64,000 bases of DNA from an uncultured Bacteroidales bacterium (lineage in GTDB: Bacteria; Bacteroidota; Bacteroidia; Bacteroidales; Muribaculaceae): the NCBI GenBank assembly GCA_965143025.1, contig CBCSTG010000006.1:24475-88474 (forward strand), written 5' to 3'. Under the pieces are notes generated by a model. It worked only from the letters and a program-made list of their open reading frames with translations, was not told the DNA's origin and did no database searches. A program made the translations under genes and the position numbers. Within the stretch, counting starts at the first letter, position 1. Each line of letters starts with the position of its first letter. Positions 1-64,000 of this stretch are shown in pieces.

Positions 1-2660
1 TCAATCAATTGCGAGCTGCAAGATTCGGGTAACACTGTCGCAACCAATTGCATCGTTTCTCCGACTTTAAGCTCAACAGAAAATTCGTTTAAGAATATAG
101 AATAAGCTAATTCCGGGTCAACCTTAACTCTGAACATAGCATTGTGCTCAGTCCCGTCATAATCAGTGATTTTCACTCTGATTATTGTCTCACCGACTTT
201 GAAACCATAGATTATGCCTTCAGGAGTACTCCATGCTATCCTCGGGTCATCACTTTTCCATACAATAGATTTGTAATCAGCATTGGCCGGAACAAGTTGA
301 GGTATCGCCAAAGCATAATCATTCGCATGTATACTCATATCACTAAATAATATCGATTCAGGCTTCACTTTAGGAGGCATGGAACATATTTTAACCGGGG
401 ACAGAATGTTACCATATTTCCCGACGGCACATTCTCCTTGTCCATTGTTTCCCCAAGCATATAATTCTCCCCCCGTCGTTATAGCCATCATGCTACCTCC
501 TTGTCCTATAGTTATATCATCAACATTATCCAATACTTTCTGTGGCCGTGCTCGAGAAAATACTGTTCCATCACCAATCCCTACAGGGTCATCACCCTTA
601 ACTCCTCCCCATCCCCATAGGGTTTTGTCTTCTTTGATTGCATAAGCATGAGCCCATCCAAGAGCAACAAATTTAACATCATCCAGAATTTTCACAGGCT
701 TATTCCTTTGAGTTGTCGTGCCATCACCCAACGAACCGTAATTATTTCCCCAGCCCCATAAAGTTCCATCGTTTTTAATTGCATAAAACCTAAATATAAA
801 ATGGTGAGATGCATGAGGAATGTATTTAACATCATCAAGAATCTTAACAGGATAAAGACAATCTGCAGTTGTTCCGTTGCCAATCTGCCCGGAATTATTA
901 TCTCCGCAAGCAAATAATTGCCCTCTGTCATCTAAAATATAGCTACTGTTATTTACAATAGAAACATCTTTTATCCCGTCCATAATTTTAACGGGAGCAA
1001 TTATTGTATCGGTTGTCCCGATACCTAATTGCCCGTCACTGTTAATTCCCCAGCCCCACAATGAACCATCCTGCTTAATAACAAGAGTGTGTCTGTGTGC
1101 CCTCACTTGAGATACATTATCCATAATCTTAACAGGAGCCGAAACGCTTTCTCGTGTGCCGTTTCCCAATTGGCCGTATTGGTTATTGCCCCATGCCCAT
1201 AACGAATGGTCTGACAATATAGCGTAGCTGATGCTATAACCTTGACAAATTGAAATCGCATCTTTTAAAATAAGTTTAGGATAGACATTAGATTCGGTAT
1301 CAGGAAGTCCGTAAGTATAACCCCATTGATAAACTTCTCCGCTATTAGTAAGTGCCATCGAAGGGTTGTTGATACTGATATCCTTAACATTGTCAAGAAC
1401 TTTTGTTAATATTCTGACACTACCCTCTGATTCATAACCCAATTCATTATTTTTATTATATCCGGCACTCCATAATGATCCGTCATCCTTAACAACAAAC
1501 GATGTCTGAGTATGACAAACAGCTTTTACGACCCGAGATGTCCCTTTTATATTGACATCTAAAGAGGCGCTGAAATTAGGCTCTCCATCTTCGCTTTCAA
1601 TAGCCTCTTGAGGTATATTGAAATTATACTTTCCAACGGCCAACTGTGCGTCCGGTTTAAAAAACAGTTGATTCCAGTTAAGGATAATCTCTCCCGGCAC
1701 AGAGTTGTTTTCTACATCCGTGAACGATATCTTATCATAGAATCGACCTTGGCATATATTTTTATTAAAAACAAATACAGGTATCAGTTTATCTCTCCAT
1801 ATCTCTTCCTCAGTTGTCGGATATTTCTTAACTACTTTAAGACTTGATACTCTATACGACTGCATTAAAATGCTACTGTCATAATATCCATCTTTTATCG
1901 CAATAGCCTTGATAGTTAAATCTTTATCCAAAACTATTGGGCCGGTATATTTTATAGATGACTTCGTAGGTGAGGTCCCGTCTATCGTATAATAAATATC
2001 AGCTGTTGAAGGTGACGCACTTAATGTTATCTCAGTCCCTGTTTCAACTAATGCATTTTTATTGTTGACCGACAGTCTGACCGTAGGCTTTACGACATCA
2101 ACATGGCACGAGGCATAATATCCGTTATCAGTAGATACGGTAATTGTTGCAGTCCCTTCTCTGTTAGCAATAACCGTTCCGTTTGAAGTAACATTTGCCA
2201 CATTAGCATTTGAAGTACGCCATGAAAGGTCTGTCTTTGCTCCAGAAGGTCTAATGTCGGGAGTAATTGTATAGCGATCTCCGGGATGTAATGTCAAACT
2301 GCTTATTATTGATATGCCGGTAGGATGACTTTCTTTTATTGATATCATAAAATCCTCCCTTGCACTTAAATATAATCCGTTCCACATATATTTGTAATCA
2401 CAGCTAACTAATACTGTAAGCGTGCTATACTCTTTAACGGTTATGTAAGTGTAGGACCCGTATTGCGGACCATCTATACTTACTGCTGAACTATTTGAAG
2501 TCCAAACCATTGTATTGCTTAGCGACCCGCTCTTGGGAGTAAAAGAAAGCATCTTTTGCTCGCCAACGCTCAGTGTATAAGATCCCCCTGCAAATGACAC
2601 AGAATGAGAGAATAATAAAACTAAAAGAGTTATTAATAGTGTGATAAATCGATGTTTCAT
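1..2660 (-). CDS. Large secreted surface protein with signal peptide, Ig-like (BIG2-type) domains and RCC1-like repeats; 3' end lies beyond the window start
   Basis: The minus-strand ORF is open from ATG at 2658-2660 to the window edge, which is why it is absent from the ORF track. The N-terminus [24 protein letters not shown] is a signal peptide. It carries repeated RCC1-type motifs (GNNxYGQLG, WGWGxNxxGQLG) and AT/BIG2-like segments. Confidence 0.7.
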
Positions 2661-3004
2661 ATTTGCGTCAAAAAATATGTTTTTCATGTTACACCAATAG
2701 AATATTATGTCTACCTGATATTTATAAGCGATCCATTAAATTTCAGATAAGAAAAAAATCTTTGAAACACATTGTGAGATGAACATCAGTTGCCCTGAGT
2801 AAGCTTCTAAGTGACAGTGTGTGCGGTAAAATTAATAACAGTTTTTAAGATTTGCAAGGAATGGACTAAAGAATTTTTTCGGATGCTTAAATGGGGAAGT
2901 TGCCTCATACGCATCCGGAATATGTATATGGATGTGCCTGACATGGAGGGCCGATTTTAACCGCTATCGGCAAATCGTCACTCCACAAAACATCCGCACC
3001 GGTT

Positions 3005-4210
3005 TCAGAGCCGTACGCCCATGCCGAGCATGAGGTTTTGGGGATTTTTGAAGTTACCGAGGCGATAGCCGACGTTAATAAAGATGTGACGGGTGATAAA
3101 GGTCTTGAGGGCGAGCGACTGGTAGAAGCGCTTGTCGCCGCGCGGGTTGACGATGTTGAATCCCAGACCGGCATTTACCGCAAAAATCGGCATGGTGAGC
3201 TCGGCATGGGCCGACAGACCGACGCCAATTTGTTTGCCGAACGGCGGACGATAGAACTTGATGTTATCACCGTAGCTGCCGTCTAACCAGTACTGCTCAA
3301 GGCAGGCACTCTGGTCCCACTGCAGGTCAAGCGACGGGCCGACGGCCACATAGCGGTTGAGTTTGCGCATCGGCGAGAACTGCAGGCCGGCGACGGCAAA
3401 ACGGCCGGGACACATCTGTGCCTCGGCGGGGTCGCCTACCGAAACCGTGCGCTTGCGCCACGCACCGTAGCCGATGATGTCATAGACCCAGCGGCCGCGG
3501 TCGGCATCGGCAATGAGAGTCCCGTCAGTCTGCGCATCGGCCTGACGACGGTCGGGATTGATTAAATATGTCAGGCCCACGGAGAGACCGACGGTATTGA
3601 CGCCGGCATTGGGCCACTCGGTGTTGCCGTTTGAGAAGTGGCGTCCCGCGACGCCGACGGCGAGCTGCAGGCGGTCACTGAGGCTGTAGCGGAGCTTGAC
3701 GCCGAGGCCGATGTGAGCCGTCACGGAGGTACTGACGGCCGCATTATCCTCGTCGACATCCACATCAAAGTGTTTCCAGCCGAAGGCCGCGCCAAACTGC
3801 CACTCATAGTCCAATCTCAGGCGGCTGCCGAAACGTGCTATCGGCGCACCCTGATAGACGTAGGCCGAGACGGGCGTGCCGAGACGCTTGGAGTCAAAAA
3901 ACGTATTGACTCCAATGCCTATGCCCTGATACAAGCCACGATAGAGTATGCCCTCGCGCGTGTCACGATCGAACGAGAAACCGGCGCGCACATCGCCGCC
4001 GGCGGAGCTGTCGATTTTCTTGCCGTCGGGATAGTCGCCACGCAGAAACCCGTTTGTACCCGGCACATATGCGCCCGTGAGCTGTGCGCCGACATGCCAT
4101 TGCAACGGACGGGCAAATCCGGCGGCTATAGAGTCGGCCTTGGCTACTGAAGAACAGAGCACAAACAATATGAGCAATAACTTATTTCGCATTTTCGAGA
4201 TGTATTTCAT
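3005..4210 (-). CDS. Outer-membrane beta-barrel protein, possibly of the lipid A deacylase/acyloxyacyl hydrolase (PagL-like) family
   Basis: A 401-aa ORF with an N-terminal signal peptide (MKYISKMRNKLLLILFVLCSSVAKA). Composition is Gly/Tyr-rich with alternating beta-strand patterns; the family assignment is from memory only. Confidence 0.45.
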   Translation of the reverse strand: MKYISKMRNKLLLILFVLCSSVAKADSIAAGFARPLQWHVGAQLTGAYVPGTNGFLRGDYPDGKKIDSSAGGDVRAGFSFDRDTREGILYRGLYQGIGIGVNTFFDSKRLGTPVSAYVYQGAPIARFGSRLRLDYEWQFGAAFGWKHFDVDVDEDNAAVSTSVTAHIGLGVKLRYSLSDRLQLAVGVAGRHFSNGNTEWPNAGVNTVGLSVGLTYLINPDRRQADAQTDGTLIADADRGRWVYDIIGYGAWRKRTVSVGDPAEAQMCPGRFAVAGLQFSPMRKLNRYVAVGPSLDLQWDQSACLEQYWLDGSYGDNIKFYRPPFGKQIGVGLSAHAELTMPIFAVNAGLGFNIVNPRGDKRFYQSLALKTFITRHIFINVGYRLGNFKNPQNLMLGMGVRL

Positions 4211-5108
4211 AGCTTACAGGATATAAGGAGGTGCATTTAAAATCTACGTCAATCCGACGGTCTGTCACCGGGTTGACAAAGCGCATCGTGCCGCGGCCCG
4301 TCGCTCCGGCGTAGGTTACGTCAGTCACGACTCTGACACTTGCATAAGGAGCCACGTCATATGTGACGGCGACATCCATCATGTCGGGACGGTAGTATTT
4401 ATAGCTGATGCCCGGACTCATCTGACGCGGCTGCATCTGCCACTCGCCGCCGGTGTAGACAGGCACGGGGATGGTCAGCTCCTCGTCATAGACCCACGAG
4501 TCAAACATGACGGGGTCGACGAGTATCGAGGCCTGTTCGCCGAGATAGGGCATCACCTTGACCTGTTTGGCCTCATTGCTGCCGTTTTCAAAGGTGTATC
4601 TGTGGGTCCTGACATCAGCGCGGTCATTGACGCGTACGCCGTCAGGATATTCGATATCCAACAGCTGCATGGGCATGCCGGCGAGCACCTCCACCTCGAT
4701 CAGCCTGACGGTATAATTATAGTCAAGGCGGATGGTACGTCTGAGAGTGCCCACAGTATTTGTCACACTCTCGAAGTGAAGGCGGTCGCCCTCTTTGGTG
4801 ATAATAAACTCGACGCGGCTGTTGTCATAAACCATCTTGGCCACCTCAGACGCAGGCGAATTGCGCGGGATTATCTCACCCGAGTAGTTGTAATATGTGA
4901 AGTTACGCTGCTGGTCGCTGTATAGGTCGACACTGATACGGTCAAGACCGCGCACGTCGATTGCGAACGAGGCTCGGCCGCCGTCGCCGTCGACTGTCGC
5001 CGTCTGCTCGTCGGGCATACTGATTTCGTCGACAAACACATCGTTGCTGCATGCCGTCATAAAAACGGCGGGACCGATAATCAAAAATAATGTTTTATAG
5101 TTGTTCAT
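4182..5108 (-). CDS. Hypothetical lipoprotein
   Basis: Internal start MNNYKTLFLIIGPAVFMTACSN gives a signal peptide with a lipobox Cys. The upstream ORF extension is low-complexity and lacks a signal. Confidence 0.55.
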   Translation of the reverse strand: MNNYKTLFLIIGPAVFMTACSNDVFVDEISMPDEQTATVDGDGGRASFAIDVRGLDRISVDLYSDQQRNFTYYNYSGEIIPRNSPASEVAKMVYDNSRVEFIITKEGDRLHFESVTNTVGTLRRTIRLDYNYTVRLIEVEVLAGMPMQLLDIEYPDGVRVNDRADVRTHRYTFENGSNEAKQVKVMPYLGEQASILVDPVMFDSWVYDEELTIPVPVYTGGEWQMQPRQMSPGISYKYYRPDMMDVAVTYDVAPYASVRVVTDVTYAGATGRGTMRFVNPVTDRRIDVDFKCTSLYPVSYEIHLENAK

Positions 5109-5127
5109 TGCAGATTGTGAAAAATGC

Positions 5128-6099
5128 TCAGATATGGCGCTCCTTGTTGTGGCTGTGGCGGTGCTTGATGCGCAGATGATCAAAGCCGTTGCCGTAGACC
5201 GAACGCACGGGAGCATTGGTGATGATGGCGTCGGGGTCTTCGTCTTTAATAATCGACATGATGCGGTAAGTGTCGTATTTTCGACACCAGACGAGCATCA
5301 CACGGCGCTGATTGTGAGTCCAGAAGCCCTCGGCGTCCCATGTGGTCACGCCGCGGCCCGTCTCGTGGGTGATGCGGTCGGCGATGCGCTCCCATCGGTT
5401 TGACATGATGATAAACTGCGACGTCTGCTTGCCCTCGGCCAGAAACTTGTCGGCAATATATGAATAGACGAATATGGCCATCCAGCCGTAGATAATCGAC
5501 TGTGCGCGTGACTGTATACGGGCCTCCATGTCGCCGTCGAACGGCAGAAAGAACGAGCATGCGACAATCGACACATCGACTATCATCAGCACGCGTCCGA
5601 TGCTCATGTCGCTGAATTTGGACGCCACGGCCGCCACGATATCGGTGCCTCCCGATGTGCCGTTATGGCTGTAGCACAAGCCGAGTCCGAGACCGAGCAT
5701 TACGGCGCCTATGCCCACACTCATGGTCGTGTCGACAACGATGGCCGGATGATTGCCTATAAGTTCTTCCATCGTGCCAATCATGACCGACAGGAGCGTA
5801 GTGCCGAAAATCGTCTTGGCTACAAAACCTTTGCCGAGATAGCGGAAACTGCATATCAGCAGCAGGATATTGGTGCCGTACATCGTCACGGCCACCGGAA
5901 GAGCGCCGTTGGTGATGTAATAGACCAGTGTACTGAAACCGGCCATACCGCCGATGACTATCTTGTGCGGCAGAATAAAGACAGTGAATCCTACCGAATA
6001 GATAGCTATGCCTATCACTATGCCTATCAGGTCTTTGATTTCCTTTCGTGCACGTGATTTGAACTGTGTCATTAACGAGTGTGTATGATTGGCGTCCAT
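5128..6099 (-). CDS. YitT-family membrane protein (DUF161/DUF2179)
   Basis: A multi-TM N-terminal region followed by a C-terminal DUF2179-like domain; 323 aa. Confidence 0.6.
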   Translation of the reverse strand: MDANHTHSLMTQFKSRARKEIKDLIGIVIGIAIYSVGFTVFILPHKIVIGGMAGFSTLVYYITNGALPVAVTMYGTNILLLICSFRYLGKGFVAKTIFGTTLLSVMIGTMEELIGNHPAIVVDTTMSVGIGAVMLGLGLGLCYSHNGTSGGTDIVAAVASKFSDMSIGRVLMIVDVSIVACSFFLPFDGDMEARIQSRAQSIIYGWMAIFVYSYIADKFLAEGKQTSQFIIMSNRWERIADRITHETGRGVTTWDAEGFWTHNQRRVMLVWCRKYDTYRIMSIIKDEDPDAIITNAPVRSVYGNGFDHLRIKHRHSHNKERHI

Positions 6100-6153
6100 G
6101 GCGTTGATGATGAGAGGCTTGTTGTTTTATGATTTATACAGATGAATTATATT

Positions 6154-7563
6154 TCAGTCGTCGCGGCGGTTGCCGATGATGTAAAGATGTTTGCGCGCAC
6201 GTGTCACGGCCGTATATAGCCAACGGTAAAACTCGGCGCCCATTGCCTCGGGCGGCACATAGCTGAGGTCGACAAACACATTGGCCCACTGACCGCCCTG
6301 AGCCTTGTGACAGGTGGCGGCATAGGCATATTTGACCTGCAGGGCGTTCCAGTAAGGATTGTCGCGTAGTTTACGCACACGCAATTCGTAGGGCATCTCG
6401 GCCGGGAAGAACTCGGGATCGTCGATAATGCCGTAATACAGTGTGTTGTAGGCCTCCTGAGACAGTCCGGCACCCTCTGACGAGAGTGTTGCCAGCATTA
6501 TCTTGGCCTCGAAGACATCGTCGGGGCGGTCCGGCAGGCAGAGCGTCACGTCGGCAAAGCGCATGCCGTAGCGCTCGTGGGTGCCGATGACCGAGTCTAC
6601 GGCCACAACGTCGCCGTTGGCCACGAAATCGACATCCTTGACCTTGCGGACCCAGTAATAGTTGTTCTTGGCCACGATGAGCAGCTCGCCCTGACGCAAC
6701 TCCTCCTCGATGTAAAGCACATTGGCGCGGATGGCGCGGTTGTAGTCTGTCGCGGTGCGGTTGCTGCGGGTGATGACAAGTGTCTCGCCGAGGCCGTCGC
6801 GGCGGTATGCCGTCTCCAAGACTTCGGGCAGGTCCTCGGGGCTGACCTCGGTCACATCGTCATATCCTGCGCGCACAGGCTCGGCCGGCATCTTCTCGGG
6901 AGCGAGCATGGCGCGGCGCAGGCGCGTGGCGTTGACCAATATGCCCGAGCCGCGGGCCTGACGGGCGGTCTCGGTCAGTGTGGCGCGCGTGACCTTGAGG
7001 CCGAATTTGCGCAAAGCCTCGGCCTCCATGGCGGGTGACGACTGAGAGCCGACCGGTGGCAGCTGAGCGGTGTCGCCGAGCAGTATCAGGCGGCAGTTGA
7101 TGCCGGAATAGACAAACTGCACGAGGTCTTCCAGCAGGTTTGAGCCGCGCTCGTCGCCGGCGCCTATCATCGAGGCCTCGTCGACGATAAAGACGGTGTC
7201 TTTGGCGTTGTTGTCGCGCACCGGAGCGGCGCCCGAGCCGAACTCGGCGCCGAACGAGTGGCGGTAAATCTTGCGGTGGATGGTATAGGCCTGACGGCCG
7301 GCATAGGCTCCGAAAACCTTGGCCGCGCGGCCTGTGGGCGCCATCAGCACGGTCTGCACCCCGGCGTCGGCGAGGGTACGCACGAGGGCACCCGTAAGCG
7401 AGGTCTTACCGGTGCCGGCATAGCCGTTGAGTATGAACACCGAGTCCTGACGTGCGCCGGGAGCGCAGAATCGCGACAGCGCGGCGATGACCGCGACCTG
7501 CTGGTCGTTGGGCTCGTATGGCAGGTTAAGCATCACCTGCGCCGCAAACTGCTTGTCGTCCAT
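6154..7563 (-). CDS. RecD-like / AAA_30-family ATP-dependent DNA helicase
   Basis: Walker A GYAGTGKT, a Walker B motif at FIVDEASM, and a C-terminal UvrD_C-like motif (CHKAQGGQW); 469 aa. Confidence 0.7.
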   Translation of the reverse strand: MDDKQFAAQVMLNLPYEPNDQQVAVIAALSRFCAPGARQDSVFILNGYAGTGKTSLTGALVRTLADAGVQTVLMAPTGRAAKVFGAYAGRQAYTIHRKIYRHSFGAEFGSGAAPVRDNNAKDTVFIVDEASMIGAGDERGSNLLEDLVQFVYSGINCRLILLGDTAQLPPVGSQSSPAMEAEALRKFGLKVTRATLTETARQARGSGILVNATRLRRAMLAPEKMPAEPVRAGYDDVTEVSPEDLPEVLETAYRRDGLGETLVITRSNRTATDYNRAIRANVLYIEEELRQGELLIVAKNNYYWVRKVKDVDFVANGDVVAVDSVIGTHERYGMRFADVTLCLPDRPDDVFEAKIMLATLSSEGAGLSQEAYNTLYYGIIDDPEFFPAEMPYELRVRKLRDNPYWNALQVKYAYAATCHKAQGGQWANVFVDLSYVPPEAMGAEFYRWLYTAVTRARKHLYIIGNRRDD

Positions 7564-7572
7564 GGCTTTATA

Positions 7573-8538
7573 TCAAGACTTCTGTTTGACGCGTCCCTTC
7601 ATCGGCCCGGGCGCAAAGGCCACGAGAGCCACACCGACAAATATCATCAGCGTGGCGCCGATATTGGCCCAGCCGAAGGCAGCGAGGCCCATACCCGAGG
7701 CGATGGCAGCGGCCGTGAGCGGTTGTATGTAATTATACATGGCTACAGTAGTCGGGCGCAGGCGCTGCTGGGCATAGACCATGCAGACATAGCTGATGAA
7801 CGTCGGGCCGAGGACTATGAAGATTATCGACGCCCAGAGCGAGGCGTCCATGGCCTGCAGGTCTATCGACAATATGGCCGGCACAGTGAACGGCACCCAT
7901 GTCAGCGTGCCCAAAAGGAAGAGCCATTTGAGCAGCGTGAGCGGATGGTAGCGGTCGATGACACTGCGGAACGAAGTGAAGTAGACCGCCGCACAAATCT
8001 GCGCGCAGAGACACATCAGGTTGCCCGCCGTGGGGTTTGAGGCTATTGCAGCCGACTCTGTGCTACGCGAGGCGAAGGCCATCAGCAGCGCTCCCCCGAG
8101 ACCGAGAGCCACGCCCGCGACTTTCATCACCGTCAGCGGCATGGCTATGAAGATAGCGGCGAAAATCAGAGTAAATACAGGAGTCATGGTCGACATCACC
8201 GTCGCCTCAAAGGGCGTCGTGTAGCCAATGCCGAGGATAAACAGGCCCTGATTGGCCGAGATTATCATCACCGACATCAGCAGCAGACGCCACAGGTCGC
8301 CGCGCTGCATGCGGCCGTCGCCGGCGACACTCTGCGGCAGGAAAGCCGCGACAACCCACAGCACGAGCGTGCCGCCGAGAATACGTATGCCCGATAAGGC
8401 GACGGGCATGACGGCCCCTGAGACCATCACGCCCTTAGCCACCGGGCTCATAGCGCCCCAGAGCACACCGGCTATCAGTATAGCGATGTGTCCCCGGAGC
8501 ATGTCCGGACTGATATGTTTTATTTTTTCAGACTCCAT
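7573..8538 (-). CDS. DMT-superfamily (EamA-like) transporter
   Basis: A 321-aa protein with about 10 TM helices and the duplicated EamA-type topology. Confidence 0.65.
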
Positions 8539-10019
8539 TCCCAGCCATCCTTCGTGTCCTTGACGTCAAATCCGATTTCGGACAGACGGTTGCGGATGAG
8601 GTCTGACGTAGTCCAGTCTTTATTGCGTTTGGCCTCAGAGCGCAGCTCAAGTAGCAGGTTGACGGCATGCTCGTAGGGCTTGAGTGCGTCGGCTCCCTGA
8701 GTGCCGTCTGCGGCCACTCCGTCGGGACGCACGCCGAGTATCTCAACGAGGAAGGTGTCAAAGAGCTTGCGCAGGGCCTCGAGGTCCTCGGCCGAAGCCT
8801 TGGCTTTGCCGTCGTTAATCTGATTGACGATGCGGCAGGCCTCGAAGAGCGCGGCGATGACCATCGGGGTGTTGAAGTCGTCGTCCAAAGCCTCGTAGCA
8901 CTGGCGGCTGATGGCCTCGATGTCGTGCTGAGGGGTGTCGGCGCTCGGCGTCAGGTCGCGCAGACGGCGATAACCGTCGAGCATACGTCCCAGAGCCTTC
9001 TCGGCGCCCTGCAGGGCCTCGTTGCTGAAGTCGACCGTGCCGCGGTAGTGAGCCTGAAGGATAAAGAAGCGTATGGTCATCGGCGAGTAGGCCTGCGCGA
9101 GCAGCGGATGGGAGCCCGTGAAGAACTCATCAAGCGTGATGAAATTGCCGAGCGACTTGCCCATCTTCTTGCCGTTGATGGTAATCATGTTGTTGTGCAT
9201 CCAGTACTTGACCGTCGGCTCGCCGTTGTGGGCGACGGACTGTGCAATCTCGCAGTCGTGATGCGGGAACTTGAGGTCCATGCCACCGCCGTGGATGTCA
9301 AAGTGGTTGCCGAGATACTTCTCGCCCATGGTCGAGCACTCCAGATGCCAGCCGGGGAAACCCTCGCTCCAAGGCGACGGCCAGTGCATGATGTGTTCGG
9401 GCGCGGCCTTTTTCCAGAGGGCGAAATCGGCCGGATTGCGTTTCTCGCTCTGACCGTCGAGATCGCGCGTCGTGGCGAGAAGCTCGTCGATGTTGCGGCC
9501 CGACAGACGTCCGTAGCCGTAGTCGCGGTTGAATTTGGGCACGTCGAAGTAGACCGAACCCTCGCTGACATAGGCATAGCCGCTCTCGAGTATCTTCTTG
9601 ATATACTCAATCTGCTCTATTATATGGCCCGAGGCGTGGGGCTCGATTGACGGGGGCAGCACGTTGAGCGCGTCCATGGCGCGGTGATAGCGGTTGAGAT
9701 AGTACTGCACCACCTCCATGGGCTCTAACTGCTCGAGACGGGCTTTCTTGGCAATCTTATCCTCACCGTCGTCGGCATCATGCTCGAGATGGCCGACATC
9801 GGTGATGTTGCGCACATAGCGCACCTTGTAGCCGAGATGTGTCAGATAGCGGTAGACCACGTCGAAAGTGATTGCCGGACGGGCATGGCCGAGATGGCCG
9901 TCGCCGTAGACAGTCGGGCCGCAGACATATATGCCGACACGGTCTTCGTGCAGAGGTTTGAATGTCTCTTTGTTGCGGCTGAGCGTGTTATAGACAGTGA
10001 GGTTATTGGGCTTAATCAT
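8520..10019 (-). CDS. cysS: Cysteine--tRNA ligase
   Basis: Class I aaRS motifs: HIGH-type signature (GHLGHAR) near CGPTVY and KMSKS (KMGKS); 499 aa. Its 3' end overlaps the start of the EamA gene by 19 bp. Confidence 0.9.
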
Positions 10020-10333
10020 GCCATGAAAGGATTTGGAATGTCCGATCCGGGATTGGGCTTGTTGTTTTTGGGAGTTTTATGAGTGATTTCGCCGAAGGTC
10101 TGCTCGTATTTTGCAATATTGTCGCGCAGGGCGAAGAGCACGTTCTTGGCGTTCTCGGGAGTCATTATTACGCGGGTCTGCACCTTGGCCTGAGGCATAT
10201 TGGGCGCGATAGCGAGGAAATCGATAAAGAATTCGTTAGGCGAGTGTGCGATGACGGCGAAGTTGGCGTAATTGCCGCCTGCGACCTCGGGGGTGAGCTC
10301 GATTTTGAGTTCTGTTTTGTTTTCGTTAGCCAT
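10016..10333 (-). CDS. DUF3467 domain protein
   Basis: [39 protein letters not shown] matches the DUF3467 pattern. The start is taken at the internal Met. Confidence 0.6.
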
Positions 10334-10380
10334 TATTTTAGGGTTTAAAGTTTTAATATAATGTGCCAAAGCACTGCAGC

Positions 10381-11091
10381 TTACTCGACGGGGTCGGTGC
10401 CGGGGTCTACAATCAGCGCTTTGTCAAAGCGTTTTTTCTCATAGCCGCCGCGTGTGCGGTAATAAATCTCTACGCCCTCGCAGGTCGACAGATCGAAGAC
10501 AGAGGCGATGTCAAACGAGGCGTAGATTGACTTGTTGCTGCCCATGTCAGAGTCGGTCTCGAAGACCACATAAAGTTTGGGATAAGCGTCGGCGAGGGTG
10601 GCCTTGTCTGCTACTATGGTAAATTTGGCCGGCTCGCTGCGCAGTGTGGCCTCAGCCCAGATGTTGATATATGCGCCTGTGCGGTCAAAAATAAGCATCT
10701 TGAGATAATCGTTGCGCATGCCGTCGATTTCGGCCTCAGTAGCTTCGGCCACTTTACCGTTTATGATTTTGCCGATGCCGTAGATGGTCACGGGACCGCT
10801 GGCATAGGCGTCGCTGCCGGTCGGCACATACTGCAGTATGACACGCTCGCCGGCCTTGAGGGCGTCGGAGCTGACCTTGGTGGTGGATGTCAGAGTGGCC
10901 ACGGGGCTGTCGGCGCTCTTTTGGACAGTAAAGACAGAGCCGTTGTCGCCCGAAGAGACGAATGTGGCGAACGCGGTGTTGAGATTAGAGGGGAAACCGC
11001 CTCCGGTGGTGTTATCGTCGTCGTTGCAGGATGACATGCCGAAGGCAAAAAGCAGCGTACAGATTGCGAGAAGTTTGTTGATAATTTTCAT
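10381..11091 (-). CDS. Hypothetical lipoprotein (possibly NigD-like)
   Basis: Signal peptide with lipobox (LLFAFGMSSCNDDD); 236 aa; in an operon with the ABC ATPase. Confidence 0.5.
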   Translation of the reverse strand: MKIINKLLAICTLLFAFGMSSCNDDDNTTGGGFPSNLNTAFATFVSSGDNGSVFTVQKSADSPVATLTSTTKVSSDALKAGERVILQYVPTGSDAYASGPVTIYGIGKIINGKVAEATEAEIDGMRNDYLKMLIFDRTGAYINIWAEATLRSEPAKFTIVADKATLADAYPKLYVVFETDSDMGSNKSIYASFDIASVFDLSTCEGVEIYYRTRGGYEKKRFDKALIVDPGTDPVE

Positions 11092-11139
11092 TTTGATTGT
11101 TTGTGTGATAGATTAAACGAGTTATTTATAGATTGTGGT

Positions 11140-11817
11140 TTATATAACGGTCTGATGGACAGTGTGGCCGACGATGCGTCCGTCAGCCATGTGAACTATG
11201 CGGTCGCTGTCGGCGGCGAGATTTTCGTCGTGGGTGACGATGACAAAAGTATTGCCCGACTCGTCGCGCAACTCGAAGAAGAGACGGCGCAACTCGTCAC
11301 GGTTATGAGAGTCGAGACTGCCCGAGGGCTCGTCGGCGAGGATGACCGCGGGACGGTTGATAAGCGCACGTGCCACCGCCGCACGCTGACACTCGCCGCC
11401 CGAAAGCTCTGACGGACGGTGCTCGGCGCGCGAGCCCAAGCCGAGACGGTCAGCCAAGCGGCGAGCTTCGGCAAATGCCTCAGTGCGTGAGCGTCCGGCG
11501 ATGAGGGCCGGCATGGCCACGTTCTCTATGACATTGAACTCCGGCAGCAGGCGATGGAACTGAAAGACGAAGCCGATGTTGCGGTTGCGGAACGCCGAGA
11601 GCTCGCGGTCGGCCATGGCGAACACGTCGCTGCTGTCGTAAAGCACGCGGCCGCTGTCGGGGCGCGACAGCGTGCCGACAATCTGCAGCAGCGTAGTCTT
11701 GCCCGCGCCGCTCGGGCCGACTATCGACGTGATGGCGCCCGGCACAATCTCGAGGCTCACCGAGCGGAGCACCTCAAGACTGCCGAAACTCTTGCTGATA
11801 TCGGATATCGTAATCAT
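11140..11817 (-). CDS. ABC transporter ATP-binding protein (LolD/MacB-type)
   Basis: Walker [13 protein letters not shown] signature LSGGECQR, Walker B ILADEPSG. Start at the internal [11 protein letters not shown]; the ORF-track N-terminal extension is non-coding-like. Confidence 0.8.
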
Positions 11818-12007
11818 CGTCGCGCTGATATTCAAAATCAAATATTTTGCGAAGTTAACAAAAATCCCCATAAGCCCAAGCACCACAAACATTTTTAAAC
11901 CCCTTTTAACGACTTCGCCCCGCCGAATCGCGTGCCCGCACGCCCAAACAGTAGGGACGCTCGGCTCGAGCGTCCGAAAATATGGAGCGCTAAAATATGG
12001 ACGGGAA

Positions 12008-12157
12008 TATGGAAGGTCGATTTGTAATCGACTATAGTAACGCACTGACTACCACCGAAATGTAGGGACTTGCCTTTGGCAAGTATAACATGGCCGCCTC
12101 GGGAATCGCGCCTTATACATGCCGTCGCTCGCATAGCTCGCTTTGGCAAGTCCGTAC
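12008..12157 (-). repeat. Interspersed palindromic repeat element (MITE/REP-like family), inverted orientation copy 1: tail unit 12008-12056 plus core 12057-12157
   Basis: The core is the reverse complement of the 16511-16606 and 29178-29269 copies (GAAATGTAGGGAC...GTATAAC...CCTTATACATGCCG...GTCCGTAC). The tail unit (GGTCGATTTGTAATCGAC hairpin) recurs at 12221. Confidence 0.75.
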
Positions 12158-12220
12158 ATTATATATCATCGCGGCGTCAGCATGTGAGACCACGGGGTAT
12201 GGAGGGACGATTTGTAATCC

Positions 12221-12313
12221 ATGGAAGGTCGATTTCCAATCGACCATAGTAACACACTGACTGCCAGTAAAATGTAGGGACTCGCCTTTGGCAAGTATAA
12301 CTTGGCCGCCTCG
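12221..12313 (-). repeat. Same repeat family, truncated tandem copy 2
   Basis: About 90% identical to 12008-12100 and diverges after CTTGGCCGCCTCG. Confidence 0.7.
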
Positions 12314-12579
12314 AGCTTGGCACAATGAAAGCGCCTGCGGCCCTCGCGGGCCGCTTTCAACCCCAAACACGCCCTGAACGGGCTTAATTTGGGGGTAAAT
12401 CATGCCCCACTCGCCCGTTTTTCTCGAAGAGAATAGACACTGCTGAGCGCCTGCGGCGCGAGCCACTGTCAGGCATTGGCTATCGCCGTTTCGCGACAGC
12501 GCTGACTCCGTAGCTTGTCGCGAGGGCTGTCTATCCCGTGTTATCCCGCGGCTACGCACTTCGTGCTCGCGGCGGGTTG

Positions 12580-12612
12580 AAGAAGACTCGCACCTCCGGT
12601 GCTTTTTTATTC
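12580..12612 (+). terminator. Candidate rho-independent terminator ending a GC-rich structured non-coding segment upstream of pheT
   Basis: GCACCtccGGTGC hairpin followed by TTTTTTATT. Confidence 0.4.
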
Positions 12613-12839
12613 CACATACCTCGCCCGCCATGCGGCTCTGAAGCACCTGACGGCGCTATCCTTTTACCGCTATTGCCGTCGCATGCGATTTACTGCCTTC
12701 GCGGCTTCAGGGGTCGGCGGCGTAATTCGGTAGCCAACTATTGATTGGGCGGAATTTTTTTCATAAATTTGCACCCTAAAACATTTGCGGCCACATCTGA
12801 TGCGGTCCCATCCAATCAACTCACTAACCTCAAGAGATA

Positions 12840-15311
12840 ATGAATATTTCATACAGCTGGCTCAAAGACTATGTCGATTTCACACTTAGCCCCGAGCAGC
12901 TCTCTGACGCCCTGACATCTATCGGTCTGGAGACCGGCGGCATCGAGAAAGTCGAGTCTGTCCGCGGAGGTCTCGCCGGCATCGTCATCGGCAAAGTGCT
13001 CACCTGCGTCGAGCACCCCAACAGCGACCACCTGCACATCACCACCGTCGACCTCGGCACAGGCGAGCCGACACAGATAGTCTGCGGAGCGCCCAATGTG
13101 GCCGCCGGCCAGACTGTCGTAGTCGCTACCGTCGGCACCACGCTCTACGGCGAGGGTGACGAGACTTTCCAGATTAAGAAATCCAAGATACGCGGTGTCG
13201 AGTCGTTCGGCATGATTTGCGCCGAAGACGAAATCGGCATCGGCACGTCGCATGACGGCATCATCGTCATCACCGACGAAGTAGCCCCCGGCACTCCCGC
13301 CGCCGAATATTACAATCTCAAGGACGATTATGTCTTGGAGGTGGACCTGACGCCCAACCGCATCGACGCCGCATCACACTACGGCGTGGCCCGTGACCTC
13401 GCCGCATGGCTTGACTGCCACGCCACACATGCCGGTCTTCACCGTCCGTCGGTCGAGGCGTTCGCCACTGACGACCCCGGCGCAAAGGCCGTATCTGTCG
13501 CCGTCGAGTCCGCAGGCTGCACACGCTACTGCGGCCTGACAATCCGCGACGTCAAAGTCGCCGAGTCACCCGAATGGCTCAAGGACCGCCTGCAGGCTAT
13601 CGGACTGCACTCGATAAACAATATCGTCGACATCACCAACTATATACTCCACGCCATCGGCCAGCCGCTCCACTGCTTTGACCTCGCCAAAATCAAGGGC
13701 GAGCAGGTCATAGTCAAGACCGCCGAGCAGGGCCGCAAATTCGTCACCTTAGACGAGGCCGAGCGCACGCTCGACGCCGCTGACCTGATGATCTGCAACG
13801 CCGAGGAGCCCATGTGCATAGCCGGCGTCTTCGGAGGCTTGGACTCGGGTGTCACCGACGCCACGACGTCGATATTCCTTGAGAGCGCCTGCTTCGCCCC
13901 GACATCGGTGCGCCGCACGGCACGCCGCCACGGCCTGAACACCGACTCGTCGTTCCGCTTCGAGCGCGGCGTCGACCCCAACGGCTGCCTCTACGCCCTC
14001 AAGCTTGCCGCCCTGATGGTCAAGGATCTTGCCGGCGGCCGCATCTGCGGTGAGCCGGTCGACATATATCCCACAGTCGTCAAACCCTACCCCGTCACCT
14101 TGGCCTACGGCGACATCACACGCCTCATCGGCCATGAAATCGAGCCCGCCAAGGTTGACTCGATACTCCGATCGCTCGAAATCGACATCGTCAGCCGCGA
14201 GGGCGACACTCTCAATCTCGCCGTGCCGACCTACCGCGTCGACGTGCAGCGCCCCTGCGACGTCATTGAGGATGTGCTCCGCATCTATGGCTACAACAAT
14301 GTACCGATGGAGACCACATTGCACTCTTCGCTCTCATACAAGAGCGCCACTGACGCCGCTGACGACCTGCAGAAGACCGTCGCCGAACAGCTCACAGCTT
14401 GCGGATTCAACGAGATACTCAACAACTCGCTGACAGCCGAGTCATATTATGCCGGTCTCGAGCCTTACCCCTTGGAGCACTGCGTCAGACTGCTCAATCC
14501 GCTGAGTCAGGACCTCAGCGTGATGCGCCAGACCCTGCTCTTCGGCGGCTTGGAGTCCATCGCTCACAACGTCAACCGCCGCTCAGACGATCTGATGTTC
14601 TATGAGTTCGGCAACGTCTACCGCCTCGATCCGACGGTCATGCCTACAGCCGACGCTCCCCTTGCCCCCTACTCGCAGGGCAGCCGTCTCGCGCTGTGGA
14701 TTACAGGCAACATCAGCGCCGCCAACTGGAATCGCGCCGCCATCGAGTCGACATTCTACGACCTGCGCGCCTATGTCGACACCATCTTCGACCGCCTCGG
14801 CATCACTCAGCGCGAGCTCGCCATAAGCCCCGTCACTCCTGACGGCGTCCTCTCGGCCGGCCTCGAAATCGTCACCCGTCAGGGCCGCAAAATCGGCCGA
14901 ATGGGCATCGTAGACACCGCCCTCGCCAAACGTTTGGACGTCAAGCAGACCGTCTTCTTCGCCGAGCTTGACTGGCAAGTGCTGACCGACCTCGCCGCCA
15001 AGCGTCACGTGACCTTCACGCCGCTGCCCAAGACACAGCCCGTCAAGCGCGACCTATCACTGCTCCTTGACAGCGCCGTCACCATGGAGCGCGTCGAGCA
15101 GACCGTCAGAGAGAGCGAGCGCCGCATCCTCAAGGCCGTCACACTCTTTGACGTCTACGAAGGCGACAAACTCCCTGCCGGCAAGAAATCTTACGCCATC
15201 TCCATCACACTGCAGGACGACGAGAAGACACTGCAGGACAAGTACATCGACCAAGTGATGGCCAAGATAATCGCCAATCTCGAGAAAAAATTAGGCGCAC
15301 AGCTCAGATAA
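12840..15311 (+). CDS. pheT: Phenylalanine--tRNA ligase beta subunit
   Basis: 823 aa. The N-terminus MNISYSWLKDYVDF is typical of PheT, with tRNA-binding, B3/4, B5 and FDX-ACB domain order. Confidence 0.9.
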   Translation: MNISYSWLKDYVDFTLSPEQLSDALTSIGLETGGIEKVESVRGGLAGIVIGKVLTCVEHPNSDHLHITTVDLGTGEPTQIVCGAPNVAAGQTVVVATVGTTLYGEGDETFQIKKSKIRGVESFGMICAEDEIGIGTSHDGIIVITDEVAPGTPAAEYYNLKDDYVLEVDLTPNRIDAASHYGVARDLAAWLDCHATHAGLHRPSVEAFATDDPGAKAVSVAVESAGCTRYCGLTIRDVKVAESPEWLKDRLQAIGLHSINNIVDITNYILHAIGQPLHCFDLAKIKGEQVIVKTAEQGRKFVTLDEAERTLDAADLMICNAEEPMCIAGVFGGLDSGVTDATTSIFLESACFAPTSVRRTARRHGLNTDSSFRFERGVDPNGCLYALKLAALMVKDLAGGRICGEPVDIYPTVVKPYPVTLAYGDITRLIGHEIEPAKVDSILRSLEIDIVSREGDTLNLAVPTYRVDVQRPCDVIEDVLRIYGYNNVPMETTLHSSLSYKSATDAADDLQKTVAEQLTACGFNEILNNSLTAESYYAGLEPYPLEHCVRLLNPLSQDLSVMRQTLLFGGLESIAHNVNRRSDDLMFYEFGNVYRLDPTVMPTADAPLAPYSQGSRLALWITGNISAANWNRAAIESTFYDLRAYVDTIFDRLGITQRELAISPVTPDGVLSAGLEIVTRQGRKIGRMGIVDTALAKRLDVKQTVFFAELDWQVLTDLAAKRHVTFTPLPKTQPVKRDLSLLLDSAVTMERVEQTVRESERRILKAVTLFDVYEGDKLPAGKKSYAISITLQDDEKTLQDKYIDQVMAKIIANLEKKLGAQLR

Positions 15312-15359
15312 ACATCAACGATCAAATATCACAAAATATAATTACAAAACCACACTCCC

Positions 15360-16094
15360 ATGGGAAGAGCATTTGAATATCGCAAAGCAAGAAAACTCAA
15401 ACGCTGGGGCAACATGTCGCGAACATTCACCCGCATAGGCAAGGAAATCACCATCGCCGCCAAAGCCGGTGGACCCGACCCAGCCACCAACCCCCGTCTG
15501 CGTGCTCTGATGCAGAACGCCAAGGCCGCCAACATGCCTAAGGACACCGTCGAGCGCGCTATCAAGAAAGCTACCGACAAAGACGCCGGCGACTACAAGG
15601 AAATCACCTACGAGGGATACGGCCCCCACGGCATCGCCATCTTCGTCGAGGCTGCCACCGACAACAAAACACGCACCGTCGCCAACGTGCGCTCATACTT
15701 CAACAAACACTGCGGCTCACTCGGCACACAGGGTTCGCTGACCTTCCTTTTCGACCACAAATCGGTCTTCAAAATCAAGGCTAAAGACGGTATCTCACTC
15801 GAAGACCTCGAGTTAGAGCTTATCGACTACGGCGTGGACGAACTCGAGCACGACGAAGACGAAATCGTCATCTACGGCGCCTTCGAGGAATTCAACAACA
15901 TCCAGAAATATCTCGAGGACAACGGCTTTGAAATCGTCAGCGCCGAGTTTGAGCGCATCCCCAACGACCTCAAGGACGTAAGCCCCGAAGACCGCGAGTC
16001 AGTCAACAAACTGCTCGAGAAACTTGAGGAAGACGAGGACGTGCAGAATGTATTCCACAACATGCGCGAAGACGACTCTGACGACGAGGAATAA
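15360..16094 (+). CDS. YebC/PmpR-family transcriptional regulator
   Basis: MGRAFEYRKARKLKRWGNMSRTFTRIGKEI is a near-canonical YebC N-terminus; 244 aa. Confidence 0.85.
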   Translation: MGRAFEYRKARKLKRWGNMSRTFTRIGKEITIAAKAGGPDPATNPRLRALMQNAKAANMPKDTVERAIKKATDKDAGDYKEITYEGYGPHGIAIFVEAATDNKTRTVANVRSYFNKHCGSLGTQGSLTFLFDHKSVFKIKAKDGISLEDLELELIDYGVDELEHDEDEIVIYGAFEEFNNIQKYLEDNGFEIVSAEFERIPNDLKDVSPEDRESVNKLLEKLEEDEDVQNVFHNMREDDSDDEE

Positions 16095-16105
16095 TCCGCG
16101 TCATC

Positions 16106-16137
16106 ACGACTTAGACACTTTATAATATTACCATACG
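16106..16137 (+). terminator. Rho-independent terminator after the YebC-family gene
   Basis: ACGGCGACAT...ATGTCGCCGT, a 10-bp stem, followed by TTTTG. Confidence 0.6.
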
Positions 16138-16223
16138 ACGGCGACATTCGCTCCCCGGAGATTAAACCACGGGCGTGATGTCGCCGTTTTGTATTTAAAC
16201 GACAATCATAAAAACACCGAATT

Positions 16224-16457
16224 ATGGACAAACCGGACGCTAACGAACTCGTAATCGCCGCGACATTTGACTTTGACTGGCAGGCCCACATGGCACAGGG
16301 CATCCTGCTCGAGCACGGCATAAACTCGACTCTCGACAACGAGATATTCGGCTCACTCTACCCCATCGGATTCAACTCCATCGGCGGCATCAACCTGCGC
16401 GTCTTCGGCCGCGACCTCCCCGAAGCCCGCCGCATCATCAAGAGCTCAAAAATCTAA
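16224..16457 (+). CDS. DUF2007-like small protein
   Basis: 77 aa; weak pattern match to the putative signal-transducing DUF2007. Confidence 0.4.
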   Translation: MDKPDANELVIAATFDFDWQAHMAQGILLEHGINSTLDNEIFGSLYPIGFNSIGGINLRVFGRDLPEARRIIKSSKI

Positions 16458-16510
16458 GACGGGCAACTACAAAGCCCGGTTGAAATGTTAGAAATAACAT
16501 ATATAATTAT

Positions 16511-16660
16511 GTACGGACATGCCAGAGCGACCGTCAGGGAGAGGCGGCATGTATAAGGCGTAAATCCACCACGGCCAAGTTATACGTGCCGAAGGTACGT
16601 CCCTACATTTCATACTGACATACAGCGTATTACGGACGAGTACCAATCGCCCCTCCATAT
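16511..16660 (+). repeat. Interspersed palindromic repeat element (MITE/REP-like), full copy: core 16511-16606 plus tail 16607-16660
   Basis: GTACGGACATGCC...GGCATGTATAA...TTATACGTGCC gaag GGTACGTCCCTAC, with imperfect terminal inverted repeats and internal hairpins. It spans the spurious ORFs 16488..16679 and 16676..16954. Confidence 0.75.
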
Positions 16661-16692
16661 TCAGTGGCTCCATATTCACTGGCCTCCCAAAC

Positions 16693-16730
16693 GTACGGAC
16701 ATGCCAGAGCGACCGTCAGAGAGCGGCGGG
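16693..16730 (+). repeat. Truncated copy of the same repeat family
   Basis: GTACGGACATGCCAGAGCGACCGTCAGAGAGCGGCGGG is identical to the 5' part of the 16511 copy. Confidence 0.7.
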
Positions 16731-16779
16731 TTGATTGATTTTAACAAAACATCATGCCGGAATATCTGCCAAAGCGGGC

Positions 16780-17403
16780 TTAAAGTTCGGTCAGGTCCAC
16801 GCCGGGGAGCAGTTTGGCGACACTGTCGGCAGGCACGGTCACCGAGCATCCGCCCTGAGTTATCGGACAATTGACCCGCGGCATATTGAATACGCGGCCT
16901 CCAATCGAGATGGCTATCATCCGGCCGACATTGGCAGCCGTAACGTCCTCCCACGACTTTGCATCCTTGAATCTGAACGCTATCTGCAGATTGTCGCTAT
17001 AGTCGGGAATATGATTCACCTCGGTGACCTCGACCTCCTCCTTGAGCAGCGGCTCGCATGGCATAACGGCCAAATCGACAGCGTCGGTATGGCCGTATTT
17101 AACCCACTGATACGTGTATCCGCCGGCGGCAAGCCGCGAGTCGTTAAGCGCAAGGAGTTTGTTTACTTTAGCTGTGTCTGACGGAGCATAGGTGCATCGC
17201 AGCGGCAATACATCGCCGTAAGCCGCACTGTCGGGCACATACAAATCAAGCGAATCACACGTGACGACGGCATAGGCCTCGACTTCCCACTTCGTGTCAC
17301 CGACATCGGCCGTTTTGTTTGTGGCGGTCGTGCCGCACGACCACGCCGCCAACGCGCAAACAACGCAGACGACCGCTCTCAGGAGAGAATCAGACTTTTT
17401 CAT
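16780..17403 (-). CDS. Hypothetical lipoprotein
   Basis: Internal start MKKSDSLLRAVVCVVCALAAWSCG (signal peptide plus lipobox); 207 aa. Confidence 0.5.
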   Translation of the reverse strand: MKKSDSLLRAVVCVVCALAAWSCGTTATNKTADVGDTKWEVEAYAVVTCDSLDLYVPDSAAYGDVLPLRCTYAPSDTAKVNKLLALNDSRLAAGGYTYQWVKYGHTDAVDLAVMPCEPLLKEEVEVTEVNHIPDYSDNLQIAFRFKDAKSWEDVTAANVGRMIAISIGGRVFNMPRVNCPITQGGCSVTVPADSVAKLLPGVDLTEL

Positions 17404-17413
17404 ATACAAATAA

Positions 17414-17638
17414 TTATGCAGGCCGTCCGGTCGCAAGTTCGTTTTTAAGAAATGAATATACGTATTGAGTACTTTGGAAATATAGGCCGGTAGCCTGATT
17501 GATAAGTTTTGCATACGTATCAGAATTATATAACGTGTCAAGTGCCTCAGGAACACTCATCCCGAAGTCATTTGACAGCAATTCTGCAATATCAGCAGCC
17601 AAAGCCTCCACCATATATTTGAAATCACTGTCTGTCAT
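17414..17638 (-). CDS. DUF3791 domain protein
   Basis: 74 aa; part of the conserved Bacteroidales DUF3791-DUF3990-DUF3791 arrangement. Confidence 0.5.
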   Translation of the reverse strand: MTDSDFKYMVEALAADIAELLSNDFGMSVPEALDTLYNSDTYAKLINQATGLYFQSTQYVYSFLKNELATGRPA

Positions 17639-18102
17639 ATTTTTTTAAGACACTTTATCGCGGCCTCCGACCCAAAATAAAACTGAAACGTCACACCCTT
17701 GATATATTTCAGTCGAGTCAGGAACTCTTTCCTGTCAATGGCTCCGTCCTTAAGCTTTCGTATTTGCAAACCAATCTTATCATCAGCAATCGGGCCATAA
17801 ACAATATCGTATTGTTCGACATCGTTTCCTTCACGATTGGCAAATACAAAGTCGGCCCACTCCTCTGAATAATCATTAAAAATTCTGATACGCAGGTGGG
17901 TACTATTCATCACCCTATCATCAAACTCAAATTCAGTCACCACCGGCTCACCTCCAAGCTGCATAGACTTGAAAGAAGCCATTTCCATGGCCTGTGTTTC
18001 ATTTTCAGATAAATAAAACCCTTTACCGAAATCTTTGTTTGGCTTTGATTTCTCGAGGTCTATCTGCTCTATTCGAATATTTGACCCGTGATAGAGTTTC
18101 AT
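17635..18102 (-). CDS. DUF3990 domain protein
   Basis: The MKLYHGSN N-terminus is typical of DUF3990; overlaps its neighbours by 4 bp. Confidence 0.55.
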   Translation of the reverse strand: MKLYHGSNIRIEQIDLEKSKPNKDFGKGFYLSENETQAMEMASFKSMQLGGEPVVTEFEFDDRVMNSTHLRIRIFNDYSEEWADFVFANREGNDVEQYDIVYGPIADDKIGLQIRKLKDGAIDRKEFLTRLKYIKGVTFQFYFGSEAAIKCLKKI

Positions 18103-18332
18103 AATCGCCCTCCGGATTTGCGACAATAGGTTACAACACTCTCAACCGCATCATCAAAATCAAGAGTATGCATTATGCCATAATTCTGTTCGATAAAAGA
18201 AACTCCGTGGTGACGGCGGATATAATTGTATGCCTGCTTGTCAGAAAGACCGAATCGCTTGGCAAATTCATTCACCAACGCGATAATATATTCAAATATG
18301 TCGCGGATTGTGCAGGTCATAACGCTATTCAT
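18099..18332 (-). CDS. DUF3791 domain protein
   Basis: 77 aa; paralogue of the 17414..17638 gene. Confidence 0.5.
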   Translation of the reverse strand: MNSVMTCTIRDIFEYIIALVNEFAKRFGLSDKQAYNYIRRHHGVSFIEQNYGIMHTLDFDDAVESVVTYCRKSGGRL

Positions 18333-18437
18333 TTCTAACTTTCACAAAGTTATATATTTTCCAACATTAAACAAGCATCTTTGAATTTTTGATGTTTTTT
18401 CAAAAAAATATTTCAAAAATACATATAATGCAACAGG

Positions 18438-18468
18438 GGCGTCACTCAGCGTGACGCCCCTGCTCCTT
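18438..18468 (-). terminator. Terminator downstream of the GH3 gene
   Basis: CAGGGGCGTCAC tcagc GTGACGCCCCTG, a 12-bp stem. Confidence 0.55.
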
Positions 18469-18506
18469 CTTACCTAATTTTACCTATTATTAATCCATCG
18501 AAACTG

Positions 18507-21356
18507 TCAGTTTACCGAGCGGCTGACAGTGTTGTGTTTTGATGTCAGCGTTATTTCTTTAATATCGTTGTCGGGAAGGGCGAACTCGATTGTACGGCTC
18601 TGGCCGGGCTCGAGCTCATAGTGACGGATTTTGCCTGTGGCGCGGCCGTCAACGTAGAGGCGCACTTTGTCGACGTCGATTATGTTGCCGTTGTTTGTGA
18701 CGGTCATGACAGCTTTGCGTTTACCTGTAGCGAGGTCTGTCTCAATGCGGTCGACGGTCATGTTGAAGTCTGACGCGAAGGCCATCGGATAGTCGATGGT
18801 GGTCTGCACGCCTTCGCCGTCTTTAAACGACACGCTGTCTTTGATTTTGTCCTTGGCTACGAAGTCGGGGCTCTTGCCGCCGATGGAGAGTTTGAACTCA
18901 CCGGGCTCGACAACGCGCGACAGGTCTTTGTCCAAAAGCGACAGGTCAAAGGGCGAGAGGACGAAGCCGACAGTCTTTGACTGACCGGGCTCGAGGCTTA
19001 CGCGCTCAAAGCCGCGGAGCATCATGACGGGGGTTTTGACCGATGAGTACATGTCGGTGACGTATAGCTGTGCGACTTCATCACCTGCACGGTTGCCGGT
19101 ATTGGTGACTGTGGCGCTGACGATTACATTGCCTTTGTCGTCAATTTCAGACTTGATGTCAGAGTATTTGAATGTGGTGTAGCTCAGACCGTAACCGAAG
19201 CGGTAGAGGGGATAGAACTCCATGTCTGAGTATTCGTAGCGGCGTCCCGAGGTCTTGAAGTCGTAAGTGAGGGGGAGCTGGCCGACGTGGCGGGGGAAGG
19301 TCATGGGCAGACGTCCGGCGGGATTGTATTTGCCGAAGATTACGTCAGCAACGGCGAAACCGCCTTCCTGACCGGGGAGCCATGCGGCGAGGATGGCCTG
19401 ACACTCGGCGTCGGCCTTGGTCAGCACGAACGGACGGCCTGACTGGAGCACGAGGAGCACGGGAGTGCCGGTAGCGCATACGGCGTCAACGAGAGCCTGC
19501 TGTTCGCCGGGGAGCTCGAGTGTGGCATAGTCGTTATTTTCGCCTGATGTATGTTTGGTGCCGGGGGCCGAGTGGCTACCTGAGCAGTCACCGACGACGA
19601 TGACGGCGACGTCGCTGCGCTGGGCCATTTTGACGGCCTCAGCGATATTGTTGTAGTCAGAGGCGGTGAAGTCTACGCCTTTCTCGTAATTGACTTTGCA
19701 GCCTTTGGGAGCAGCCTCGCGGATGCCTTCGAGGATTGAGTGTACCTGACCCTCGACAGTCTTGCCGGAGTAGTCGCCGAGCTGGGGATTGTCAGCGCCG
19801 GGACCGAGTACGGCGATAGATTTGATATTATTGCCGAGCGGGAGGAGATTGTCGGCGTTTTTGAGGAGGACGATTGACTCCTGTGCGGTGCGGCGTGCGA
19901 GAGCTTTGTGCTCGGGAGTGTTCCACTCGGGATAGGGGGCGTCCCAGTTGAGCGGGCGGCAGGGGTTATTCTCGAAGAGGCCCTGACGGAACATCACACG
20001 GAGCATGTCGCGGCAGACGTCGTCGAGAGCTTCCATGTCGAGTTTGCCGTCGACGGCGGCCTTGATGACATCGGGATTATTATATGTGTTGCCGCAGTTT
20101 GTGGCGATGCCGGCGCGGAGCGAGAGGTTTGCGGCCTCGATGAAATCTTTTGCGGTGTAGTGCTTGCGTGAGGTCAGGTTGCCGAGGGCGCCGCAGTCGC
20201 TGACGATGAAACCGTCGAAGCCCCATTCGTCGCGCAGATAGCCTTTGAGAAGTTCCTCAGAAGCAGCGACGGGCACGCCCATGAAGTCAGAGTAAGCCAT
20301 CATGACCGACTCGGGCTTATAGTTGCGGAAGACGTGGCGGAAAGGCACGAGGTGCACCTCGCGCATCTCGCGCTCAGAGAAACCGACATCGTGCGAGTCA
20401 CGTCCGCCGAGAGGCGCTCCGTGTGCGCCGAAGTGTTTTGAGGTAGTCATCAGGCCGCGCGACTGGAAGCCGTCGACCCATGCGCCGCCAATCATCGAAA
20501 CCATGTAGGGATCTTCGCCGAACGACTCCTCGCAGCGTCCCCAGCGCGGGTCACGTGCGACGTCTAAAACGGGCGACCATGCCTGTATCGAGCCTGCGGC
20601 TTTGGTTTCGTCGCCTATCGTACCGGCGACCTTGCGCACGAGGGGCTCGTTGAATGTGGCGGCCATGGCGATACACTGGGGGAACATCGTTGCGCCCGTG
20701 CCGTATGAATAGCCATGGATGGCCTCGACTTTCTTGATGTCGGGGATGCCGAGACGCTTTACGCCGGGGATGCCCCAGCCTTCGCGGATAAGCTCCATCT
20801 TCTCCTGAGGAGTCATCTGCGCGAGCAGTATCTCGATGCGGCTCTCGATGGGGAGTGTGGTGTCTAAATAGCGGCGGTCAATCTCGCCGGCTGCTACCTC
20901 GGCAACGGGCTGCATGCCGAGAGCTATTTCAGTCAGACTTGCCTTCTTGCCCGAGGGGGCGAGGTCTAATCTGACATGTGCGCCGTATTTTGGTTTGAGG
21001 GCGAGTTTGTATCCGTCTTTTGCCTTTGACACTTTGTATTCGACGGCCTCGCCGGGATTCATCGGGTCGTAGGTGATATATACTTTAAGGAGCTTTGCGA
21101 GCTGGTCGGCAGAGAGGCCGTCGGCAGCGATGGTGAGCGACTCGACGGTGCCGGGCTCGGCGAGTGTGAGCATTGCCGACTCCTCGGCGTCAGGGCTGAG
21201 AACCCAGCCGGTCTTGAGATTGCCGTCAACGAGGGCACGTGCGGCCGCGTCGTTGCTGCGGCCTGCAAATGTAATCGATGAAATCTGCCCTGCGTCCTGA
21301 GCCGAAACGGCAGCAGCAACACCGAGAGCAAGAAATGCACAGATGTAATTTTTCAT
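18507..21356 (-). CDS. Glycoside hydrolase family 3 beta-glucosidase (BglX-like) with N-terminal signal peptide and extra C-terminal domains
   Basis: 949 aa; GH3 catalytic region (GFDGFIVSDCGALG) and a second alpha/beta domain; the signal peptide is MKNYICAFLALGVAAAVSA. Confidence 0.85.
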   Translation of the reverse strand: MKNYICAFLALGVAAAVSAQDAGQISSITFAGRSNDAAARALVDGNLKTGWVLSPDAEESAMLTLAEPGTVESLTIAADGLSADQLAKLLKVYITYDPMNPGEAVEYKVSKAKDGYKLALKPKYGAHVRLDLAPSGKKASLTEIALGMQPVAEVAAGEIDRRYLDTTLPIESRIEILLAQMTPQEKMELIREGWGIPGVKRLGIPDIKKVEAIHGYSYGTGATMFPQCIAMAATFNEPLVRKVAGTIGDETKAAGSIQAWSPVLDVARDPRWGRCEESFGEDPYMVSMIGGAWVDGFQSRGLMTTSKHFGAHGAPLGGRDSHDVGFSEREMREVHLVPFRHVFRNYKPESVMMAYSDFMGVPVAASEELLKGYLRDEWGFDGFIVSDCGALGNLTSRKHYTAKDFIEAANLSLRAGIATNCGNTYNNPDVIKAAVDGKLDMEALDDVCRDMLRVMFRQGLFENNPCRPLNWDAPYPEWNTPEHKALARRTAQESIVLLKNADNLLPLGNNIKSIAVLGPGADNPQLGDYSGKTVEGQVHSILEGIREAAPKGCKVNYEKGVDFTASDYNNIAEAVKMAQRSDVAVIVVGDCSGSHSAPGTKHTSGENNDYATLELPGEQQALVDAVCATGTPVLLVLQSGRPFVLTKADAECQAILAAWLPGQEGGFAVADVIFGKYNPAGRLPMTFPRHVGQLPLTYDFKTSGRRYEYSDMEFYPLYRFGYGLSYTTFKYSDIKSEIDDKGNVIVSATVTNTGNRAGDEVAQLYVTDMYSSVKTPVMMLRGFERVSLEPGQSKTVGFVLSPFDLSLLDKDLSRVVEPGEFKLSIGGKSPDFVAKDKIKDSVSFKDGEGVQTTIDYPMAFASDFNMTVDRIETDLATGKRKAVMTVTNNGNIIDVDKVRLYVDGRATGKIRHYELEPGQSRTIEFALPDNDIKEITLTSKHNTVSRSVN

Positions 21357-22370
21357 GTTATGTAATTATATAATGATTGATTGTATTAGTTCGCGGTAAG
21401 ATGCTGCAAAGTTAGCATCCGGGCCTTAACGCTCGCTTAAAACACGCTTAATTGCCGATAAATCGACGCTAAATCAAGCCCATTTACCACCGATTAATCA
21501 ATCTGTTAATCTTAAGTCTAAATTCTGCGGCGTGTGATTCGCCGCAAAAAAATATCCGGAGCACTGCCTCGGAGCGACGTCAGTCAGTCCGTGCATAAGA
21601 AGCCATCACACAAAATCGAACACACTCGAATATTATTAATAAATAAACATTTTTGATTAACCGCCTGCAATGAAAATATATGTTATCAAACATCCTCAAA
21701 TAGAGCGCGTAAAGTTTGGTCATATCATTAAAAAAACATAATTTTGTTATCGTCAAATCAACGATACTACATCCGCGACGAGACAGACATATAAAATTGG
21801 AAGCGTAATTTGTTATCCTGTTCACGCCGAATCCTGAGAAAATTCCCCGCAAAGAACAGAGGCCACAAAGTGCGCTCCCTCTTGGTAGGTATGGCTCAAA
21901 TTGTGCCCTGCTGCAAAGTAGCACAGACCATAATATCAGGAGTGTGAGCCGTACATTTTAGCCGTTGCTGTTCTTAGGCCATTCTCAGGAGCCTCGCGTG
22001 AATCAACTGCAAATGTTGGCTCGCGCTCTTCTTTTTTACATGTCTTTTTAATACCACCAATTCGCACACCGCCGCAGAGCCACCGGCAAAAAAAGAAAAG
22101 CTATGGCTCATATTATTGGAATCGTCGTTTTAATCATCTTTTATGGTTTAGGTCCGGGATGTTAATCGTGAGGGTAACCATCTTTCTTCCATTCATTCTC
22201 CTTGCGAAATTAATATCTACCAGCAATGCGCAGTCTTAAGACGCTTATCAGGTTGTGTCTGACGGGTATAGCAGCTTTTATATCTCGGTAAATTCTTGTG
22301 AGATAAACTCTACACTAATCTCCTAAAGTATAAACTCAATCCTCTGTAAATCCATCGTAAATTATTCTAT

Positions 22371-22862
22371 TTGCATCACATGAAATCACTTTTCGTTTTA
22401 ATTTTTATTTTAATGTATTCAGTGTCATTAAATGCTGAAACATTATTGAAAATCAATTTCAAGAATTCAGACCGAAATCCGGATATCTATATTCTTGAGA
22501 AACTTCCTAAAATCACTTTTGATAACGTGGGGAATGTTCTCTTCACATTGAATGGCAATGTTACATCTTATCTGCACTCTGATTTACAAAATTATGTAAT
22601 CGAAAATTTTCAATTTTCAACAATAGAAGATATAATTCCGGATTTATCTGATGAATCTCATGATTTTCTTATTGAAAAAGGTTACATAACCATCTGCAAG
22701 TCTTCCGTTAATGTCGATGTATTAATATATGATTTAATGGGACAAATTATATTTCGCGATACGGTATGCAAAGGCTCCTCACTATCAATACCATGCTCGA
22801 GTTTTAATAGAGGCATATATATTTTGTCACTTAACCACAAATCTTATAAATTCGTAATCTGA
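22371..22862 (+). CDS. Small secreted protein with T9SS C-terminal sorting domain
   Basis: N-terminal signal peptide and a C-terminal VLIYDLMGQIIF...GIYILSLNHKSYKFVI CTD-like sequence; AT-rich (about 30% GC). Confidence 0.55.
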   Translation: MHHMKSLFVLIFILMYSVSLNAETLLKINFKNSDRNPDIYILEKLPKITFDNVGNVLFTLNGNVTSYLHSDLQNYVIENFQFSTIEDIIPDLSDESHDFLIEKGYITICKSSVNVDVLIYDLMGQIIFRDTVCKGSSLSIPCSSFNRGIYILSLNHKSYKFVI

Positions 22863-25843
22863 TGAATCGATTCGCTATTATATTGCTATTCTTCGCAACT
22901 ACCTTTTCTATCTCTGCATCAATTAAACGGCTGGAAAACCCTTTATTTGTAAGGATGAATAATGTTGAAATGCCTCTGATAATGGATGCAACCCAAGTAG
23001 ACAGTATCACCTTTTCCTATATGAATCTTGATTCCGTTATCTGTTCAACTATTCAGAGTCAATTAATCTGGACTCCTGACACTACTTATATCATTCCGCT
23101 AAATGACCTCTCGGAAGTACAGTTTGAAACACCTTCAAATAATGTTCGTAATGATATTCAGGTTGTAGAAATAGATTCAGAAAGAATGAAATATATTCAT
23201 TCCTGCGATATTACGTTTTCGGATGACGGCGATTTTATCGGCAGGCCAACTATATATTTTTCAAATGATATGCCGGAAAATTTACGGCCTCGTCCTAATG
23301 AAATATGGGTATACAATGATTTTAACGAGAGATTTCCTTATGGTTTCTTAGGACGCCATTTATATAATTACGAGCCTCACAAGACCAGTATAAACTTAAA
23401 TTCTATCGTTTCGCCTTCAACCGTCCCTGATGGTTGTTTTTCATCCAAATTTGAAATATGTGATATATCTGATGCGTATGAAAACTATTATTCATCGTAT
23501 GAATTTACTCCTGAAATGCCGGCCCTATCTCCCGAGGAAATTTCAACATATAGCAGAAAGGACACTGTTGACATTCAACTACCATGGTATAAACTTGATG
23601 TTTCTCACGAATTAGAACTAAAAAAATGGAAAAACGCTCCTATAGACTTAAGTATAAATGGCGCAGTGGATTTCGAAGTAGGAACACGAGTCGGCATAAA
23701 AGTTATAACGAATAAATTGGTTGAAAATGGTAAAGATATAACATTTGTAGATATTACAGGTACTCATGATGTATCAGTCTCGGGTAACGTGTCACTGTCA
23801 GGAAGTATATCTAAAGACTTTCAAATATCACCGGATTTACAGGCCCGTATACCGGTTGCCCCATTAGTAGTAATGGGGTTGGGATTAGATATTGGCCTTG
23901 AATTAAGCGGGCAATTATCTTTTTGTTTTTCAGACGCTATTATTACGTCACACTATGGCGTTCATTTTGCAATAAATGGAGATGACAGACAATTAAAATC
24001 TTCGTTTAGACCGGAAATCCATTTAAACAAGCCCAAGGCCTACGGTGAAGGTGCTTTTTCTGTCGGGCCAAAGTTTAATATTTATATTGGCCTTCTAACC
24101 CGAAAATTAGCCTCTCTTGGCACCTCTTTAAATATTCAGGGAAGAGTATCTCTCAACGCCCCATTGTCATTGGATATGTGGAATAATTCACATTTAGACA
24201 CAAGACTATATTCCGCCCTGTCTGACCCCGAAAGCTTTAAGGTGGATTTAGTAGGCGGTATTGAAATAGTTTCAAAAGCCTTTGGAAATAAAAATGTGAT
24301 TAGCTCTTTAGATTTAATTAATATACCGATTTTAAGAAAACCAATTTTGCCTAAGTTTAGTGAAGTATCTGTTTTACGTAAAAACACATCTTTACTTGAG
24401 GTCAAAGCCATTGCTCAAAATTATAAATCTTTGGCAGCCCCGCTTTTTAATATGCCTGATTACATTGGTTTCAAATCTTTTACATGTGACAAACCGGAAT
24501 TAGCAGAATTCTCAACTAAGAATTTTTGTTCTAAAAGCAATGATTACGAATATACTTATATAGCTGATTTACCGAGTCATCCACAAGACAAAAGTTTTAT
24601 GATTTATCCATTTTATCAACCTTTCTTAAGTTTAGGAATTGATAAAATAGTCCTCTGTGAGCCGTTTGATCAAATATTAAATCTTAAGACTAATTCAAGG
24701 GGAAAATTCAAAGAGGCATACTTGGCTGTATATAATAAGCCTCATATCTATTATCAAACTACTAAATATAATTATAGTTATATGAATTTCCATTTAGTAT
24801 ATGATGTGAATTTCCCGGAATTCGATTTCACCCCATGTTTAGATGATGATACTGAGGAATGGGGCTGGTTTTACTTGGATAGCGGATATTCTGATGATGA
24901 TATACATCTTCGTCCCGATGAAGATGTTATTGAGCGCATATCTGAAATCGCCGCATACGATTTGGAGATGAATGATGATATGATGAAAGATGAAACTTAT
25001 GCTAACAGTGATCATTATACTTTCTACAATAAGAGCAAGAAACACATAATAAGGTCTAAGAAAGTAGTCGCCACTACAAGAGAATGTATAAACATCCAGT
25101 TTAAACGAAAGGATGGCATTTTTTCTGCGACATTTAATTCAGATGGGGTAATAGGATTCTATAAGAAAAACTTAGGCTCAACTAATAAATCTAAATATGA
25201 AATACTCTGGATTGACAGATGTCCATTAAGTTATCGAGAATTTCAACGAATATCATTTGCAAACCTGTCTGTCGTAAAATCTCAACCAGAAAATAGATAC
25301 CATGGTATTTACGACATTGATGCTGATGTCTTATTTGAAGGACAAATATGGAATTTCGTTGATCCTAATAATATTGATTTTGACTATGGGCCGTATTGTC
25401 TAAAACACTATCAAGAGGATCGTTATAACGTAGTCGGTTATAATTTTTCTGGTGAAGATGGGACACCTGAATGGTTTGACACTCATCTATTCCGCAATAT
25501 AGAAGATTATATGACGCTTGTCCCTAATAGATGTAATGAATATTTTAAAGCATGGAAAATGAAACCTGTCCACCATTTCGCCCTTAAGTCTTATGGCCTA
25601 TACAACTTAGATCCAAACGATTACCGCGGCTTCGGTATATACTCATGGTCTATGATTATAGCAGCTAACCAAAACTACGGGTCTAATATTTTAGCAAATC
25701 ATATATGGCATGAAACAGAAGTATTTAGAAATCCAATAACTGGAATTGTAACACTTAGAAAACTTCGAACATGTATTAGGCCCGTTGGTAAGCCGTTCGA
25801 CCCCCAAAAAGTAGGTTCTGACGATTGTTACATATATCATTGA
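22862..25843 (+). CDS. Large secreted hypothetical protein (993 aa), orphan
   Basis: Signal peptide MNRFAIILLFFATTFSISAS. The start overlaps the stop of the preceding gene (TGATG); about 33% GC; no domain recognised. Confidence 0.6.
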   Translation: MNRFAIILLFFATTFSISASIKRLENPLFVRMNNVEMPLIMDATQVDSITFSYMNLDSVICSTIQSQLIWTPDTTYIIPLNDLSEVQFETPSNNVRNDIQVVEIDSERMKYIHSCDITFSDDGDFIGRPTIYFSNDMPENLRPRPNEIWVYNDFNERFPYGFLGRHLYNYEPHKTSINLNSIVSPSTVPDGCFSSKFEICDISDAYENYYSSYEFTPEMPALSPEEISTYSRKDTVDIQLPWYKLDVSHELELKKWKNAPIDLSINGAVDFEVGTRVGIKVITNKLVENGKDITFVDITGTHDVSVSGNVSLSGSISKDFQISPDLQARIPVAPLVVMGLGLDIGLELSGQLSFCFSDAIITSHYGVHFAINGDDRQLKSSFRPEIHLNKPKAYGEGAFSVGPKFNIYIGLLTRKLASLGTSLNIQGRVSLNAPLSLDMWNNSHLDTRLYSALSDPESFKVDLVGGIEIVSKAFGNKNVISSLDLINIPILRKPILPKFSEVSVLRKNTSLLEVKAIAQNYKSLAAPLFNMPDYIGFKSFTCDKPELAEFSTKNFCSKSNDYEYTYIADLPSHPQDKSFMIYPFYQPFLSLGIDKIVLCEPFDQILNLKTNSRGKFKEAYLAVYNKPHIYYQTTKYNYSYMNFHLVYDVNFPEFDFTPCLDDDTEEWGWFYLDSGYSDDDIHLRPDEDVIERISEIAAYDLEMNDDMMKDETYANSDHYTFYNKSKKHIIRSKKVVATTRECINIQFKRKDGIFSATFNSDGVIGFYKKNLGSTNKSKYEILWIDRCPLSYREFQRISFANLSVVKSQPENRYHGIYDIDADVLFEGQIWNFVDPNNIDFDYGPYCLKHYQEDRYNVVGYNFSGEDGTPEWFDTHLFRNIEDYMTLVPNRCNEYFKAWKMKPVHHFALKSYGLYNLDPNDYRGFGIYSWSMIIAANQNYGSNILANHIWHETEVFRNPITGIVTLRKLRTCIRPVGKPFDPQKVGSDDCYIYH

Positions 25844-26047
25844 GTTTTAAAATTAATATTAAAAATAAGCCAACAACGTAGACTCCCAGATTTCTCCGGG
25901 AGTCAGTTGTTTGTGTCCGTCCTAAAGAGGCCGCCCTTTGCGCATAAACATCTCTGTAGAATACTTTAGAATATTTTGTAGTACAGTGGCTTTATTATAT
26001 GCATTTTTTGTAATTTTGGGGGCTTTAATCAGGAATCTATACATAAC

Positions 26048-28462
26048 ATGAATTTCAAAGTTTTATATCGCACATTATCTATCGCGTTGGGCGTGGCTCT
26101 GTCGGCCGGGATGTCGGCATCGGCCTACGATGCGGCTTATTACAATTCTTGCGAAGGCACGGGCGGTCAGAATCTTCTCAAAGCTCTTGCTTCCACTATC
26201 GCAGACCATACGGTCGTCAGCTATGACGGCCTGTGGACTCTCTATCAGAGCTCGGATGTCAATGCGTCGGGACGCATATGGGATATGTATTCGACCAAAG
26301 AGTGGTCGACGGGCGAGAAATGCGGCAGCTACAAGAAAATCGGTGACTGCTACAATCGCGAGCATTCGTTCCCCAAAAGCTGGTTCAGCAAACGCTCGCC
26401 GATGGTCAGCGACGCGTTCCACATATACCCTACTGACGGATATGTCAACGGCAAACGCGGCAATATGCCCTACGGCGAATGTGCCAACGGCACTGCGGCC
26501 GCTCCGTCGTCGGGCAACATAAAGGCCCTCGGCAAAATCGGCACATGCACTTCGCCAGGCTATTCAGGCACCGTATTTGAGCCCGATGACGAATACAAGG
26601 GCGACTTCGCGCGCTCGTATTTCTATATGGCGGCCTGCTACAACTCGCAAATCTCGGGCTGGAGCTCGCCGATGCTCGCCGGAAACAGCTATCCGGCCTT
26701 CAAACAGTGGGCCGTCGACGTGCTGCTCAAATGGCACCGTCAGGACCCGGTGAGCGATAAGGAAATCGCGCGCAATGACGCCGTCTACGCACGCCAGCAC
26801 AACCGCAACCCGTTTATAGACCATCCGGAGATGGTCGAATATATCTGGGGCAACAAAAAAACACAGACGTGGAGCTCGGGCGCCGTCACCGAGGGCACTA
26901 TCAATACGCCGGTCAACAACTCGACAGTCGACATGGGCACAACAGCCGTCGGCTATAAGCTGACGACGGTTATAACAGTCAAAGGCACCTCGCTGAGCGA
27001 TAACGTCAGCCTCAGCTTGTCGTCGCCGGCATTTACCGTCAGCCCGCAGACACTCACCGCCGCCGACGTATGCTCGGCTGCCGGTGCCAAGGCTACAGTG
27101 ACATTTACCCCGGCATCGACGGGCAACGCCTCGGCGACATTAAGCGTCGTGTCGGGCTCGGCGTCATCGACCGTCAAACTGACCGCAACCGTCATCGAGG
27201 GCCTCGCCGTGATGGACCCCGAGAATGTCAACGAGAACGGTTTCACGGCCCGATGGACATATGTAGGCGACGCTTTTACGGGTGATAAATACCGCCTGAC
27301 CGTCAACGAGCTCGGCGGACCGCTGCAGGGTTATCCGGTCGATGTCGACGCCCGCGCCGGTTATTATGTGGTCGACGACCTCGAGCCCGGCTCACAGTAT
27401 ACCTACCAACTGCAGTCACGCTCGATGACCTCGCGCGTGGTGAGCGTCTCGACTCCGGCCGCCATGCCGTCAGTGTCGTTCTACTACGACGGCGACCTCG
27501 GCTTCTCGACAACACCCGGCGAGCCGTCTGAGGCGGCCGAACTGCTCGTGGATATCGAAAACATCGACACCGACGTCGAACTGAGCGTCGAGAGCCCGTT
27601 CGAACTCAGCACCGACCGCACGACGTGGTCACAGCAGGTGACACTCTCGCCTGTCGAAGACCGCATCTACATGCGTGTCAACAGCGCCGCAGCCGGCACC
27701 TTCACAACGTTCCTCGTGGCCCGTGCCGGCGACTACCTCAACGATGATGTAAGTGTCAAAGCCATTGTAGCGCAGCCTGCGTCATTCCTTGAGGACTTCG
27801 AGGCCAAAATCACAACATCGGGTTATGATGGCGGCGAATATAACGGCACGGCGGCAACATGGCTGTTCTCAAACGTCGGCATGTATGCCGATGACGATCG
27901 TCAGGCTCACGGAGGCAAGCAGTGTGTGCGCTTCGGTAAAAACGCCACAAGTTCCATAACAATGACTACCGACAAGCCACGCGGCGCCGGCAATGTCAGC
28001 CTATGGGCGGCTCTTTACAGCAGCGACGCCGAGGCTACGGTCGAACTCTTCAGTTCGACCGACGAGGGACGCACATGGCAGTCGGCCGGCACAGCCGATA
28101 TCAAAGACCGCGCGTACAAAGAGTTTAACTTTGCCGTAAACCGTGCGGGCAACGTCCGCCTCGCCCTCAGACAGACCGACGGCAAACGCATTTATGTCGA
28201 TGACATCAAGGTCGACGACTACGACTCTCAGTCGGGCTGCGACGACCCGATGCTCGATTATCATGCATGGGACGCTTTCTGCCGTGACGGACGTCTCGTC
28301 ATCACCTGTCGCGGGGAGGCAGCCTCAGCCGCCGTACACTCGATTGACGGCATCACCCGCTTTACAGGCACTCTGTCGTCGGGAGAGACCGTAATGACGC
28401 TGCCCGCAGGACTCTATGTCGTGGTCATCGGTGACTTCAGCCGCCGCGTGTTAGTCAAATAA
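26048..28462 (+). CDS. Extracellular endonuclease I family nuclease with Ig/Fn3-like repeats and T9SS C-terminal sorting domain
   Basis: Signal peptide; Endonuclease_1 motif NREHSFPKSWF; the C-terminus (GLYVVVIGDFSRRVLVK) is T9SS-CTD-like; 804 aa. Confidence 0.7.
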   Translation: MNFKVLYRTLSIALGVALSAGMSASAYDAAYYNSCEGTGGQNLLKALASTIADHTVVSYDGLWTLYQSSDVNASGRIWDMYSTKEWSTGEKCGSYKKIGDCYNREHSFPKSWFSKRSPMVSDAFHIYPTDGYVNGKRGNMPYGECANGTAAAPSSGNIKALGKIGTCTSPGYSGTVFEPDDEYKGDFARSYFYMAACYNSQISGWSSPMLAGNSYPAFKQWAVDVLLKWHRQDPVSDKEIARNDAVYARQHNRNPFIDHPEMVEYIWGNKKTQTWSSGAVTEGTINTPVNNSTVDMGTTAVGYKLTTVITVKGTSLSDNVSLSLSSPAFTVSPQTLTAADVCSAAGAKATVTFTPASTGNASATLSVVSGSASSTVKLTATVIEGLAVMDPENVNENGFTARWTYVGDAFTGDKYRLTVNELGGPLQGYPVDVDARAGYYVVDDLEPGSQYTYQLQSRSMTSRVVSVSTPAAMPSVSFYYDGDLGFSTTPGEPSEAAELLVDIENIDTDVELSVESPFELSTDRTTWSQQVTLSPVEDRIYMRVNSAAAGTFTTFLVARAGDYLNDDVSVKAIVAQPASFLEDFEAKITTSGYDGGEYNGTAATWLFSNVGMYADDDRQAHGGKQCVRFGKNATSSITMTTDKPRGAGNVSLWAALYSSDAEATVELFSSTDEGRTWQSAGTADIKDRAYKEFNFAVNRAGNVRLALRQTDGKRIYVDDIKVDDYDSQSGCDDPMLDYHAWDAFCRDGRLVITCRGEAASAAVHSIDGITRFTGTLSSGETVMTLPAGLYVVVIGDFSRRVLVK

Positions 28463-28483
28463 CGCACTCGCCACAAGAGATTG

Positions 28484-28524
28484 ACGCGGAGCCGGTTATC
28501 AAATCGACTCCGCGTCTTTTTTTA
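28484..28524 (+). terminator. Terminator after the nuclease gene
   Basis: GACGCGGAGCCGG...CGACTCCGCGTC hairpin followed by a T-run. Confidence 0.55.
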
Positions 28525-28902
28525 TCTAAAAACTAAACAATTACATCCTCGGAGACGTTGTAATAGCAAACGTGAATGACGGCCAAGCCGGAGAACGTCA
28601 GAGATAGAAATCCCGCAAACCCGAGGTGGCTGAAATCGCCGCCGGCGTCGCTCCCCCAAAATGTCAAGCTTGGCTTTGCTGTAAACCATAGAGCTTTGCT
28701 AACTTTAAGAAGTTCAACAAAGCGGAGTCGCCCAAGCGCTGTCGGCGACTCCGCTTTGCTCTTGTATGACAGAAGTTTTGGCTTTATCAGACGAATCGGT
28801 ATTGACTGCAAATCAACGATTTATATAATCGCCGTAAATTTTACGCTCAAAAACTTGCGAGAATCAACTAAAAAACCTAACTTTGCAACGCAAAACGCAA
28901 AT

Positions 28903-28975
28903 GGTGCCATAGCTCAGTTGGTAGAGCAAAGGACTGAAAATCCTTGTGTCACTGGTTCGATTCCCGTTGGCACCA
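28903..28975 (+). tRNA. tRNA-Phe (GAA)
   Basis: GGTGCCATAGCTCAGTTGGTAGAGCAAAGGACTGAAAATCCTTGTGTCACTGGTTCGATTCCCGTTGGCACCA; canonical cloverleaf; anticodon loop CTGAAAA. Confidence 0.9.
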
Positions 28976-28984
28976 CAGAAAATC

Positions 28985-29013
28985 AGAGAGTTACTTCAAC
29001 AGTAACTCTCTTT
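28985..29013 (+). terminator. tRNA terminator
   Basis: AGAGAGTTACTtcaacAGTAACTCTCT followed by TTTTTTT. Confidence 0.7.
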
Positions 29014-29177
29014 TTTTATTCCCTGACAGCCCTGCGGCAGCCCACGGAAGCTGACGGTTAAACAGAGAGTTAAACCGGGCCAGCGGCAAAACCGTTGAAA
29101 TGTCGACACAAAATAGCCATTCGCTTTAGCGGTCTCATCCGCACAGCGGTGCAGTGATGTAAGCAATTAAATGTAGA

Positions 29178-29269
29178 AGGGACATGCCAAAGCGAGCGAC
29201 ATAGAGCGGCGGCATGTATAATTCGCAAATCATGGGGGGCCACATTATACGTGCCGAATGGCACGTCCC
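29178..29269 (+). repeat. Interspersed palindromic repeat element (MITE/REP-like), third locus
   Basis: GGGACATGCCAAAGCGAGCGACATAGAGCGGCGGCATGTATAA...TTATACGTGCCGAATGGCACGTCCC is about 75% identical to the 16511 copy, with the same hairpin architecture. Confidence 0.7.
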
Positions 29270-29378
29270 ATTTGTTTTTAACAACCGCTTTTTTACATTG
29301 CCCCTTAAAATGTTGGCTCATGAGCGGTTGGATGAAATATTATTTATAATTTTGCATATATACGCCCTATAAATCCGA

Positions 29379-30812
29379 ATGATAGCTAAAGAGGAAATAT
29401 TGGAACTGCTGAAATCCACCGAGTCGTATCGTGTGGAACGCACTTCCAGTACAGGCAACATGGACAAGTTCTGTGAGGCCATCTGCGCGTTTGCCAACGA
29501 TATGCCCGGCTCCCGCAAGAACGGCTATCTGATTATCGGAGCAAAAGATGATGGCAGTATTGCCGGTATGAAAGTTGACGATGCCCTGCTTAAGAAGATT
29601 GCAGGCATCCGTTCTGACGGTAATATACTCCCGTTGCCGACCATGTCGGTTGAACGTTTTTCGTTTCCTGAAGGTGATTTGCTCGTTGCAGAGGTCAGAC
29701 CATCCGATTTACCTCCGGTTCGCTATCGCGGTAGAGTATTTATTCGTGTCGGACCTCGCAGGGATATTGCTACTGAAGCGGAGGAGAGGATCCTTGCTGA
29801 ACGTCGCTGTTCATTCATGGCAACTTTTGACGCGACACCTTGCCTAAACGCCAAACCGGAAGATTTGGATATTGATTACATCAAGACCAAATATCTCCCG
29901 ATGGTGTTTGATGAAGAAACGCTCGCGACGGACAAACGCGATATCAAAGAGCAACTTGCATCAATACATCTTTACGACCGGGACAACGACTGCCCAACTT
30001 ACGCTGGAATAATCCTTTTCGGCATCAATCCCAAATATTTTCTTCTCGGCGATTATGTGCAGTTCGTACGATTTGCGGGGAAAGACAAAGGAGGCGACAT
30101 ATTAAATGAACGTCAGTTTACCGGTCCGCTCTATAAGATGTTGCCGACACTGGAATCATTTGTAAAGGATGCCATAATCACACAGCGTCCGGTTCCGGAA
30201 TCGTTATTCCGTGAACGCACTGTCTGGAATTATCCGGAAGGTGCTATCCGAGAATTGCTGATGAACGCCTGTATGCACAGGGATTATCAAGCTAATATGC
30301 CGATTCGACTATATCAGTTTGATAATTATATCGAAGTGATGAATGCCGGTGGACTGTATGGCGAAGCTCGCCCTGAGAATTTCCCGTCGGTCAATGACTA
30401 TCGCAACCCGCTCGTGGCAGAAGCTATGAGAGTGATGAAGTATGTCAACAAGTTCAACCGTGGTGTTACCCGTGTGCAGGAGATGTTGAAAGATAACGGC
30501 AATCCTCCGGCAGAATTTGACGTGAATACAATCACCGCATTCCGCGTGAATGTCCATGCTACAAACGAATCCGACTTGTCGAAGGGCACAAGTCAACCCC
30601 TAAGTCAACCCCTAAGTCAATCGATTGAGGAAAAGATTGTAGAGTTCTGCAAAGAGCCACGCTCATTAGCCGAGATAATGCGATATCTTGGATATAAGGA
30701 CAGGGTAAAGTTTAAGAAGAAATATATTAATCCGTTATTGGGTAACGCATTGGCTATGACTATCCCGGATAAGCCCAATAGCCGGAATCAGAAATATGTG
30801 ACAATAATATAA
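29379..30812 (+). CDS. AlbA_2 (Schlafen-like putative DNA-binding) plus HATPase_c_4 protein with C-terminal wHTH-like tail
   Basis: N-terminus MIAKEEILELLKSTESYRVERTSS...GYLIIGAKDDGS and LPPVRYRGRVFIRVGPRR are typical of AlbA_2; the C-terminus carries an SQPLSQPLSQS repeat; 477 aa. Confidence 0.65.
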   Translation: MIAKEEILELLKSTESYRVERTSSTGNMDKFCEAICAFANDMPGSRKNGYLIIGAKDDGSIAGMKVDDALLKKIAGIRSDGNILPLPTMSVERFSFPEGDLLVAEVRPSDLPPVRYRGRVFIRVGPRRDIATEAEERILAERRCSFMATFDATPCLNAKPEDLDIDYIKTKYLPMVFDEETLATDKRDIKEQLASIHLYDRDNDCPTYAGIILFGINPKYFLLGDYVQFVRFAGKDKGGDILNERQFTGPLYKMLPTLESFVKDAIITQRPVPESLFRERTVWNYPEGAIRELLMNACMHRDYQANMPIRLYQFDNYIEVMNAGGLYGEARPENFPSVNDYRNPLVAEAMRVMKYVNKFNRGVTRVQEMLKDNGNPPAEFDVNTITAFRVNVHATNESDLSKGTSQPLSQPLSQSIEEKIVEFCKEPRSLAEIMRYLGYKDRVKFKKKYINPLLGNALAMTIPDKPNSRNQKYVTII

Positions 30813-30878
30813 GAAATCTGACTTGATGCCTGACTTGATGCCTAAACCACAAGTCAGGCATCAAGTTGAATATTTGTT
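30812..30878. terminator. Strong bidirectional hairpin after the AlbA_2 gene
   Basis: CTTGATGCCTGACTTG...CAAGTCAGGCATCAAG, a 16-bp perfect inverted repeat, preceded by a tandem GACTTGATGCCT duplication. Confidence 0.5.
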
Positions 30879-31447
30879 GCATTTTGCGTTTTTGATGGAT
30901 TATAACATTATCACATATGCCATATATTGTTGCGATAGACGCACACCTTTTCTTTCGAATAACTAATACACTGATAATCAGCATACAAATCACGCCAACA
31001 CAAAATCATTCAGCATCATTCACCCCCACATCTCCGCCTCATAGCTCCAAACCTTAACAGACTTTAACTATAATCGGGTGGTAAAACCTTTAGCTCGACG
31101 AGGCTTGACCGAGTCAAATGCAGTGATCTCGGCCAAAATTTAGCCGGGTCAGCACGCCAAATCGTTAAAACCTCAAAAATTATTCGTAATTTTGCAGTTG
31201 GATTGGCGTCCCCTTTCCACGACATTTTGAAAATAAGAAGCGTTATGCTTATCTTGTAGGTGAAAACGTAGGAACTTTTCATTAAGTGCAAGGATAGCAT
31301 AGTGGTTCTCACGCGTATAGCGTGGGCTGCTATTGTTACATCTGCACTAATGGTTTCCTACGACCTTCACTTAAGACGTGGCATAGAAGTCCACGCTTCT
31401 GTTTTAGTAACGATCAAGTGGACTCTGGTCATGTCATACTTGCAAAT

Positions 31448-32554
31448 ATGGCGATAATAGACATCGTAAAACATCAAACCGTAGATGGTGAACTTTGCTT
31501 TAAGTTCGATTCAGACGATTTGCGTATGGGGACCCAACTTGTGGTTCACCCTGCGCAAACAGCGTTCTTTGTCAAGGGTGGAGCTATCTGTGACGAGTTT
31601 ACGGCTGGCACATATAAACTCGACACCGAGAATATTCCAATTCTTAACAAAATCATCAATCTTCCATTTGGCTCTGATTCTCCTTTCCAAGCTGAGGTCT
31701 GGTTCGTCAATCAAACAACCAAATTGAATCTCCCATGGGGAACTCCTCACCCTATTCAGATAGAAGACCCTCGCTATCACATAATAGTACCAGTCCGTGC
31801 TCACGGTCAGTACGGTATACGTGTTACCAATCCGCGCTTGTTTCTTGAAACACTAATTGGCAGCATGGGATCATTCACATCTGAACAAATAGAACAATTC
31901 TATAAAGGCCGAATTATCTCAGCCTTGAACACTCTTCTTGCCCAACAGATAGTGACGAACGGTATCTCTATCCTTGATATAAATACGCTACTCCTTTCGA
32001 TGTCCGACTCCATCAACGAGCAACTAAATCAGTTGCTTGTAAAATATGGCGTCTCTATTATTGAGTTTGCTATAATGTCTGTGACATTCCCGCAGGATGA
32101 CGAGAGCGTTATCAAACTCAAAAATGCGAAAGACCTTGCCGCTCGTCTCAACATTACTGGCCGTGATGTGTACCAAATGGAGCGTAGCTTCAATGTGCTT
32201 GAAGCCGCTGCAAACAACGAGGGTGCAGGAGGCCAAATGATGGGCCTCGGAGTTGGGCTTGGAGCCGGTGTCGGAGTCGGTAATGCTGTCGGAAATATTG
32301 CAGGGCAGTACATGAACACTAACCCTTCACAAGTGCCGCCACTTCCGCAATCAAATCCTTTGTACTACCTTGCAATCAATGGTCAGCAAATTCCTAACTT
32401 AACTGTTGAGAACATTACCGCTTATATTGCCAATGGTATGGCAAATGGGCAGACACTCGCTTGGACTGCCGGAATGTCAACCTGGCTTCCTATAGCTCAA
32501 ATCCCGACATTGACCTCCTTAGTGAATATCCCAACGCCTCCGCCACTTCCTTAA
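31448..32554 (+). CDS. SPFH/band-7-like domain protein with C-terminal DUF4339 (GYF-like) domain
   Basis: Start at the internal MAIIDIVKHQ. The SPFH-like core is followed by a Gly-rich linker (GLGVGLGAGVGVG) and a DUF4339-like C-terminus (YYLAINGQQ...TLAWTAGMSTW). Confidence 0.55.
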   Translation: MAIIDIVKHQTVDGELCFKFDSDDLRMGTQLVVHPAQTAFFVKGGAICDEFTAGTYKLDTENIPILNKIINLPFGSDSPFQAEVWFVNQTTKLNLPWGTPHPIQIEDPRYHIIVPVRAHGQYGIRVTNPRLFLETLIGSMGSFTSEQIEQFYKGRIISALNTLLAQQIVTNGISILDINTLLLSMSDSINEQLNQLLVKYGVSIIEFAIMSVTFPQDDESVIKLKNAKDLAARLNITGRDVYQMERSFNVLEAAANNEGAGGQMMGLGVGLGAGVGVGNAVGNIAGQYMNTNPSQVPPLPQSNPLYYLAINGQQIPNLTVENITAYIANGMANGQTLAWTAGMSTWLPIAQIPTLTSLVNIPTPPPLP

Positions 32555-32562
32555 ATGTCTGA

Positions 32563-32739
32563 ATGATGAAACGATTATCACACATATTATTCGTCATTTC
32601 CTTGGCGATAGATATAATAGCCGGACTTATATTGTCATGCTATCCTTTATTCAACATGGCTCTAAACTCTGTTGTACTTGTAATAGCCGCCTTGTTTTCT
32701 ATTTGGGTAAACAAGAAAACACTCTTATGTGGGGCATAA
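32563..32739 (+). CDS. Small hydrophobic protein (58 aa, two predicted TM helices) immediately downstream of the SPFH gene
   Basis: ATG lies 9 nt after the SPFH stop; sequence MMKRLSHILFVISLAIDIIAGLILSCYPLFNMALNSVVLVIAALFSIWVNKKTLLCGA. It is below the ORF-track length cutoff. Confidence 0.35.
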   Translation: MMKRLSHILFVISLAIDIIAGLILSCYPLFNMALNSVVLVIAALFSIWVNKKTLLCGA

Positions 32740-32839
32740 AACGAAGCGTATAATTGTGGATGGTGCTGATTTTGATGAAAGTCTTTGATGCTGTGATTGT
32801 TATGAGCTGAATTGCAAGAGCGGAGAAAAAAACGAAATG

Positions 32840-32931
32840 TTTACATTGCTTTAATTTTGGTTTACATTCAGCCTCTATATGTTTACATGAGATTTACATG
32901 TCGGGCATAGTCGTCGAATAGGACTTTACAT
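32840..32931 (+). promoter_or_regulatory. Iteron-like array: five direct TTTACAT repeats at 21/21/11/32-bp spacing
   Basis: Copies at 32840, 32861, 32882, 32893 and 32925, all on one helical face. Confidence 0.5.
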
Positions 32932-33065
32932 CATCAGTCATGGAGGTCTGATGATGAATCAAAGTCTGCTTTGCGTTGATTTTTGTGGGTCGAATTTTAT
33001 AATGAATATATTAAAAGGTTGCAAATAGCGGTTATTTGTGTATATTTGTGGGAAAATTCACGACT

Positions 33066-33302
33066 ATGAGACAGACCAAAGTAGTGCACGTTCACCTTAC
33101 GGGCAAGCGTCGAGACCTATATTTCGGGTCGATAGCGGCCATTTTTACTGTTCTGACACCTCAAGAGGTCGGTTGCGGCTATGATTATTTGCGCCGTGGC
33201 GGCCTTAGCGGAGGCGGAACGGTCGTGACTAAACGCGCTATAATAAAGCAATCTACGCTAATCACATCCCCTCGTCGAGCCGGTGATGGCGCAGATGATT
33301 AA
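33066..33302 (+). CDS. Hypothetical small protein
   Basis: ORF 33036..33302 with a likely start at MRQTKVV; no recognised domain. Confidence 0.3.
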   Translation: MRQTKVVHVHLTGKRRDLYFGSIAAIFTVLTPQEVGCGYDYLRRGGLSGGGTVVTKRAIIKQSTLITSPRRAGDGADD

Positions 33303-33413
33303 ACGGCATAATAACGGCTTTAAAACAGCCATAAATAACTGTTTTAATACAGACCACCGGGGGAGCCTTGCGGCTCCCCTATTTTTATGCATAAAAAGTC
33401 AAATTATATAGGT

Positions 33414-33480
33414 GGGGTTACAGGTGGGGTTACAAACTGGGGTTACATTTTTCCAAAACTGGGGTTACACTTTTGGGGTA
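33414..33480 (+). promoter_or_regulatory. Mu-like prophage left-end (attL) repeat array: four full GGGGTTACA repeats plus a partial fifth at 12/13/22/14-bp spacing
   Basis: GTGGGGTTACAGGTGGGGTTACAAACTGGGGTTACATTTTTCCAAAACTGGGGTTACACTTTTGGGGTA lies about 270 bp beyond the 3' end of the leftward repressor gene, the position MuA-binding sites occupy in Mu. Confidence 0.5.
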
Positions 33481-33743
33481 TTTTGAGGGGTAGATAGAGG
33501 GGAGGAAAAATACCGTTTTTTCAAAATAGACCCCCGATTTTCGCATTTCACTATGAAGAAAAAACCATCGTGTTGTCACGATATACATTATTATATATGC
33601 GAAAATCAAGAAATTAGATGAATTTTCGACCTAAAAAGAGGGGTAACTCTTAAAAAAAACGGGAGAATTGGGGAACGCCCGGGGGCTCTTTGGTATGCAT
33701 TTGGATTAATTAGGGCATGCCCCGAGGTGCTCCCATATCTCAA

Positions 33744-34154
33744 TCAATCTACTGTGGATTGAGAAAGATCCTCCGGGACAGCGTGACAAGACCCCCTGAA
33801 AACGTTTTTTTCGTGCTCAAGCTGCGCGATGCGCTCCTTGAGACGACCAATCTCTTCTGCTTGAGCGACGATGCGTTCAAGATATTTATTTTCTCCATTT
33901 TCTGCGTTTTGGGAGATTAGATGAGGCTTGTTAGCGAGTGGAAGCGCTGGCACCCCTCTTCCTGTGATGAGCCAATCGATATTGATTTGTTCACAAAATG
34001 AAAACACAAGTGGGAGATCAATAGAATTGCGATTACGCCAATTAGAAAGCGTGGCCTTCTTGATGCCAAGAAAGTCAGCCAATTCTGTATCAGTTCCTAC
34101 TAATAAGGCAGTTTTTAGGCGATTTAAAATATCGTCCGAAGAAAAAGTTTTCAT
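33744..34154 (-). CDS. Phage CI-like repressor (bacteriophage CI repressor HTH domain family)
   Basis: 136 aa: DILNRLKTALLVGTDTELADFLGIKKATLSNWRNRNSIDLPLVFSFCEQINIDWLITG is the typical CI-repressor N-terminal HTH, followed by a coiled-coil C-terminus. Leftward orientation as for Mu c. Confidence 0.7.
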   Translation of the reverse strand: MKTFSSDDILNRLKTALLVGTDTELADFLGIKKATLSNWRNRNSIDLPLVFSFCEQINIDWLITGRGVPALPLANKPHLISQNAENGENKYLERIVAQAEEIGRLKERIAQLEHEKNVFRGSCHAVPEDLSQSTVD

Positions 34155-34183
34155 TTTGTGTATTTTGTCGTCTTAAAATTTTG

Positions 34184-34204
34184 TAGTTCACAAAATGTGT
34201 ACTA
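34184..34204. promoter_or_regulatory. Candidate operator palindrome between the divergent repressor and early genes
   Basis: TAGTTCACAaaaTGTGTACTA, a 9-bp inverted repeat with one mismatch. Confidence 0.35.
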
Positions 34205-34224
34205 TATTTGCAGCACATTCAGCA

Positions 34225-34491
34225 ATGAACGAGCGGTCAAATATACAAAAAAGCCGTGAGTTTATAAAATTTAAGATTATGAGCGACATAGATGAAATCA
34301 AAGTATGGCACACGCACAGCGTCAAACACAAAGTAGCATACTTGTTGATGATGGACGGCGTTTCGTTCAGCTTTAACGAAATAGACGGCATCGTATTCAC
34401 AGCCCCTGAAATCTACGTAAAAAGACTTATAAACAGACTGATTACAGCCTATGGCTGTTCGAAAAGACCGATTATAAACGAAGTAAAATAG
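34225..34491 (+). CDS. Early-region small protein in the Ner position (function unassigned)
   Basis: First rightward gene, divergent from the repressor; no clear HTH recognised. Confidence 0.35.
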   Translation: MNERSNIQKSREFIKFKIMSDIDEIKVWHTHSVKHKVAYLLMMDGVSFSFNEIDGIVFTAPEIYVKRLINRLITAYGCSKRPIINEVK

Positions 34492-34497
34492 TAAACA

Positions 34498-34827
34498 ATG
34501 AGAATAATATCAGAAATCGAAACAGACATCTGCGTTGCAAAACGCAAGATTGACAAGGCTCACACTTCATCAGAACTGACAACCGCCATTAATGAACTCA
34601 GCCATCTGAATTTCGAGCTTAGTCAAGCAGAACGATTCATGGCAACCGGTAAAGAAAACGCCGAGCACATGGCACTTGAGGAAATCCGCCAATGGACAAC
34701 CGGGAGTCATGCCCATTTGTCGCAAGCACCCGGCTACGCCCGAGGCTACAAAGACGGAATTGGTCAGGCTAAAGAAATAGTATCAGATATAATCTCGAGA
34801 TATCTCAGAGATGGCAAACAAAGTTAA
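34498..34827 (+). CDS. Hypothetical phage early protein
   Basis: 109-aa ORF in the early operon. Confidence 0.4.
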   Translation: MRIISEIETDICVAKRKIDKAHTSSELTTAINELSHLNFELSQAERFMATGKENAEHMALEEIRQWTTGSHAHLSQAPGYARGYKDGIGQAKEIVSDIISRYLRDGKQS

Positions 34828-34926
34828 GCCCAAGAGAGGGTAAACCGTCGTCGTGAGACGAGAATTGATTTATAGTGAAATTTATGAACAAAGCCGCCGG
34901 TGTGGTTGCAAGCCCGGCGGCAAAAC

Positions 34927-34997
34927 GAGAGGATAGCTTAAATGGTAGAGTATCCGGCTATTGACCGGGGATGCAGGTTCGAATCCTGCTCCTCTCA
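34927..34997 (+). tRNA. tRNA-like gene with non-canonical anticodon ATT (71 nt); possible pseudo-tRNA or unusual tRNA
   Basis: GAGAGGATAGCTTAAATGGTAGAGTATCCGGCTATTGACCGGGGATGCAGGTTCGAATCCTGCTCCTCTCA has a perfect 7-bp acceptor stem, a GTTCGAATC T-loop, and an anticodon stem TCCGG/CCGGG with loop CTATTGA. Confidence 0.55.
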
Positions 34998-35013
34998 CTA
35001 AATATCAGAAAAG

Positions 35014-35235
35014 ATGAAACAACATTCAGAACAAAAGACCGAACAGGCAGTCTGCCTGTTGCTGCAGACAATAGAGCGCAATCTACAGGACATCGGGACC
35101 ATCCTCAATGAGTATGAGGCGACTCACGATGACAGTGAGTGCGGACAGTCAAGACAGTATGCAGCTCTGACAGCCGGCCAGTTTGCATTAGAAGAGGCAA
35201 AATACAAAATCAATTATCAATTAAATAAAAAGTGA
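35014..35235 (+). CDS. Hypothetical phage early protein
   Basis: 73-aa ORF. Confidence 0.35.
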   Translation: MKQHSEQKTEQAVCLLLQTIERNLQDIGTILNEYEATHDDSECGQSRQYAALTAGQFALEEAKYKINYQLNKK

Positions 35236-35239
35236 GATT

Positions 35240-35563
35240 ATGACAAGCCCATTTAAATACCTGAAGACTCGTTTATTCGGACATCACAATGACATTGATC
35301 CGAGGCAAACAGCAGACTTACAGAAACTGCTATCTGAGATAGATGAACAATTGAGCGAAATCTATGACAAGCTCGCAAAAGTTGAACGTCAACTCCTTCG
35401 AGTTCAAAACCTCTTGTCTCAGACTCCTCGTCCGGGCAAAAGTAGAAAGGAACAACCTTCGTCTCACACCCAAGGTATTGGAAGATTTTACAGACGGTCT
35501 CCGCAAGTCCACGAAGATCTTTCGTGTAGTGCTTATGCACAGGCAGTTTTGGACGAATTATAA
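35240..35563 (+). CDS. Hypothetical coiled-coil early protein
   Basis: 107-aa ORF. Confidence 0.35.
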   Translation: MTSPFKYLKTRLFGHHNDIDPRQTADLQKLLSEIDEQLSEIYDKLAKVERQLLRVQNLLSQTPRPGKSRKEQPSSHTQGIGRFYRRSPQVHEDLSCSAYAQAVLDEL

Positions 35564-35642
35564 TTGATGCCGAGAATTTATACATAATTGTTCAGTTGTG
35601 AATGATAGACAAAGATAACAACTAAAAACCAACAAACAAAAA

Positions 35643-36008
35643 ATGAAAAAGAACATTGCGGTTTCAAAAGAGGTCCGAGAGGAAATCGCCAAGATTTTCA
35701 AAGTTACCGAACGCCACGTGTTCAATGCACTCAACCTCAACTATCCCGAAACGGATATCGTTAAGAAAATCCGTTTCGCTGCCAAACAGAATGGCGGAGT
35801 GCTTATGGCGACCATCCCTTCAGGGGAAATGATTCACTTCGCGGACGGCACTCTGAGAGCCGACTTCGACAACGGAGCAATCCTTGAATTCTACCGCAAC
35901 GACGGGACCGGCCATATCTTCCACAATGGAAAAGAGGTTGCAGTCTATGAGAACGTGAGCCTTCCCATGATATTCGAAATCAAAGAACTGGCAGCAGCCT
36001 TACGATAA
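35643..36008 (+). CDS. Hypothetical phage early protein
   Basis: 121 aa, 3 nt upstream of the transposase gene. Confidence 0.45.
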   Translation: MKKNIAVSKEVREEIAKIFKVTERHVFNALNLNYPETDIVKKIRFAAKQNGGVLMATIPSGEMIHFADGTLRADFDNGAILEFYRNDGTGHIFHNGKEVAVYENVSLPMIFEIKELAAALR

Positions 36009-36011
36009 AAA

Positions 36012-38015
36012 ATGGAATACTACGGTGACAGATTCTGCATCTCTATGCGCGAACTTGTAGACGGCGGCATAATGTCAGAGCCGAACTATAAGCAGCTCGC
36101 CTCACGTGGCCGCTTTGATGTGGTACGCAGAGGCGGAGGCGCGACAGGATGTTATGCGCTCGTTGCCGTTGACAGTCTGCCCCAACGATATAAAGAGAAA
36201 GTCGAGGAAGTCTTTCCCGGCGGCGCACAGGCACGGTTAGAGGGCTGGATAAAAAGCAACTACTCGGTCGACCAAGCTGCCACAGCCTATTTCTTTTCCA
36301 AAGAAAAGTGCGGCATGGACCTGCCACGCGAGAAGGCACAGGAATATATCACGAATGCCTCTGTGCTCAACACCTGCATCAAGTTGCATGACAGAGCAGC
36401 CACTGCTCAGAAACTATTCGGGAGCAAGTATGACTGGAGCATGATGACTGTTACTATCGAGACTCTGCGCAAGCACTTCGGCCACACACTGCCGGCATCG
36501 ACCCTGCGGTTTCGCAAAAAAGTCAATGAATACAAGGCCAACGGATATGCCTCTCTTATAAGCGGCAAATTCGGAAATCAGTGCGCCCGAAAAGTCGACT
36601 ACAAGATCGAGCGGTTGTTGCGTGGCCTCGCGATTCTTCCTAACAAGCCGTGGAATACCAATGTCCTCGAACTATACAACTCATTCGTTACCGGCGAGCT
36701 TGAGGTCTATGACCCGCAAACCGGCGAACTGTTCAACCCCGACGATTTTACAGACAAGAACGGAGAGCCGATAGTTCTGAGCGAAGCAACCATCTGCAAT
36801 TATCTCAATAAGCCGAAAAACAAGATGCTTATCGATAAGGCGCTCATGAGTTATACTACGTTCTCGCATGAAGTAGCACCTCACATGCATCGTCATCACG
36901 GCGAGTTCTCACTGTCGAAAGTATCGTTTGATGACCGCGACCTGCCGCGCAAGCTAAAGGACAGCAAACAAAGGCCGAAAGCTTACTACGCTTATGACGT
37001 GACGAGCGGCTGCTGCATCGGCTACGCCTATAACCGAGTCAAGAATGTCGACCTCGTCGTAGATATGTTCCGCAATATGTTCAGACTGCTCGACCGTCAG
37101 GGCTGGGGCTGTCCGGCAGAGGTCGAGGTCGAGAATCACCTTATGAGCCAATGGCGAGACTCCTTCCTCCGCGCCGGAGTCATGTTCCCTTTCGTTCGTT
37201 TCTGCGCGCCAATGAATTCTAAAGAAAAGTATGCCGAAAGTGCAAACGGCGTAAAAAAACGGACTATTGAGCATTACAACCACATCGGTATTGGAAGATT
37301 CTATGCAAAAAGACGACAGTACCGGACAGAAAGCATCAAGATTTTCGACGAGTTCAACAACACCTACGTCGAGAAGGAATACTACACTTGGAATGAGTTG
37401 ATCGCTGACGACATGCGTGACATCTATGAATATAACCATGCCCTGCATCCCAATCAGAAAAAGTATAAAGGCATGACCAGATGGGACGTGCTTGTGGCCA
37501 ACATCAACCCGACTCTACAGCCCCTCGACAAAGCGACCATCGCCCGGTATGTCGGCGAGAGAGTCAGCACCACAATCAGGCGGAACTCATACTGCCGGGT
37601 GGCCGGTGTGGACTGGTGGTTGAGCAAGACCGAAGCCATCGAGCTACTTGCCCCGAATGACTATAAAGTAGAGGCTTATTACCTCACCGACGAGGGAGGT
37701 AAAATCACCGATATGTTCATCTACCAAGGTGACATGTATATTGACCGCCTCGAAAATATCGGAACATATAACACTGCCCGTGCCGAGCAGACCGAGGATG
37801 ACGAAAGAATCTTCATGGAGCAGCGAAAAAAGATCAGCCACTTCAACAAATATGTCGAAGAAAATGCCATCGGGCGTGTGGGCGTAATAGAGCGCGATAC
37901 ACGGTCTCAGACAATCGAGATTGAAGAAGTTGTCGTCCCGGAGCCGGAAACGCGAGAAACGCAAAAATATAACTTAAGCGAAGACTATGCAGTCAGAGGA
38001 TTTCATGACTTGTAG
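36012..38015 (+). CDS. MuA-like DDE transposase (rve-type integrase core)
   Basis: 667 aa, in the position and of the size of Mu A. The central region has DDE-like residues (AYDVTSG...VDLVVD...EVENH) and is followed by the B-like ATPase. Confidence 0.65.
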   Translation: MEYYGDRFCISMRELVDGGIMSEPNYKQLASRGRFDVVRRGGGATGCYALVAVDSLPQRYKEKVEEVFPGGAQARLEGWIKSNYSVDQAATAYFFSKEKCGMDLPREKAQEYITNASVLNTCIKLHDRAATAQKLFGSKYDWSMMTVTIETLRKHFGHTLPASTLRFRKKVNEYKANGYASLISGKFGNQCARKVDYKIERLLRGLAILPNKPWNTNVLELYNSFVTGELEVYDPQTGELFNPDDFTDKNGEPIVLSEATICNYLNKPKNKMLIDKALMSYTTFSHEVAPHMHRHHGEFSLSKVSFDDRDLPRKLKDSKQRPKAYYAYDVTSGCCIGYAYNRVKNVDLVVDMFRNMFRLLDRQGWGCPAEVEVENHLMSQWRDSFLRAGVMFPFVRFCAPMNSKEKYAESANGVKKRTIEHYNHIGIGRFYAKRRQYRTESIKIFDEFNNTYVEKEYYTWNELIADDMRDIYEYNHALHPNQKKYKGMTRWDVLVANINPTLQPLDKATIARYVGERVSTTIRRNSYCRVAGVDWWLSKTEAIELLAPNDYKVEAYYLTDEGGKITDMFIYQGDMYIDRLENIGTYNTARAEQTEDDERIFMEQRKKISHFNKYVEENAIGRVGVIERDTRSQTIEIEEVVVPEPETRETQKYNLSEDYAVRGFHDL

Positions 38016-38040
38016 AGCGATATTATAACACTGTTAGAAT

Positions 38041-38913
38041 ATGATTACAACAGACATTAAAAACAAAATTCTGGCCGCCGTCAAGGCAAACCGCGCCAAT
38101 TATCCGAGCGATGCGAAACACGCCGCTTCCCTCGGCATTACTACCTCAGTCTACAGTGCAGTCAAGAACGGCCAGACCGACCGTGTGTTGAGCGACGCCA
38201 ACTGGATCAGCATCGCACGTAAGCTCGGAGTCAGTCTTCGGGGTGAGATTGAGTGGAAAATTGCCAAAACACCGACGTATCAGTTCATCACGGCCCAGTT
38301 GGAGACATGTCAGTCGAGTGGTATCAGCGCTATCATGTGTGACCTGCCTAATATCGGCAAGACATTCACGGCTCGTCACTACGTTAAGACGCATGCAAAT
38401 GCTGTCTATGTCGACTGCTCGCAGGTCAAAACCAAACTTAAGCTCGTGCGCAAGATAGCCAACGAATTTGGTGTTGACAGCAAAGGTCGTTATGCTGATG
38501 TGTATGATGATTTAGTTTATTACCTGCGCTCGATTGACAGGCCGGTTATCATATTGGATGAGGCCGGAGACCTTCAGTATGAGGCCTTCCTCGAACTCAA
38601 GGCTTTGTGGAACGCTACCGAGCGATGCTGCGCATGGTATATGATGGGAGCTGACGGACTCAAGGAGAAAATCAACCGTTCCATCGAGTGCAAGAAGGTC
38701 GGCTACACTGAGATGCTAAGCCGATATGGCGACCGCTACAGCAAGGTTACGCCTGACGACAGTAAGGAACGCACAAAGTTTCTAATTGAACAGGCGCGGA
38801 TTGTAGCCAAACTCAATGCGCCTGAAGGCATCGATGCCGGGGAGATTGCCCGGAAGACGGCCGGCGGACTTCGCCGAGTTTATACCGAAATCGAAAAACT
38901 TAAAAGACAGTAA
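38041..38913 (+). CDS. MuB-like transposition ATPase (AAA)
   Basis: 290 aa; Walker A LPNIGKTF and Walker B ILDEAGD; the N-terminal DNA-binding region resembles Mu B. Confidence 0.6.
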   Translation: MITTDIKNKILAAVKANRANYPSDAKHAASLGITTSVYSAVKNGQTDRVLSDANWISIARKLGVSLRGEIEWKIAKTPTYQFITAQLETCQSSGISAIMCDLPNIGKTFTARHYVKTHANAVYVDCSQVKTKLKLVRKIANEFGVDSKGRYADVYDDLVYYLRSIDRPVIILDEAGDLQYEAFLELKALWNATERCCAWYMMGADGLKEKINRSIECKKVGYTEMLSRYGDRYSKVTPDDSKERTKFLIEQARIVAKLNAPEGIDAGEIARKTAGGLRRVYTEIEKLKRQ

Positions 38914-38915
38914 CC

Positions 38916-39542
38916 GTGGCCAAGCGAGCATATAGTCCGAAAGAGGTACTTGCCAAGACCTACAAGACCTTGCCGTGGGGTGAACGGTGGAGCCGACCAT
39001 TCGGTTTTCCGACGGTCAATGAGGTATGGTTTATTTGGGGAGACACCGGCTCCGGCAAGAGCAGCTTTGTTATGCAGCTCGCCAAAGAACTCTGCAACTA
39101 TGGCATGACACTCTATTGTTCTTATGAAGAAGGTGTGAGCCAATCGTTCAAGGAGCGTGTCGAGCGATTCAAGATGGGCGAAGTGCAAGGTCGGTTTCGT
39201 GTCGCCACGAGCGACACCTATGATGAGCTTGTAGAACGTCTTGCCAAACCGAAAAGTCCGCACTTTGTGATAGTGGACAGCTTTCAAGTTGCCGAATGGA
39301 CTTACGAACAGGCGAAGGGACTGATAGAACGTTTTCCGGCAAAGAGTTTCATCTTCATATCGCAAGAACATAAAGGCCAACCAATGGGTAAACCCGCCGT
39401 CCGCCTCCGTTATATTGCAGGCCTTAAAGTCCGAGTGGTAGGCTATAAGGCAATTTGCAAAGGACGATTCACCGAAGATCCCGGCAGCTACTTTGTGGTA
39501 TGGGAAGAAGGTATAATACGAACAACAAACAAAATCGGATAA
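38916..39542 (+). CDS. RecA-superfamily (KaiC/DnaB-C-like, AAA_25-type) P-loop ATPase
   Basis: Walker A GDTGSGKSS, SYEE, Walker B VIVDS; 208 aa. Confidence 0.5.
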   Translation: MAKRAYSPKEVLAKTYKTLPWGERWSRPFGFPTVNEVWFIWGDTGSGKSSFVMQLAKELCNYGMTLYCSYEEGVSQSFKERVERFKMGEVQGRFRVATSDTYDELVERLAKPKSPHFVIVDSFQVAEWTYEQAKGLIERFPAKSFIFISQEHKGQPMGKPAVRLRYIAGLKVRVVGYKAICKGRFTEDPGSYFVVWEEGIIRTTNKIG

Positions 39543-39658
39543 AATTATGGTACAGAAAATCAAACAACAGTTTATGAAAGTGTATAACAAATTGTTCCGC
39601 AAGAAAACTCGCGGAACAATTAGAAGAATGGAATTTTATTCCACCTGCAAAATTTCGT

Positions 39659-39934
39659 TTAAAGGGAATCCGAAATATAATTCGGGTTATTGAGCAGGAC
39701 AGGAAGGGCAATTTGCTGAATGCAACCACAGTTTTTACATACAATAGTCGCGCATGGAATAAAATTATGCTCTTTAGTAAAATCAACCCCCATTCTATTG
39801 CGCTCAAAGCCCAAATGTTGGAACTCTTCACTTTCAAAAGTGAAACCGGCAAGTTTGCCACAAAGCGGGCAAGGTCTTGCCCCAATTTTCTTCTCAAAAG
39901 CATTAATTAGCTCTGATTTGTGTTTAATTTCCAT
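39659..39934 (-). CDS. Small zinc-ribbon protein (CxxC...CxxCxC) on the opposite strand within the early region
   Basis: CPLCG and CKNCGC motifs; 91 aa. Confidence 0.4.
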   Translation of the reverse strand: MEIKHKSELINAFEKKIGARPCPLCGKLAGFTFESEEFQHLGFERNRMGVDFTKEHNFIPCATIVCKNCGCIQQIALPVLLNNPNYISDSL

Positions 39935-40092
39935 ACTGAATTATTTTAAAATTAGACAACACAAATATAACAATAACAGTCGGGAGCAACAACTAATTCC
40001 ATATTGAATTTAAAATTAGACACCTTTTGGCTTCCGGCTGTTTTTTCCAAAAACGTCATGACTCTCCAATAATACTAAAATGAAATGAATCT

Positions 40093-40581
40093 ATGGCACA
40101 GCAAGTAACTAACTTCGGCAGATTCTACTCCGCTTTCCACAAGCTCACCATCCATGGCGAGCCGGATGAGACAAAACGGCAGCTCGTGTCACAGTACACC
40201 GCCGGACGCACCGACTCACTCAAGGAGATGACCCGAAATGAATATACCGATCTCTGCATCGCCATCGAGGGGATGAGCGGCACGAGGGATGAGCTCAAGC
40301 GTCGCCGCAGCATCGCACTCAAGTTGATGCAGGAACTTGAGGTTGATACAACCGACTGGGCACAGGTAAACGACTTCTGTCGTCACCCAAGAATAGTCGG
40401 CAAAGCCTTCGGGCAGCTCTCGATAGAGGAACTGATGGAACTTGCCACCAAGCTACGCTCCATAAAGCGCAAGGGATGGCAACGCAAGAAGTCAGAATCG
40501 GCGCGAGTCCCGGAAACCCCACAGCAACGCATAACATATCTCATAAACCTTGCCGCTCCCGGCATGACAAGCTACAACTGA
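40093..40581 (+). CDS. GemA-like (DUF1018, Mu gp16 family) protein, tentative
   Basis: The ETKRQLVSQYTAGRTDSLKEMTRNEYTDLCIAIEG pattern resembles the DUF1018 core; 162 aa. Confidence 0.35.
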   Translation: MAQQVTNFGRFYSAFHKLTIHGEPDETKRQLVSQYTAGRTDSLKEMTRNEYTDLCIAIEGMSGTRDELKRRRSIALKLMQELEVDTTDWAQVNDFCRHPRIVGKAFGQLSIEELMELATKLRSIKRKGWQRKKSESARVPETPQQRITYLINLAAPGMTSYN

Positions 40582-40613
40582 AACGAAAAATATCACCCTT
40601 TAAAATCATAATT

Positions 40614-41267
40614 ATGGAACATGTTCAAATGACCGCCGAAGAGCGGCAAGAGTACGAGGCCTTCAAGGCCGAACGCGAGAAAAAACGCCGTGAGCAAGAA
40701 CGCAAACAGATGCGTCAGGACTATTCGGCAATGGTCGACGACGAAATCGCTACCACCATTCCTCAGCTCAAGGAACTCAGCGAGCAGATGAAAGTGATAA
40801 AAGAAACTGTATTCGGCAATTTTGATACCATCCTCAAGATGAAATCCGAAATTACAGGTATCGCCAGTGACATGCAGAACAGCCACACTTTCACAAACTC
40901 TGACAGTACGCTGCGCCTGATTCTCGGTGTAAACACAATCGACGGTTACCGTGACACGGTCGAGGACGGTATTGCTATGGTAAAAGGCTACATCGAGAGT
41001 CTTGCCAAGGACGATGCGACCAAGTCGCTTGTCAATGCGGTCTTGAGACTGTTGAGCCGTGACGGACAGGGCAACATCAAGGCAAGCCGAGTCCTTCAGC
41101 TTCGCAAAATGGCCGAAGACAGCGGTGACGAACAGTTCCTCGAGGGCGTTCGTATCATCGAGGAGTCATATCAGCCAACTGTCAGCAAGAAGTTCATCAG
41201 GGCACAGTATAAAAATGGAAAAGGTGCATGGGTATACATCCCCCTCGGCATGACCGATGTAGACTGA
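40614..41267 (+). CDS. Hypothetical phage protein (possibly DUF3164-like)
   Basis: Start at the internal MEHVQMTAEE; 217 aa. Confidence 0.35.
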   Translation: MEHVQMTAEERQEYEAFKAEREKKRREQERKQMRQDYSAMVDDEIATTIPQLKELSEQMKVIKETVFGNFDTILKMKSEITGIASDMQNSHTFTNSDSTLRLILGVNTIDGYRDTVEDGIAMVKGYIESLAKDDATKSLVNAVLRLLSRDGQGNIKASRVLQLRKMAEDSGDEQFLEGVRIIEESYQPTVSKKFIRAQYKNGKGAWVYIPLGMTDVD

Positions 41268-41296
41268 CAAATTAACACTTAAAATCAACGCAGACA

Positions 41297-41548
41297 ATGG
41301 CAAAAAAACGCGGCCTGTCATACAAAAAGCGTGTCGCAGAGATAAACCGGATATATGATCGATATGCCAAAAGCGGATTAAGCAACCGCGAAATCTGGCG
41401 ACGATATATCTACCCTGTCTATTGCATCAGCGAACGCACATTCTACAACATCATGAACGCCACGGCAAGGTTTGAAACCCCTGTCGTGGCGTCAGACATG
41501 CCGAGTCTTTTTGACACATTGCCGGACGAAACAACACAAAATCGTTAA
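41297..41548 (+). CDS. Small HTH-like phage protein
   Basis: 83 aa; GLSNREIWRRY resembles an HTH. Confidence 0.35.
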   Translation: MAKKRGLSYKKRVAEINRIYDRYAKSGLSNREIWRRYIYPVYCISERTFYNIMNATARFETPVVASDMPSLFDTLPDETTQNR

Positions 41549-41550
41549 CC

Positions 41551-42114
41551 ATGGCCGACATAGACCAACAAGTGCGAGATGTCTTCAGACACATACTGAA
41601 GGACATCGGAAAAGATCTTGGCGACGAGTTCGACCAGAACTTCGAGCGAGAGGCGTTCTTCTCACAGGCTTGGCAGCGCCGCAAGAGTCCTACCCGTCCG
41701 GGAGGCCATATTCTCGTTGACAGTAGCGACCTTCGCCGAAGCATAAGGAGTGAGACGCGCGATAGCAGCATAGTCTTCCTGACCGACCATCCGGCAGCTG
41801 CCATTCATAATGAAGGAGGCGAAATAACAGTAACCGCAAAAATGAAACGTTTCTTTTGGGCCAAATACAAAGAGACAACCGGCTCCTTCGGTCGCAGAAA
41901 AGACGGGACGCTGCGCAAAGACAAACGGACCATCCAACTTACCGACGAGGCTTCTTTCTGGAAGGCCATGGCACTTATGAAACCCGGTAGCAAAATACGA
42001 ATACCGCAGCGTAAATTCCTCGGCATGGCGCCGGAGGTCGAGACGACAGTTCGCCGGATTATAGAAGACAACTTAAACGAATATGTAAACAATATAGACT
42101 TTAATATCAAATGA
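41551..42114 (+). CDS. Hypothetical phage protein (weak resemblance to virion morphogenesis proteins)
   Basis: 187-aa ORF. Confidence 0.35.
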   Translation: MADIDQQVRDVFRHILKDIGKDLGDEFDQNFEREAFFSQAWQRRKSPTRPGGHILVDSSDLRRSIRSETRDSSIVFLTDHPAAAIHNEGGEITVTAKMKRFFWAKYKETTGSFGRRKDGTLRKDKRTIQLTDEASFWKAMALMKPGSKIRIPQRKFLGMAPEVETTVRRIIEDNLNEYVNNIDFNIK

Positions 42115-42152
42115 CAGCAATAATAATAACGTCAATCATCTGTGCAACGTAG

Positions 42153-42356
42153 GTGATCATGTTGTATATGATGCATGTTTACCCGAGAACTCTACGTAAG
42201 TATAAGTTACGTTGCGCCCAACTGAGAGCGGAACTGGATAAACTAAAAAAAGAGTATGACGGACATTTAGACGATTACACTGACTGGTTTTTGTCAATGC
42301 AGAAAAGGCTGGATGAATTAGCAAATATTGTTTTCGATAAAATTGATGAAACATGA
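42153..42356 (+). CDS. Hypothetical small protein
   Basis: 67 aa; overlaps the next gene by 4 bp. Confidence 0.3.
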   Translation: MIMLYMMHVYPRTLRKYKLRCAQLRAELDKLKKEYDGHLDDYTDWFLSMQKRLDELANIVFDKIDET

Positions 42357-42832
42357 GAGAAGAATTATACCGCAAACTGAAATCTCGGCTTGAGACACTT
42401 TGTGTAAATGCAGCCGGCGAATACTATGAGAGACCGGATGACGTCGCCGCAGATGATGAGCTTTACCCTCGAGCTATAAAATACATAGACCTGTGGAATC
42501 ACAACGTAGAGTTCATCGAGCAGGAGGCCGCATGGGAGCGTCCGGCAGTATTTATAGAGTTCGTTCCGTTCAAATGGGTTGCGATTGTACCGGGAGTCGA
42601 ATATCGGGCCGAGCCCTCAGTCAATCTCCACATAGTTACAGACTGGATGGTACAGGATTCGGACGTACAGCAGTTTCGTTTGCTTGACAAGATACACGAA
42701 CTGCTTGCCGGACTTTCAGGCGATACTTTTATGGAGTTTGATATTGACAGCTCCGCAACCAACCATAATCACGAAGACATTGTCGAAAATATCGAGACAT
42801 ACACCTGCGTTGCATTGCGGCAACTGAAATAA
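42353..42832 (+). CDS. Hypothetical phage protein
   Basis: 159-aa ORF. Confidence 0.4.
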   Translation: MREELYRKLKSRLETLCVNAAGEYYERPDDVAADDELYPRAIKYIDLWNHNVEFIEQEAAWERPAVFIEFVPFKWVAIVPGVEYRAEPSVNLHIVTDWMVQDSDVQQFRLLDKIHELLAGLSGDTFMEFDIDSSATNHNHEDIVENIETYTCVALRQLK

Positions 42833-42867
42833 AACCACACAAACGCGCCGTGTGGCGTCGAAAGAGC

Positions 42868-42905
42868 GAGAGCCGTTACCTTTATCGGGTGACGGCTCTT
42901 TTGTG
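42868..42905. terminator. Bidirectional terminator between convergent genes
   Basis: AGAGCCGTtacctttatcgggtgACGGCTCT followed by TTTTGTG. Confidence 0.5.
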
Positions 42906-42927
42906 ATATACGGGCGAGAAAACGGTC

Positions 42928-43791
42928 TTATGCGGCGTTGTCGGTCGTGAGGTCGGGTGTTGTGAACAGCATAATGTCAGTGTACCGGGCATTGTAGTTC
43001 ATCGACGCTTCAAACTCCCTCCTCTGACAACGGGCGAACGGGTCTCCGAGCGAAGGGTGGCGCCCCATCCACTCGCACAGTTCGACGATGCACGATTTCT
43101 CGGAAGTAAAATATATGAAGTTGTGGCCGGGAAGCACCGACAGGACATCGAGGTAATCGGCAAGTCGCCAATACATACGATATGTTCCGACATCAGTGGA
43201 AAGGTATGGCGGATCAACGAGGAACACGGCCCCCGGTGTGTCTTTGAATCGCTCGAACAGTTCCCGGTAATCACAGGACTCTATCTCAAGCCCGGCGAGA
43301 TAATCCGGGCAGGGAGCATAGTCGCTCTTACGGACATTGTTATACAGTGTCTCGGAGCGCATCTCGTCTATACTTAGTTTATACTTCATGGAGAACATCA
43401 GAGAAGACGAGATAGTGATAAAATCGATATAGCCGGTTTCCCGTTCCTCCTGCTCGAGCAGCCTGAATATCTGCTCACGGGATTCGCCGGTGATTGGCTT
43501 GTGTCGCTCGAAGCGGTCTGAGATAGGGCGTATAAGGGAGAGTAGCCGGTTGGTGCGCTCGATATTGTTGATGCGGTGTCGGTAGTTGTCGAAGTCGTTG
43601 TAGATTACTCTTGATTCCGGGTGGTAATGTTTGGTGATATGGGACAGTAAGCCGGAGCCGCCGAAAAGATCAACAAATACCGTGTCGGCCGGATATTGCT
43701 TTATGACTTCGATAAATTGTTTTGCAAACATCCTTTTTTGACCCACAAACGGAAGCGGAGCTGACAAATAAAGTCTCTTTGATTTGTTCAT
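42928..43791 (-). CDS. Dam-like (alpha-class, D12) N6-adenine DNA methyltransferase
   Basis: Motif I VDLFGGSG near the N-terminus and motif IV LVDPPYLS near residue 190 of 287. Confidence 0.75.
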   Translation of the reverse strand: MNKSKRLYLSAPLPFVGQKRMFAKQFIEVIKQYPADTVFVDLFGGSGLLSHITKHYHPESRVIYNDFDNYRHRINNIERTNRLLSLIRPISDRFERHKPITGESREQIFRLLEQEERETGYIDFITISSSLMFSMKYKLSIDEMRSETLYNNVRKSDYAPCPDYLAGLEIESCDYRELFERFKDTPGAVFLVDPPYLSTDVGTYRMYWRLADYLDVLSVLPGHNFIYFTSEKSCIVELCEWMGRHPSLGDPFARCQRREFEASMNYNARYTDIMLFTTPDLTTDNAA

Positions 43792-44432
43792 ACGTTTAGT
43801 TCAAATTTAACGGCGTCCTCTCCTGCAAGAAGACGTCGAGTATTATCGATATTGTTTTCATATATATGGACATTGCCAAGGAAAAGTGTTATGGATTTCA
43901 ACGGCAGATCTATCTGTCGTGCCATCAGATAGAGGTGATATATGTCGGCCGGCAACCCGAGATTTGCATCCGAGCTGCGCTGATAGGCACTAATGACGAG
44001 TTCACCCCGGTCTATCTGAAACTGGACGAGTGACAGACACGGTGCCTGATTTGTCTCGGCCTCGGTCGCACCAAGGAACAGGACATAATTTTTAGAGCTG
44101 CGGCGCTCGGCATTTATCCGGGCGATTAAAGGCGGCAATTTTTCAAAATAAGTTGGATAGCTATTGACAAGTATTGCGCCGCAGTAGTCCCACCAGTTGA
44201 TGCCTGCCTCTCGGTATTTTTCAACAGACCTTTCACCGCTCATGAAGAGCTTCAGTTCAGAGCGCAGCTTCTTTCGGGCGATGCCATGCCCTTCGAAAAT
44301 GTCGAGCAGGTCGGCCGGCGTAAGTGTGAGCTGCTCGTTTATTAGATAGATTATATCGCCTTTGCGATTAGACTGATGTTTCCCTGTGTCGAGAATCCGT
44401 CCGAGAATCTGATGATATTTGTTACGTGCCAT
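43788..44432 (-). CDS. Thymidylate-synthase-family enzyme, short form, with Asn-to-Asp specificity substitution (dCMP hydroxymethylase/methylase-like)
   Basis: Aligns to ThyA: NRKGD for NDRTGTGT, APCLSLVQFQ for APCHAFFQFY (catalytic Cys kept), AYQRSSDANLGLPADI for LYQRSCDVFLGLPFNI (Asp at the ThyA Asn177 position), GNVHIYENN for GDTHLYSNH. 214 aa; its stop overlaps the Dam start (ATGA). Confidence 0.7.
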   Translation of the reverse strand: MARNKYHQILGRILDTGKHQSNRKGDIIYLINEQLTLTPADLLDIFEGHGIARKKLRSELKLFMSGERSVEKYREAGINWWDYCGAILVNSYPTYFEKLPPLIARINAERRSSKNYVLFLGATEAETNQAPCLSLVQFQIDRGELVISAYQRSSDANLGLPADIYHLYLMARQIDLPLKSITLFLGNVHIYENNIDNTRRLLAGEDAVKFELNV

Positions 44433-44511
44433 AGATGAGATACATAGGTTTGCTGCAAAGGTAGAATGACACCTATGACAGAAGTGTTAATGCTATTTGA
44501 ATTAACCTGCA

Positions 44512-44745
44512 TTAAACGTGCAGTTCTTTTTTGAAACGTGCGATGATGTCATATGTCTTGCGGACAGATATGTTGTGACGCCCGGCACACTTTTCGACGG
44601 CATACGATGTCTTATAGCCCATTCGGATTAGAGTCGTGTAGTCAATATACATTTCAATGTATCTAATATCTGACAACCTTGCTCCGGCATCTTTGATTCT
44701 TGAAATCATCTCCCGGTTTAAATAGAGTATTTCAAATAATGTCAT
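44512..44745 (-). CDS. Small Mor/C-like putative transcription activator
   Basis: 77 aa with a C-terminal HTH-like GRHNISVRKTYDIIARF; first gene of the leftward operon with the TS-like and Dam-like genes. Confidence 0.35.
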   Translation of the reverse strand: MTLFEILYLNREMISRIKDAGARLSDIRYIEMYIDYTTLIRMGYKTSYAVEKCAGRHNISVRKTYDIIARFKKELHV

Positions 44746-44771
44746 ATCAGGATTATTTGTTACTTTTGTAT

Positions 44772-44889
44772 CGTCTCACTTATAAAACACGCGCATCTGT
44801 GGCGCATAAAGAATCCGTATCGGGTCGAAAGGGCATAGTGCCCCCGGCTGACTCCGATACGGATTCATGTGTTTTTAGAAAGTGAGACG
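44772..44889. promoter_or_regulatory. Nested inverted-repeat structured region in a divergent intergenic gap
   Basis: Outer CGTCTCACTT / AAGTGAGACG (10 bp), inner GAATCCGTATCGG / CCGATACGGATTC (13 bp), innermost GGGCAtagtGCCC; also GGGGGC...GCCCCC at 44905-44928. Confidence 0.5.
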
Positions 44890-44981
44890 TCTAAATAACC
44901 GGCCGGGGGCATTTTTATGTCCGCCCCCGATGGGACTCCCCCTTTGAGACTGCAGATTTACTCATAATTTGGCGTTCAGCA

Positions 44982-45371
44982 GTGAATGTGGTAATTTTGC
45001 AGTCTAACTACACTCCAATGAATAACGAAGAATTTAACAGAACACGTTTGGATATGGTGCTTGAAATGTTCGACAAGAGTTCTGCCGGAGCGATTGAAAA
45101 ATCGGTATTATTCTCCGTCTCACCGGGCGGCACATTACCACCCGATTATGACAAAGCCCTTCGGCATCTTGTGACTGAAGGCTGTCTTGAGGAGAATAAA
45201 CACGGCTTTGCAATAACTTATAAAGGACGGGCGATATTCCACGAAGGCGGCTTTGTCGGCAAGTACCGCAGAGAGGTGCGAGGGCGCAGACTGGAGCATA
45301 TCGGCATAATTACGGGGATTGTCTGCGGCGTTGCCGGTCTGATTCTCTCGATAATAGCACTCGTTAAGTAG
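44982..45371 (+). CDS. Hypothetical tail-anchored membrane protein
   Basis: 129 aa with a single C-terminal TM helix (IITGIVCGVAGLILSIIALV). Confidence 0.4.
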   Translation: MNVVILQSNYTPMNNEEFNRTRLDMVLEMFDKSSAGAIEKSVLFSVSPGGTLPPDYDKALRHLVTEGCLEENKHGFAITYKGRAIFHEGGFVGKYRREVRGRRLEHIGIITGIVCGVAGLILSIIALVK

Positions 45372-45570
45372 AGATACGGCCACACAGTGGGAATTCCACT
45401 GCCTGTCGGTCAGTCCATTTTCGGGTCGTTTTTGAGGTTTCTTTGCCATAAACTTTTGTATGTCAGAAATTGTTTGTATTTTTGTGAATACAAAATCGAC
45501 TTTTCAAGTTACCCTTCGTCCACGTACCAAGTGAGACACACGAGGGAGGTGACGGAAAAGTCGTTTTTTT

Positions 45571-46848
45571 TTATCTCTTATAGACTCGTAGAATGTGAAG
45601 ATACATACCGTCATTATTACATTTTACCTTCATTTCTACACGGTAGCAGTCATCAACAAAGTCATAAACTTTAAAATAGGCATCAGGATGATCTTTACTT
45701 TTCTCTTCCCGGATAAAGATAGATTTATTGATGAGATTGTGAGCCTTACGGGCGTATTCCAGTTTTAATGGGTATAATGAATCATTCTGATATTTATTTT
45801 TGGTTTCCTCATAAAAAGATTTTTTGATAACAATTGTTTCTCCATCTGGAAGTGCTACTTCAAATCTACGAGCTGTAAATTTGCCAACATTTACTACAGG
45901 AAGATTTTGTTTATACCACGTATCTAAGCGTTTTTGCGACTCCTTAATTTTTCCTCTGATGGACTCCCCGATATTCCCCTCTTTCGCGATCTGATGAATG
46001 AGTCTACAAGCCTTGCATACCTCATTATCGGGTACGTACGCACGAGCAAGTTTTCTATTGTTCTCGCCTTTTGCTACGGGGCAAGTATTACAGCGGCGTA
46101 TGGTGTACGGATTATAATCCGGCACAGACTTGCCCTCTTTGCCGGCATTAAAGCGAAAGATGCCTTTGGTGTCTCGCCGGAGAGCCTCGTCGCCGAGCCG
46201 CATGGCCTCATCATGGGGCGTTACAGGGTATTTTGATTTGAGTACTTGCACGACATTACACCGGCAGTTCCAGCCGTTCGGTGGATAGAACTCCTCCCAG
46301 AACGAGTCTGACATCGGCAGGGTGACACGGTCGAGCGCGGCATGTTCCGGACGTACCTTATCGTCGCGCTGGGTGCGATACTGGAGATTATAGCGGTCGC
46401 CATCCTCCATGAACGACTCCCATCGCGCTGCCATCTGCGCCGAGGCATTGACAAAATTATACTCGGCGCGCAGATAGTTTACGTTGTAAGTGTTGTCGAT
46501 TTTTCTAACGTCATTCAAAAAACGTTCAAACGACTTTCTTTCGCCGTTCTCATCGATGAGAGACGGGAAGGCCTCATGCAGCTCGTGAAAGGCCTTCATA
46601 CCCGAAAATATATAATTAGACCGTGTCAGGCGCCGGCGCATGCCGTCCGTCATCTTTACTTTCTCAAAAGAAGAGTCGAGCACAGAGGCATGTGTACCGA
46701 TAAACTCTTGCACCGCAGGATCTGCGACAATTTCGACGCGAAATTCCGCGCCTTTTTCCTTGAACAGCGCATGCATCATCTTCTTAAACAGAGATTCCAG
46801 CCGCTTGCGGACACCATCACCCGGAGAGGCGAGACTATTGATGTCCAA
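45571..46848 (-). CDS. Phage head morphogenesis protein, Mu F / SPP1 gp7 family
   Basis: The RPEHAALDRV motif is typical of the Phage_Mu_F domain; 425 aa; downstream of the portal on the same strand. Confidence 0.7.
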   Translation of the reverse strand: MDINSLASPGDGVRKRLESLFKKMMHALFKEKGAEFRVEIVADPAVQEFIGTHASVLDSSFEKVKMTDGMRRRLTRSNYIFSGMKAFHELHEAFPSLIDENGERKSFERFLNDVRKIDNTYNVNYLRAEYNFVNASAQMAARWESFMEDGDRYNLQYRTQRDDKVRPEHAALDRVTLPMSDSFWEEFYPPNGWNCRCNVVQVLKSKYPVTPHDEAMRLGDEALRRDTKGIFRFNAGKEGKSVPDYNPYTIRRCNTCPVAKGENNRKLARAYVPDNEVCKACRLIHQIAKEGNIGESIRGKIKESQKRLDTWYKQNLPVVNVGKFTARRFEVALPDGETIVIKKSFYEETKNKYQNDSLYPLKLEYARKAHNLINKSIFIREEKSKDHPDAYFKVYDFVDDCYRVEMKVKCNNDGMYLHILRVYKR

Positions 46849-46901
46849 GCCATCAAGTAAGGCGGCATACCGGCGGTGCAGCCCCTCATAGTCAGAGGGG
46901 C

Positions 46902-48191
46902 TCAGTCGAAAAAACTACTTGTCGGGAGGATTGATTGTTGTATAGGCTTTGAGAGAGATAATGTTCCGGGCTCAGACATAGCACTAAGGTTAATACGTTT
47001 GCCGACAGGCATGCCGTATTTGTCCTTGAAGTACGAGGGGTCAACCTCATAACGGTCAGCTATCATGGTCTCGTAGGCCACCTGTTGCTCCGGAGTATAG
47101 TCTACAGCATAATCCCATTCAAAGCGCAAACCCTTGAACGGAAATCCGAGTTTGACCAAACGGGGCAGCAGTTGATTGTTGATGATATCGCGCAGGAAGT
47201 CCTGATCGGCCTCGACAAGATTCTCAAAAACCTTGAGATGGGTCTGAGACTGAGACAGAGATGAGCCGTCTTCGATAGTCATAGTCTGGCCTATGACTAA
47301 CTTCGAGAGCTCAGAGTTGGCTCGATCTATACGTTTGTCATAAACATTGAAAGCATCACCCTTACCTGATTCGACAAACTGTATCTCCGTCTCCATACCG
47401 GTGACCATGCCCAAGTTTGATGCTCCGTCATAAATCATGTTCTCAATGCGCCTGAACTCATTAGGGTCGCGCGTAGTGGTACGGGCAATTCGCATAGGCA
47501 TACCGAATATTTCGGCAAAACAATCCCAGAATGATGATGCATGCTTTTTAGGGATTGTATGAAGGGCAGCCTTTAGCAGAAGACCGAGGTCATCGGAGCG
47601 CCCTGCTTCAATCAGTTTGTCAGACCACGGACGCTCTCGATATTCGATGCCCGACTGCCAGTTTTCTCCGAGACGTCTGATTACACGGCCATACTCTGGG
47701 ATAACGTGTTTACGCGGGATGAGACTGACACTGTCTATAGACGGATGTCCGTCACCGTCTTTAATCACATCACCGAGCTCAATCAGCGAATGGCCATACC
47801 ATATTGCATCAAGGCAATAGCGGCAAAAATCCTTGAACCATGACTGGTCGAGCAGATGGACCGCATCAGTGTCAGCATCACCTTTTGCATTTACTAATTT
47901 AAACGAACGAGACATGACAAAACCCACACGCTGCTGTATACAGCCGGATAAATGCGAATCGGTCAATGCATCGCGGTATATATCGTAAAGCTTTTGCCTG
48001 TTAGGGTTGCGCACATCGATAGCTGACTGCCAAGCATTACGCCAGTTGCCGAGGTCCTGAGCCGTGAAATATTCTGTCGTGCGATGCAAAGAAACAATCA
48101 GAGACGACTGTTTCTTCATTTCACGGCGTAATGCAGTATATTTATCGCCGGCATTTGATTTTGCCGACTGTCTTTTCTTATTTTTTGCCAT
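46902..48191 (-). CDS. Phage portal protein (Mu gp29 / DUF935-like)
   Basis: 429 aa, between TerL and MuF. Confidence 0.6.
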   Translation of the reverse strand: MAKNKKRQSAKSNAGDKYTALRREMKKQSSLIVSLHRTTEYFTAQDLGNWRNAWQSAIDVRNPNRQKLYDIYRDALTDSHLSGCIQQRVGFVMSRSFKLVNAKGDADTDAVHLLDQSWFKDFCRYCLDAIWYGHSLIELGDVIKDGDGHPSIDSVSLIPRKHVIPEYGRVIRRLGENWQSGIEYRERPWSDKLIEAGRSDDLGLLLKAALHTIPKKHASSFWDCFAEIFGMPMRIARTTTRDPNEFRRIENMIYDGASNLGMVTGMETEIQFVESGKGDAFNVYDKRIDRANSELSKLVIGQTMTIEDGSSLSQSQTHLKVFENLVEADQDFLRDIINNQLLPRLVKLGFPFKGLRFEWDYAVDYTPEQQVAYETMIADRYEVDPSYFKDKYGMPVGKRINLSAMSEPGTLSLSKPIQQSILPTSSFFD

Positions 48192-48193
48192 AA

Positions 48194-48610
48194 TTACCAG
48201 TCATGTCTTAGTTTTGGGGCGGAATGAAATGATGTTCCGAAACCTGATGTGCCATCTTCAGCCACCATCCGCGGAAGGTCCGGAACAATCCGGCCCGACT
48301 GAACGCCTTCGAGCCATTTGACGGCACGCTCATACCTTTCTTTGCGAATTTCACTACCCATTTTCTGAGGCTGGGAGGCTGTCAGATGGTAAAGTGCAAT
48401 GTCCGCTGTAAACATCACTATAAGACGGTTTCGGTCGTTGCCCGATGCCGAGAATACTGCATCGGTGTCATATACCGGGCGGAGATAGCCGGCTATTTCC
48501 TCGATAGCCTCGGCCTCTGCATTGGCGATATTCTCCGGAGAGGACTGAGATATAACCTTCAGAGCTGCATCCCCAATAACTACTCGGTAATCATTATTGT
48601 TGATAAACAT
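48194..48610 (-). CDS. Hypothetical phage protein between terminase and portal genes
   Basis: Start at the internal MFINNN, one nt after the TerL stop. Confidence 0.4.
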   Translation of the reverse strand: MFINNNDYRVVIGDAALKVISQSSPENIANAEAEAIEEIAGYLRPVYDTDAVFSASGNDRNRLIVMFTADIALYHLTASQPQKMGSEIRKERYERAVKWLEGVQSGRIVPDLPRMVAEDGTSGFGTSFHSAPKLRHDW

Positions 48611-48611
48611 A

Positions 48612-50180
48612 CTACCATATATTTTTAGGTGAGCGACGCGGGATCGCCACCGGTTTAAAAGTCTCCTGTCTTGTGTTGCGCTGAAGATACCAGATAGCTC
48701 CCTCGTCGGCGTCAGGCGCGTCGTCATGCACACGCGAGCCGCGCTCAAGCGCAAGCGTCTGCTCTATACCCACCTGCATGTCCGTCGAGTCCTTGAGGGC
48801 TTCATTGTAGAATACAAATCCACGCTCCCAAAGAGGAGAAACGGCCTCGATGCGCTGTATTTTTTCCGGTTTCTTTCTGGTATCCGGCAAAATAGGTAAT
48901 TGGTATCCTCTGATATTTCCTTCAGCTGCAAATTCGTCGAGGATGATATCCTGCATAAAATTCGCCTCCATGAAGAAAGATATGGCAACACGGTCACGCG
49001 TGGCCTCATAGAGATTATAGAGCCATCTGACCATTCCGGTCACCGTATCTTGTCGCACATAGCAGTCGATAAGATGCAGTTCGCGACCAATCTTGCCCCA
49101 GAGTCGAGAGGCTTTATAGTCATTGGCTGTCGTCGATTTGAACGATGGGTCGGTGTAGCATACAAGCATATCGTAGTTCTCGAGTTTGGGAAGACGTTTA
49201 AACCGTATCCACTCATGCTTGAATATAGAGCCGTCAGTTATAGGATTGTGCATCATCTCTTTTTCCCATGCTCTGTAACCGACAAAGTCCTTGTATACCT
49301 GAGCCTCCTCTTTAGTCCACTTCTCTGCCCAGACTGGATTGCCATCGCGGTCGACAGCTTTGATTTCTGACACATAGACGCCCTTGGACGAAGCTATATT
49401 TGCAAGAACAGATGTTTTTGAAATAAGGTTGCCAACCATTATAAAGCGGCCACGGCCAACGTCAAGTGCACCGAACAGAGCCTCCTTGACCCAATCGGTA
49501 AGTTCTTTAACTCGCTTCTCGTTGCGGCACAGTTCGTCATCATCGAGGTCGTCAATCACGATATAGTCCGGACGGTCCTCACGGTCGCGGAGGCCACGCG
49601 GCGACTGCCCGCGGCCCACCGCGAGGAATTTTGCGCCACCTTTGGTCTTGAATTCTCCCTCAAGCCAAGATCCGAGATTTTTCTGCTCGCCGAAATCGGC
49701 GATGAGCTTCTGGTTGTATTCCAGTTCTGCCTGAAGGTCGCCGAGCAGACGCACGGCACTGTCCTCCGACTTGCCGACCGTCACCATGAAATTGATAAGC
49801 CTTTTCGGTTGAAAAATCAGCCAAAGAGGGGTGAACACACCGATATGGGTTGACTTGGCATGACCTCGTGGCCATTTGAATACGGCCTTGAGATTGGAAG
49901 TGTTCTTTATCTTGAGAGCAGCCTTTGTGTGGAAAGGAGCATTGTGTATCGTCTTGATAACCTCGCCGGTTGTCTTGTCGCGCAATGTAAGGAAATGTGC
50001 GAAGTAATACTCGCAGAACTCGTCATAGTTCGAGAGCAGCCGCTTTATGCGCCTGTCGCGTTCGACCGGGGTCTCTTTGGCGATAGCCATAGACACAGCC
50101 GTCAACGTCTGAACTTCCCGGCAATGTTCCTGCCACCGTTCAAACGCCTCCTTCTGCTCTTTTGTCCATTTAGTCGCCAT
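48612..50180 (-). CDS. Terminase large subunit
   Basis: 522 aa; the ATPase region WPRGHAKST plus a C-terminal nuclease domain; downstream of TerS. Confidence 0.7.
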   Translation of the reverse strand: MATKWTKEQKEAFERWQEHCREVQTLTAVSMAIAKETPVERDRRIKRLLSNYDEFCEYYFAHFLTLRDKTTGEVIKTIHNAPFHTKAALKIKNTSNLKAVFKWPRGHAKSTHIGVFTPLWLIFQPKRLINFMVTVGKSEDSAVRLLGDLQAELEYNQKLIADFGEQKNLGSWLEGEFKTKGGAKFLAVGRGQSPRGLRDREDRPDYIVIDDLDDDELCRNEKRVKELTDWVKEALFGALDVGRGRFIMVGNLISKTSVLANIASSKGVYVSEIKAVDRDGNPVWAEKWTKEEAQVYKDFVGYRAWEKEMMHNPITDGSIFKHEWIRFKRLPKLENYDMLVCYTDPSFKSTTANDYKASRLWGKIGRELHLIDCYVRQDTVTGMVRWLYNLYEATRDRVAISFFMEANFMQDIILDEFAAEGNIRGYQLPILPDTRKKPEKIQRIEAVSPLWERGFVFYNEALKDSTDMQVGIEQTLALERGSRVHDDAPDADEGAIWYLQRNTRQETFKPVAIPRRSPKNIW

Positions 50181-50658
50181 AGCAAACGAGTGTTCCCTTG
50201 TTGAAAGACTCTATGAGGAACCCGTCCTGCAACCTGTTTACTGTCTTTATAAGTTCAAGTGTGATTTCCGGGTCTGTCTTTGCCCGGAATTCAAGATATT
50301 TCGAGAAAGCGGTGAATACCTCGATTGCCGCCACGACATTTGCTTGAGATTTGTCAAGTTTATCAATGGCGGCTGTCAGTTTGGACAACTTGTCTCCGAG
50401 ACTGTCGATAAGGTTGAGGTCGCTGGAGGCGTTCACTTTGTCAAGAAGAGTGTTTGTGGCAAGCAGCAGCTTCTTGATCAGCTCCGGGCGCGATATTGTT
50501 TTTGCCGCACGGGTTTCCTTCCATCCGTCTGCGGTACACCATTTCGATATAGTTACCCTCGATACGCCGACCATGTCCGCAATATCGGTCTGCTCTTTCC
50601 CGGACATATACAAAGTACGGGCAAGGTCTTTTTTTCTTTCGAGTTCTGCTTTTGTCAT
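50170..50658 (-). CDS. Terminase small subunit (HTH)
   Basis: 162 aa; N-terminal HTH (EQTDIADMVGVSRVTISKW) and a coiled-coil C-terminus; overlaps TerL by 11 bp. Confidence 0.55.
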   Translation of the reverse strand: MTKAELERKKDLARTLYMSGKEQTDIADMVGVSRVTISKWCTADGWKETRAAKTISRPELIKKLLLATNTLLDKVNASSDLNLIDSLGDKLSKLTAAIDKLDKSQANVVAAIEVFTAFSKYLEFRAKTDPEITLELIKTVNRLQDGFLIESFNKGTLVCYGD

Positions 50659-50659
50659 G

Positions 50660-50860
50660 TTGAGAATGATTTTGCGCGGTTATGCTATTGCCTGAACTAA
50701 AAGCCGGCAAAAACACTGCAAAATTGTAATGTTATCGGCCTCGAGCAAAGAAAGTATGCAATGATTGCATACAAGTGTGCAACCATTGCACAGTTTCTTG
50801 GAGTGGAGGCGATTATGATTCAAATTTGTGTCGACAATTGATTAATTCATTATCGCAAAA
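50660..50860. promoter_or_regulatory. Divergent late promoter region with TTGCA-containing palindromes
   Basis: TATGCAATgaTTGCATA and TGCAAccaTTGCA lie between the leftward packaging operon and the rightward head operon. Confidence 0.4.
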
Positions 50861-51730
50861 ATGGGAAAAAGAGTAAGACTGACAAATGACAGTCTCAACA
50901 GCTATGGATACCGTGTCCTGACAGACGGAGTCGACATATCGCAATATGAGCGCAACCCTGTGCTACTCTATATGCACAACAGAGGTCTTGTCATTGGTAT
51001 TATTGACAATCTATTAAAAGAGAATGGAGAGATTACAGGCGAGCTTGTGTTCGACGAAGCAACAGATTTATCCAAACAATGTAAAAAACAATGGGAATTC
51101 GGATCATTACGCATGGTCAGTATCGGTTTCGATGACATTGAAACGAGTGAGGCTCCCGAACATATAATCACCGGTCAGCGATATCCTACAGTCACAAAGA
51201 GCCGACTGGTCGAAGTATCCCTTGTTGACATTGGCGCTAATAATGACGCTATCAGACTTTATAAAGACGGACAATTATTAACACTCGGCGAAGGCGGCGT
51301 GTGTCCGCTTCCCCGGCTAAATCATAAATTAAACAATAATCCACAAATGGACATCAAAACACTCGCCCTGCAACTGGGGCTGCCGGAGACGGCTGACGAG
51401 GCGGCGGTAAATGCCAAACTCACGGAACTTAGAACGAAAACAGAAGAATCGGACGGCTTGCGTGAAGAAAATGAGAAACTCAAACTTGCACAAATCACTG
51501 CCGCCGTAGATGCAGCCATCGCATCCAAAAAGGTTGCTCCCGAAAAAAAAGATCATTTCATCAATCTCGGCAAGAAGATAGGCATTGATGATCTCAATGC
51601 GACCATTGAGGCCATGTCACCCGCAGTCAAGCTGAGTGCCATGATTGAGGCTAATCAGTCTGATGGAACCCCGGCAAAGAGTCCATGGGAACTTCGCATG
51701 GATGAGATTCGCAAAAAACTCAAGAAATAA
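50861..51730 (+). CDS. Prohead protease / scaffold fusion (Mu I-like)
   Basis: 289 aa; an N-terminal protease-like domain followed by a C-terminal coiled-coil scaffold; immediately upstream of the capsid gene. Confidence 0.55.
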   Translation: MGKRVRLTNDSLNSYGYRVLTDGVDISQYERNPVLLYMHNRGLVIGIIDNLLKENGEITGELVFDEATDLSKQCKKQWEFGSLRMVSIGFDDIETSEAPEHIITGQRYPTVTKSRLVEVSLVDIGANNDAIRLYKDGQLLTLGEGGVCPLPRLNHKLNNNPQMDIKTLALQLGLPETADEAAVNAKLTELRTKTEESDGLREENEKLKLAQITAAVDAAIASKKVAPEKKDHFINLGKKIGIDDLNATIEAMSPAVKLSAMIEANQSDGTPAKSPWELRMDEIRKKLKK

Positions 51731-51748
51731 CAAATTAATCATATCCAT

Positions 51749-52750
51749 ATGGCAATCAAAGTAGATAATACCAATTACAACGGTGAAGTACTTGAGAGTA
51801 TTCTCACTGTTGCCACCACCGGCAATGAACTTGTCGAAAAAGGCCTCATCCATGTAATCCCCGGCGTGGAGAAAAAAACGAGCATACCGCGCCTGAAAGT
51901 TGGTCGAATGCTGCAGAAACGTAAAGAAAACCCTACAGTAGAAGACAGCGAAGGCGATTTCAATTGGTCAGAGCAAGTTCTCGAGCCTCACGATTTCATG
52001 GCCTTTACTCTCTTCAATCCTCGTGCTTACGAGTATATATGGCGTAAATGGCAGCCGACCGGTAATCTTGTTTTCGCACAGTTACCGCCGGAAGCCCAGA
52101 ATACGCTCTTGGACGCCTTAAGCAAACAGGTGCAGTTTGAGCTCGGAGACCATTATGTTAACGGCGAATACGCCGATGGCACAGATGATACAAAACTCAT
52201 GAATGGCATTCTGACACAGGCGGCCAAGGCAAAAGACTATGTACTTGTAGATGTTTCCAAGGCTACCACTATGCTTGCCAAGCTCAAAGCTGTTCGCGCT
52301 TCGATTCCGAAGGCTATGCGTAAGAATTCCAAGCTGCGAATCATAATGAGTGTTGAGGATTTCGACACATATGATGACGAACTGACAGCCCGTGACAGCA
52401 AAAATGCTTCAGAAACCGATGTAAACAGAATGGGTTACAAAGGGATTGCTATCGAGACCGTGTCAAGTTGGCCGGAAGGTGTCATTGTCGCGACACTCTG
52501 TTCACCCGATACAGACGGCAACTTATTTGCCGCAGTCAATCTGCAGAACGATGAGAACGTTATCCAGATTGACAAATTCGCCCCGGCATCAGAGCTCTAC
52601 TTCTTCAAACTGCTCATGAAGGCCGACACCAATATCGCCTTCGGAGAGGAGTTTGTTGTTGCAGATTTCCGTACGTCTCCCAAATTTAAGGTGGAAACAT
52701 CAAGTGAAACCCAAACAGGGACAGGCGATAAATCTCAGACTGGAAGTTAA
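51749..52750 (+). CDS. Major capsid protein
   Basis: 333-aa ORF following the protease/scaffold. Confidence 0.55.
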   Translation: MAIKVDNTNYNGEVLESILTVATTGNELVEKGLIHVIPGVEKKTSIPRLKVGRMLQKRKENPTVEDSEGDFNWSEQVLEPHDFMAFTLFNPRAYEYIWRKWQPTGNLVFAQLPPEAQNTLLDALSKQVQFELGDHYVNGEYADGTDDTKLMNGILTQAAKAKDYVLVDVSKATTMLAKLKAVRASIPKAMRKNSKLRIIMSVEDFDTYDDELTARDSKNASETDVNRMGYKGIAIETVSSWPEGVIVATLCSPDTDGNLFAAVNLQNDENVIQIDKFAPASELYFFKLLMKADTNIAFGEEFVVADFRTSPKFKVETSSETQTGTGDKSQTGS

Positions 52751-52752
52751 CA

Positions 52753-53217
52753 ATGGCTAAACTCCGTTACCTTGTAATTCACTGCACCGCAACCCCCGAA
52801 GGGCGTGAGGTGACATCCGCCGACATTCGGCGGATGCATCTCAGCCCGGTGTCGGCAGGTGGTCGAGGCTGGAAACAGGTCGGCTACACCGACATCATCC
52901 ATCTTGACGGAACAATTGAGCGCTTGGTTGACAACAATGAAGACGCAAATGTCGATCCATGGGAGATTACAAACGGAGCTAAAGGTTATAATGCCATCAG
53001 CCGCCATGTGGTATATGCAGGAGGTATGACAAGCGATATGTCAAAATCTAAGGACACGCGCACTCCGGCACAACTCAAGGCTCTTGAATCGTATGTCAGA
53101 GATTTTCACAATCGTTTTCCGGATGTAAGAATCATTGGTCATAATGAGGTAGCCAACAAGGCTTGCCCGAGTTTTGACGTACAGAAATGGCTCAAATCGA
53201 TAGGCATAACACAGTAA
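52753..53217 (+). CDS. N-acetylmuramoyl-L-alanine amidase endolysin (T7 lysozyme / PGRP family)
   Basis: IIGHNEVANKACPSFD aligns with the T7 lysozyme AHHEVAPKACPSFD; VIHCTATPEG aligns with VHCSATKPSQ. Confidence 0.8.
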   Translation: MAKLRYLVIHCTATPEGREVTSADIRRMHLSPVSAGGRGWKQVGYTDIIHLDGTIERLVDNNEDANVDPWEITNGAKGYNAISRHVVYAGGMTSDMSKSKDTRTPAQLKALESYVRDFHNRFPDVRIIGHNEVANKACPSFDVQKWLKSIGITQ

Positions 53218-53241
53218 CAATTAAGTAAACCAATCACAGCG

Positions 53242-53763
53242 ATGTCCTTCAGCGAAATACTCAATGTCATTTTAGGGGGCGGTATAATGGCCCTCATAAT
53301 AGCCGTCGCTACCTTGAGGGCGACAGTCCGAAAGGCCAACGCCGATGCCGAGAAAGCAAAAGCCGATGCCGAAAGTGTGCACATCACCAACACTGAAAAC
53401 GCCACTCGTATTTTGGTGGAGAACATCGTCAACCCTTTAAAAGGAGAACTAAATGCGACCAGAGATAAATTATCTGCGGCTGAGAGACTCATGGCCTCAA
53501 TCCAAAAGGAACTGGCCTCTACCAAGAGAGCTTTGTCCCGTCTGTCTCGTGCTGTTGAATCCGCTAATAATTGTCCTCATGCTGACGATTGTGTTGTTCT
53601 GTACAAGTTGCGCAACAACTCAAAAGAGTCAGACTCATCAGACGGATTCATCAAAGGCAGTCACGTTTCACGACACAACGAACGTAATAAAACGACAGAT
53701 GTCAAAGGAGATGATTCCGACGAGTCGGGTCGAGATGGCAATATCAAAGGACAGCCTCCTTAG
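53242..53763 (+). CDS. i-spanin/holin-like protein with N-terminal TM helix and coiled coil
   Basis: A TM helix at about residues 10-26, then a coiled coil. The C-terminal 60 aa are low-complexity and overlap the next gene, so the true 3' end is uncertain. Confidence 0.4.
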   Translation: MSFSEILNVILGGGIMALIIAVATLRATVRKANADAEKAKADAESVHITNTENATRILVENIVNPLKGELNATRDKLSAAERLMASIQKELASTKRALSRLSRAVESANNCPHADDCVVLYKLRNNSKESDSSDGFIKGSHVSRHNERNKTTDVKGDDSDESGRDGNIKGQPP

Positions 53764-54073
53764 ACTTCCGACCGGCGCTGTCTTTCATAACAAAAGCGGA
53801 CAGGCTCATGCCGAAGTCGCAGTCAGAGGAGATACTGTATTCGTCACTGCCACGTGTGACAGTCTCGCCAGACAGGTAGAATACTACGAAGAGCTTTATC
53901 ATAACGCACGTGATGCTCTGGAACAGTCAGAACAATTGCTCCGGCAACAGTATAAAAACAAGACATCGGCGTCCCCTACGTGGCTATTTACCGCCATTCT
54001 AATGTTCGGTTGTATTGTCGGTGTCGCATCAACAATTTTTGTAACAAAAGACAAACTCTTTAAAAATGAATAA
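53579..54073 (+). CDS. Spanin-like lipoprotein with C-terminal TM helix (o-spanin or unimolecular-spanin-like), starting inside the previous gene in the +1 frame
   Basis: MLTIVLFCTSCATTQKS is a lipoprotein-signal-like N-terminus; the C-terminal TM is WLFTAILMFGCIVGVASTIFV. Confidence 0.4.
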   Translation: MLTIVLFCTSCATTQKSQTHQTDSSKAVTFHDTTNVIKRQMSKEMIPTSRVEMAISKDSLLRLPTGAVFHNKSGQAHAEVAVRGDTVFVTATCDSLARQVEYYEELYHNARDALEQSEQLLRQQYKNKTSASPTWLFTAILMFGCIVGVASTIFVTKDKLFKNE

Positions 54074-54623
54074 AGATTTTATGTACGGCATTGGAGCCGT
54101 AATATATAAAGGTAAAAAGGTAGGCTATATCGCCAAAAACTCTTTTGACCTCGGGGGTACCAAACCGGAGGCTGCCGACATTGAAGCCGAACAGGTACCC
54201 GGCGCACCTGTGCTTGTTATACCTCAGGCAAATGGCAAGATCGGTCCCCGTTTTGACATGATTCAACTGTATTTTGAAAGCCTTCAGCAGCTGCTTGGCG
54301 GAGCGCTTCACAAAAAAGAAAACAAGGTTATCGGCTGGACCGCTCCGAAGTCGGCTATGGTCTTGGAAGGCCCATGGGAACTGCAACTCGTGTCCGGACA
54401 ATCAGTACTCATACCCAACGCAACTTTGCTGTCTGATCTTGCCGGCAAACTGACGCTTACAGAGACCGCCAAGATTGAGGTTGAACTGAAAGTATCAATG
54501 CCGGCAACAGCTGACATCCCGCCGTATGGTATCTTTGCGACCGACAGCCTTCCTGCTGAATGGTCTGAGGATGGCGGTTGGCTCCTGCCGACAGAACAGT
54601 CTGAATCAGGGAGCGCCGGCTAA
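54066..54623 (+). CDS. Putative major tail protein
   Basis: 185 aa, just upstream of the chaperone/tape-measure genes; overlaps the preceding gene by 8 bp. Confidence 0.4.
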   Translation: MNKDFMYGIGAVIYKGKKVGYIAKNSFDLGGTKPEAADIEAEQVPGAPVLVIPQANGKIGPRFDMIQLYFESLQQLLGGALHKKENKVIGWTAPKSAMVLEGPWELQLVSGQSVLIPNATLLSDLAGKLTLTETAKIEVELKVSMPATADIPPYGIFATDSLPAEWSEDGGWLLPTEQSESGSAG

Positions 54624-54626
54624 GCA

Positions 54627-55115
54627 ATGGATGTCACGATTGCAAGGGCAATTCAGCGCGAGGCTGCCGACGCGCTATTGAATGTTGGCATATCGATCCC
54701 TCTAAAGGAATTCAAACTGCCATTCAGACGACGCCCTATAAAGCTGCGAGTGACACTTAAGCGACCTTATATGTCCGGGCAGATACGTTTTGCCCGGACA
54801 TATTTGTCAATGGACGTCACTGCTGCAGATATGGCAAACTTTACAAAAGAACAGCAAATGCGTTTTATAGCTTTGCATGGGTCCAAAGTATGCCGGATGC
54901 TCGCATGTGCCATATGTATCGGCCCATTAAAGAGCCTCTTTGTGCATCCTGTCGCATGGTTTATCAAACACTATGTCGAACAGCGATATATTTTCGCTGC
55001 AATACAGAAGTTTGTCAGTCTTATGGGAACTGACCCTTTTATACCTATTATCAGATTGGCGGAACGGACGAATCCGATGAAACCGAGACTGAGCCGACAG
55101 AGGAAGGGGAGTTAA
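54627..55115 (+). CDS. Tail assembly chaperone (G-like); a -1 frameshift at CCCTTTT (55034-55040) would extend translation to 55363 (GT-like product)
   Basis: Slippery heptamer C_CCT_TTT in the 0 frame; the -1 frame is open from 55035 to the TGA at 55361-55363, 4 nt before the tape measure start. Confidence 0.5.
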   Translation: MDVTIARAIQREAADALLNVGISIPLKEFKLPFRRRPIKLRVTLKRPYMSGQIRFARTYLSMDVTAADMANFTKEQQMRFIALHGSKVCRMLACAICIGPLKSLFVHPVAWFIKHYVEQRYIFAAIQKFVSLMGTDPFIPIIRLAERTNPMKPRLSRQRKGS

Positions 55116-55366
55116 AGAGCCGATATAAAGGCTCCCATAGCCCCTTCGGATTTATATGGCAAGTAGCTGATGCCACAGGCTGGAGCGTTGAATACATTCT
55201 TAACAAAGTGAACTATCAGACACTTATAATGATGCTCAGTGATGCTCCGCGGTATGTAAGTGATAAAAAACATAAACCATCATCAAGAATCGCAGACGGA
55301 GATACTCCGGAGGCCGAAGCGGCCGAAGTAGCAAATTTCTTTAGAGCTAATCTAAAACAATGAATC

Positions 55367-58300
55367 ATGAAGCCGGTAGAGCTTGAGATATTTTTACAGG
55401 ACGGCCTGACACCGGGACTGCGCAGTGCCGCCAAAACCGTACAGAATTTCTCCAATGACACAAAACGCCAATTAAAGGATGTCACCGGAGCGATAACCGT
55501 GCAACGCGGTCATGTACGTAACCTCGAGAAACAATACCGGGACCTTGAAAAAACACTTAAGAAAGCTACTTCGGGGGCGCCAAAGTTTCAGGCGAGTGCT
55601 CAGCTTGAATCCTTGAAAAAAGAACTTGATGCCGAGAAAGCCGGTCTTGACGAACTGACTAAACAGCAACGTGAGCTTAAAGCTGCCGTGGAAAATACAG
55701 ATGTCTCTCTGCGGCAGCAGCTTCGGAATGTACGTGAGGAGATTGCCACACTACTCCTCGCTTATCGTTCTCTTACGGACCAAGAAAAACAGACGGCACA
55801 GGGTAAAGAACTCGCACGCCATATCGACGAATTGACCGAACGAGCCGGCAATCTTAATGATGCCATTAGTGACACAGCTCAAGGTATACGTAATGCCGCT
55901 TCCGACTCTCGCGGATTCGACCAATTGGCCGGCGGTATACAACTTGTTGTCGATGGTTTCGGACTTGCTACAGCCGGAGCTCAAGTCTTGGGATTAAGCG
56001 AGTCAGAACTGATTGAAGTCCAAACACAGTTGCAGACCGCACTTGTTGCAAGTAACGCGCTCACCTCTATGCAGGTCAATCTGCAGAAACAGTCTGCGCT
56101 TATGCAAGGCGTTAATGTCATTCAGACTAAAGCTGCGGCAACTGCAGAAAACATTCGTACATGGGCTGTCGGCCGTGGAGTCATTGCTACAACTGCGGCC
56201 ACTATAGCTCAGTCAGCCTTTAATGCAGTGGCAAAAGCCAATCCATATGTTCTGCTTGCAGGTGCGGTAATATCTGTTGTCGGTGCACTTTATGCATTTG
56301 CCAAGGGCTCCGAGGCGGCAAAAAAAGCCGAGGAAAAGCGTCAGGCACAGATTGAACGTAGTCGAGAGATTAACGAAGGGATAGCCCAGTCTATTGGGGA
56401 AAGTGCCGGGGCGCAGATAGTCGCTTACAATAAACTGCAGCGCGCGTGGAAAGCCCTCGGGGATGACATGTCAAAACGGCGTAAATTTGTTGACGAGAAC
56501 AAGAAGGCCTTTCAGGAACTTGGATTGTCTGTAAACAATGTCAAGGATGCCGAAGCTGTGCTTGTCAACAACACCTCGAATGTGGTGCAGTCGTTCATTC
56601 TGCGTGCGAAGGCGGCAGCACTTGACAAGGCTGTCACCGGAGCATACACAACTATGATTGAGAAGCAGGAACTTGCCCGGCGTAATGCCAAGTACGGTGT
56701 CAAATCCAAAGGCGACGAGGTTAGTTACATGGATGCAAAGGCACGTGGTATGAAAGGAGTACGGGAGGTGGCACACGATCACTATGCCGTGACCTCTGCC
56801 GGTGTTGGAAGGACGTGGAAAACTTATACCTATGAAGTCAGTGATGAGCAGACATATAACTCAGAAAGCAACAGGCTTGCCATTCAGGAACGTGACCGTC
56901 AGATAAAGGCGGCCGCTGATGAAGCTGAAAAACGCGTGGGTGATCTGCAGAAGGAGATCGGGGCGACCGAGGATGCCCTTGCCGCACTCAGAATTCCACA
57001 GATGGTTAAGACTACTCCCGGCAAAGACGAGCGGTTGGAGGCAGCCCGCAAGGCTGCGGAGGAGTTGCGTATACTCCGTTGGAAAAACCAACAGGATGAA
57101 ATAAATCAGATGGCCGAGGGTGCAGAACGCAGGCGTAAGCAGATTGCTCTCGATTATGAAAAAGAAATTGCTGAAGTCGAAAAGCAAAAAAAATCATTCG
57201 TTGCTCTTAATAAGAACACCGGGGCTAAAAATTTAAATGTAACCGGACTAACAGAGGGTCAGCATGCCGAACTCGACCGTGCATCTGAACTGGCTGTCAA
57301 AAATAGGGATAAGACTCTTCAGGAGATATATCTCCTCGAGGCGCAGCATATGGCCGATTATTTAAAAAATTACGGTACATTTCAGCAGCGTCGTCTTGCC
57401 ATATCTGAAGAATATGACCGAAAAATTGCAGAAGCCTCTGATGAATGGTCTCGAAAAGCTTTAGAAAAAGAAAAGAGTTCGGCCCTCCGTAATCTTGAAA
57501 TTGAAGCTGTCAAACAGTCTGTCGATTGGGGAAGTGTCTTCGGTAATTTCGGCACAATGTTCCGTGATGAGCTTGAACCAACGATAGAAAAACTTAAAGC
57601 TATTTCGAAAACCGAGGAGTTCCGAAACTCGGATCTTCAAGACCAGAAGACTCTTTATGAACTCATCTCTAAATTAGAAGAGGCCAACACCTCATGGGAC
57701 AATGACATTATTAATAAACTTGGCTCAGATCTGACTGCCTACCAGTCGGCCATGCGCAACTATATGGCTGCACAGGAAGATGAACGTATGGCTACCGAAA
57801 ATTTAGCAGAAGCAAAGCGAAAACTGGCTGAGGCTGAAAAGAGCGGTGACAAAAATGCAATCAAAGAGGCTAAAGATGGGGTTCAATTGGCAGTAGACAA
57901 TCTTGAGTCAGCCTCCGAAAATGTACGTTCTTTCGGCACTGATGTTCAGGATGCGTCAAACAGTCTTCAGACATCCGTCTCCCGAGCAAACAATATGTTC
58001 AATACCCTTGTCTCAAGTTTGTCAGGCTTAAAGTCCGGCAGTCTGCAGGGTATTGGCGAAAGTTTGATGAGTCTTGACAAATTATTCAACAACAGCGCGA
58101 TTACAAACGCTGTCGGTGGTGCTTTATCAAAAGGGCTGTCAAAATTACTGGGTAATTCCGAAATAGGTAAAAGCGTAGCCGAAGCACTTGGCAGCAGTGG
58201 ACTTATAGGCTCCCTTATATCTGCCGTTTTGTCTTTGCTTGACATTTTAAAGGATGGTATCGGAGTACTTGTCTCAAGCCTTATTGATACTGTCCTCGGC

Positions 58301-59485
58301 GCCATTGCCGGCATTTTAAAAAATTTGCTGAACGGCAAAATGTTTATACAAATAGGTAAGTCTATCGTAGATGGAATTGCCGGAATATTCGATGCTCTGA
58401 CATTCGGAGGCTTTACTTCTTGGTTTGATACAAGTAACGCTAAAGAAGTTCAGGCAACTATCGACAGACTTACCGAACGGAATGAAACGTTACAGACGGC
58501 TATCGAAGACCTCACCGACGAAATCAGTGCAAGCCGAGGGTCCAAGAGTGTTGAGGCATACCGGGACGCCTACAGGTATCAAGAAGAGGCAATCGCCAAT
58601 TTACTCGGTATCGCACAGGCTCAGGCCGGATACTCGGGACATCACCATAGTTGGAACTATTACTGGCGTGGATTCTCGGAGGAACAGATAAGCCGCCTCA
58701 GCGGACAAATCGGCCGCTCATGGGATGGCAATATCTGGAATCTGTCTCCGGAAGAGATGAAGTTGCTGCGTGCCAATGTCGACATGTGGGAGCAGATTCG
58801 AAATACCGGTAAAGGCGGCTATGGAGGCCGATTGACAGATAAATTAGATGACTACATAGACCAAGCAGGCAAACTCGAGGAACTGACTACACAGCTGTAT
58901 GAAGGCCTGACCGGCATTTCGTTCGACTCCATGTATGACAGTTTCATTGATAAACTGATGGACATGGATGCGAGCACAGAGGACTTTATAGACCATATCA
59001 ACGAATACTTCATGCGAGCCATGTTATCCAATAAAATAGGAGAACTATATGCTGATAAACTCGAGGAATGGTGGAAGAAGTTCGGCGCTGCGATGGAGGA
59101 TAATGACCTCACTGAAAATGAGCGTAACGCATTGGCTGAGGAGTATATGAAGTATGTCGAGGAGGCTATGAAACTTCGGGATAACCTTGCAGCTGCCACA
59201 GGCTATGGAAGTGACAGCAGTTCCGGCTCTGGACAATCGGGGAAAGCCGGTAGTTTCAATGCCATGAGTCAAGAACAAGGAACTAAACTTGAGGGACTGT
59301 TCACCTCCGCCCAAGGACATATAGCAAACATTGATTCTATAGTCGAGGACGTAGCCGAAAAAATGAATAGAGCTGAAGGGTACCTTGCCCGTATCGCTGA
59401 AAATACCAAAGCAAATGCATCTTCCGCTGCTGAAATAAAAGATTTATTATTGAAACTCATTCGCGACGGTATAAAGACAAAATGA
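55367..59485 (+). CDS. Tail tape measure protein
   Basis: 1372 aa, extensive coiled coil, Gly-rich segments. Confidence 0.75.
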   Translation: MKPVELEIFLQDGLTPGLRSAAKTVQNFSNDTKRQLKDVTGAITVQRGHVRNLEKQYRDLEKTLKKATSGAPKFQASAQLESLKKELDAEKAGLDELTKQQRELKAAVENTDVSLRQQLRNVREEIATLLLAYRSLTDQEKQTAQGKELARHIDELTERAGNLNDAISDTAQGIRNAASDSRGFDQLAGGIQLVVDGFGLATAGAQVLGLSESELIEVQTQLQTALVASNALTSMQVNLQKQSALMQGVNVIQTKAAATAENIRTWAVGRGVIATTAATIAQSAFNAVAKANPYVLLAGAVISVVGALYAFAKGSEAAKKAEEKRQAQIERSREINEGIAQSIGESAGAQIVAYNKLQRAWKALGDDMSKRRKFVDENKKAFQELGLSVNNVKDAEAVLVNNTSNVVQSFILRAKAAALDKAVTGAYTTMIEKQELARRNAKYGVKSKGDEVSYMDAKARGMKGVREVAHDHYAVTSAGVGRTWKTYTYEVSDEQTYNSESNRLAIQERDRQIKAAADEAEKRVGDLQKEIGATEDALAALRIPQMVKTTPGKDERLEAARKAAEELRILRWKNQQDEINQMAEGAERRRKQIALDYEKEIAEVEKQKKSFVALNKNTGAKNLNVTGLTEGQHAELDRASELAVKNRDKTLQEIYLLEAQHMADYLKNYGTFQQRRLAISEEYDRKIAEASDEWSRKALEKEKSSALRNLEIEAVKQSVDWGSVFGNFGTMFRDELEPTIEKLKAISKTEEFRNSDLQDQKTLYELISKLEEANTSWDNDIINKLGSDLTAYQSAMRNYMAAQEDERMATENLAEAKRKLAEAEKSGDKNAIKEAKDGVQLAVDNLESASENVRSFGTDVQDASNSLQTSVSRANNMFNTLVSSLSGLKSGSLQGIGESLMSLDKLFNNSAITNAVGGALSKGLSKLLGNSEIGKSVAEALGSSGLIGSLISAVLSLLDILKDGIGVLVSSLIDTVLGAIAGILKNLLNGKMFIQIGKSIVDGIAGIFDALTFGGFTSWFDTSNAKEVQATIDRLTERNETLQTAIEDLTDEISASRGSKSVEAYRDAYRYQEEAIANLLGIAQAQAGYSGHHHSWNYYWRGFSEEQISRLSGQIGRSWDGNIWNLSPEEMKLLRANVDMWEQIRNTGKGGYGGRLTDKLDDYIDQAGKLEELTTQLYEGLTGISFDSMYDSFIDKLMDMDASTEDFIDHINEYFMRAMLSNKIGELYADKLEEWWKKFGAAMEDNDLTENERNALAEEYMKYVEEAMKLRDNLAAATGYGSDSSSGSGQSGKAGSFNAMSQEQGTKLEGLFTSAQGHIANIDSIVEDVAEKMNRAEGYLARIAENTKANASSAAEIKDLLLKLIRDGIKTK

Positions 59486-59955
59486 TAATGGATAATGCTG
59501 CACTCACCGGACTTGTCATTATAAACGGCAAGGATATATGGACTGAATTCGGGGCCTTCCTGACCGAAGAAAAGAAAGGTGGCCGGGAAAATCTTACGGC
59601 TATAATGTCTCCGTCTAAAGTCAAAAGCCATGTGGCTGTAAATATTCGCGAACAGAACGGCTCTAAATATTCATCTAAACTTGATGTTAAAAATGAAGAG
59701 CGTGATGTGACGTTGCATTTCGCCTTGTTTGCCAAAACAAAAGACGAATGGCTCAGTCAGTACATGAATTTCATTTCTTTTCTAAAAGCAGGGCAAGATG
59801 GATGGCTAACTGTTCAGTTGACGGAACTGGATTTGACCATGCGGATGTTCTACGTTGAAAGTCCTGCTTATAAACCGCTTACCTATTTATGGAAAGAGGG
59901 GGTGCAGGCAAGTCGTTTTAAGGTTAAATTCCGAGAGCCCGTACCGACATTTTAA
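59482..59955 (+). CDS. Putative distal tail protein (Dit-like)
   Basis: 157 aa, immediately after the tape measure with a 4-bp overlap. Confidence 0.4.
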   Translation: MIMDNAALTGLVIINGKDIWTEFGAFLTEEKKGGRENLTAIMSPSKVKSHVAVNIREQNGSKYSSKLDVKNEERDVTLHFALFAKTKDEWLSQYMNFISFLKAGQDGWLTVQLTELDLTMRMFYVESPAYKPLTYLWKEGVQASRFKVKFREPVPTF

Positions 59956-59978
59956 TAGGATTCAAACGACATTTAAAT

Positions 59979-62900
59979 ATGCTTATAACAATATACAACT
60001 CGGCCGGCAACCCCAAGGTTGAACTTTCGCCGAATGACAGCTCGACACAGGCCAAGGAGGTGCAGGGCGACAACGTTCTCACGTTGTCCTTCACACATTA
60101 CGAGCATATCGAACTTGATGTCGATGACTACGCCGACTTTCTTGGAGAGCGTTTTTGGCTGACTGAAAAGTACCGCCCAAGGCAGAACTCTAAGAAGGAG
60201 TGGGTCTATGATCTCAAGCTCTATGGCGTGGAAAGCATGCTGAAACGCTTACTTGTTATTAAAACAGTCGATGGTGAAGATAACCCTGTGTTTACACTGA
60301 CTGCGCCCCCTCGTGAACATGTCGCCATGATTGTCAACTGTATGAATCATGGTATGGGCAATATCACTGACTGGAAGGTCGGTCAGGTCGATGGCTCCGA
60401 GAATATTGTCATAGATTATTTCGGCAAATACTGTGAAGAAGCGCTCAAGGAAATTGCAGAAAAGGTGGGCGCCGAATGGTGGTCCGAAGACCGGACCGTC
60501 AATATTTGCAAGTGTGAGCATGGAGAGCCCGTAGAACTTGGTTATAACAAAGGTTTGCTGTCCATAGATCCCGGTACTGCAGATAATGTTAAATTCTATA
60601 CTCGTCTTTACCCTGTGGGCAGTAGCCGTAATATTGACCCGGAAAAATATGGTCATTCACGCCTTCAGCTCCCTGATGGTAAAAAATATGTTGAAATTAA
60701 TGCCGACAAATATGCCCGTGTTGACCACTATGAAGAATCTGCTTTTGCAGACATCTATCCGCGACGTATCGGAGAGATTAGCAGCGTGCGTTCTGAGGTC
60801 AGGACAGGTGAGGACGGCAATCCTTTCACAATTTATTATTTCAAGGATAATGCGTTGACGTTTGACCCCAATGAATACATGATCGGCGGACTCGTTTTAC
60901 GTGTGTCCTTTCAGGAGGGCAGCGAGCTTGCCGGTCTTGGTGATGAAGAGGACGGTACATTTTTCTTTGAAGTAAACTTTGACAGTGCCGCCAAAGAATT
61001 TGAAATTATTACAATATGGCCCTACGACAACGATACACAGCTTCCGGGAGGTAACCTCGTGCCTAAAATCGGTGATAAATATATCCTCTGGCATCTCCGT
61101 ATGCCTGATGAGTATTATGCGCTTGCCGAGGAGGAGTTCTTGGAGGCTGTCAACAAGTACAATGATGACCACAAACTCGATATATCAGTCTATAAAGCTC
61201 CCACTGACCATGTATGGATTGAAGACAATAACATAGAACTCACAATCGGCCGACGAATTCGTCTTGAAAGTGAAGAGTATTTCCCGGAAAGCGGATATCG
61301 CGACAGCCGCATTACAAGGATAACACGCAGGGTTAATCTGCCCTCATCGATGGACATTGAGATTGGTGACACACTTAGCCGTACGTCTCAAGAAAAAATT
61401 AATGATTCGATTTCGGAAGTACACAGCTACGCAAAATCAATTGCTGAATCGGTCTCGTTGCCTGATATAATACGCACCGGTGATAAAACACGTCCGACTG
61501 ATAACAATCTTTATAGCGCAAAGCGTGTCCTTACAGAGTTTCTCTCCAAACTCAAAGACGACCGGTCAAAAGGTAAAATAGCATCCGACCTCGGGTTTGA
61601 GATAGGCAATTATCTTGCAGGAGTATCAGGCGGCATATTTGGCATCGACGCCGACAACGGCGACTCGTTTGCCGAGGTAGCGCGCCTCTTTGTGCGCGGC
61701 AAGGCGTATTTTGAGACACTTACGACCATGGAGTCAAAAACGCTTGCCGGCAAACAGTATATCACCCCCGGCGGCTCCATTAATTGTTCCAAAGTCGAGG
61801 AACTCAAAAATCCTAACGGCAAGGTTATTGCTTATCGCTGTTATTTCCTTAGCGAGCAGGATGGCGAGAAGACTGAGACGAAAATTATCGCCGGGGACCA
61901 AGCCATCTCCGAGATGTTCAACGCCAAAACGGGTGTCACAAACAATAAACTCAGTAACCACCGCTACTGGAGGCTTGTCACCTCGGTAAACAACGACGAA
62001 TATAGTGACGATGCCGGCAACCATTATGGTTATATCGACCTCTCGGCCGTCGATTGTGACTCTGACAGTGACATTCCTAAAGAGGGCGATGTTATCGAGC
62101 AGTTCGGCAACCGCACGGATGCGACACGTCAGGGCGCAATGGTTTTCTCTACCGTTGACGCTGATGCACCATCGATAAAACTACTCACAGGCATCGGCTC
62201 AGGCACTACCAATGCAGAGCACTATTCGCTCGACGGTAGAGACATCATTTCGCAGGGCTACGACCACGTGAAAGGTCACGCCTACTTCAACTGTTACGGA
62301 GACACCTATATTGGTGCTCCTGATGGCTCGACATACCTCGATTTCGACCAAGACACAAAGACGCTCAACGCCAGACTAAAGCTGCATATCGGCTCCACTA
62401 TCGGCGACAAGACTATCGACGAGTACTTCGCCGACAAAGCAGAGGCGGCTGCCGACAAATACAAGTATCTTGCGGCGGCTTTGCCGCAGGACACGGAGAT
62501 TACGGGCGGTGTGATGCTTTCGACGCTTGTCTCGCTCGGCTATAAGGACAGCAACGATGTGCGGCATACGCTTGCAGGCATGAACGGCGCCTATCTGCCC
62601 TCGCTCGGGGGCCGCACGATAGGCTCTTGGTGGGGTGGCGATATGCTCGACCTTTTTAAAGTCGACGATACACGCAAGACTCTCGCAGAACTTATAGCAG
62701 AATCGGGTAAAAACAATCCCGTAGCCGCCACTTCGCTTGTGCGCTTGGACGGCTCGGCATACTTCCTCGGGGGTGACGTTCAGTTTCGTTCTGACAAAAC
62801 GGCTGTATTTGGCTCTGGCGACACAGCCATAACGATTGCCGACGGGCGAGTCAAACTTGGAAACGGTATTTTGATAGATATAGGCGGAGAGGCGCAGGGG

Positions 62901-64000
62901 CTTGGTAACTCGATTGCATCCGTAGCAACTCTCGCCAATGAATTATCGAATCTCTTTACTCCTTATAATGGTACTACAGAACTTACATGGCAAGAAGTAA
63001 TCGACGGCGAGACCTACGACTCAATCAAGGCTAATCACTCTTTTTGGACAGAGTATTCATTAGCCGGCAAGGGCATGGCTGCCACGACAGGCTCAGGCGG
63101 CGGTGGCGGCGGCTCGTTATTCGGCCTATATACCGACACGACGTGGGTGTCGGGGCCTGCCGAGGATGACGCGCTGTCAGCCGTGCTCGGCAAGTCGCTG
63201 CACGCCCGTGTGTCAGTGCTTGAGGGCGCGGGCTATCTCACGGGTATCACCAAGGCCATGGTCGAGGCCGTGCTCACTGGCGATATTACATCGCATACAC
63301 ATAGCTTGCTTTCAAAGCCAGCAGACAACCGCTCGGTCGCCACTACGCCCAATGACTACAATGGTAAATTCTTTTTCACTGGCATGAAAAGGCGCGATGC
63401 GCTCAGTGTGCCGGGGACGGGAGACTATGTCAACGGTTTCGGCTGGCGCGGATGGGCTGACAGATCAGGAGGCAAGGCGTGGGAAGTCTTCGGCGACAAC
63501 ACCGATTTATATGTACGTTGCGGCAGCACTACCACTTGGGAGGCATGGCGCAAGATTCTGACAGATGGCAACTATGCCTCGACGCTTGACGACCGCTATG
63601 TTACTCTCACCACCGCACAGGAAATCACGGCCGAAAAAACCTTTGAAGCGCAGCTAAAGAGCACCGCCGCTTTACTATTTAAGCTCCCAACGGCGACCAA
63701 CGGCGTCTACTTCGAGCCGATGGCCGACGGTGGTCTACGCATACAGGCGCACACAGACTACACGTGGCAAAAGCGCCTCGGCACTATCGACTGGAGCGGA
63801 GGCTTGACAATGAACTCGTTTATACGCAACGGGGGCACCGCCTTGCAGTTCCTCATGGCTGACGGCTCGGTCACGACGAAGGTTGTGGCCTCGGCCGTAG
63901 CAAACACGGGATGGCAAAGCAACGCGGTCGATGATCTAAAAGTCCCGACTATGTCATTTTTGGCCTATTGGAACGGCGCGCATACCAATGGCGGTAGCAG
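59979..64000 (+). CDS. Large tail tip / host-specificity (fibre) protein, partial (continues beyond window end)
   Basis: Open from ATG 59979 to the window edge (over 1340 aa), which is why it is absent from the ORF track; a Gly-rich GSGGGGGGS linker is present. Confidence 0.6.
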   Translation, partial: MLITIYNSAGNPKVELSPNDSSTQAKEVQGDNVLTLSFTHYEHIELDVDDYADFLGERFWLTEKYRPRQNSKKEWVYDLKLYGVESMLKRLLVIKTVDGEDNPVFTLTAPPREHVAMIVNCMNHGMGNITDWKVGQVDGSENIVIDYFGKYCEEALKEIAEKVGAEWWSEDRTVNICKCEHGEPVELGYNKGLLSIDPGTADNVKFYTRLYPVGSSRNIDPEKYGHSRLQLPDGKKYVEINADKYARVDHYEESAFADIYPRRIGEISSVRSEVRTGEDGNPFTIYYFKDNALTFDPNEYMIGGLVLRVSFQEGSELAGLGDEEDGTFFFEVNFDSAAKEFEIITIWPYDNDTQLPGGNLVPKIGDKYILWHLRMPDEYYALAEEEFLEAVNKYNDDHKLDISVYKAPTDHVWIEDNNIELTIGRRIRLESEEYFPESGYRDSRITRITRRVNLPSSMDIEIGDTLSRTSQEKINDSISEVHSYAKSIAESVSLPDIIRTGDKTRPTDNNLYSAKRVLTEFLSKLKDDRSKGKIASDLGFEIGNYLAGVSGGIFGIDADNGDSFAEVARLFVRGKAYFETLTTMESKTLAGKQYITPGGSINCSKVEELKNPNGKVIAYRCYFLSEQDGEKTETKIIAGDQAISEMFNAKTGVTNNKLSNHRYWRLVTSVNNDEYSDDAGNHYGYIDLSAVDCDSDSDIPKEGDVIEQFGNRTDATRQGAMVFSTVDADAPSIKLLTGIGSGTTNAEHYSLDGRDIISQGYDHVKGHAYFNCYGDTYIGAPDGSTYLDFDQDTKTLNARLKLHIGSTIGDKTIDEYFADKAEAAADKYKYLAAALPQDTEITGGVMLSTLVSLGYKDSNDVRHTLAGMNGAYLPSLGGRTIGSWWGGDMLDLFKVDDTRKTLAELIAESGKNNPVAATSLVRLDGSAYFLGGDVQFRSDKTAVFGSGDTAITIADGRVKLGNGILIDIGGEAQGLGNSIASVATLANELSNLFTPYNGTTELTWQEVIDGETYDSIKANHSFWTEYSLAGKGMAATTGSGGGGGGSLFGLYTDTTWVSGPAEDDALSAVLGKSLHARVSVLEGAGYLTGITKAMVEAVLTGDITSHTHSLLSKPADNRSVATTPNDYNGKFFFTGMKRRDALSVPGTGDYVNGFGWRGWADRSGGKAWEVFGDNTDLYVRCGSTTTWEAWRKILTDGNYASTLDDRYVTLTTAQEITAEKTFEAQLKSTAALLFKLPTATNGVYFEPMADGGLRIQAHTDYTWQKRLGTIDWSGGLTMNSFIRNGGTALQFLMADGSVTTKVVASAVANTGWQSNAVDDLKVPTMSFLAYWNGAHTNGGS

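Follow-up and report, generated by a model that had tools for sequence, protein, structure and literature searches.

A predicted dCMP-directed thymidylate synthase homolog encoded beside a Dam-class methyltransferase in a hankyphage-like prophage of gut Bacteroidales

Analysis of 64,000 nt of DNA (the window) from an uncultured Bacteroidales bacterium of the Muribaculaceae (GCA_965143025.1, contig CBCSTG010000006.1, forward-strand positions 24,475-88,474) points to a new subfamily of thymidylate synthase (TS) homologs which are predicted to be directed at dCMP and which here belong to a temperate transposable phage. The gene for the enzyme sits in a short cassette, between that of a small helix-turn-helix (HTH) protein and that of a predicted adenine methyltransferase.

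Organization of the cassette and its prophage

Three minus-strand open reading frames make up the cassette at the coordinates first assigned to them in the initial annotation, and the overlap of the TS stop codon with the methyltransferase start codon in an ATGA, also described there, can be read directly from the sequence ('cgtATGAac' at 43791-43788). The features of the cassette are as follows:

44788..44808, minus strand: terminator-like hairpin ahead of the small gene, setting the cassette apart from the MuF/portal/terminase block
44512..44745, minus strand: gene for a small HTH protein (77 aa; ORF list; PHROG 17790); it opens the cassette and may encode a transcription regulator
44507..44523, no strand: perfect dyad CTGCA-N7-TGCAG across the small-gene stop codon, a candidate for an operator or an RNA hairpin
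44456..44463, minus strand: TACCTTTG, which fits the Bacteroidetes -7 consensus TAnnTTTG and lies 23 nt before the TS start codon
43788..44432, minus strand: compact TS-family enzyme (214 aa), predicted dCMP C5 one-carbon transferase from family, motif and structure evidence
42928..43791, minus strand: predicted divergent D12/Dam-class N6-adenine DNA methyltransferase (287 aa; FGGSG ... DPPY) from Pfam, motifs and Foldseek
42834..42856, minus strand: terminator-like hairpin with a T-run just downstream of the methyltransferase stop codon, closing the cassette

The ATGA coupling, the flanking terminator-like hairpins and the conserved -7 box mark the cassette as one putative transcription unit. 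The reading of TACCTTTG as a promoter is based on TAnnTTTG, which we take to be the Bacteroides/Bacteroidetes -7 promoter consensus; TACCTTTG, TATCTTTG or TATCTTTA is kept at this distance from the TS start codon in the otherwise divergent intergenic regions of related loci. The dyad has a single match in the 64-kb window and occupies the same place in nearly all related loci, and it is kept in the window even though the frame and the C-terminus of the small gene differ there (ELHV* vs DCxxxAV*).

The small gene had been described as Mor-like and as preceding both other genes, and of this description the placement stands while the likeness to Mor proved weak. PHROG 17790, whose function is unknown in that database, matches the 77-aa protein at E 1.9e-21, and the window protein gave no Pfam Mor match at E<=1. 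Mor (PF08765) appears below threshold in 7 of 10 family members with a best E of 1.3e-3, on par with generic HTH families (HTH_28 among them), and the best PDB match is a sigma-4-like UPF0122 protein (E 0.024). As the Mor matches were sub-threshold only, a Mor/C late-activator identity was rejected and the product is called an HTH protein instead. Its gene lies upstream of the TS gene at 74 of the 77 testable species genome loci and in all but two viral contigs.

The prophage is hankyphage-like, with PHROG matches to a transposase, a transposition protein, portal, terminase and MuF arranged as in BK010646, that is, MuA/MuB-type transposition genes and a divergent MuF-portal-terminase block, together with DNA similarity to hankyphage p00 (67-71% identity over the cassette). 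Genes annotated in p00 (BK010646) as 'thymidylate synthase' and 'DNA methyltransferase N6' are direct orthologs of those in the window, with identities of 81% for the TS, 60% for the methylase and 45% for the small gene. The two elements share the same Mu-like layout and differ in where the cassette is carried: in p00 it lies at the right genome end after the diversity-generating retroelement (DGR) reverse transcriptase with the TS and methylase genes ~95 nt apart, whereas in the window the two genes overlap and the cassette is placed with the early region on one side and the MuF/portal/terminase block on the other. The hankyphage group has been reported to lysogenise 52 species in 9 genera, and the hankyphage literature that we searched makes no mention of TS-gene specificity or of DNA modification.

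A thymidylate synthase subfamily with aspartate at the specificity position

By profile match and by its alpha/beta fold, the 214-aa protein is a member of the TS superfamily. Pfam Thymidylat_synt (PF00303) matches at E 8.9e-22 (77.9 bits against a cutoff of 24.3) and PHROG 160 at E 1.2e-30, and with the AF2 model (pLDDT 92) the top 50 Foldseek matches were all ThyA, at a TM of about 0.8. Alignment to E. coli ThyA with phmmer pairs APCLSL with APCHAF (Cys132 at C146), QRSSD with QRSCD, HIY with HLY, and GLPADI with GLPFNI (Asp163 at N177), and this pairing was reproduced by MAFFT and hhalign (prob 99.3, E 2e-20). The TS-family assignment, catalytic Cys and RS-D and HIY motifs proposed from the first inspection are therefore confirmed by Pfam, PHROG, phmmer, MAFFT, hhalign and Foldseek, and the Asp, not Asn, proposed at position 177 is found by all three alignment methods and is invariant in the 12-member subfamily.

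An alignment accident can be dismissed, since the subfamily alignment (A1; 12 sequences with identities as low as 31%) has the Asp at N177 in every member. Invariant along with it are the ThyA residues C146, E58, W80, R166, S167, D169, H207 and Y209, among them Cys132, Arg152, Ser153, Asp155, His189 and Tyr191 in window-protein numbering. Nor is Asp177 a Bacteroidales quirk, since the canonical TS of the lytic Bacteroides phage B40-8 (Asn177/Leu143/His147) keeps the Asn. Previous studies have shown that N177D switches TS to dCMP and that Asp is enriched in the TS genes of cytosine-modified viromes, and in MetaGPA cytosine modification was associated most strongly with positions 147 and 177 (PMC8670742). 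Mutagenesis and screening likewise tie Asp at 177 to dCMP over dUMP (PMC8670742, PMC13326640, bioRxiv 10.1101/2024.12.05.627091), and in vivo 5mdCMP was made by 5 of the 7 Asp-type TS homologs tested (bioRxiv 10.1101/2024.12.05.627091). The window protein carries the Asp that defines dCMP-specific TS homologs, and from this residue dCMP rather than dUMP is strongly predicted to be its substrate.

Canonical ThyA (E. coli, B40-8) is the best overall sequence and structure match and shares the folate- and deoxyribose-binding residues, whereas N177 is replaced by Asp, H147 by Leu (Leu133; Leu or Ile in the subfamily), L143 by Gln (Gln129, three residues before the Cys; Gln in 11 of 12 members) and R127 by Asn. 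The protein is also ~50 residues shorter (214 vs 264 aa), with ~14 residues gone after the W80 helix and ~39 at the C-terminus in the hhalign alignment. In the subfamily alignments the position of the phosphate-binding Arg R127 is an invariant Asn and that of R21 is variable, so that the phosphate site differs from that of ThyA. Of the full C-terminal tail with which TS seals its active site for hydride transfer, only 'KFxLNV' is left, part of a conserved 11-residue tail ('VKFELNV'). Beside the catalytic-loop Tyr a conserved [S/T]91-Tyr92 accompanies this short tail, in a loop that MAFFT and hhalign align differently. The resulting subfamily signature is [S/T]-Y-P ... S-K/R-N ... Q-x-P-C ... 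QRSxD ... D, followed by the conserved C-terminal KFxLNV. With no Asn177, Leu143, His147 or full C-terminal tail, the protein does not have the features of a dUMP-methylating ThyA, and it scored far below every cutoff of the NCBIfam TS equivalog models (best 59 vs 327 bits).

The residues also bear on the chemistry. An Asp/Glu three residues before the Cys is the hydroxymethylase signature, methylating TS having Leu there (PMC6400193 for the signature), and D169N is the mark of 5-hydroxy-dCMP synthases (PMC13326640). Because D169 is kept as the invariant Asp155, 5-hydroxy-dCMP chemistry is unlikely, and a synthase of the RB69 gp48 type was rejected. Gln129 in place of Asp/Glu departs from the T4 gp42-type dCMP hydroxymethylase signature, so the classical hydroxymethylase reading was downgraded, and the combination of a non-acidic residue at 143 (Gln129) with Asp163 is that of dCMP methyltransferases of the Xp12/PaMx74 type.

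The TS homologs of phages Xp12 (Xanthomonas) and PaMx74 (Pseudomonas) make 5-methyl-dCMP, and in these phages 5mC fully replaces C. The window enzyme shares with them the TS fold, Cys146, Asp177, D169 and, by the published rule, the predicted dCMP substrate; three residues before the Cys stands an amide in both the PaMx74 enzyme (Asn) and the window enzyme (Gln). It differs in size, the PaMx74 enzyme having 298 aa and a long C-terminal tail, and in its setting, as the deaminase, DHFR, hydrolase and phage polymerase genes adjacent in PaMx74 do not adjoin the window TS and as Xp12 and PaMx74 are virulent whereas the window phage is temperate and transposable. With T4 gp42 it shares the specificity Asp, catalytic Cys, compact size, short C-terminus and, depending on how the loop is aligned, a hydroxyl residue by the catalytic-loop Tyr (PMC6400193); unlike T4, it has TS-like Gln165 and Trp80, and no dCTPase, kinase or glucosyltransferase was found with it.

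The subfamily profile scored E. coli ThyA at 100 bits and Asp177/Leu143 relatives at 118-133 bits, compared with 33 for T4 gp42, 24 for RB69 gp48 and 23.5 for the PaMx11 dUMP hydroxymethylase; the PaMx74 enzyme reached 38 bits over its C-terminal half only, and the profile-profile match to T4 gp42 (prob 91) was confined to the C-terminal 82 columns. The suggestion that the enzyme lacks the small-domain insertion, like phage dNMP hydroxymethylases, thus holds for its compactness and not for the likeness, given a profile nearer to ThyA and the missing Asp/Glu. The product is predicted to be 5-methyl-dCMP or 5-hydroxymethyl-dCMP, with methyl slightly favoured because the profile is closest to methylating TS (100 and 118-133 vs 24-33 bits), because the residue three before the Cys is an amide, which PaMx74, a 5mC phage, also has at that place in its TS, and because the D145N variant of T4 dCMP hydroxymethylase is unable to make 5hm-dCMP (PMC6400193). 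The active site matches neither published product signature, having Gln for Leu or Asp/Glu, an apparently hydroxymethylase-like Ser/Thr before the invariant Tyr and a short tail.

The methyltransferase and its linkage to the synthase homolog

The 287-aa protein is a predicted divergent N6-adenine methyltransferase of the D12/Dam class, in agreement with the initial annotation, which had named it a Dam-like alpha-class enzyme with FGG and DPPY motifs. Pfam D12 (PF02086) matches at E 3.8e-9 (37.1 bits, cutoff 22), and FGGSG (43-47) followed by DPPY (193-196) is invariant in the family, placing the AdoMet motif before the catalytic motif. This FxGxG-then-DPPY order and PF02086 are shared with E. 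coli Dam and T4 Dam, and E. coli Dam gave the top Foldseek matches to an AF2 model of medium quality (pLDDT 68) whose target-recognition region is of low confidence. The protein is very divergent, with ~13% identity to Dam in the structural alignment, and PDB searches with its sequence and with its profile gave no match; given this and the model quality, the Dam assignment rests on Pfam, motifs and Foldseek. GATC is depleted in host and prophage alike and is therefore not diagnostic, and a specificity drawn from GATC counts was rejected.

The TS subfamily is present in 352 of the scanned species-representative genomes. TS and methylase genes were adjacent in 78 of 80 species-representative Bacteroidales genomes, which span at least nine host genera, and in 78 of 80 viral contigs, in both gene orders and at two genome positions (beside MuF, as in the window, or, as in p00, following the DGR reverse transcriptase at the right end), with a gap that ranges from the 4-nt overlap to about 110 nt. 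Within the region the TS shows the highest conservation (80-91% identity), a sign of selection on it, compared with 64-84% for the portal, 45-95% for the methylase and 38-51% for the small gene.

Three loci (L045, L151 and L169) carry the TS and small HTH genes without the methylase. A distant subfamily member (L088) lies in a replication/recombination module, also without a methylase, and is the sole informative one of its kind, the five other distant representatives being on contigs of 1.4-2.9 kb whose context is uninformative. Furthermore, the canonical Asn177 TS of phage B40-8 lies directly beside an unrelated Dam-type methylase gene, so that such adjacency is not specific to cytosine-type enzymes and its value as proof of coupling is tempered. 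Of the coupled module first proposed, the tight linkage is upheld and an obligate coupling is not.

Proposed role and competing explanations

We consider it somewhat probable, at slightly better than even, that the cassette makes C5-modified dCMP for phage DNA plus N6-methyladenine and so blunts restriction, as a self-contained accessory unit of a hankyphage-like (Mu-like, transposable) Bacteroidales prophage. Once the prophage is derepressed, the Bacteroides-type promoter before the TS gene would probably come under the control of the small HTH protein. The 214-aa enzyme would act as a minimal TS-fold dimer with catalytic Cys132, in which, by alignment, Glu59, Trp81 and Asp155 would handle methylene-tetrahydrofolate, Arg152 and Ser153 would form the phosphate site and His189 and Tyr191 the deoxyribose site. 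With Asp163 in place of the uracil-reading Asn, dCMP would be the substrate; Cys132 would attack C6 and the one-carbon unit would be put on C5, yielding 5-methyl-dCMP (slightly favoured) or 5-hydroxymethyl-dCMP. Lacking, as far as its genome is covered here, a dNMP kinase, dCTPase and polymerase of its own, the phage would depend on the kinases and the replisome of its host to bring the modified nucleotide into its replicating DNA, where replacement would probably be partial. The co-transcribed Dam-class enzyme would add N6-methyladenine after replication, and the two marks together could blunt restriction in the many hosts lysogenised by this phage group.

Pfam and PHROG scans of 20 ORFs from the early and packaging regions (the window stops ~12 kb short of the right end of the prophage) found no dNMP kinase, dCTPase, DHFR, deaminase or glycosyltransferase, consistent with the earlier statement that no cognate dNMP kinase or dCTPase is visible in the window, and none is annotated in the full p00 genome. 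To our knowledge, all characterised pre-replicative cytosine-replacement phages carry some of kinase, dCTPase and DHFR, and a modified dNTP could not be kept to the phage alone when that phage replicates within the chromosome of its host. Both points count against a role in DNA modification, as do the mismatch of the active site with either product signature, the invariant Asn at R127, the loci with a TS and no methylase, and the canonical TS beside a Dam gene in B40-8. The lack of a phage kinase or dCTPase to push the product to the triphosphate would suit a nucleotide-pool device, in which 5-methyl-dCMP (or 5hm-dCMP) is made, host dCMP deaminase converts 5-methyl-dCMP to dTMP, so that the dCMP pool provides thymidylate to the replicating phage, and little or no modified C enters DNA. 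Such a device would be in keeping with reports that 5mC phages obtain dTTP by deaminating methylated cytosine nucleotides (bioRxiv 10.1101/2024.12.05.627091), and with the position of L088 in a replication/recombination module, like ordinary nucleotide-metabolism genes. We nevertheless judge it unlikely: no deaminase is linked to the TS in any locus examined, whereas 70% of the deaminases on cytosine-modified contigs lie <3 kb from a TS gene (bioRxiv 10.1101/2024.12.05.627091), a canonical TS would supply dTMP directly, and DNA modification or anti-restriction better fits a gene that is almost always linked to those of a DNA methylase and a dedicated regulator. That the enzyme simply turns dUMP into dTMP as a thymidylate synthase which tolerates the Asp, its gene being an auxiliary metabolic one, is very improbable despite the public annotation of its homologs as 'thymidylate synthase', the overall closeness of its profile to E. 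coli ThyA and the canonical TS that lytic Bacteroides phages do carry beside a Dam gene. The Asp is invariant in the subfamily whereas the canonical Bacteroides-phage TS keeps Asn, His147 is changed to Leu/Ile and Leu143 to Gln (147 and 177 being the top cytosine-modification residues; PMC8670742), the NCBIfam equivalog scores fall far under their cutoffs (59 vs 327 bits), and the host already has ThyA.

Two further readings concern the reaction itself and the relationship of the two genes. A conserved signature that fits none of the methylase, hydroxymethylase and hydroxylase classes, and a phosphate site that differs (R127 an invariant Asn, R21 variable), could signify a different reaction on a cytosine nucleotide, with CMP or dCDP/dCTP as acceptor or with the exocyclic methylene trapped by a nucleophile other than hydride or water to give an undescribed C5 adduct; the TS family has recently yielded unexpected chemistry in the form of flavin-dependent 5-hydroxylation (PMC13326640). 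We regard such a reaction as quite improbable, as every residue for standard folate-dependent C5 methylene transfer is present, the DPPY methylase is the only linked partner that could transfer a further group, and the argument starts from signature mismatch alone. A weightier possibility, which in our estimate falls not far short of even, is that TS and methylase are functionally independent neighbours travelling in a variable 'moron' slot. The loci without a methylase (L045, L151, L169 and L088), the variable gap and invertible order, the unrelated Dam family beside a canonical TS in B40-8 and the much faster evolution of the methylase all speak for independence, while an adjacency in 78 of 80 genomes and at least nine host genera that survives relocation and inversion, and the translational coupling of both genes in the window lineage, speak against it.

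Returning to a role in DNA modification, the cassette suggests, on the evidence of its sequence, that a very common phage group chemically marks its own cytosines, as few temperate phages of the Bacteroidales in human and animal guts are as widespread as the hankyphage-type prophages. In a more far-reaching form, which is possible and in our view rather doubtful, the hankyphage group would replace some or all cytosines with a C5-modified cytosine by means of a minimal TS-like enzyme of an undescribed signature ([S/T]-Y ... Q-x-P-C ... D) and of host kinases and replisome only; a temperate Mu-like transposable phage would then for the first time be seen to modify a base before replication, induction might mark host DNA too, since such phages replicate within the chromosome, and the adduct could be other than methyl or hydroxymethyl. 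Should the product only feed dTMP synthesis, the cassette would be a modest curiosity of phage nucleotide metabolism. The Gln in place of Leu or Asp in any case provides a natural test case for the choice between methyl and hydroxymethyl in TS-family enzymes. If hankyphage DNA does contain modified cytosine and m6A, this would help explain the unusually broad host range of these phages and would have a bearing on the behaviour of their DNA in restriction-based, bisulfite/enzymatic and nanopore assays of the gut virome. Beyond the virulent phages that bring their own replication machinery, nucleotide-level cytosine modification would then also take in a transposable prophage that uses the machinery of its host.

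Family and fold of the thymidylate synthase homolog

The 214-aa protein of the prophage cassette matched Pfam Thymidylat_synt (E 8.9e-22) and PHROG 160 (E 1.2e-30), and scored far under every NCBIfam thymidylate synthase (TS) equivalog cutoff (e.g., 59 vs. 327 bits). Alignment to E. coli ThyA, whose numbering we use here, by phmmer paired APCLSL with APCHAF, QRSSD with QRSCD, GLPADI with GLPFNI and HIY with HLY, and the same pairing was returned by MAFFT and by hhalign (probability 99.3, E 2e-20, 203 columns). An AlphaFold model computed from a 12-sequence subfamily alignment reached a pLDDT of 92, and its best PDB structural matches were all ThyA (TM ~0.8). Exhaustive searching of 1.84 billion cluster representatives resulted in 815 proteins at E<=1e-3, few of them full-length relatives; those included in the subfamily alignment share 31-77% identity. 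The equivalents of E58, W80, C146, R166, S167, D169, L172, G173, H207 and Y209 are invariant in this alignment, as is Asp at the N177 position. The initial annotation had described a TS-family protein with the catalytic Cys, RS-D and HIY motifs and with Asp in place of Asn177; the motif pairing and the invariance among relatives therefore show this observation to be correct and a property of the family, with the profile and structural comparisons it had proposed returning the TS family and fold and all three aligners placing Asp, not Asn, at 177. One TS homolog (P0001, 342 aa, from a 3.6-kb ENA contig) outscores the self-hit and has residues ~40-170 duplicated internally, a feature that probably stems from misassembly or from a tandem duplication.

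Predicted substrate and product

At position 177, Asn reads dUMP and Asp reads dCMP (PMC8670742; PMC13326640). The 214-aa protein carries Asp, in agreement with the dCMP rule, and dCMP is a well supported prediction for its substrate. Asn at position 169 marks the flavin-dependent 5-hydroxy-dCMP synthases (PMC13326640); this signature is absent from the 214-aa protein, which retains Asp169.

A third rule, bearing on the product, concerns position 143, three residues before the catalytic Cys. Methylating TS has Leu there; hydroxymethylases have Asp or Glu, which serves to activate the water, and the T4 D145N mutant is dead (PMC13326640; PMC6400193). In the 214-aa protein this residue is Gln, kept in 11 of the 12 subfamily members and thus neither Leu nor Asp/Glu; among reference enzymes it is Asn in the TS of PaMx74, a phage reported to substitute 5mC for C, Asp in T4 gp42 and the PaMx11 dUMP hydroxymethylase, and Glu in RB69 gp48. 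The subfamily profile gave E. coli ThyA 100 bits and full-tailed Asp177/Leu143 relatives 118-133 bits, but PaMx74, T4 gp42, RB69 gp48 and PaMx11 gp51 only 24-38 bits. Asn143 of PaMx74 and these scores tilt the balance towards a methylase. Counter to this reading, a conserved Ser/Thr stands just before the invariant loop Tyr, the His147 position is Leu or Ile, one phosphate-binding Arg (R127) is replaced by an invariant Asn, and the C-terminal stretch of ~39 residues by which TS is sealed for hydride transfer has shrunk to a conserved KFxLNV. We therefore give a 5-methyl product about an even chance, consider 5-hydroxymethyl possible but less probable, and regard some other product as rather unlikely. 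As read from the alignment, the active-site signature of the subfamily fits no characterised product class.

Architecture of the cassette and its companion genes

The features of the cassette are as follows (gene coordinates from the ORF listing).

44808-44788, minus strand, terminator-like hairpin immediately 5' of the small HTH gene
44745-44512, minus strand, small HTH protein gene, 77 aa
44507-44523, perfect dyad CTGCA-N7-TGCAG across the stop codon of the 77-aa ORF
44463-44456, minus strand, TAnnTTTG box TACCTTTG, 23 nt 5' of the TS start codon
44432-43788, minus strand, TS homolog gene, 214 aa
43791-42928, minus strand, methylase gene, 287 aa
42856-42834, minus strand, terminator-like hairpin immediately 3' of the methylase gene

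The window sequence cgtATGAac bears out the overlap of TS stop and methylase start in a shared ATGA, and since terminator-like hairpins lie on both flanks, the three genes look like one insulated unit. The TAnnTTTG box is kept among relatives whose intergenic regions otherwise diverge. Located ~45-60 nt upstream of it, the dyad occurs once in the 64-kb window and recurs in nearly all relatives; it is retained in the window although the reading frame and encoded C-terminus of the small gene differ from those of relatives, which argues for constraint at the nucleotide level. The dyad is a plausible candidate operator for the HTH protein, or a candidate RNA hairpin. The gap separating the cassette from MuF holds an ORF of 129 aa on the other strand (44982-45371, plus strand), with a hydrophobic C-terminus and no Pfam match, for which the related contig L092 also has a gene call.

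The 287-aa protein belongs to the Pfam D12 class of N6-adenine methyltransferases (37 bits vs. a cutoff of 22) and to PHROG 56, and the FGGSG and DPPY motifs are invariant in its family. No PDB relative was found by sequence or profile search; the best structural match of its model, which is of medium quality (pLDDT 68), was E. coli Dam. On the Pfam, motif and structural matches, the claimed Dam-like alpha-class assignment therefore stands, though the protein is divergent. The 77-aa protein falls in PHROG 17790 (no function assigned), and its family matches Mor only sub-threshold, as it does generic HTH families; it is therefore treated as a putative HTH regulator, not as Mor. The observation behind the proposed cytosine C5 DNA-modification module is confirmed and its interpretation partly supported, with a TS predicted to act on dCMP and a Dam-class partner, but with a regulator whose likeness to Mor is weak.

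CTAG does not occur anywhere in the window (1-64000; trinucleotide content predicts ~78 copies), whether in the host or in the prophage portion, and is nearly absent from related phages (L002, L003, L005, L017, L036, L045 and L058 were covered), with one occurrence in the 42.8-kb genome of the hankyphage p00; GATC is depleted as well (69 vs. 233). The probable cause is either a trait of Bacteroidales in general or widespread restriction at CTAG and GATC.

Prophage context, distribution and linkage

Over the cassette, the DNA is 67-71% identical to the Bacteroides phage p00 and its relatives, and the element in the window follows the p00 layout: repressor; MuA- and MuB-like genes with an ATPase; DUF3164; minus-strand MuF, portal and terminase; plus-strand capsid and tail. 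The prophage begins near 33.7 kb and continues beyond the window end. Upstream of it, positions 22001-26000 and 1-2000 have 35-39% GC inside host DNA of otherwise 50-60% GC and may represent another horizontally acquired island. The cassette trio of p00 follows the DGR reverse transcriptase at the right end of the genome, whereas the trio of the window is placed between early region and MuF. Neither a kinase nor a dCTPase, deaminase or DHFR turned up among the early and packaging genes of the window or in the p00 genome annotation, in line with the dNMP kinase and dCTPase absence claimed for the window, past whose end the prophage extends. In one hankyphage lysogen, derepression led to transcription of all phage genes and detection of most proteins (PMC12135933).

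A close TS relative is encoded by 352 species-representative genomes. Named hosts are all Bacteroidales, bar a few contigs that were assigned to genome bins of Firmicutes (Faecalibacterium, Oscillibacter, Waltera; L127, L128, L143, L163, L166), four of these five being short (2.4-6.6 kb); these are most likely mis-binned Bacteroidales phage contigs, not real hosts. The methylase adjoins TS in 78 of 80 IMG/VR loci and in 78 of the best 80 genome loci (66 downstream, 12 upstream), and the small gene lies upstream in all but two of the IMG/VR loci and is present in 74 of the 77 testable genome loci. The order small gene-methylase-TS, instead of small gene-TS-methylase, occurs in two IMG/VR loci (L058, L060) and in 12 of the 80 genome loci (L093-L172); the cassette is internally rearranged with all three genes retained. 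Median identities across genome loci (TS 82%, portal 76%, MuF and methylase both 67%, small gene 42%) make TS the best-conserved gene of its neighbourhood. The small HTH gene and TS occur without the methylase in L151 (2519-3645, B. clarus), in L169, and in L045 (IMGVR_UViG_3300021255_003695, 1345-2294), where a tyrosine integrase is their neighbour and the phage does not look Mu-like; HTH gene and TS therefore seem to form the core that moves. In the low-GC phage L088, a subfamily TS lies amid recombination and replication genes.

The lytic B. fragilis phage B40-8 (L173, FJ008913, 2505-3795) serves as a control. It encodes a fully canonical 265-aa TS (Asn177/Leu143/His147), and 11 nt separate this gene from a preceding "Dam" methylase gene of PF05869, which is non-homologous to the cassette methylase, an independent case of TS-adenine-methylase adjacency. 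Such adjacency is thus by itself no evidence of cytosine modification, but the comparison with B40-8 does show Asp177 to be a derived and selected state in the hankyphage lineage.

The hankyphage papers and a recent gut temperate-phage survey name the methyltransferase only as a landmark or counter-defence gene, and are silent on TS specificity and on modified bases. Judged by its conserved residues, the 214-aa protein represents a new subfamily of predicted dCMP-directed TS homologs. The transposable prophage group that harbours it is ubiquitous, and the TS gene shares a mobile cassette with the genes of a Dam-class methylase and an HTH protein. Both the setting of the subfamily, a temperate phage that depends on the replisome of its host and in which neither kinase nor dCTPase was detected, and its active site, lying outside all characterised product classes, are unusual.
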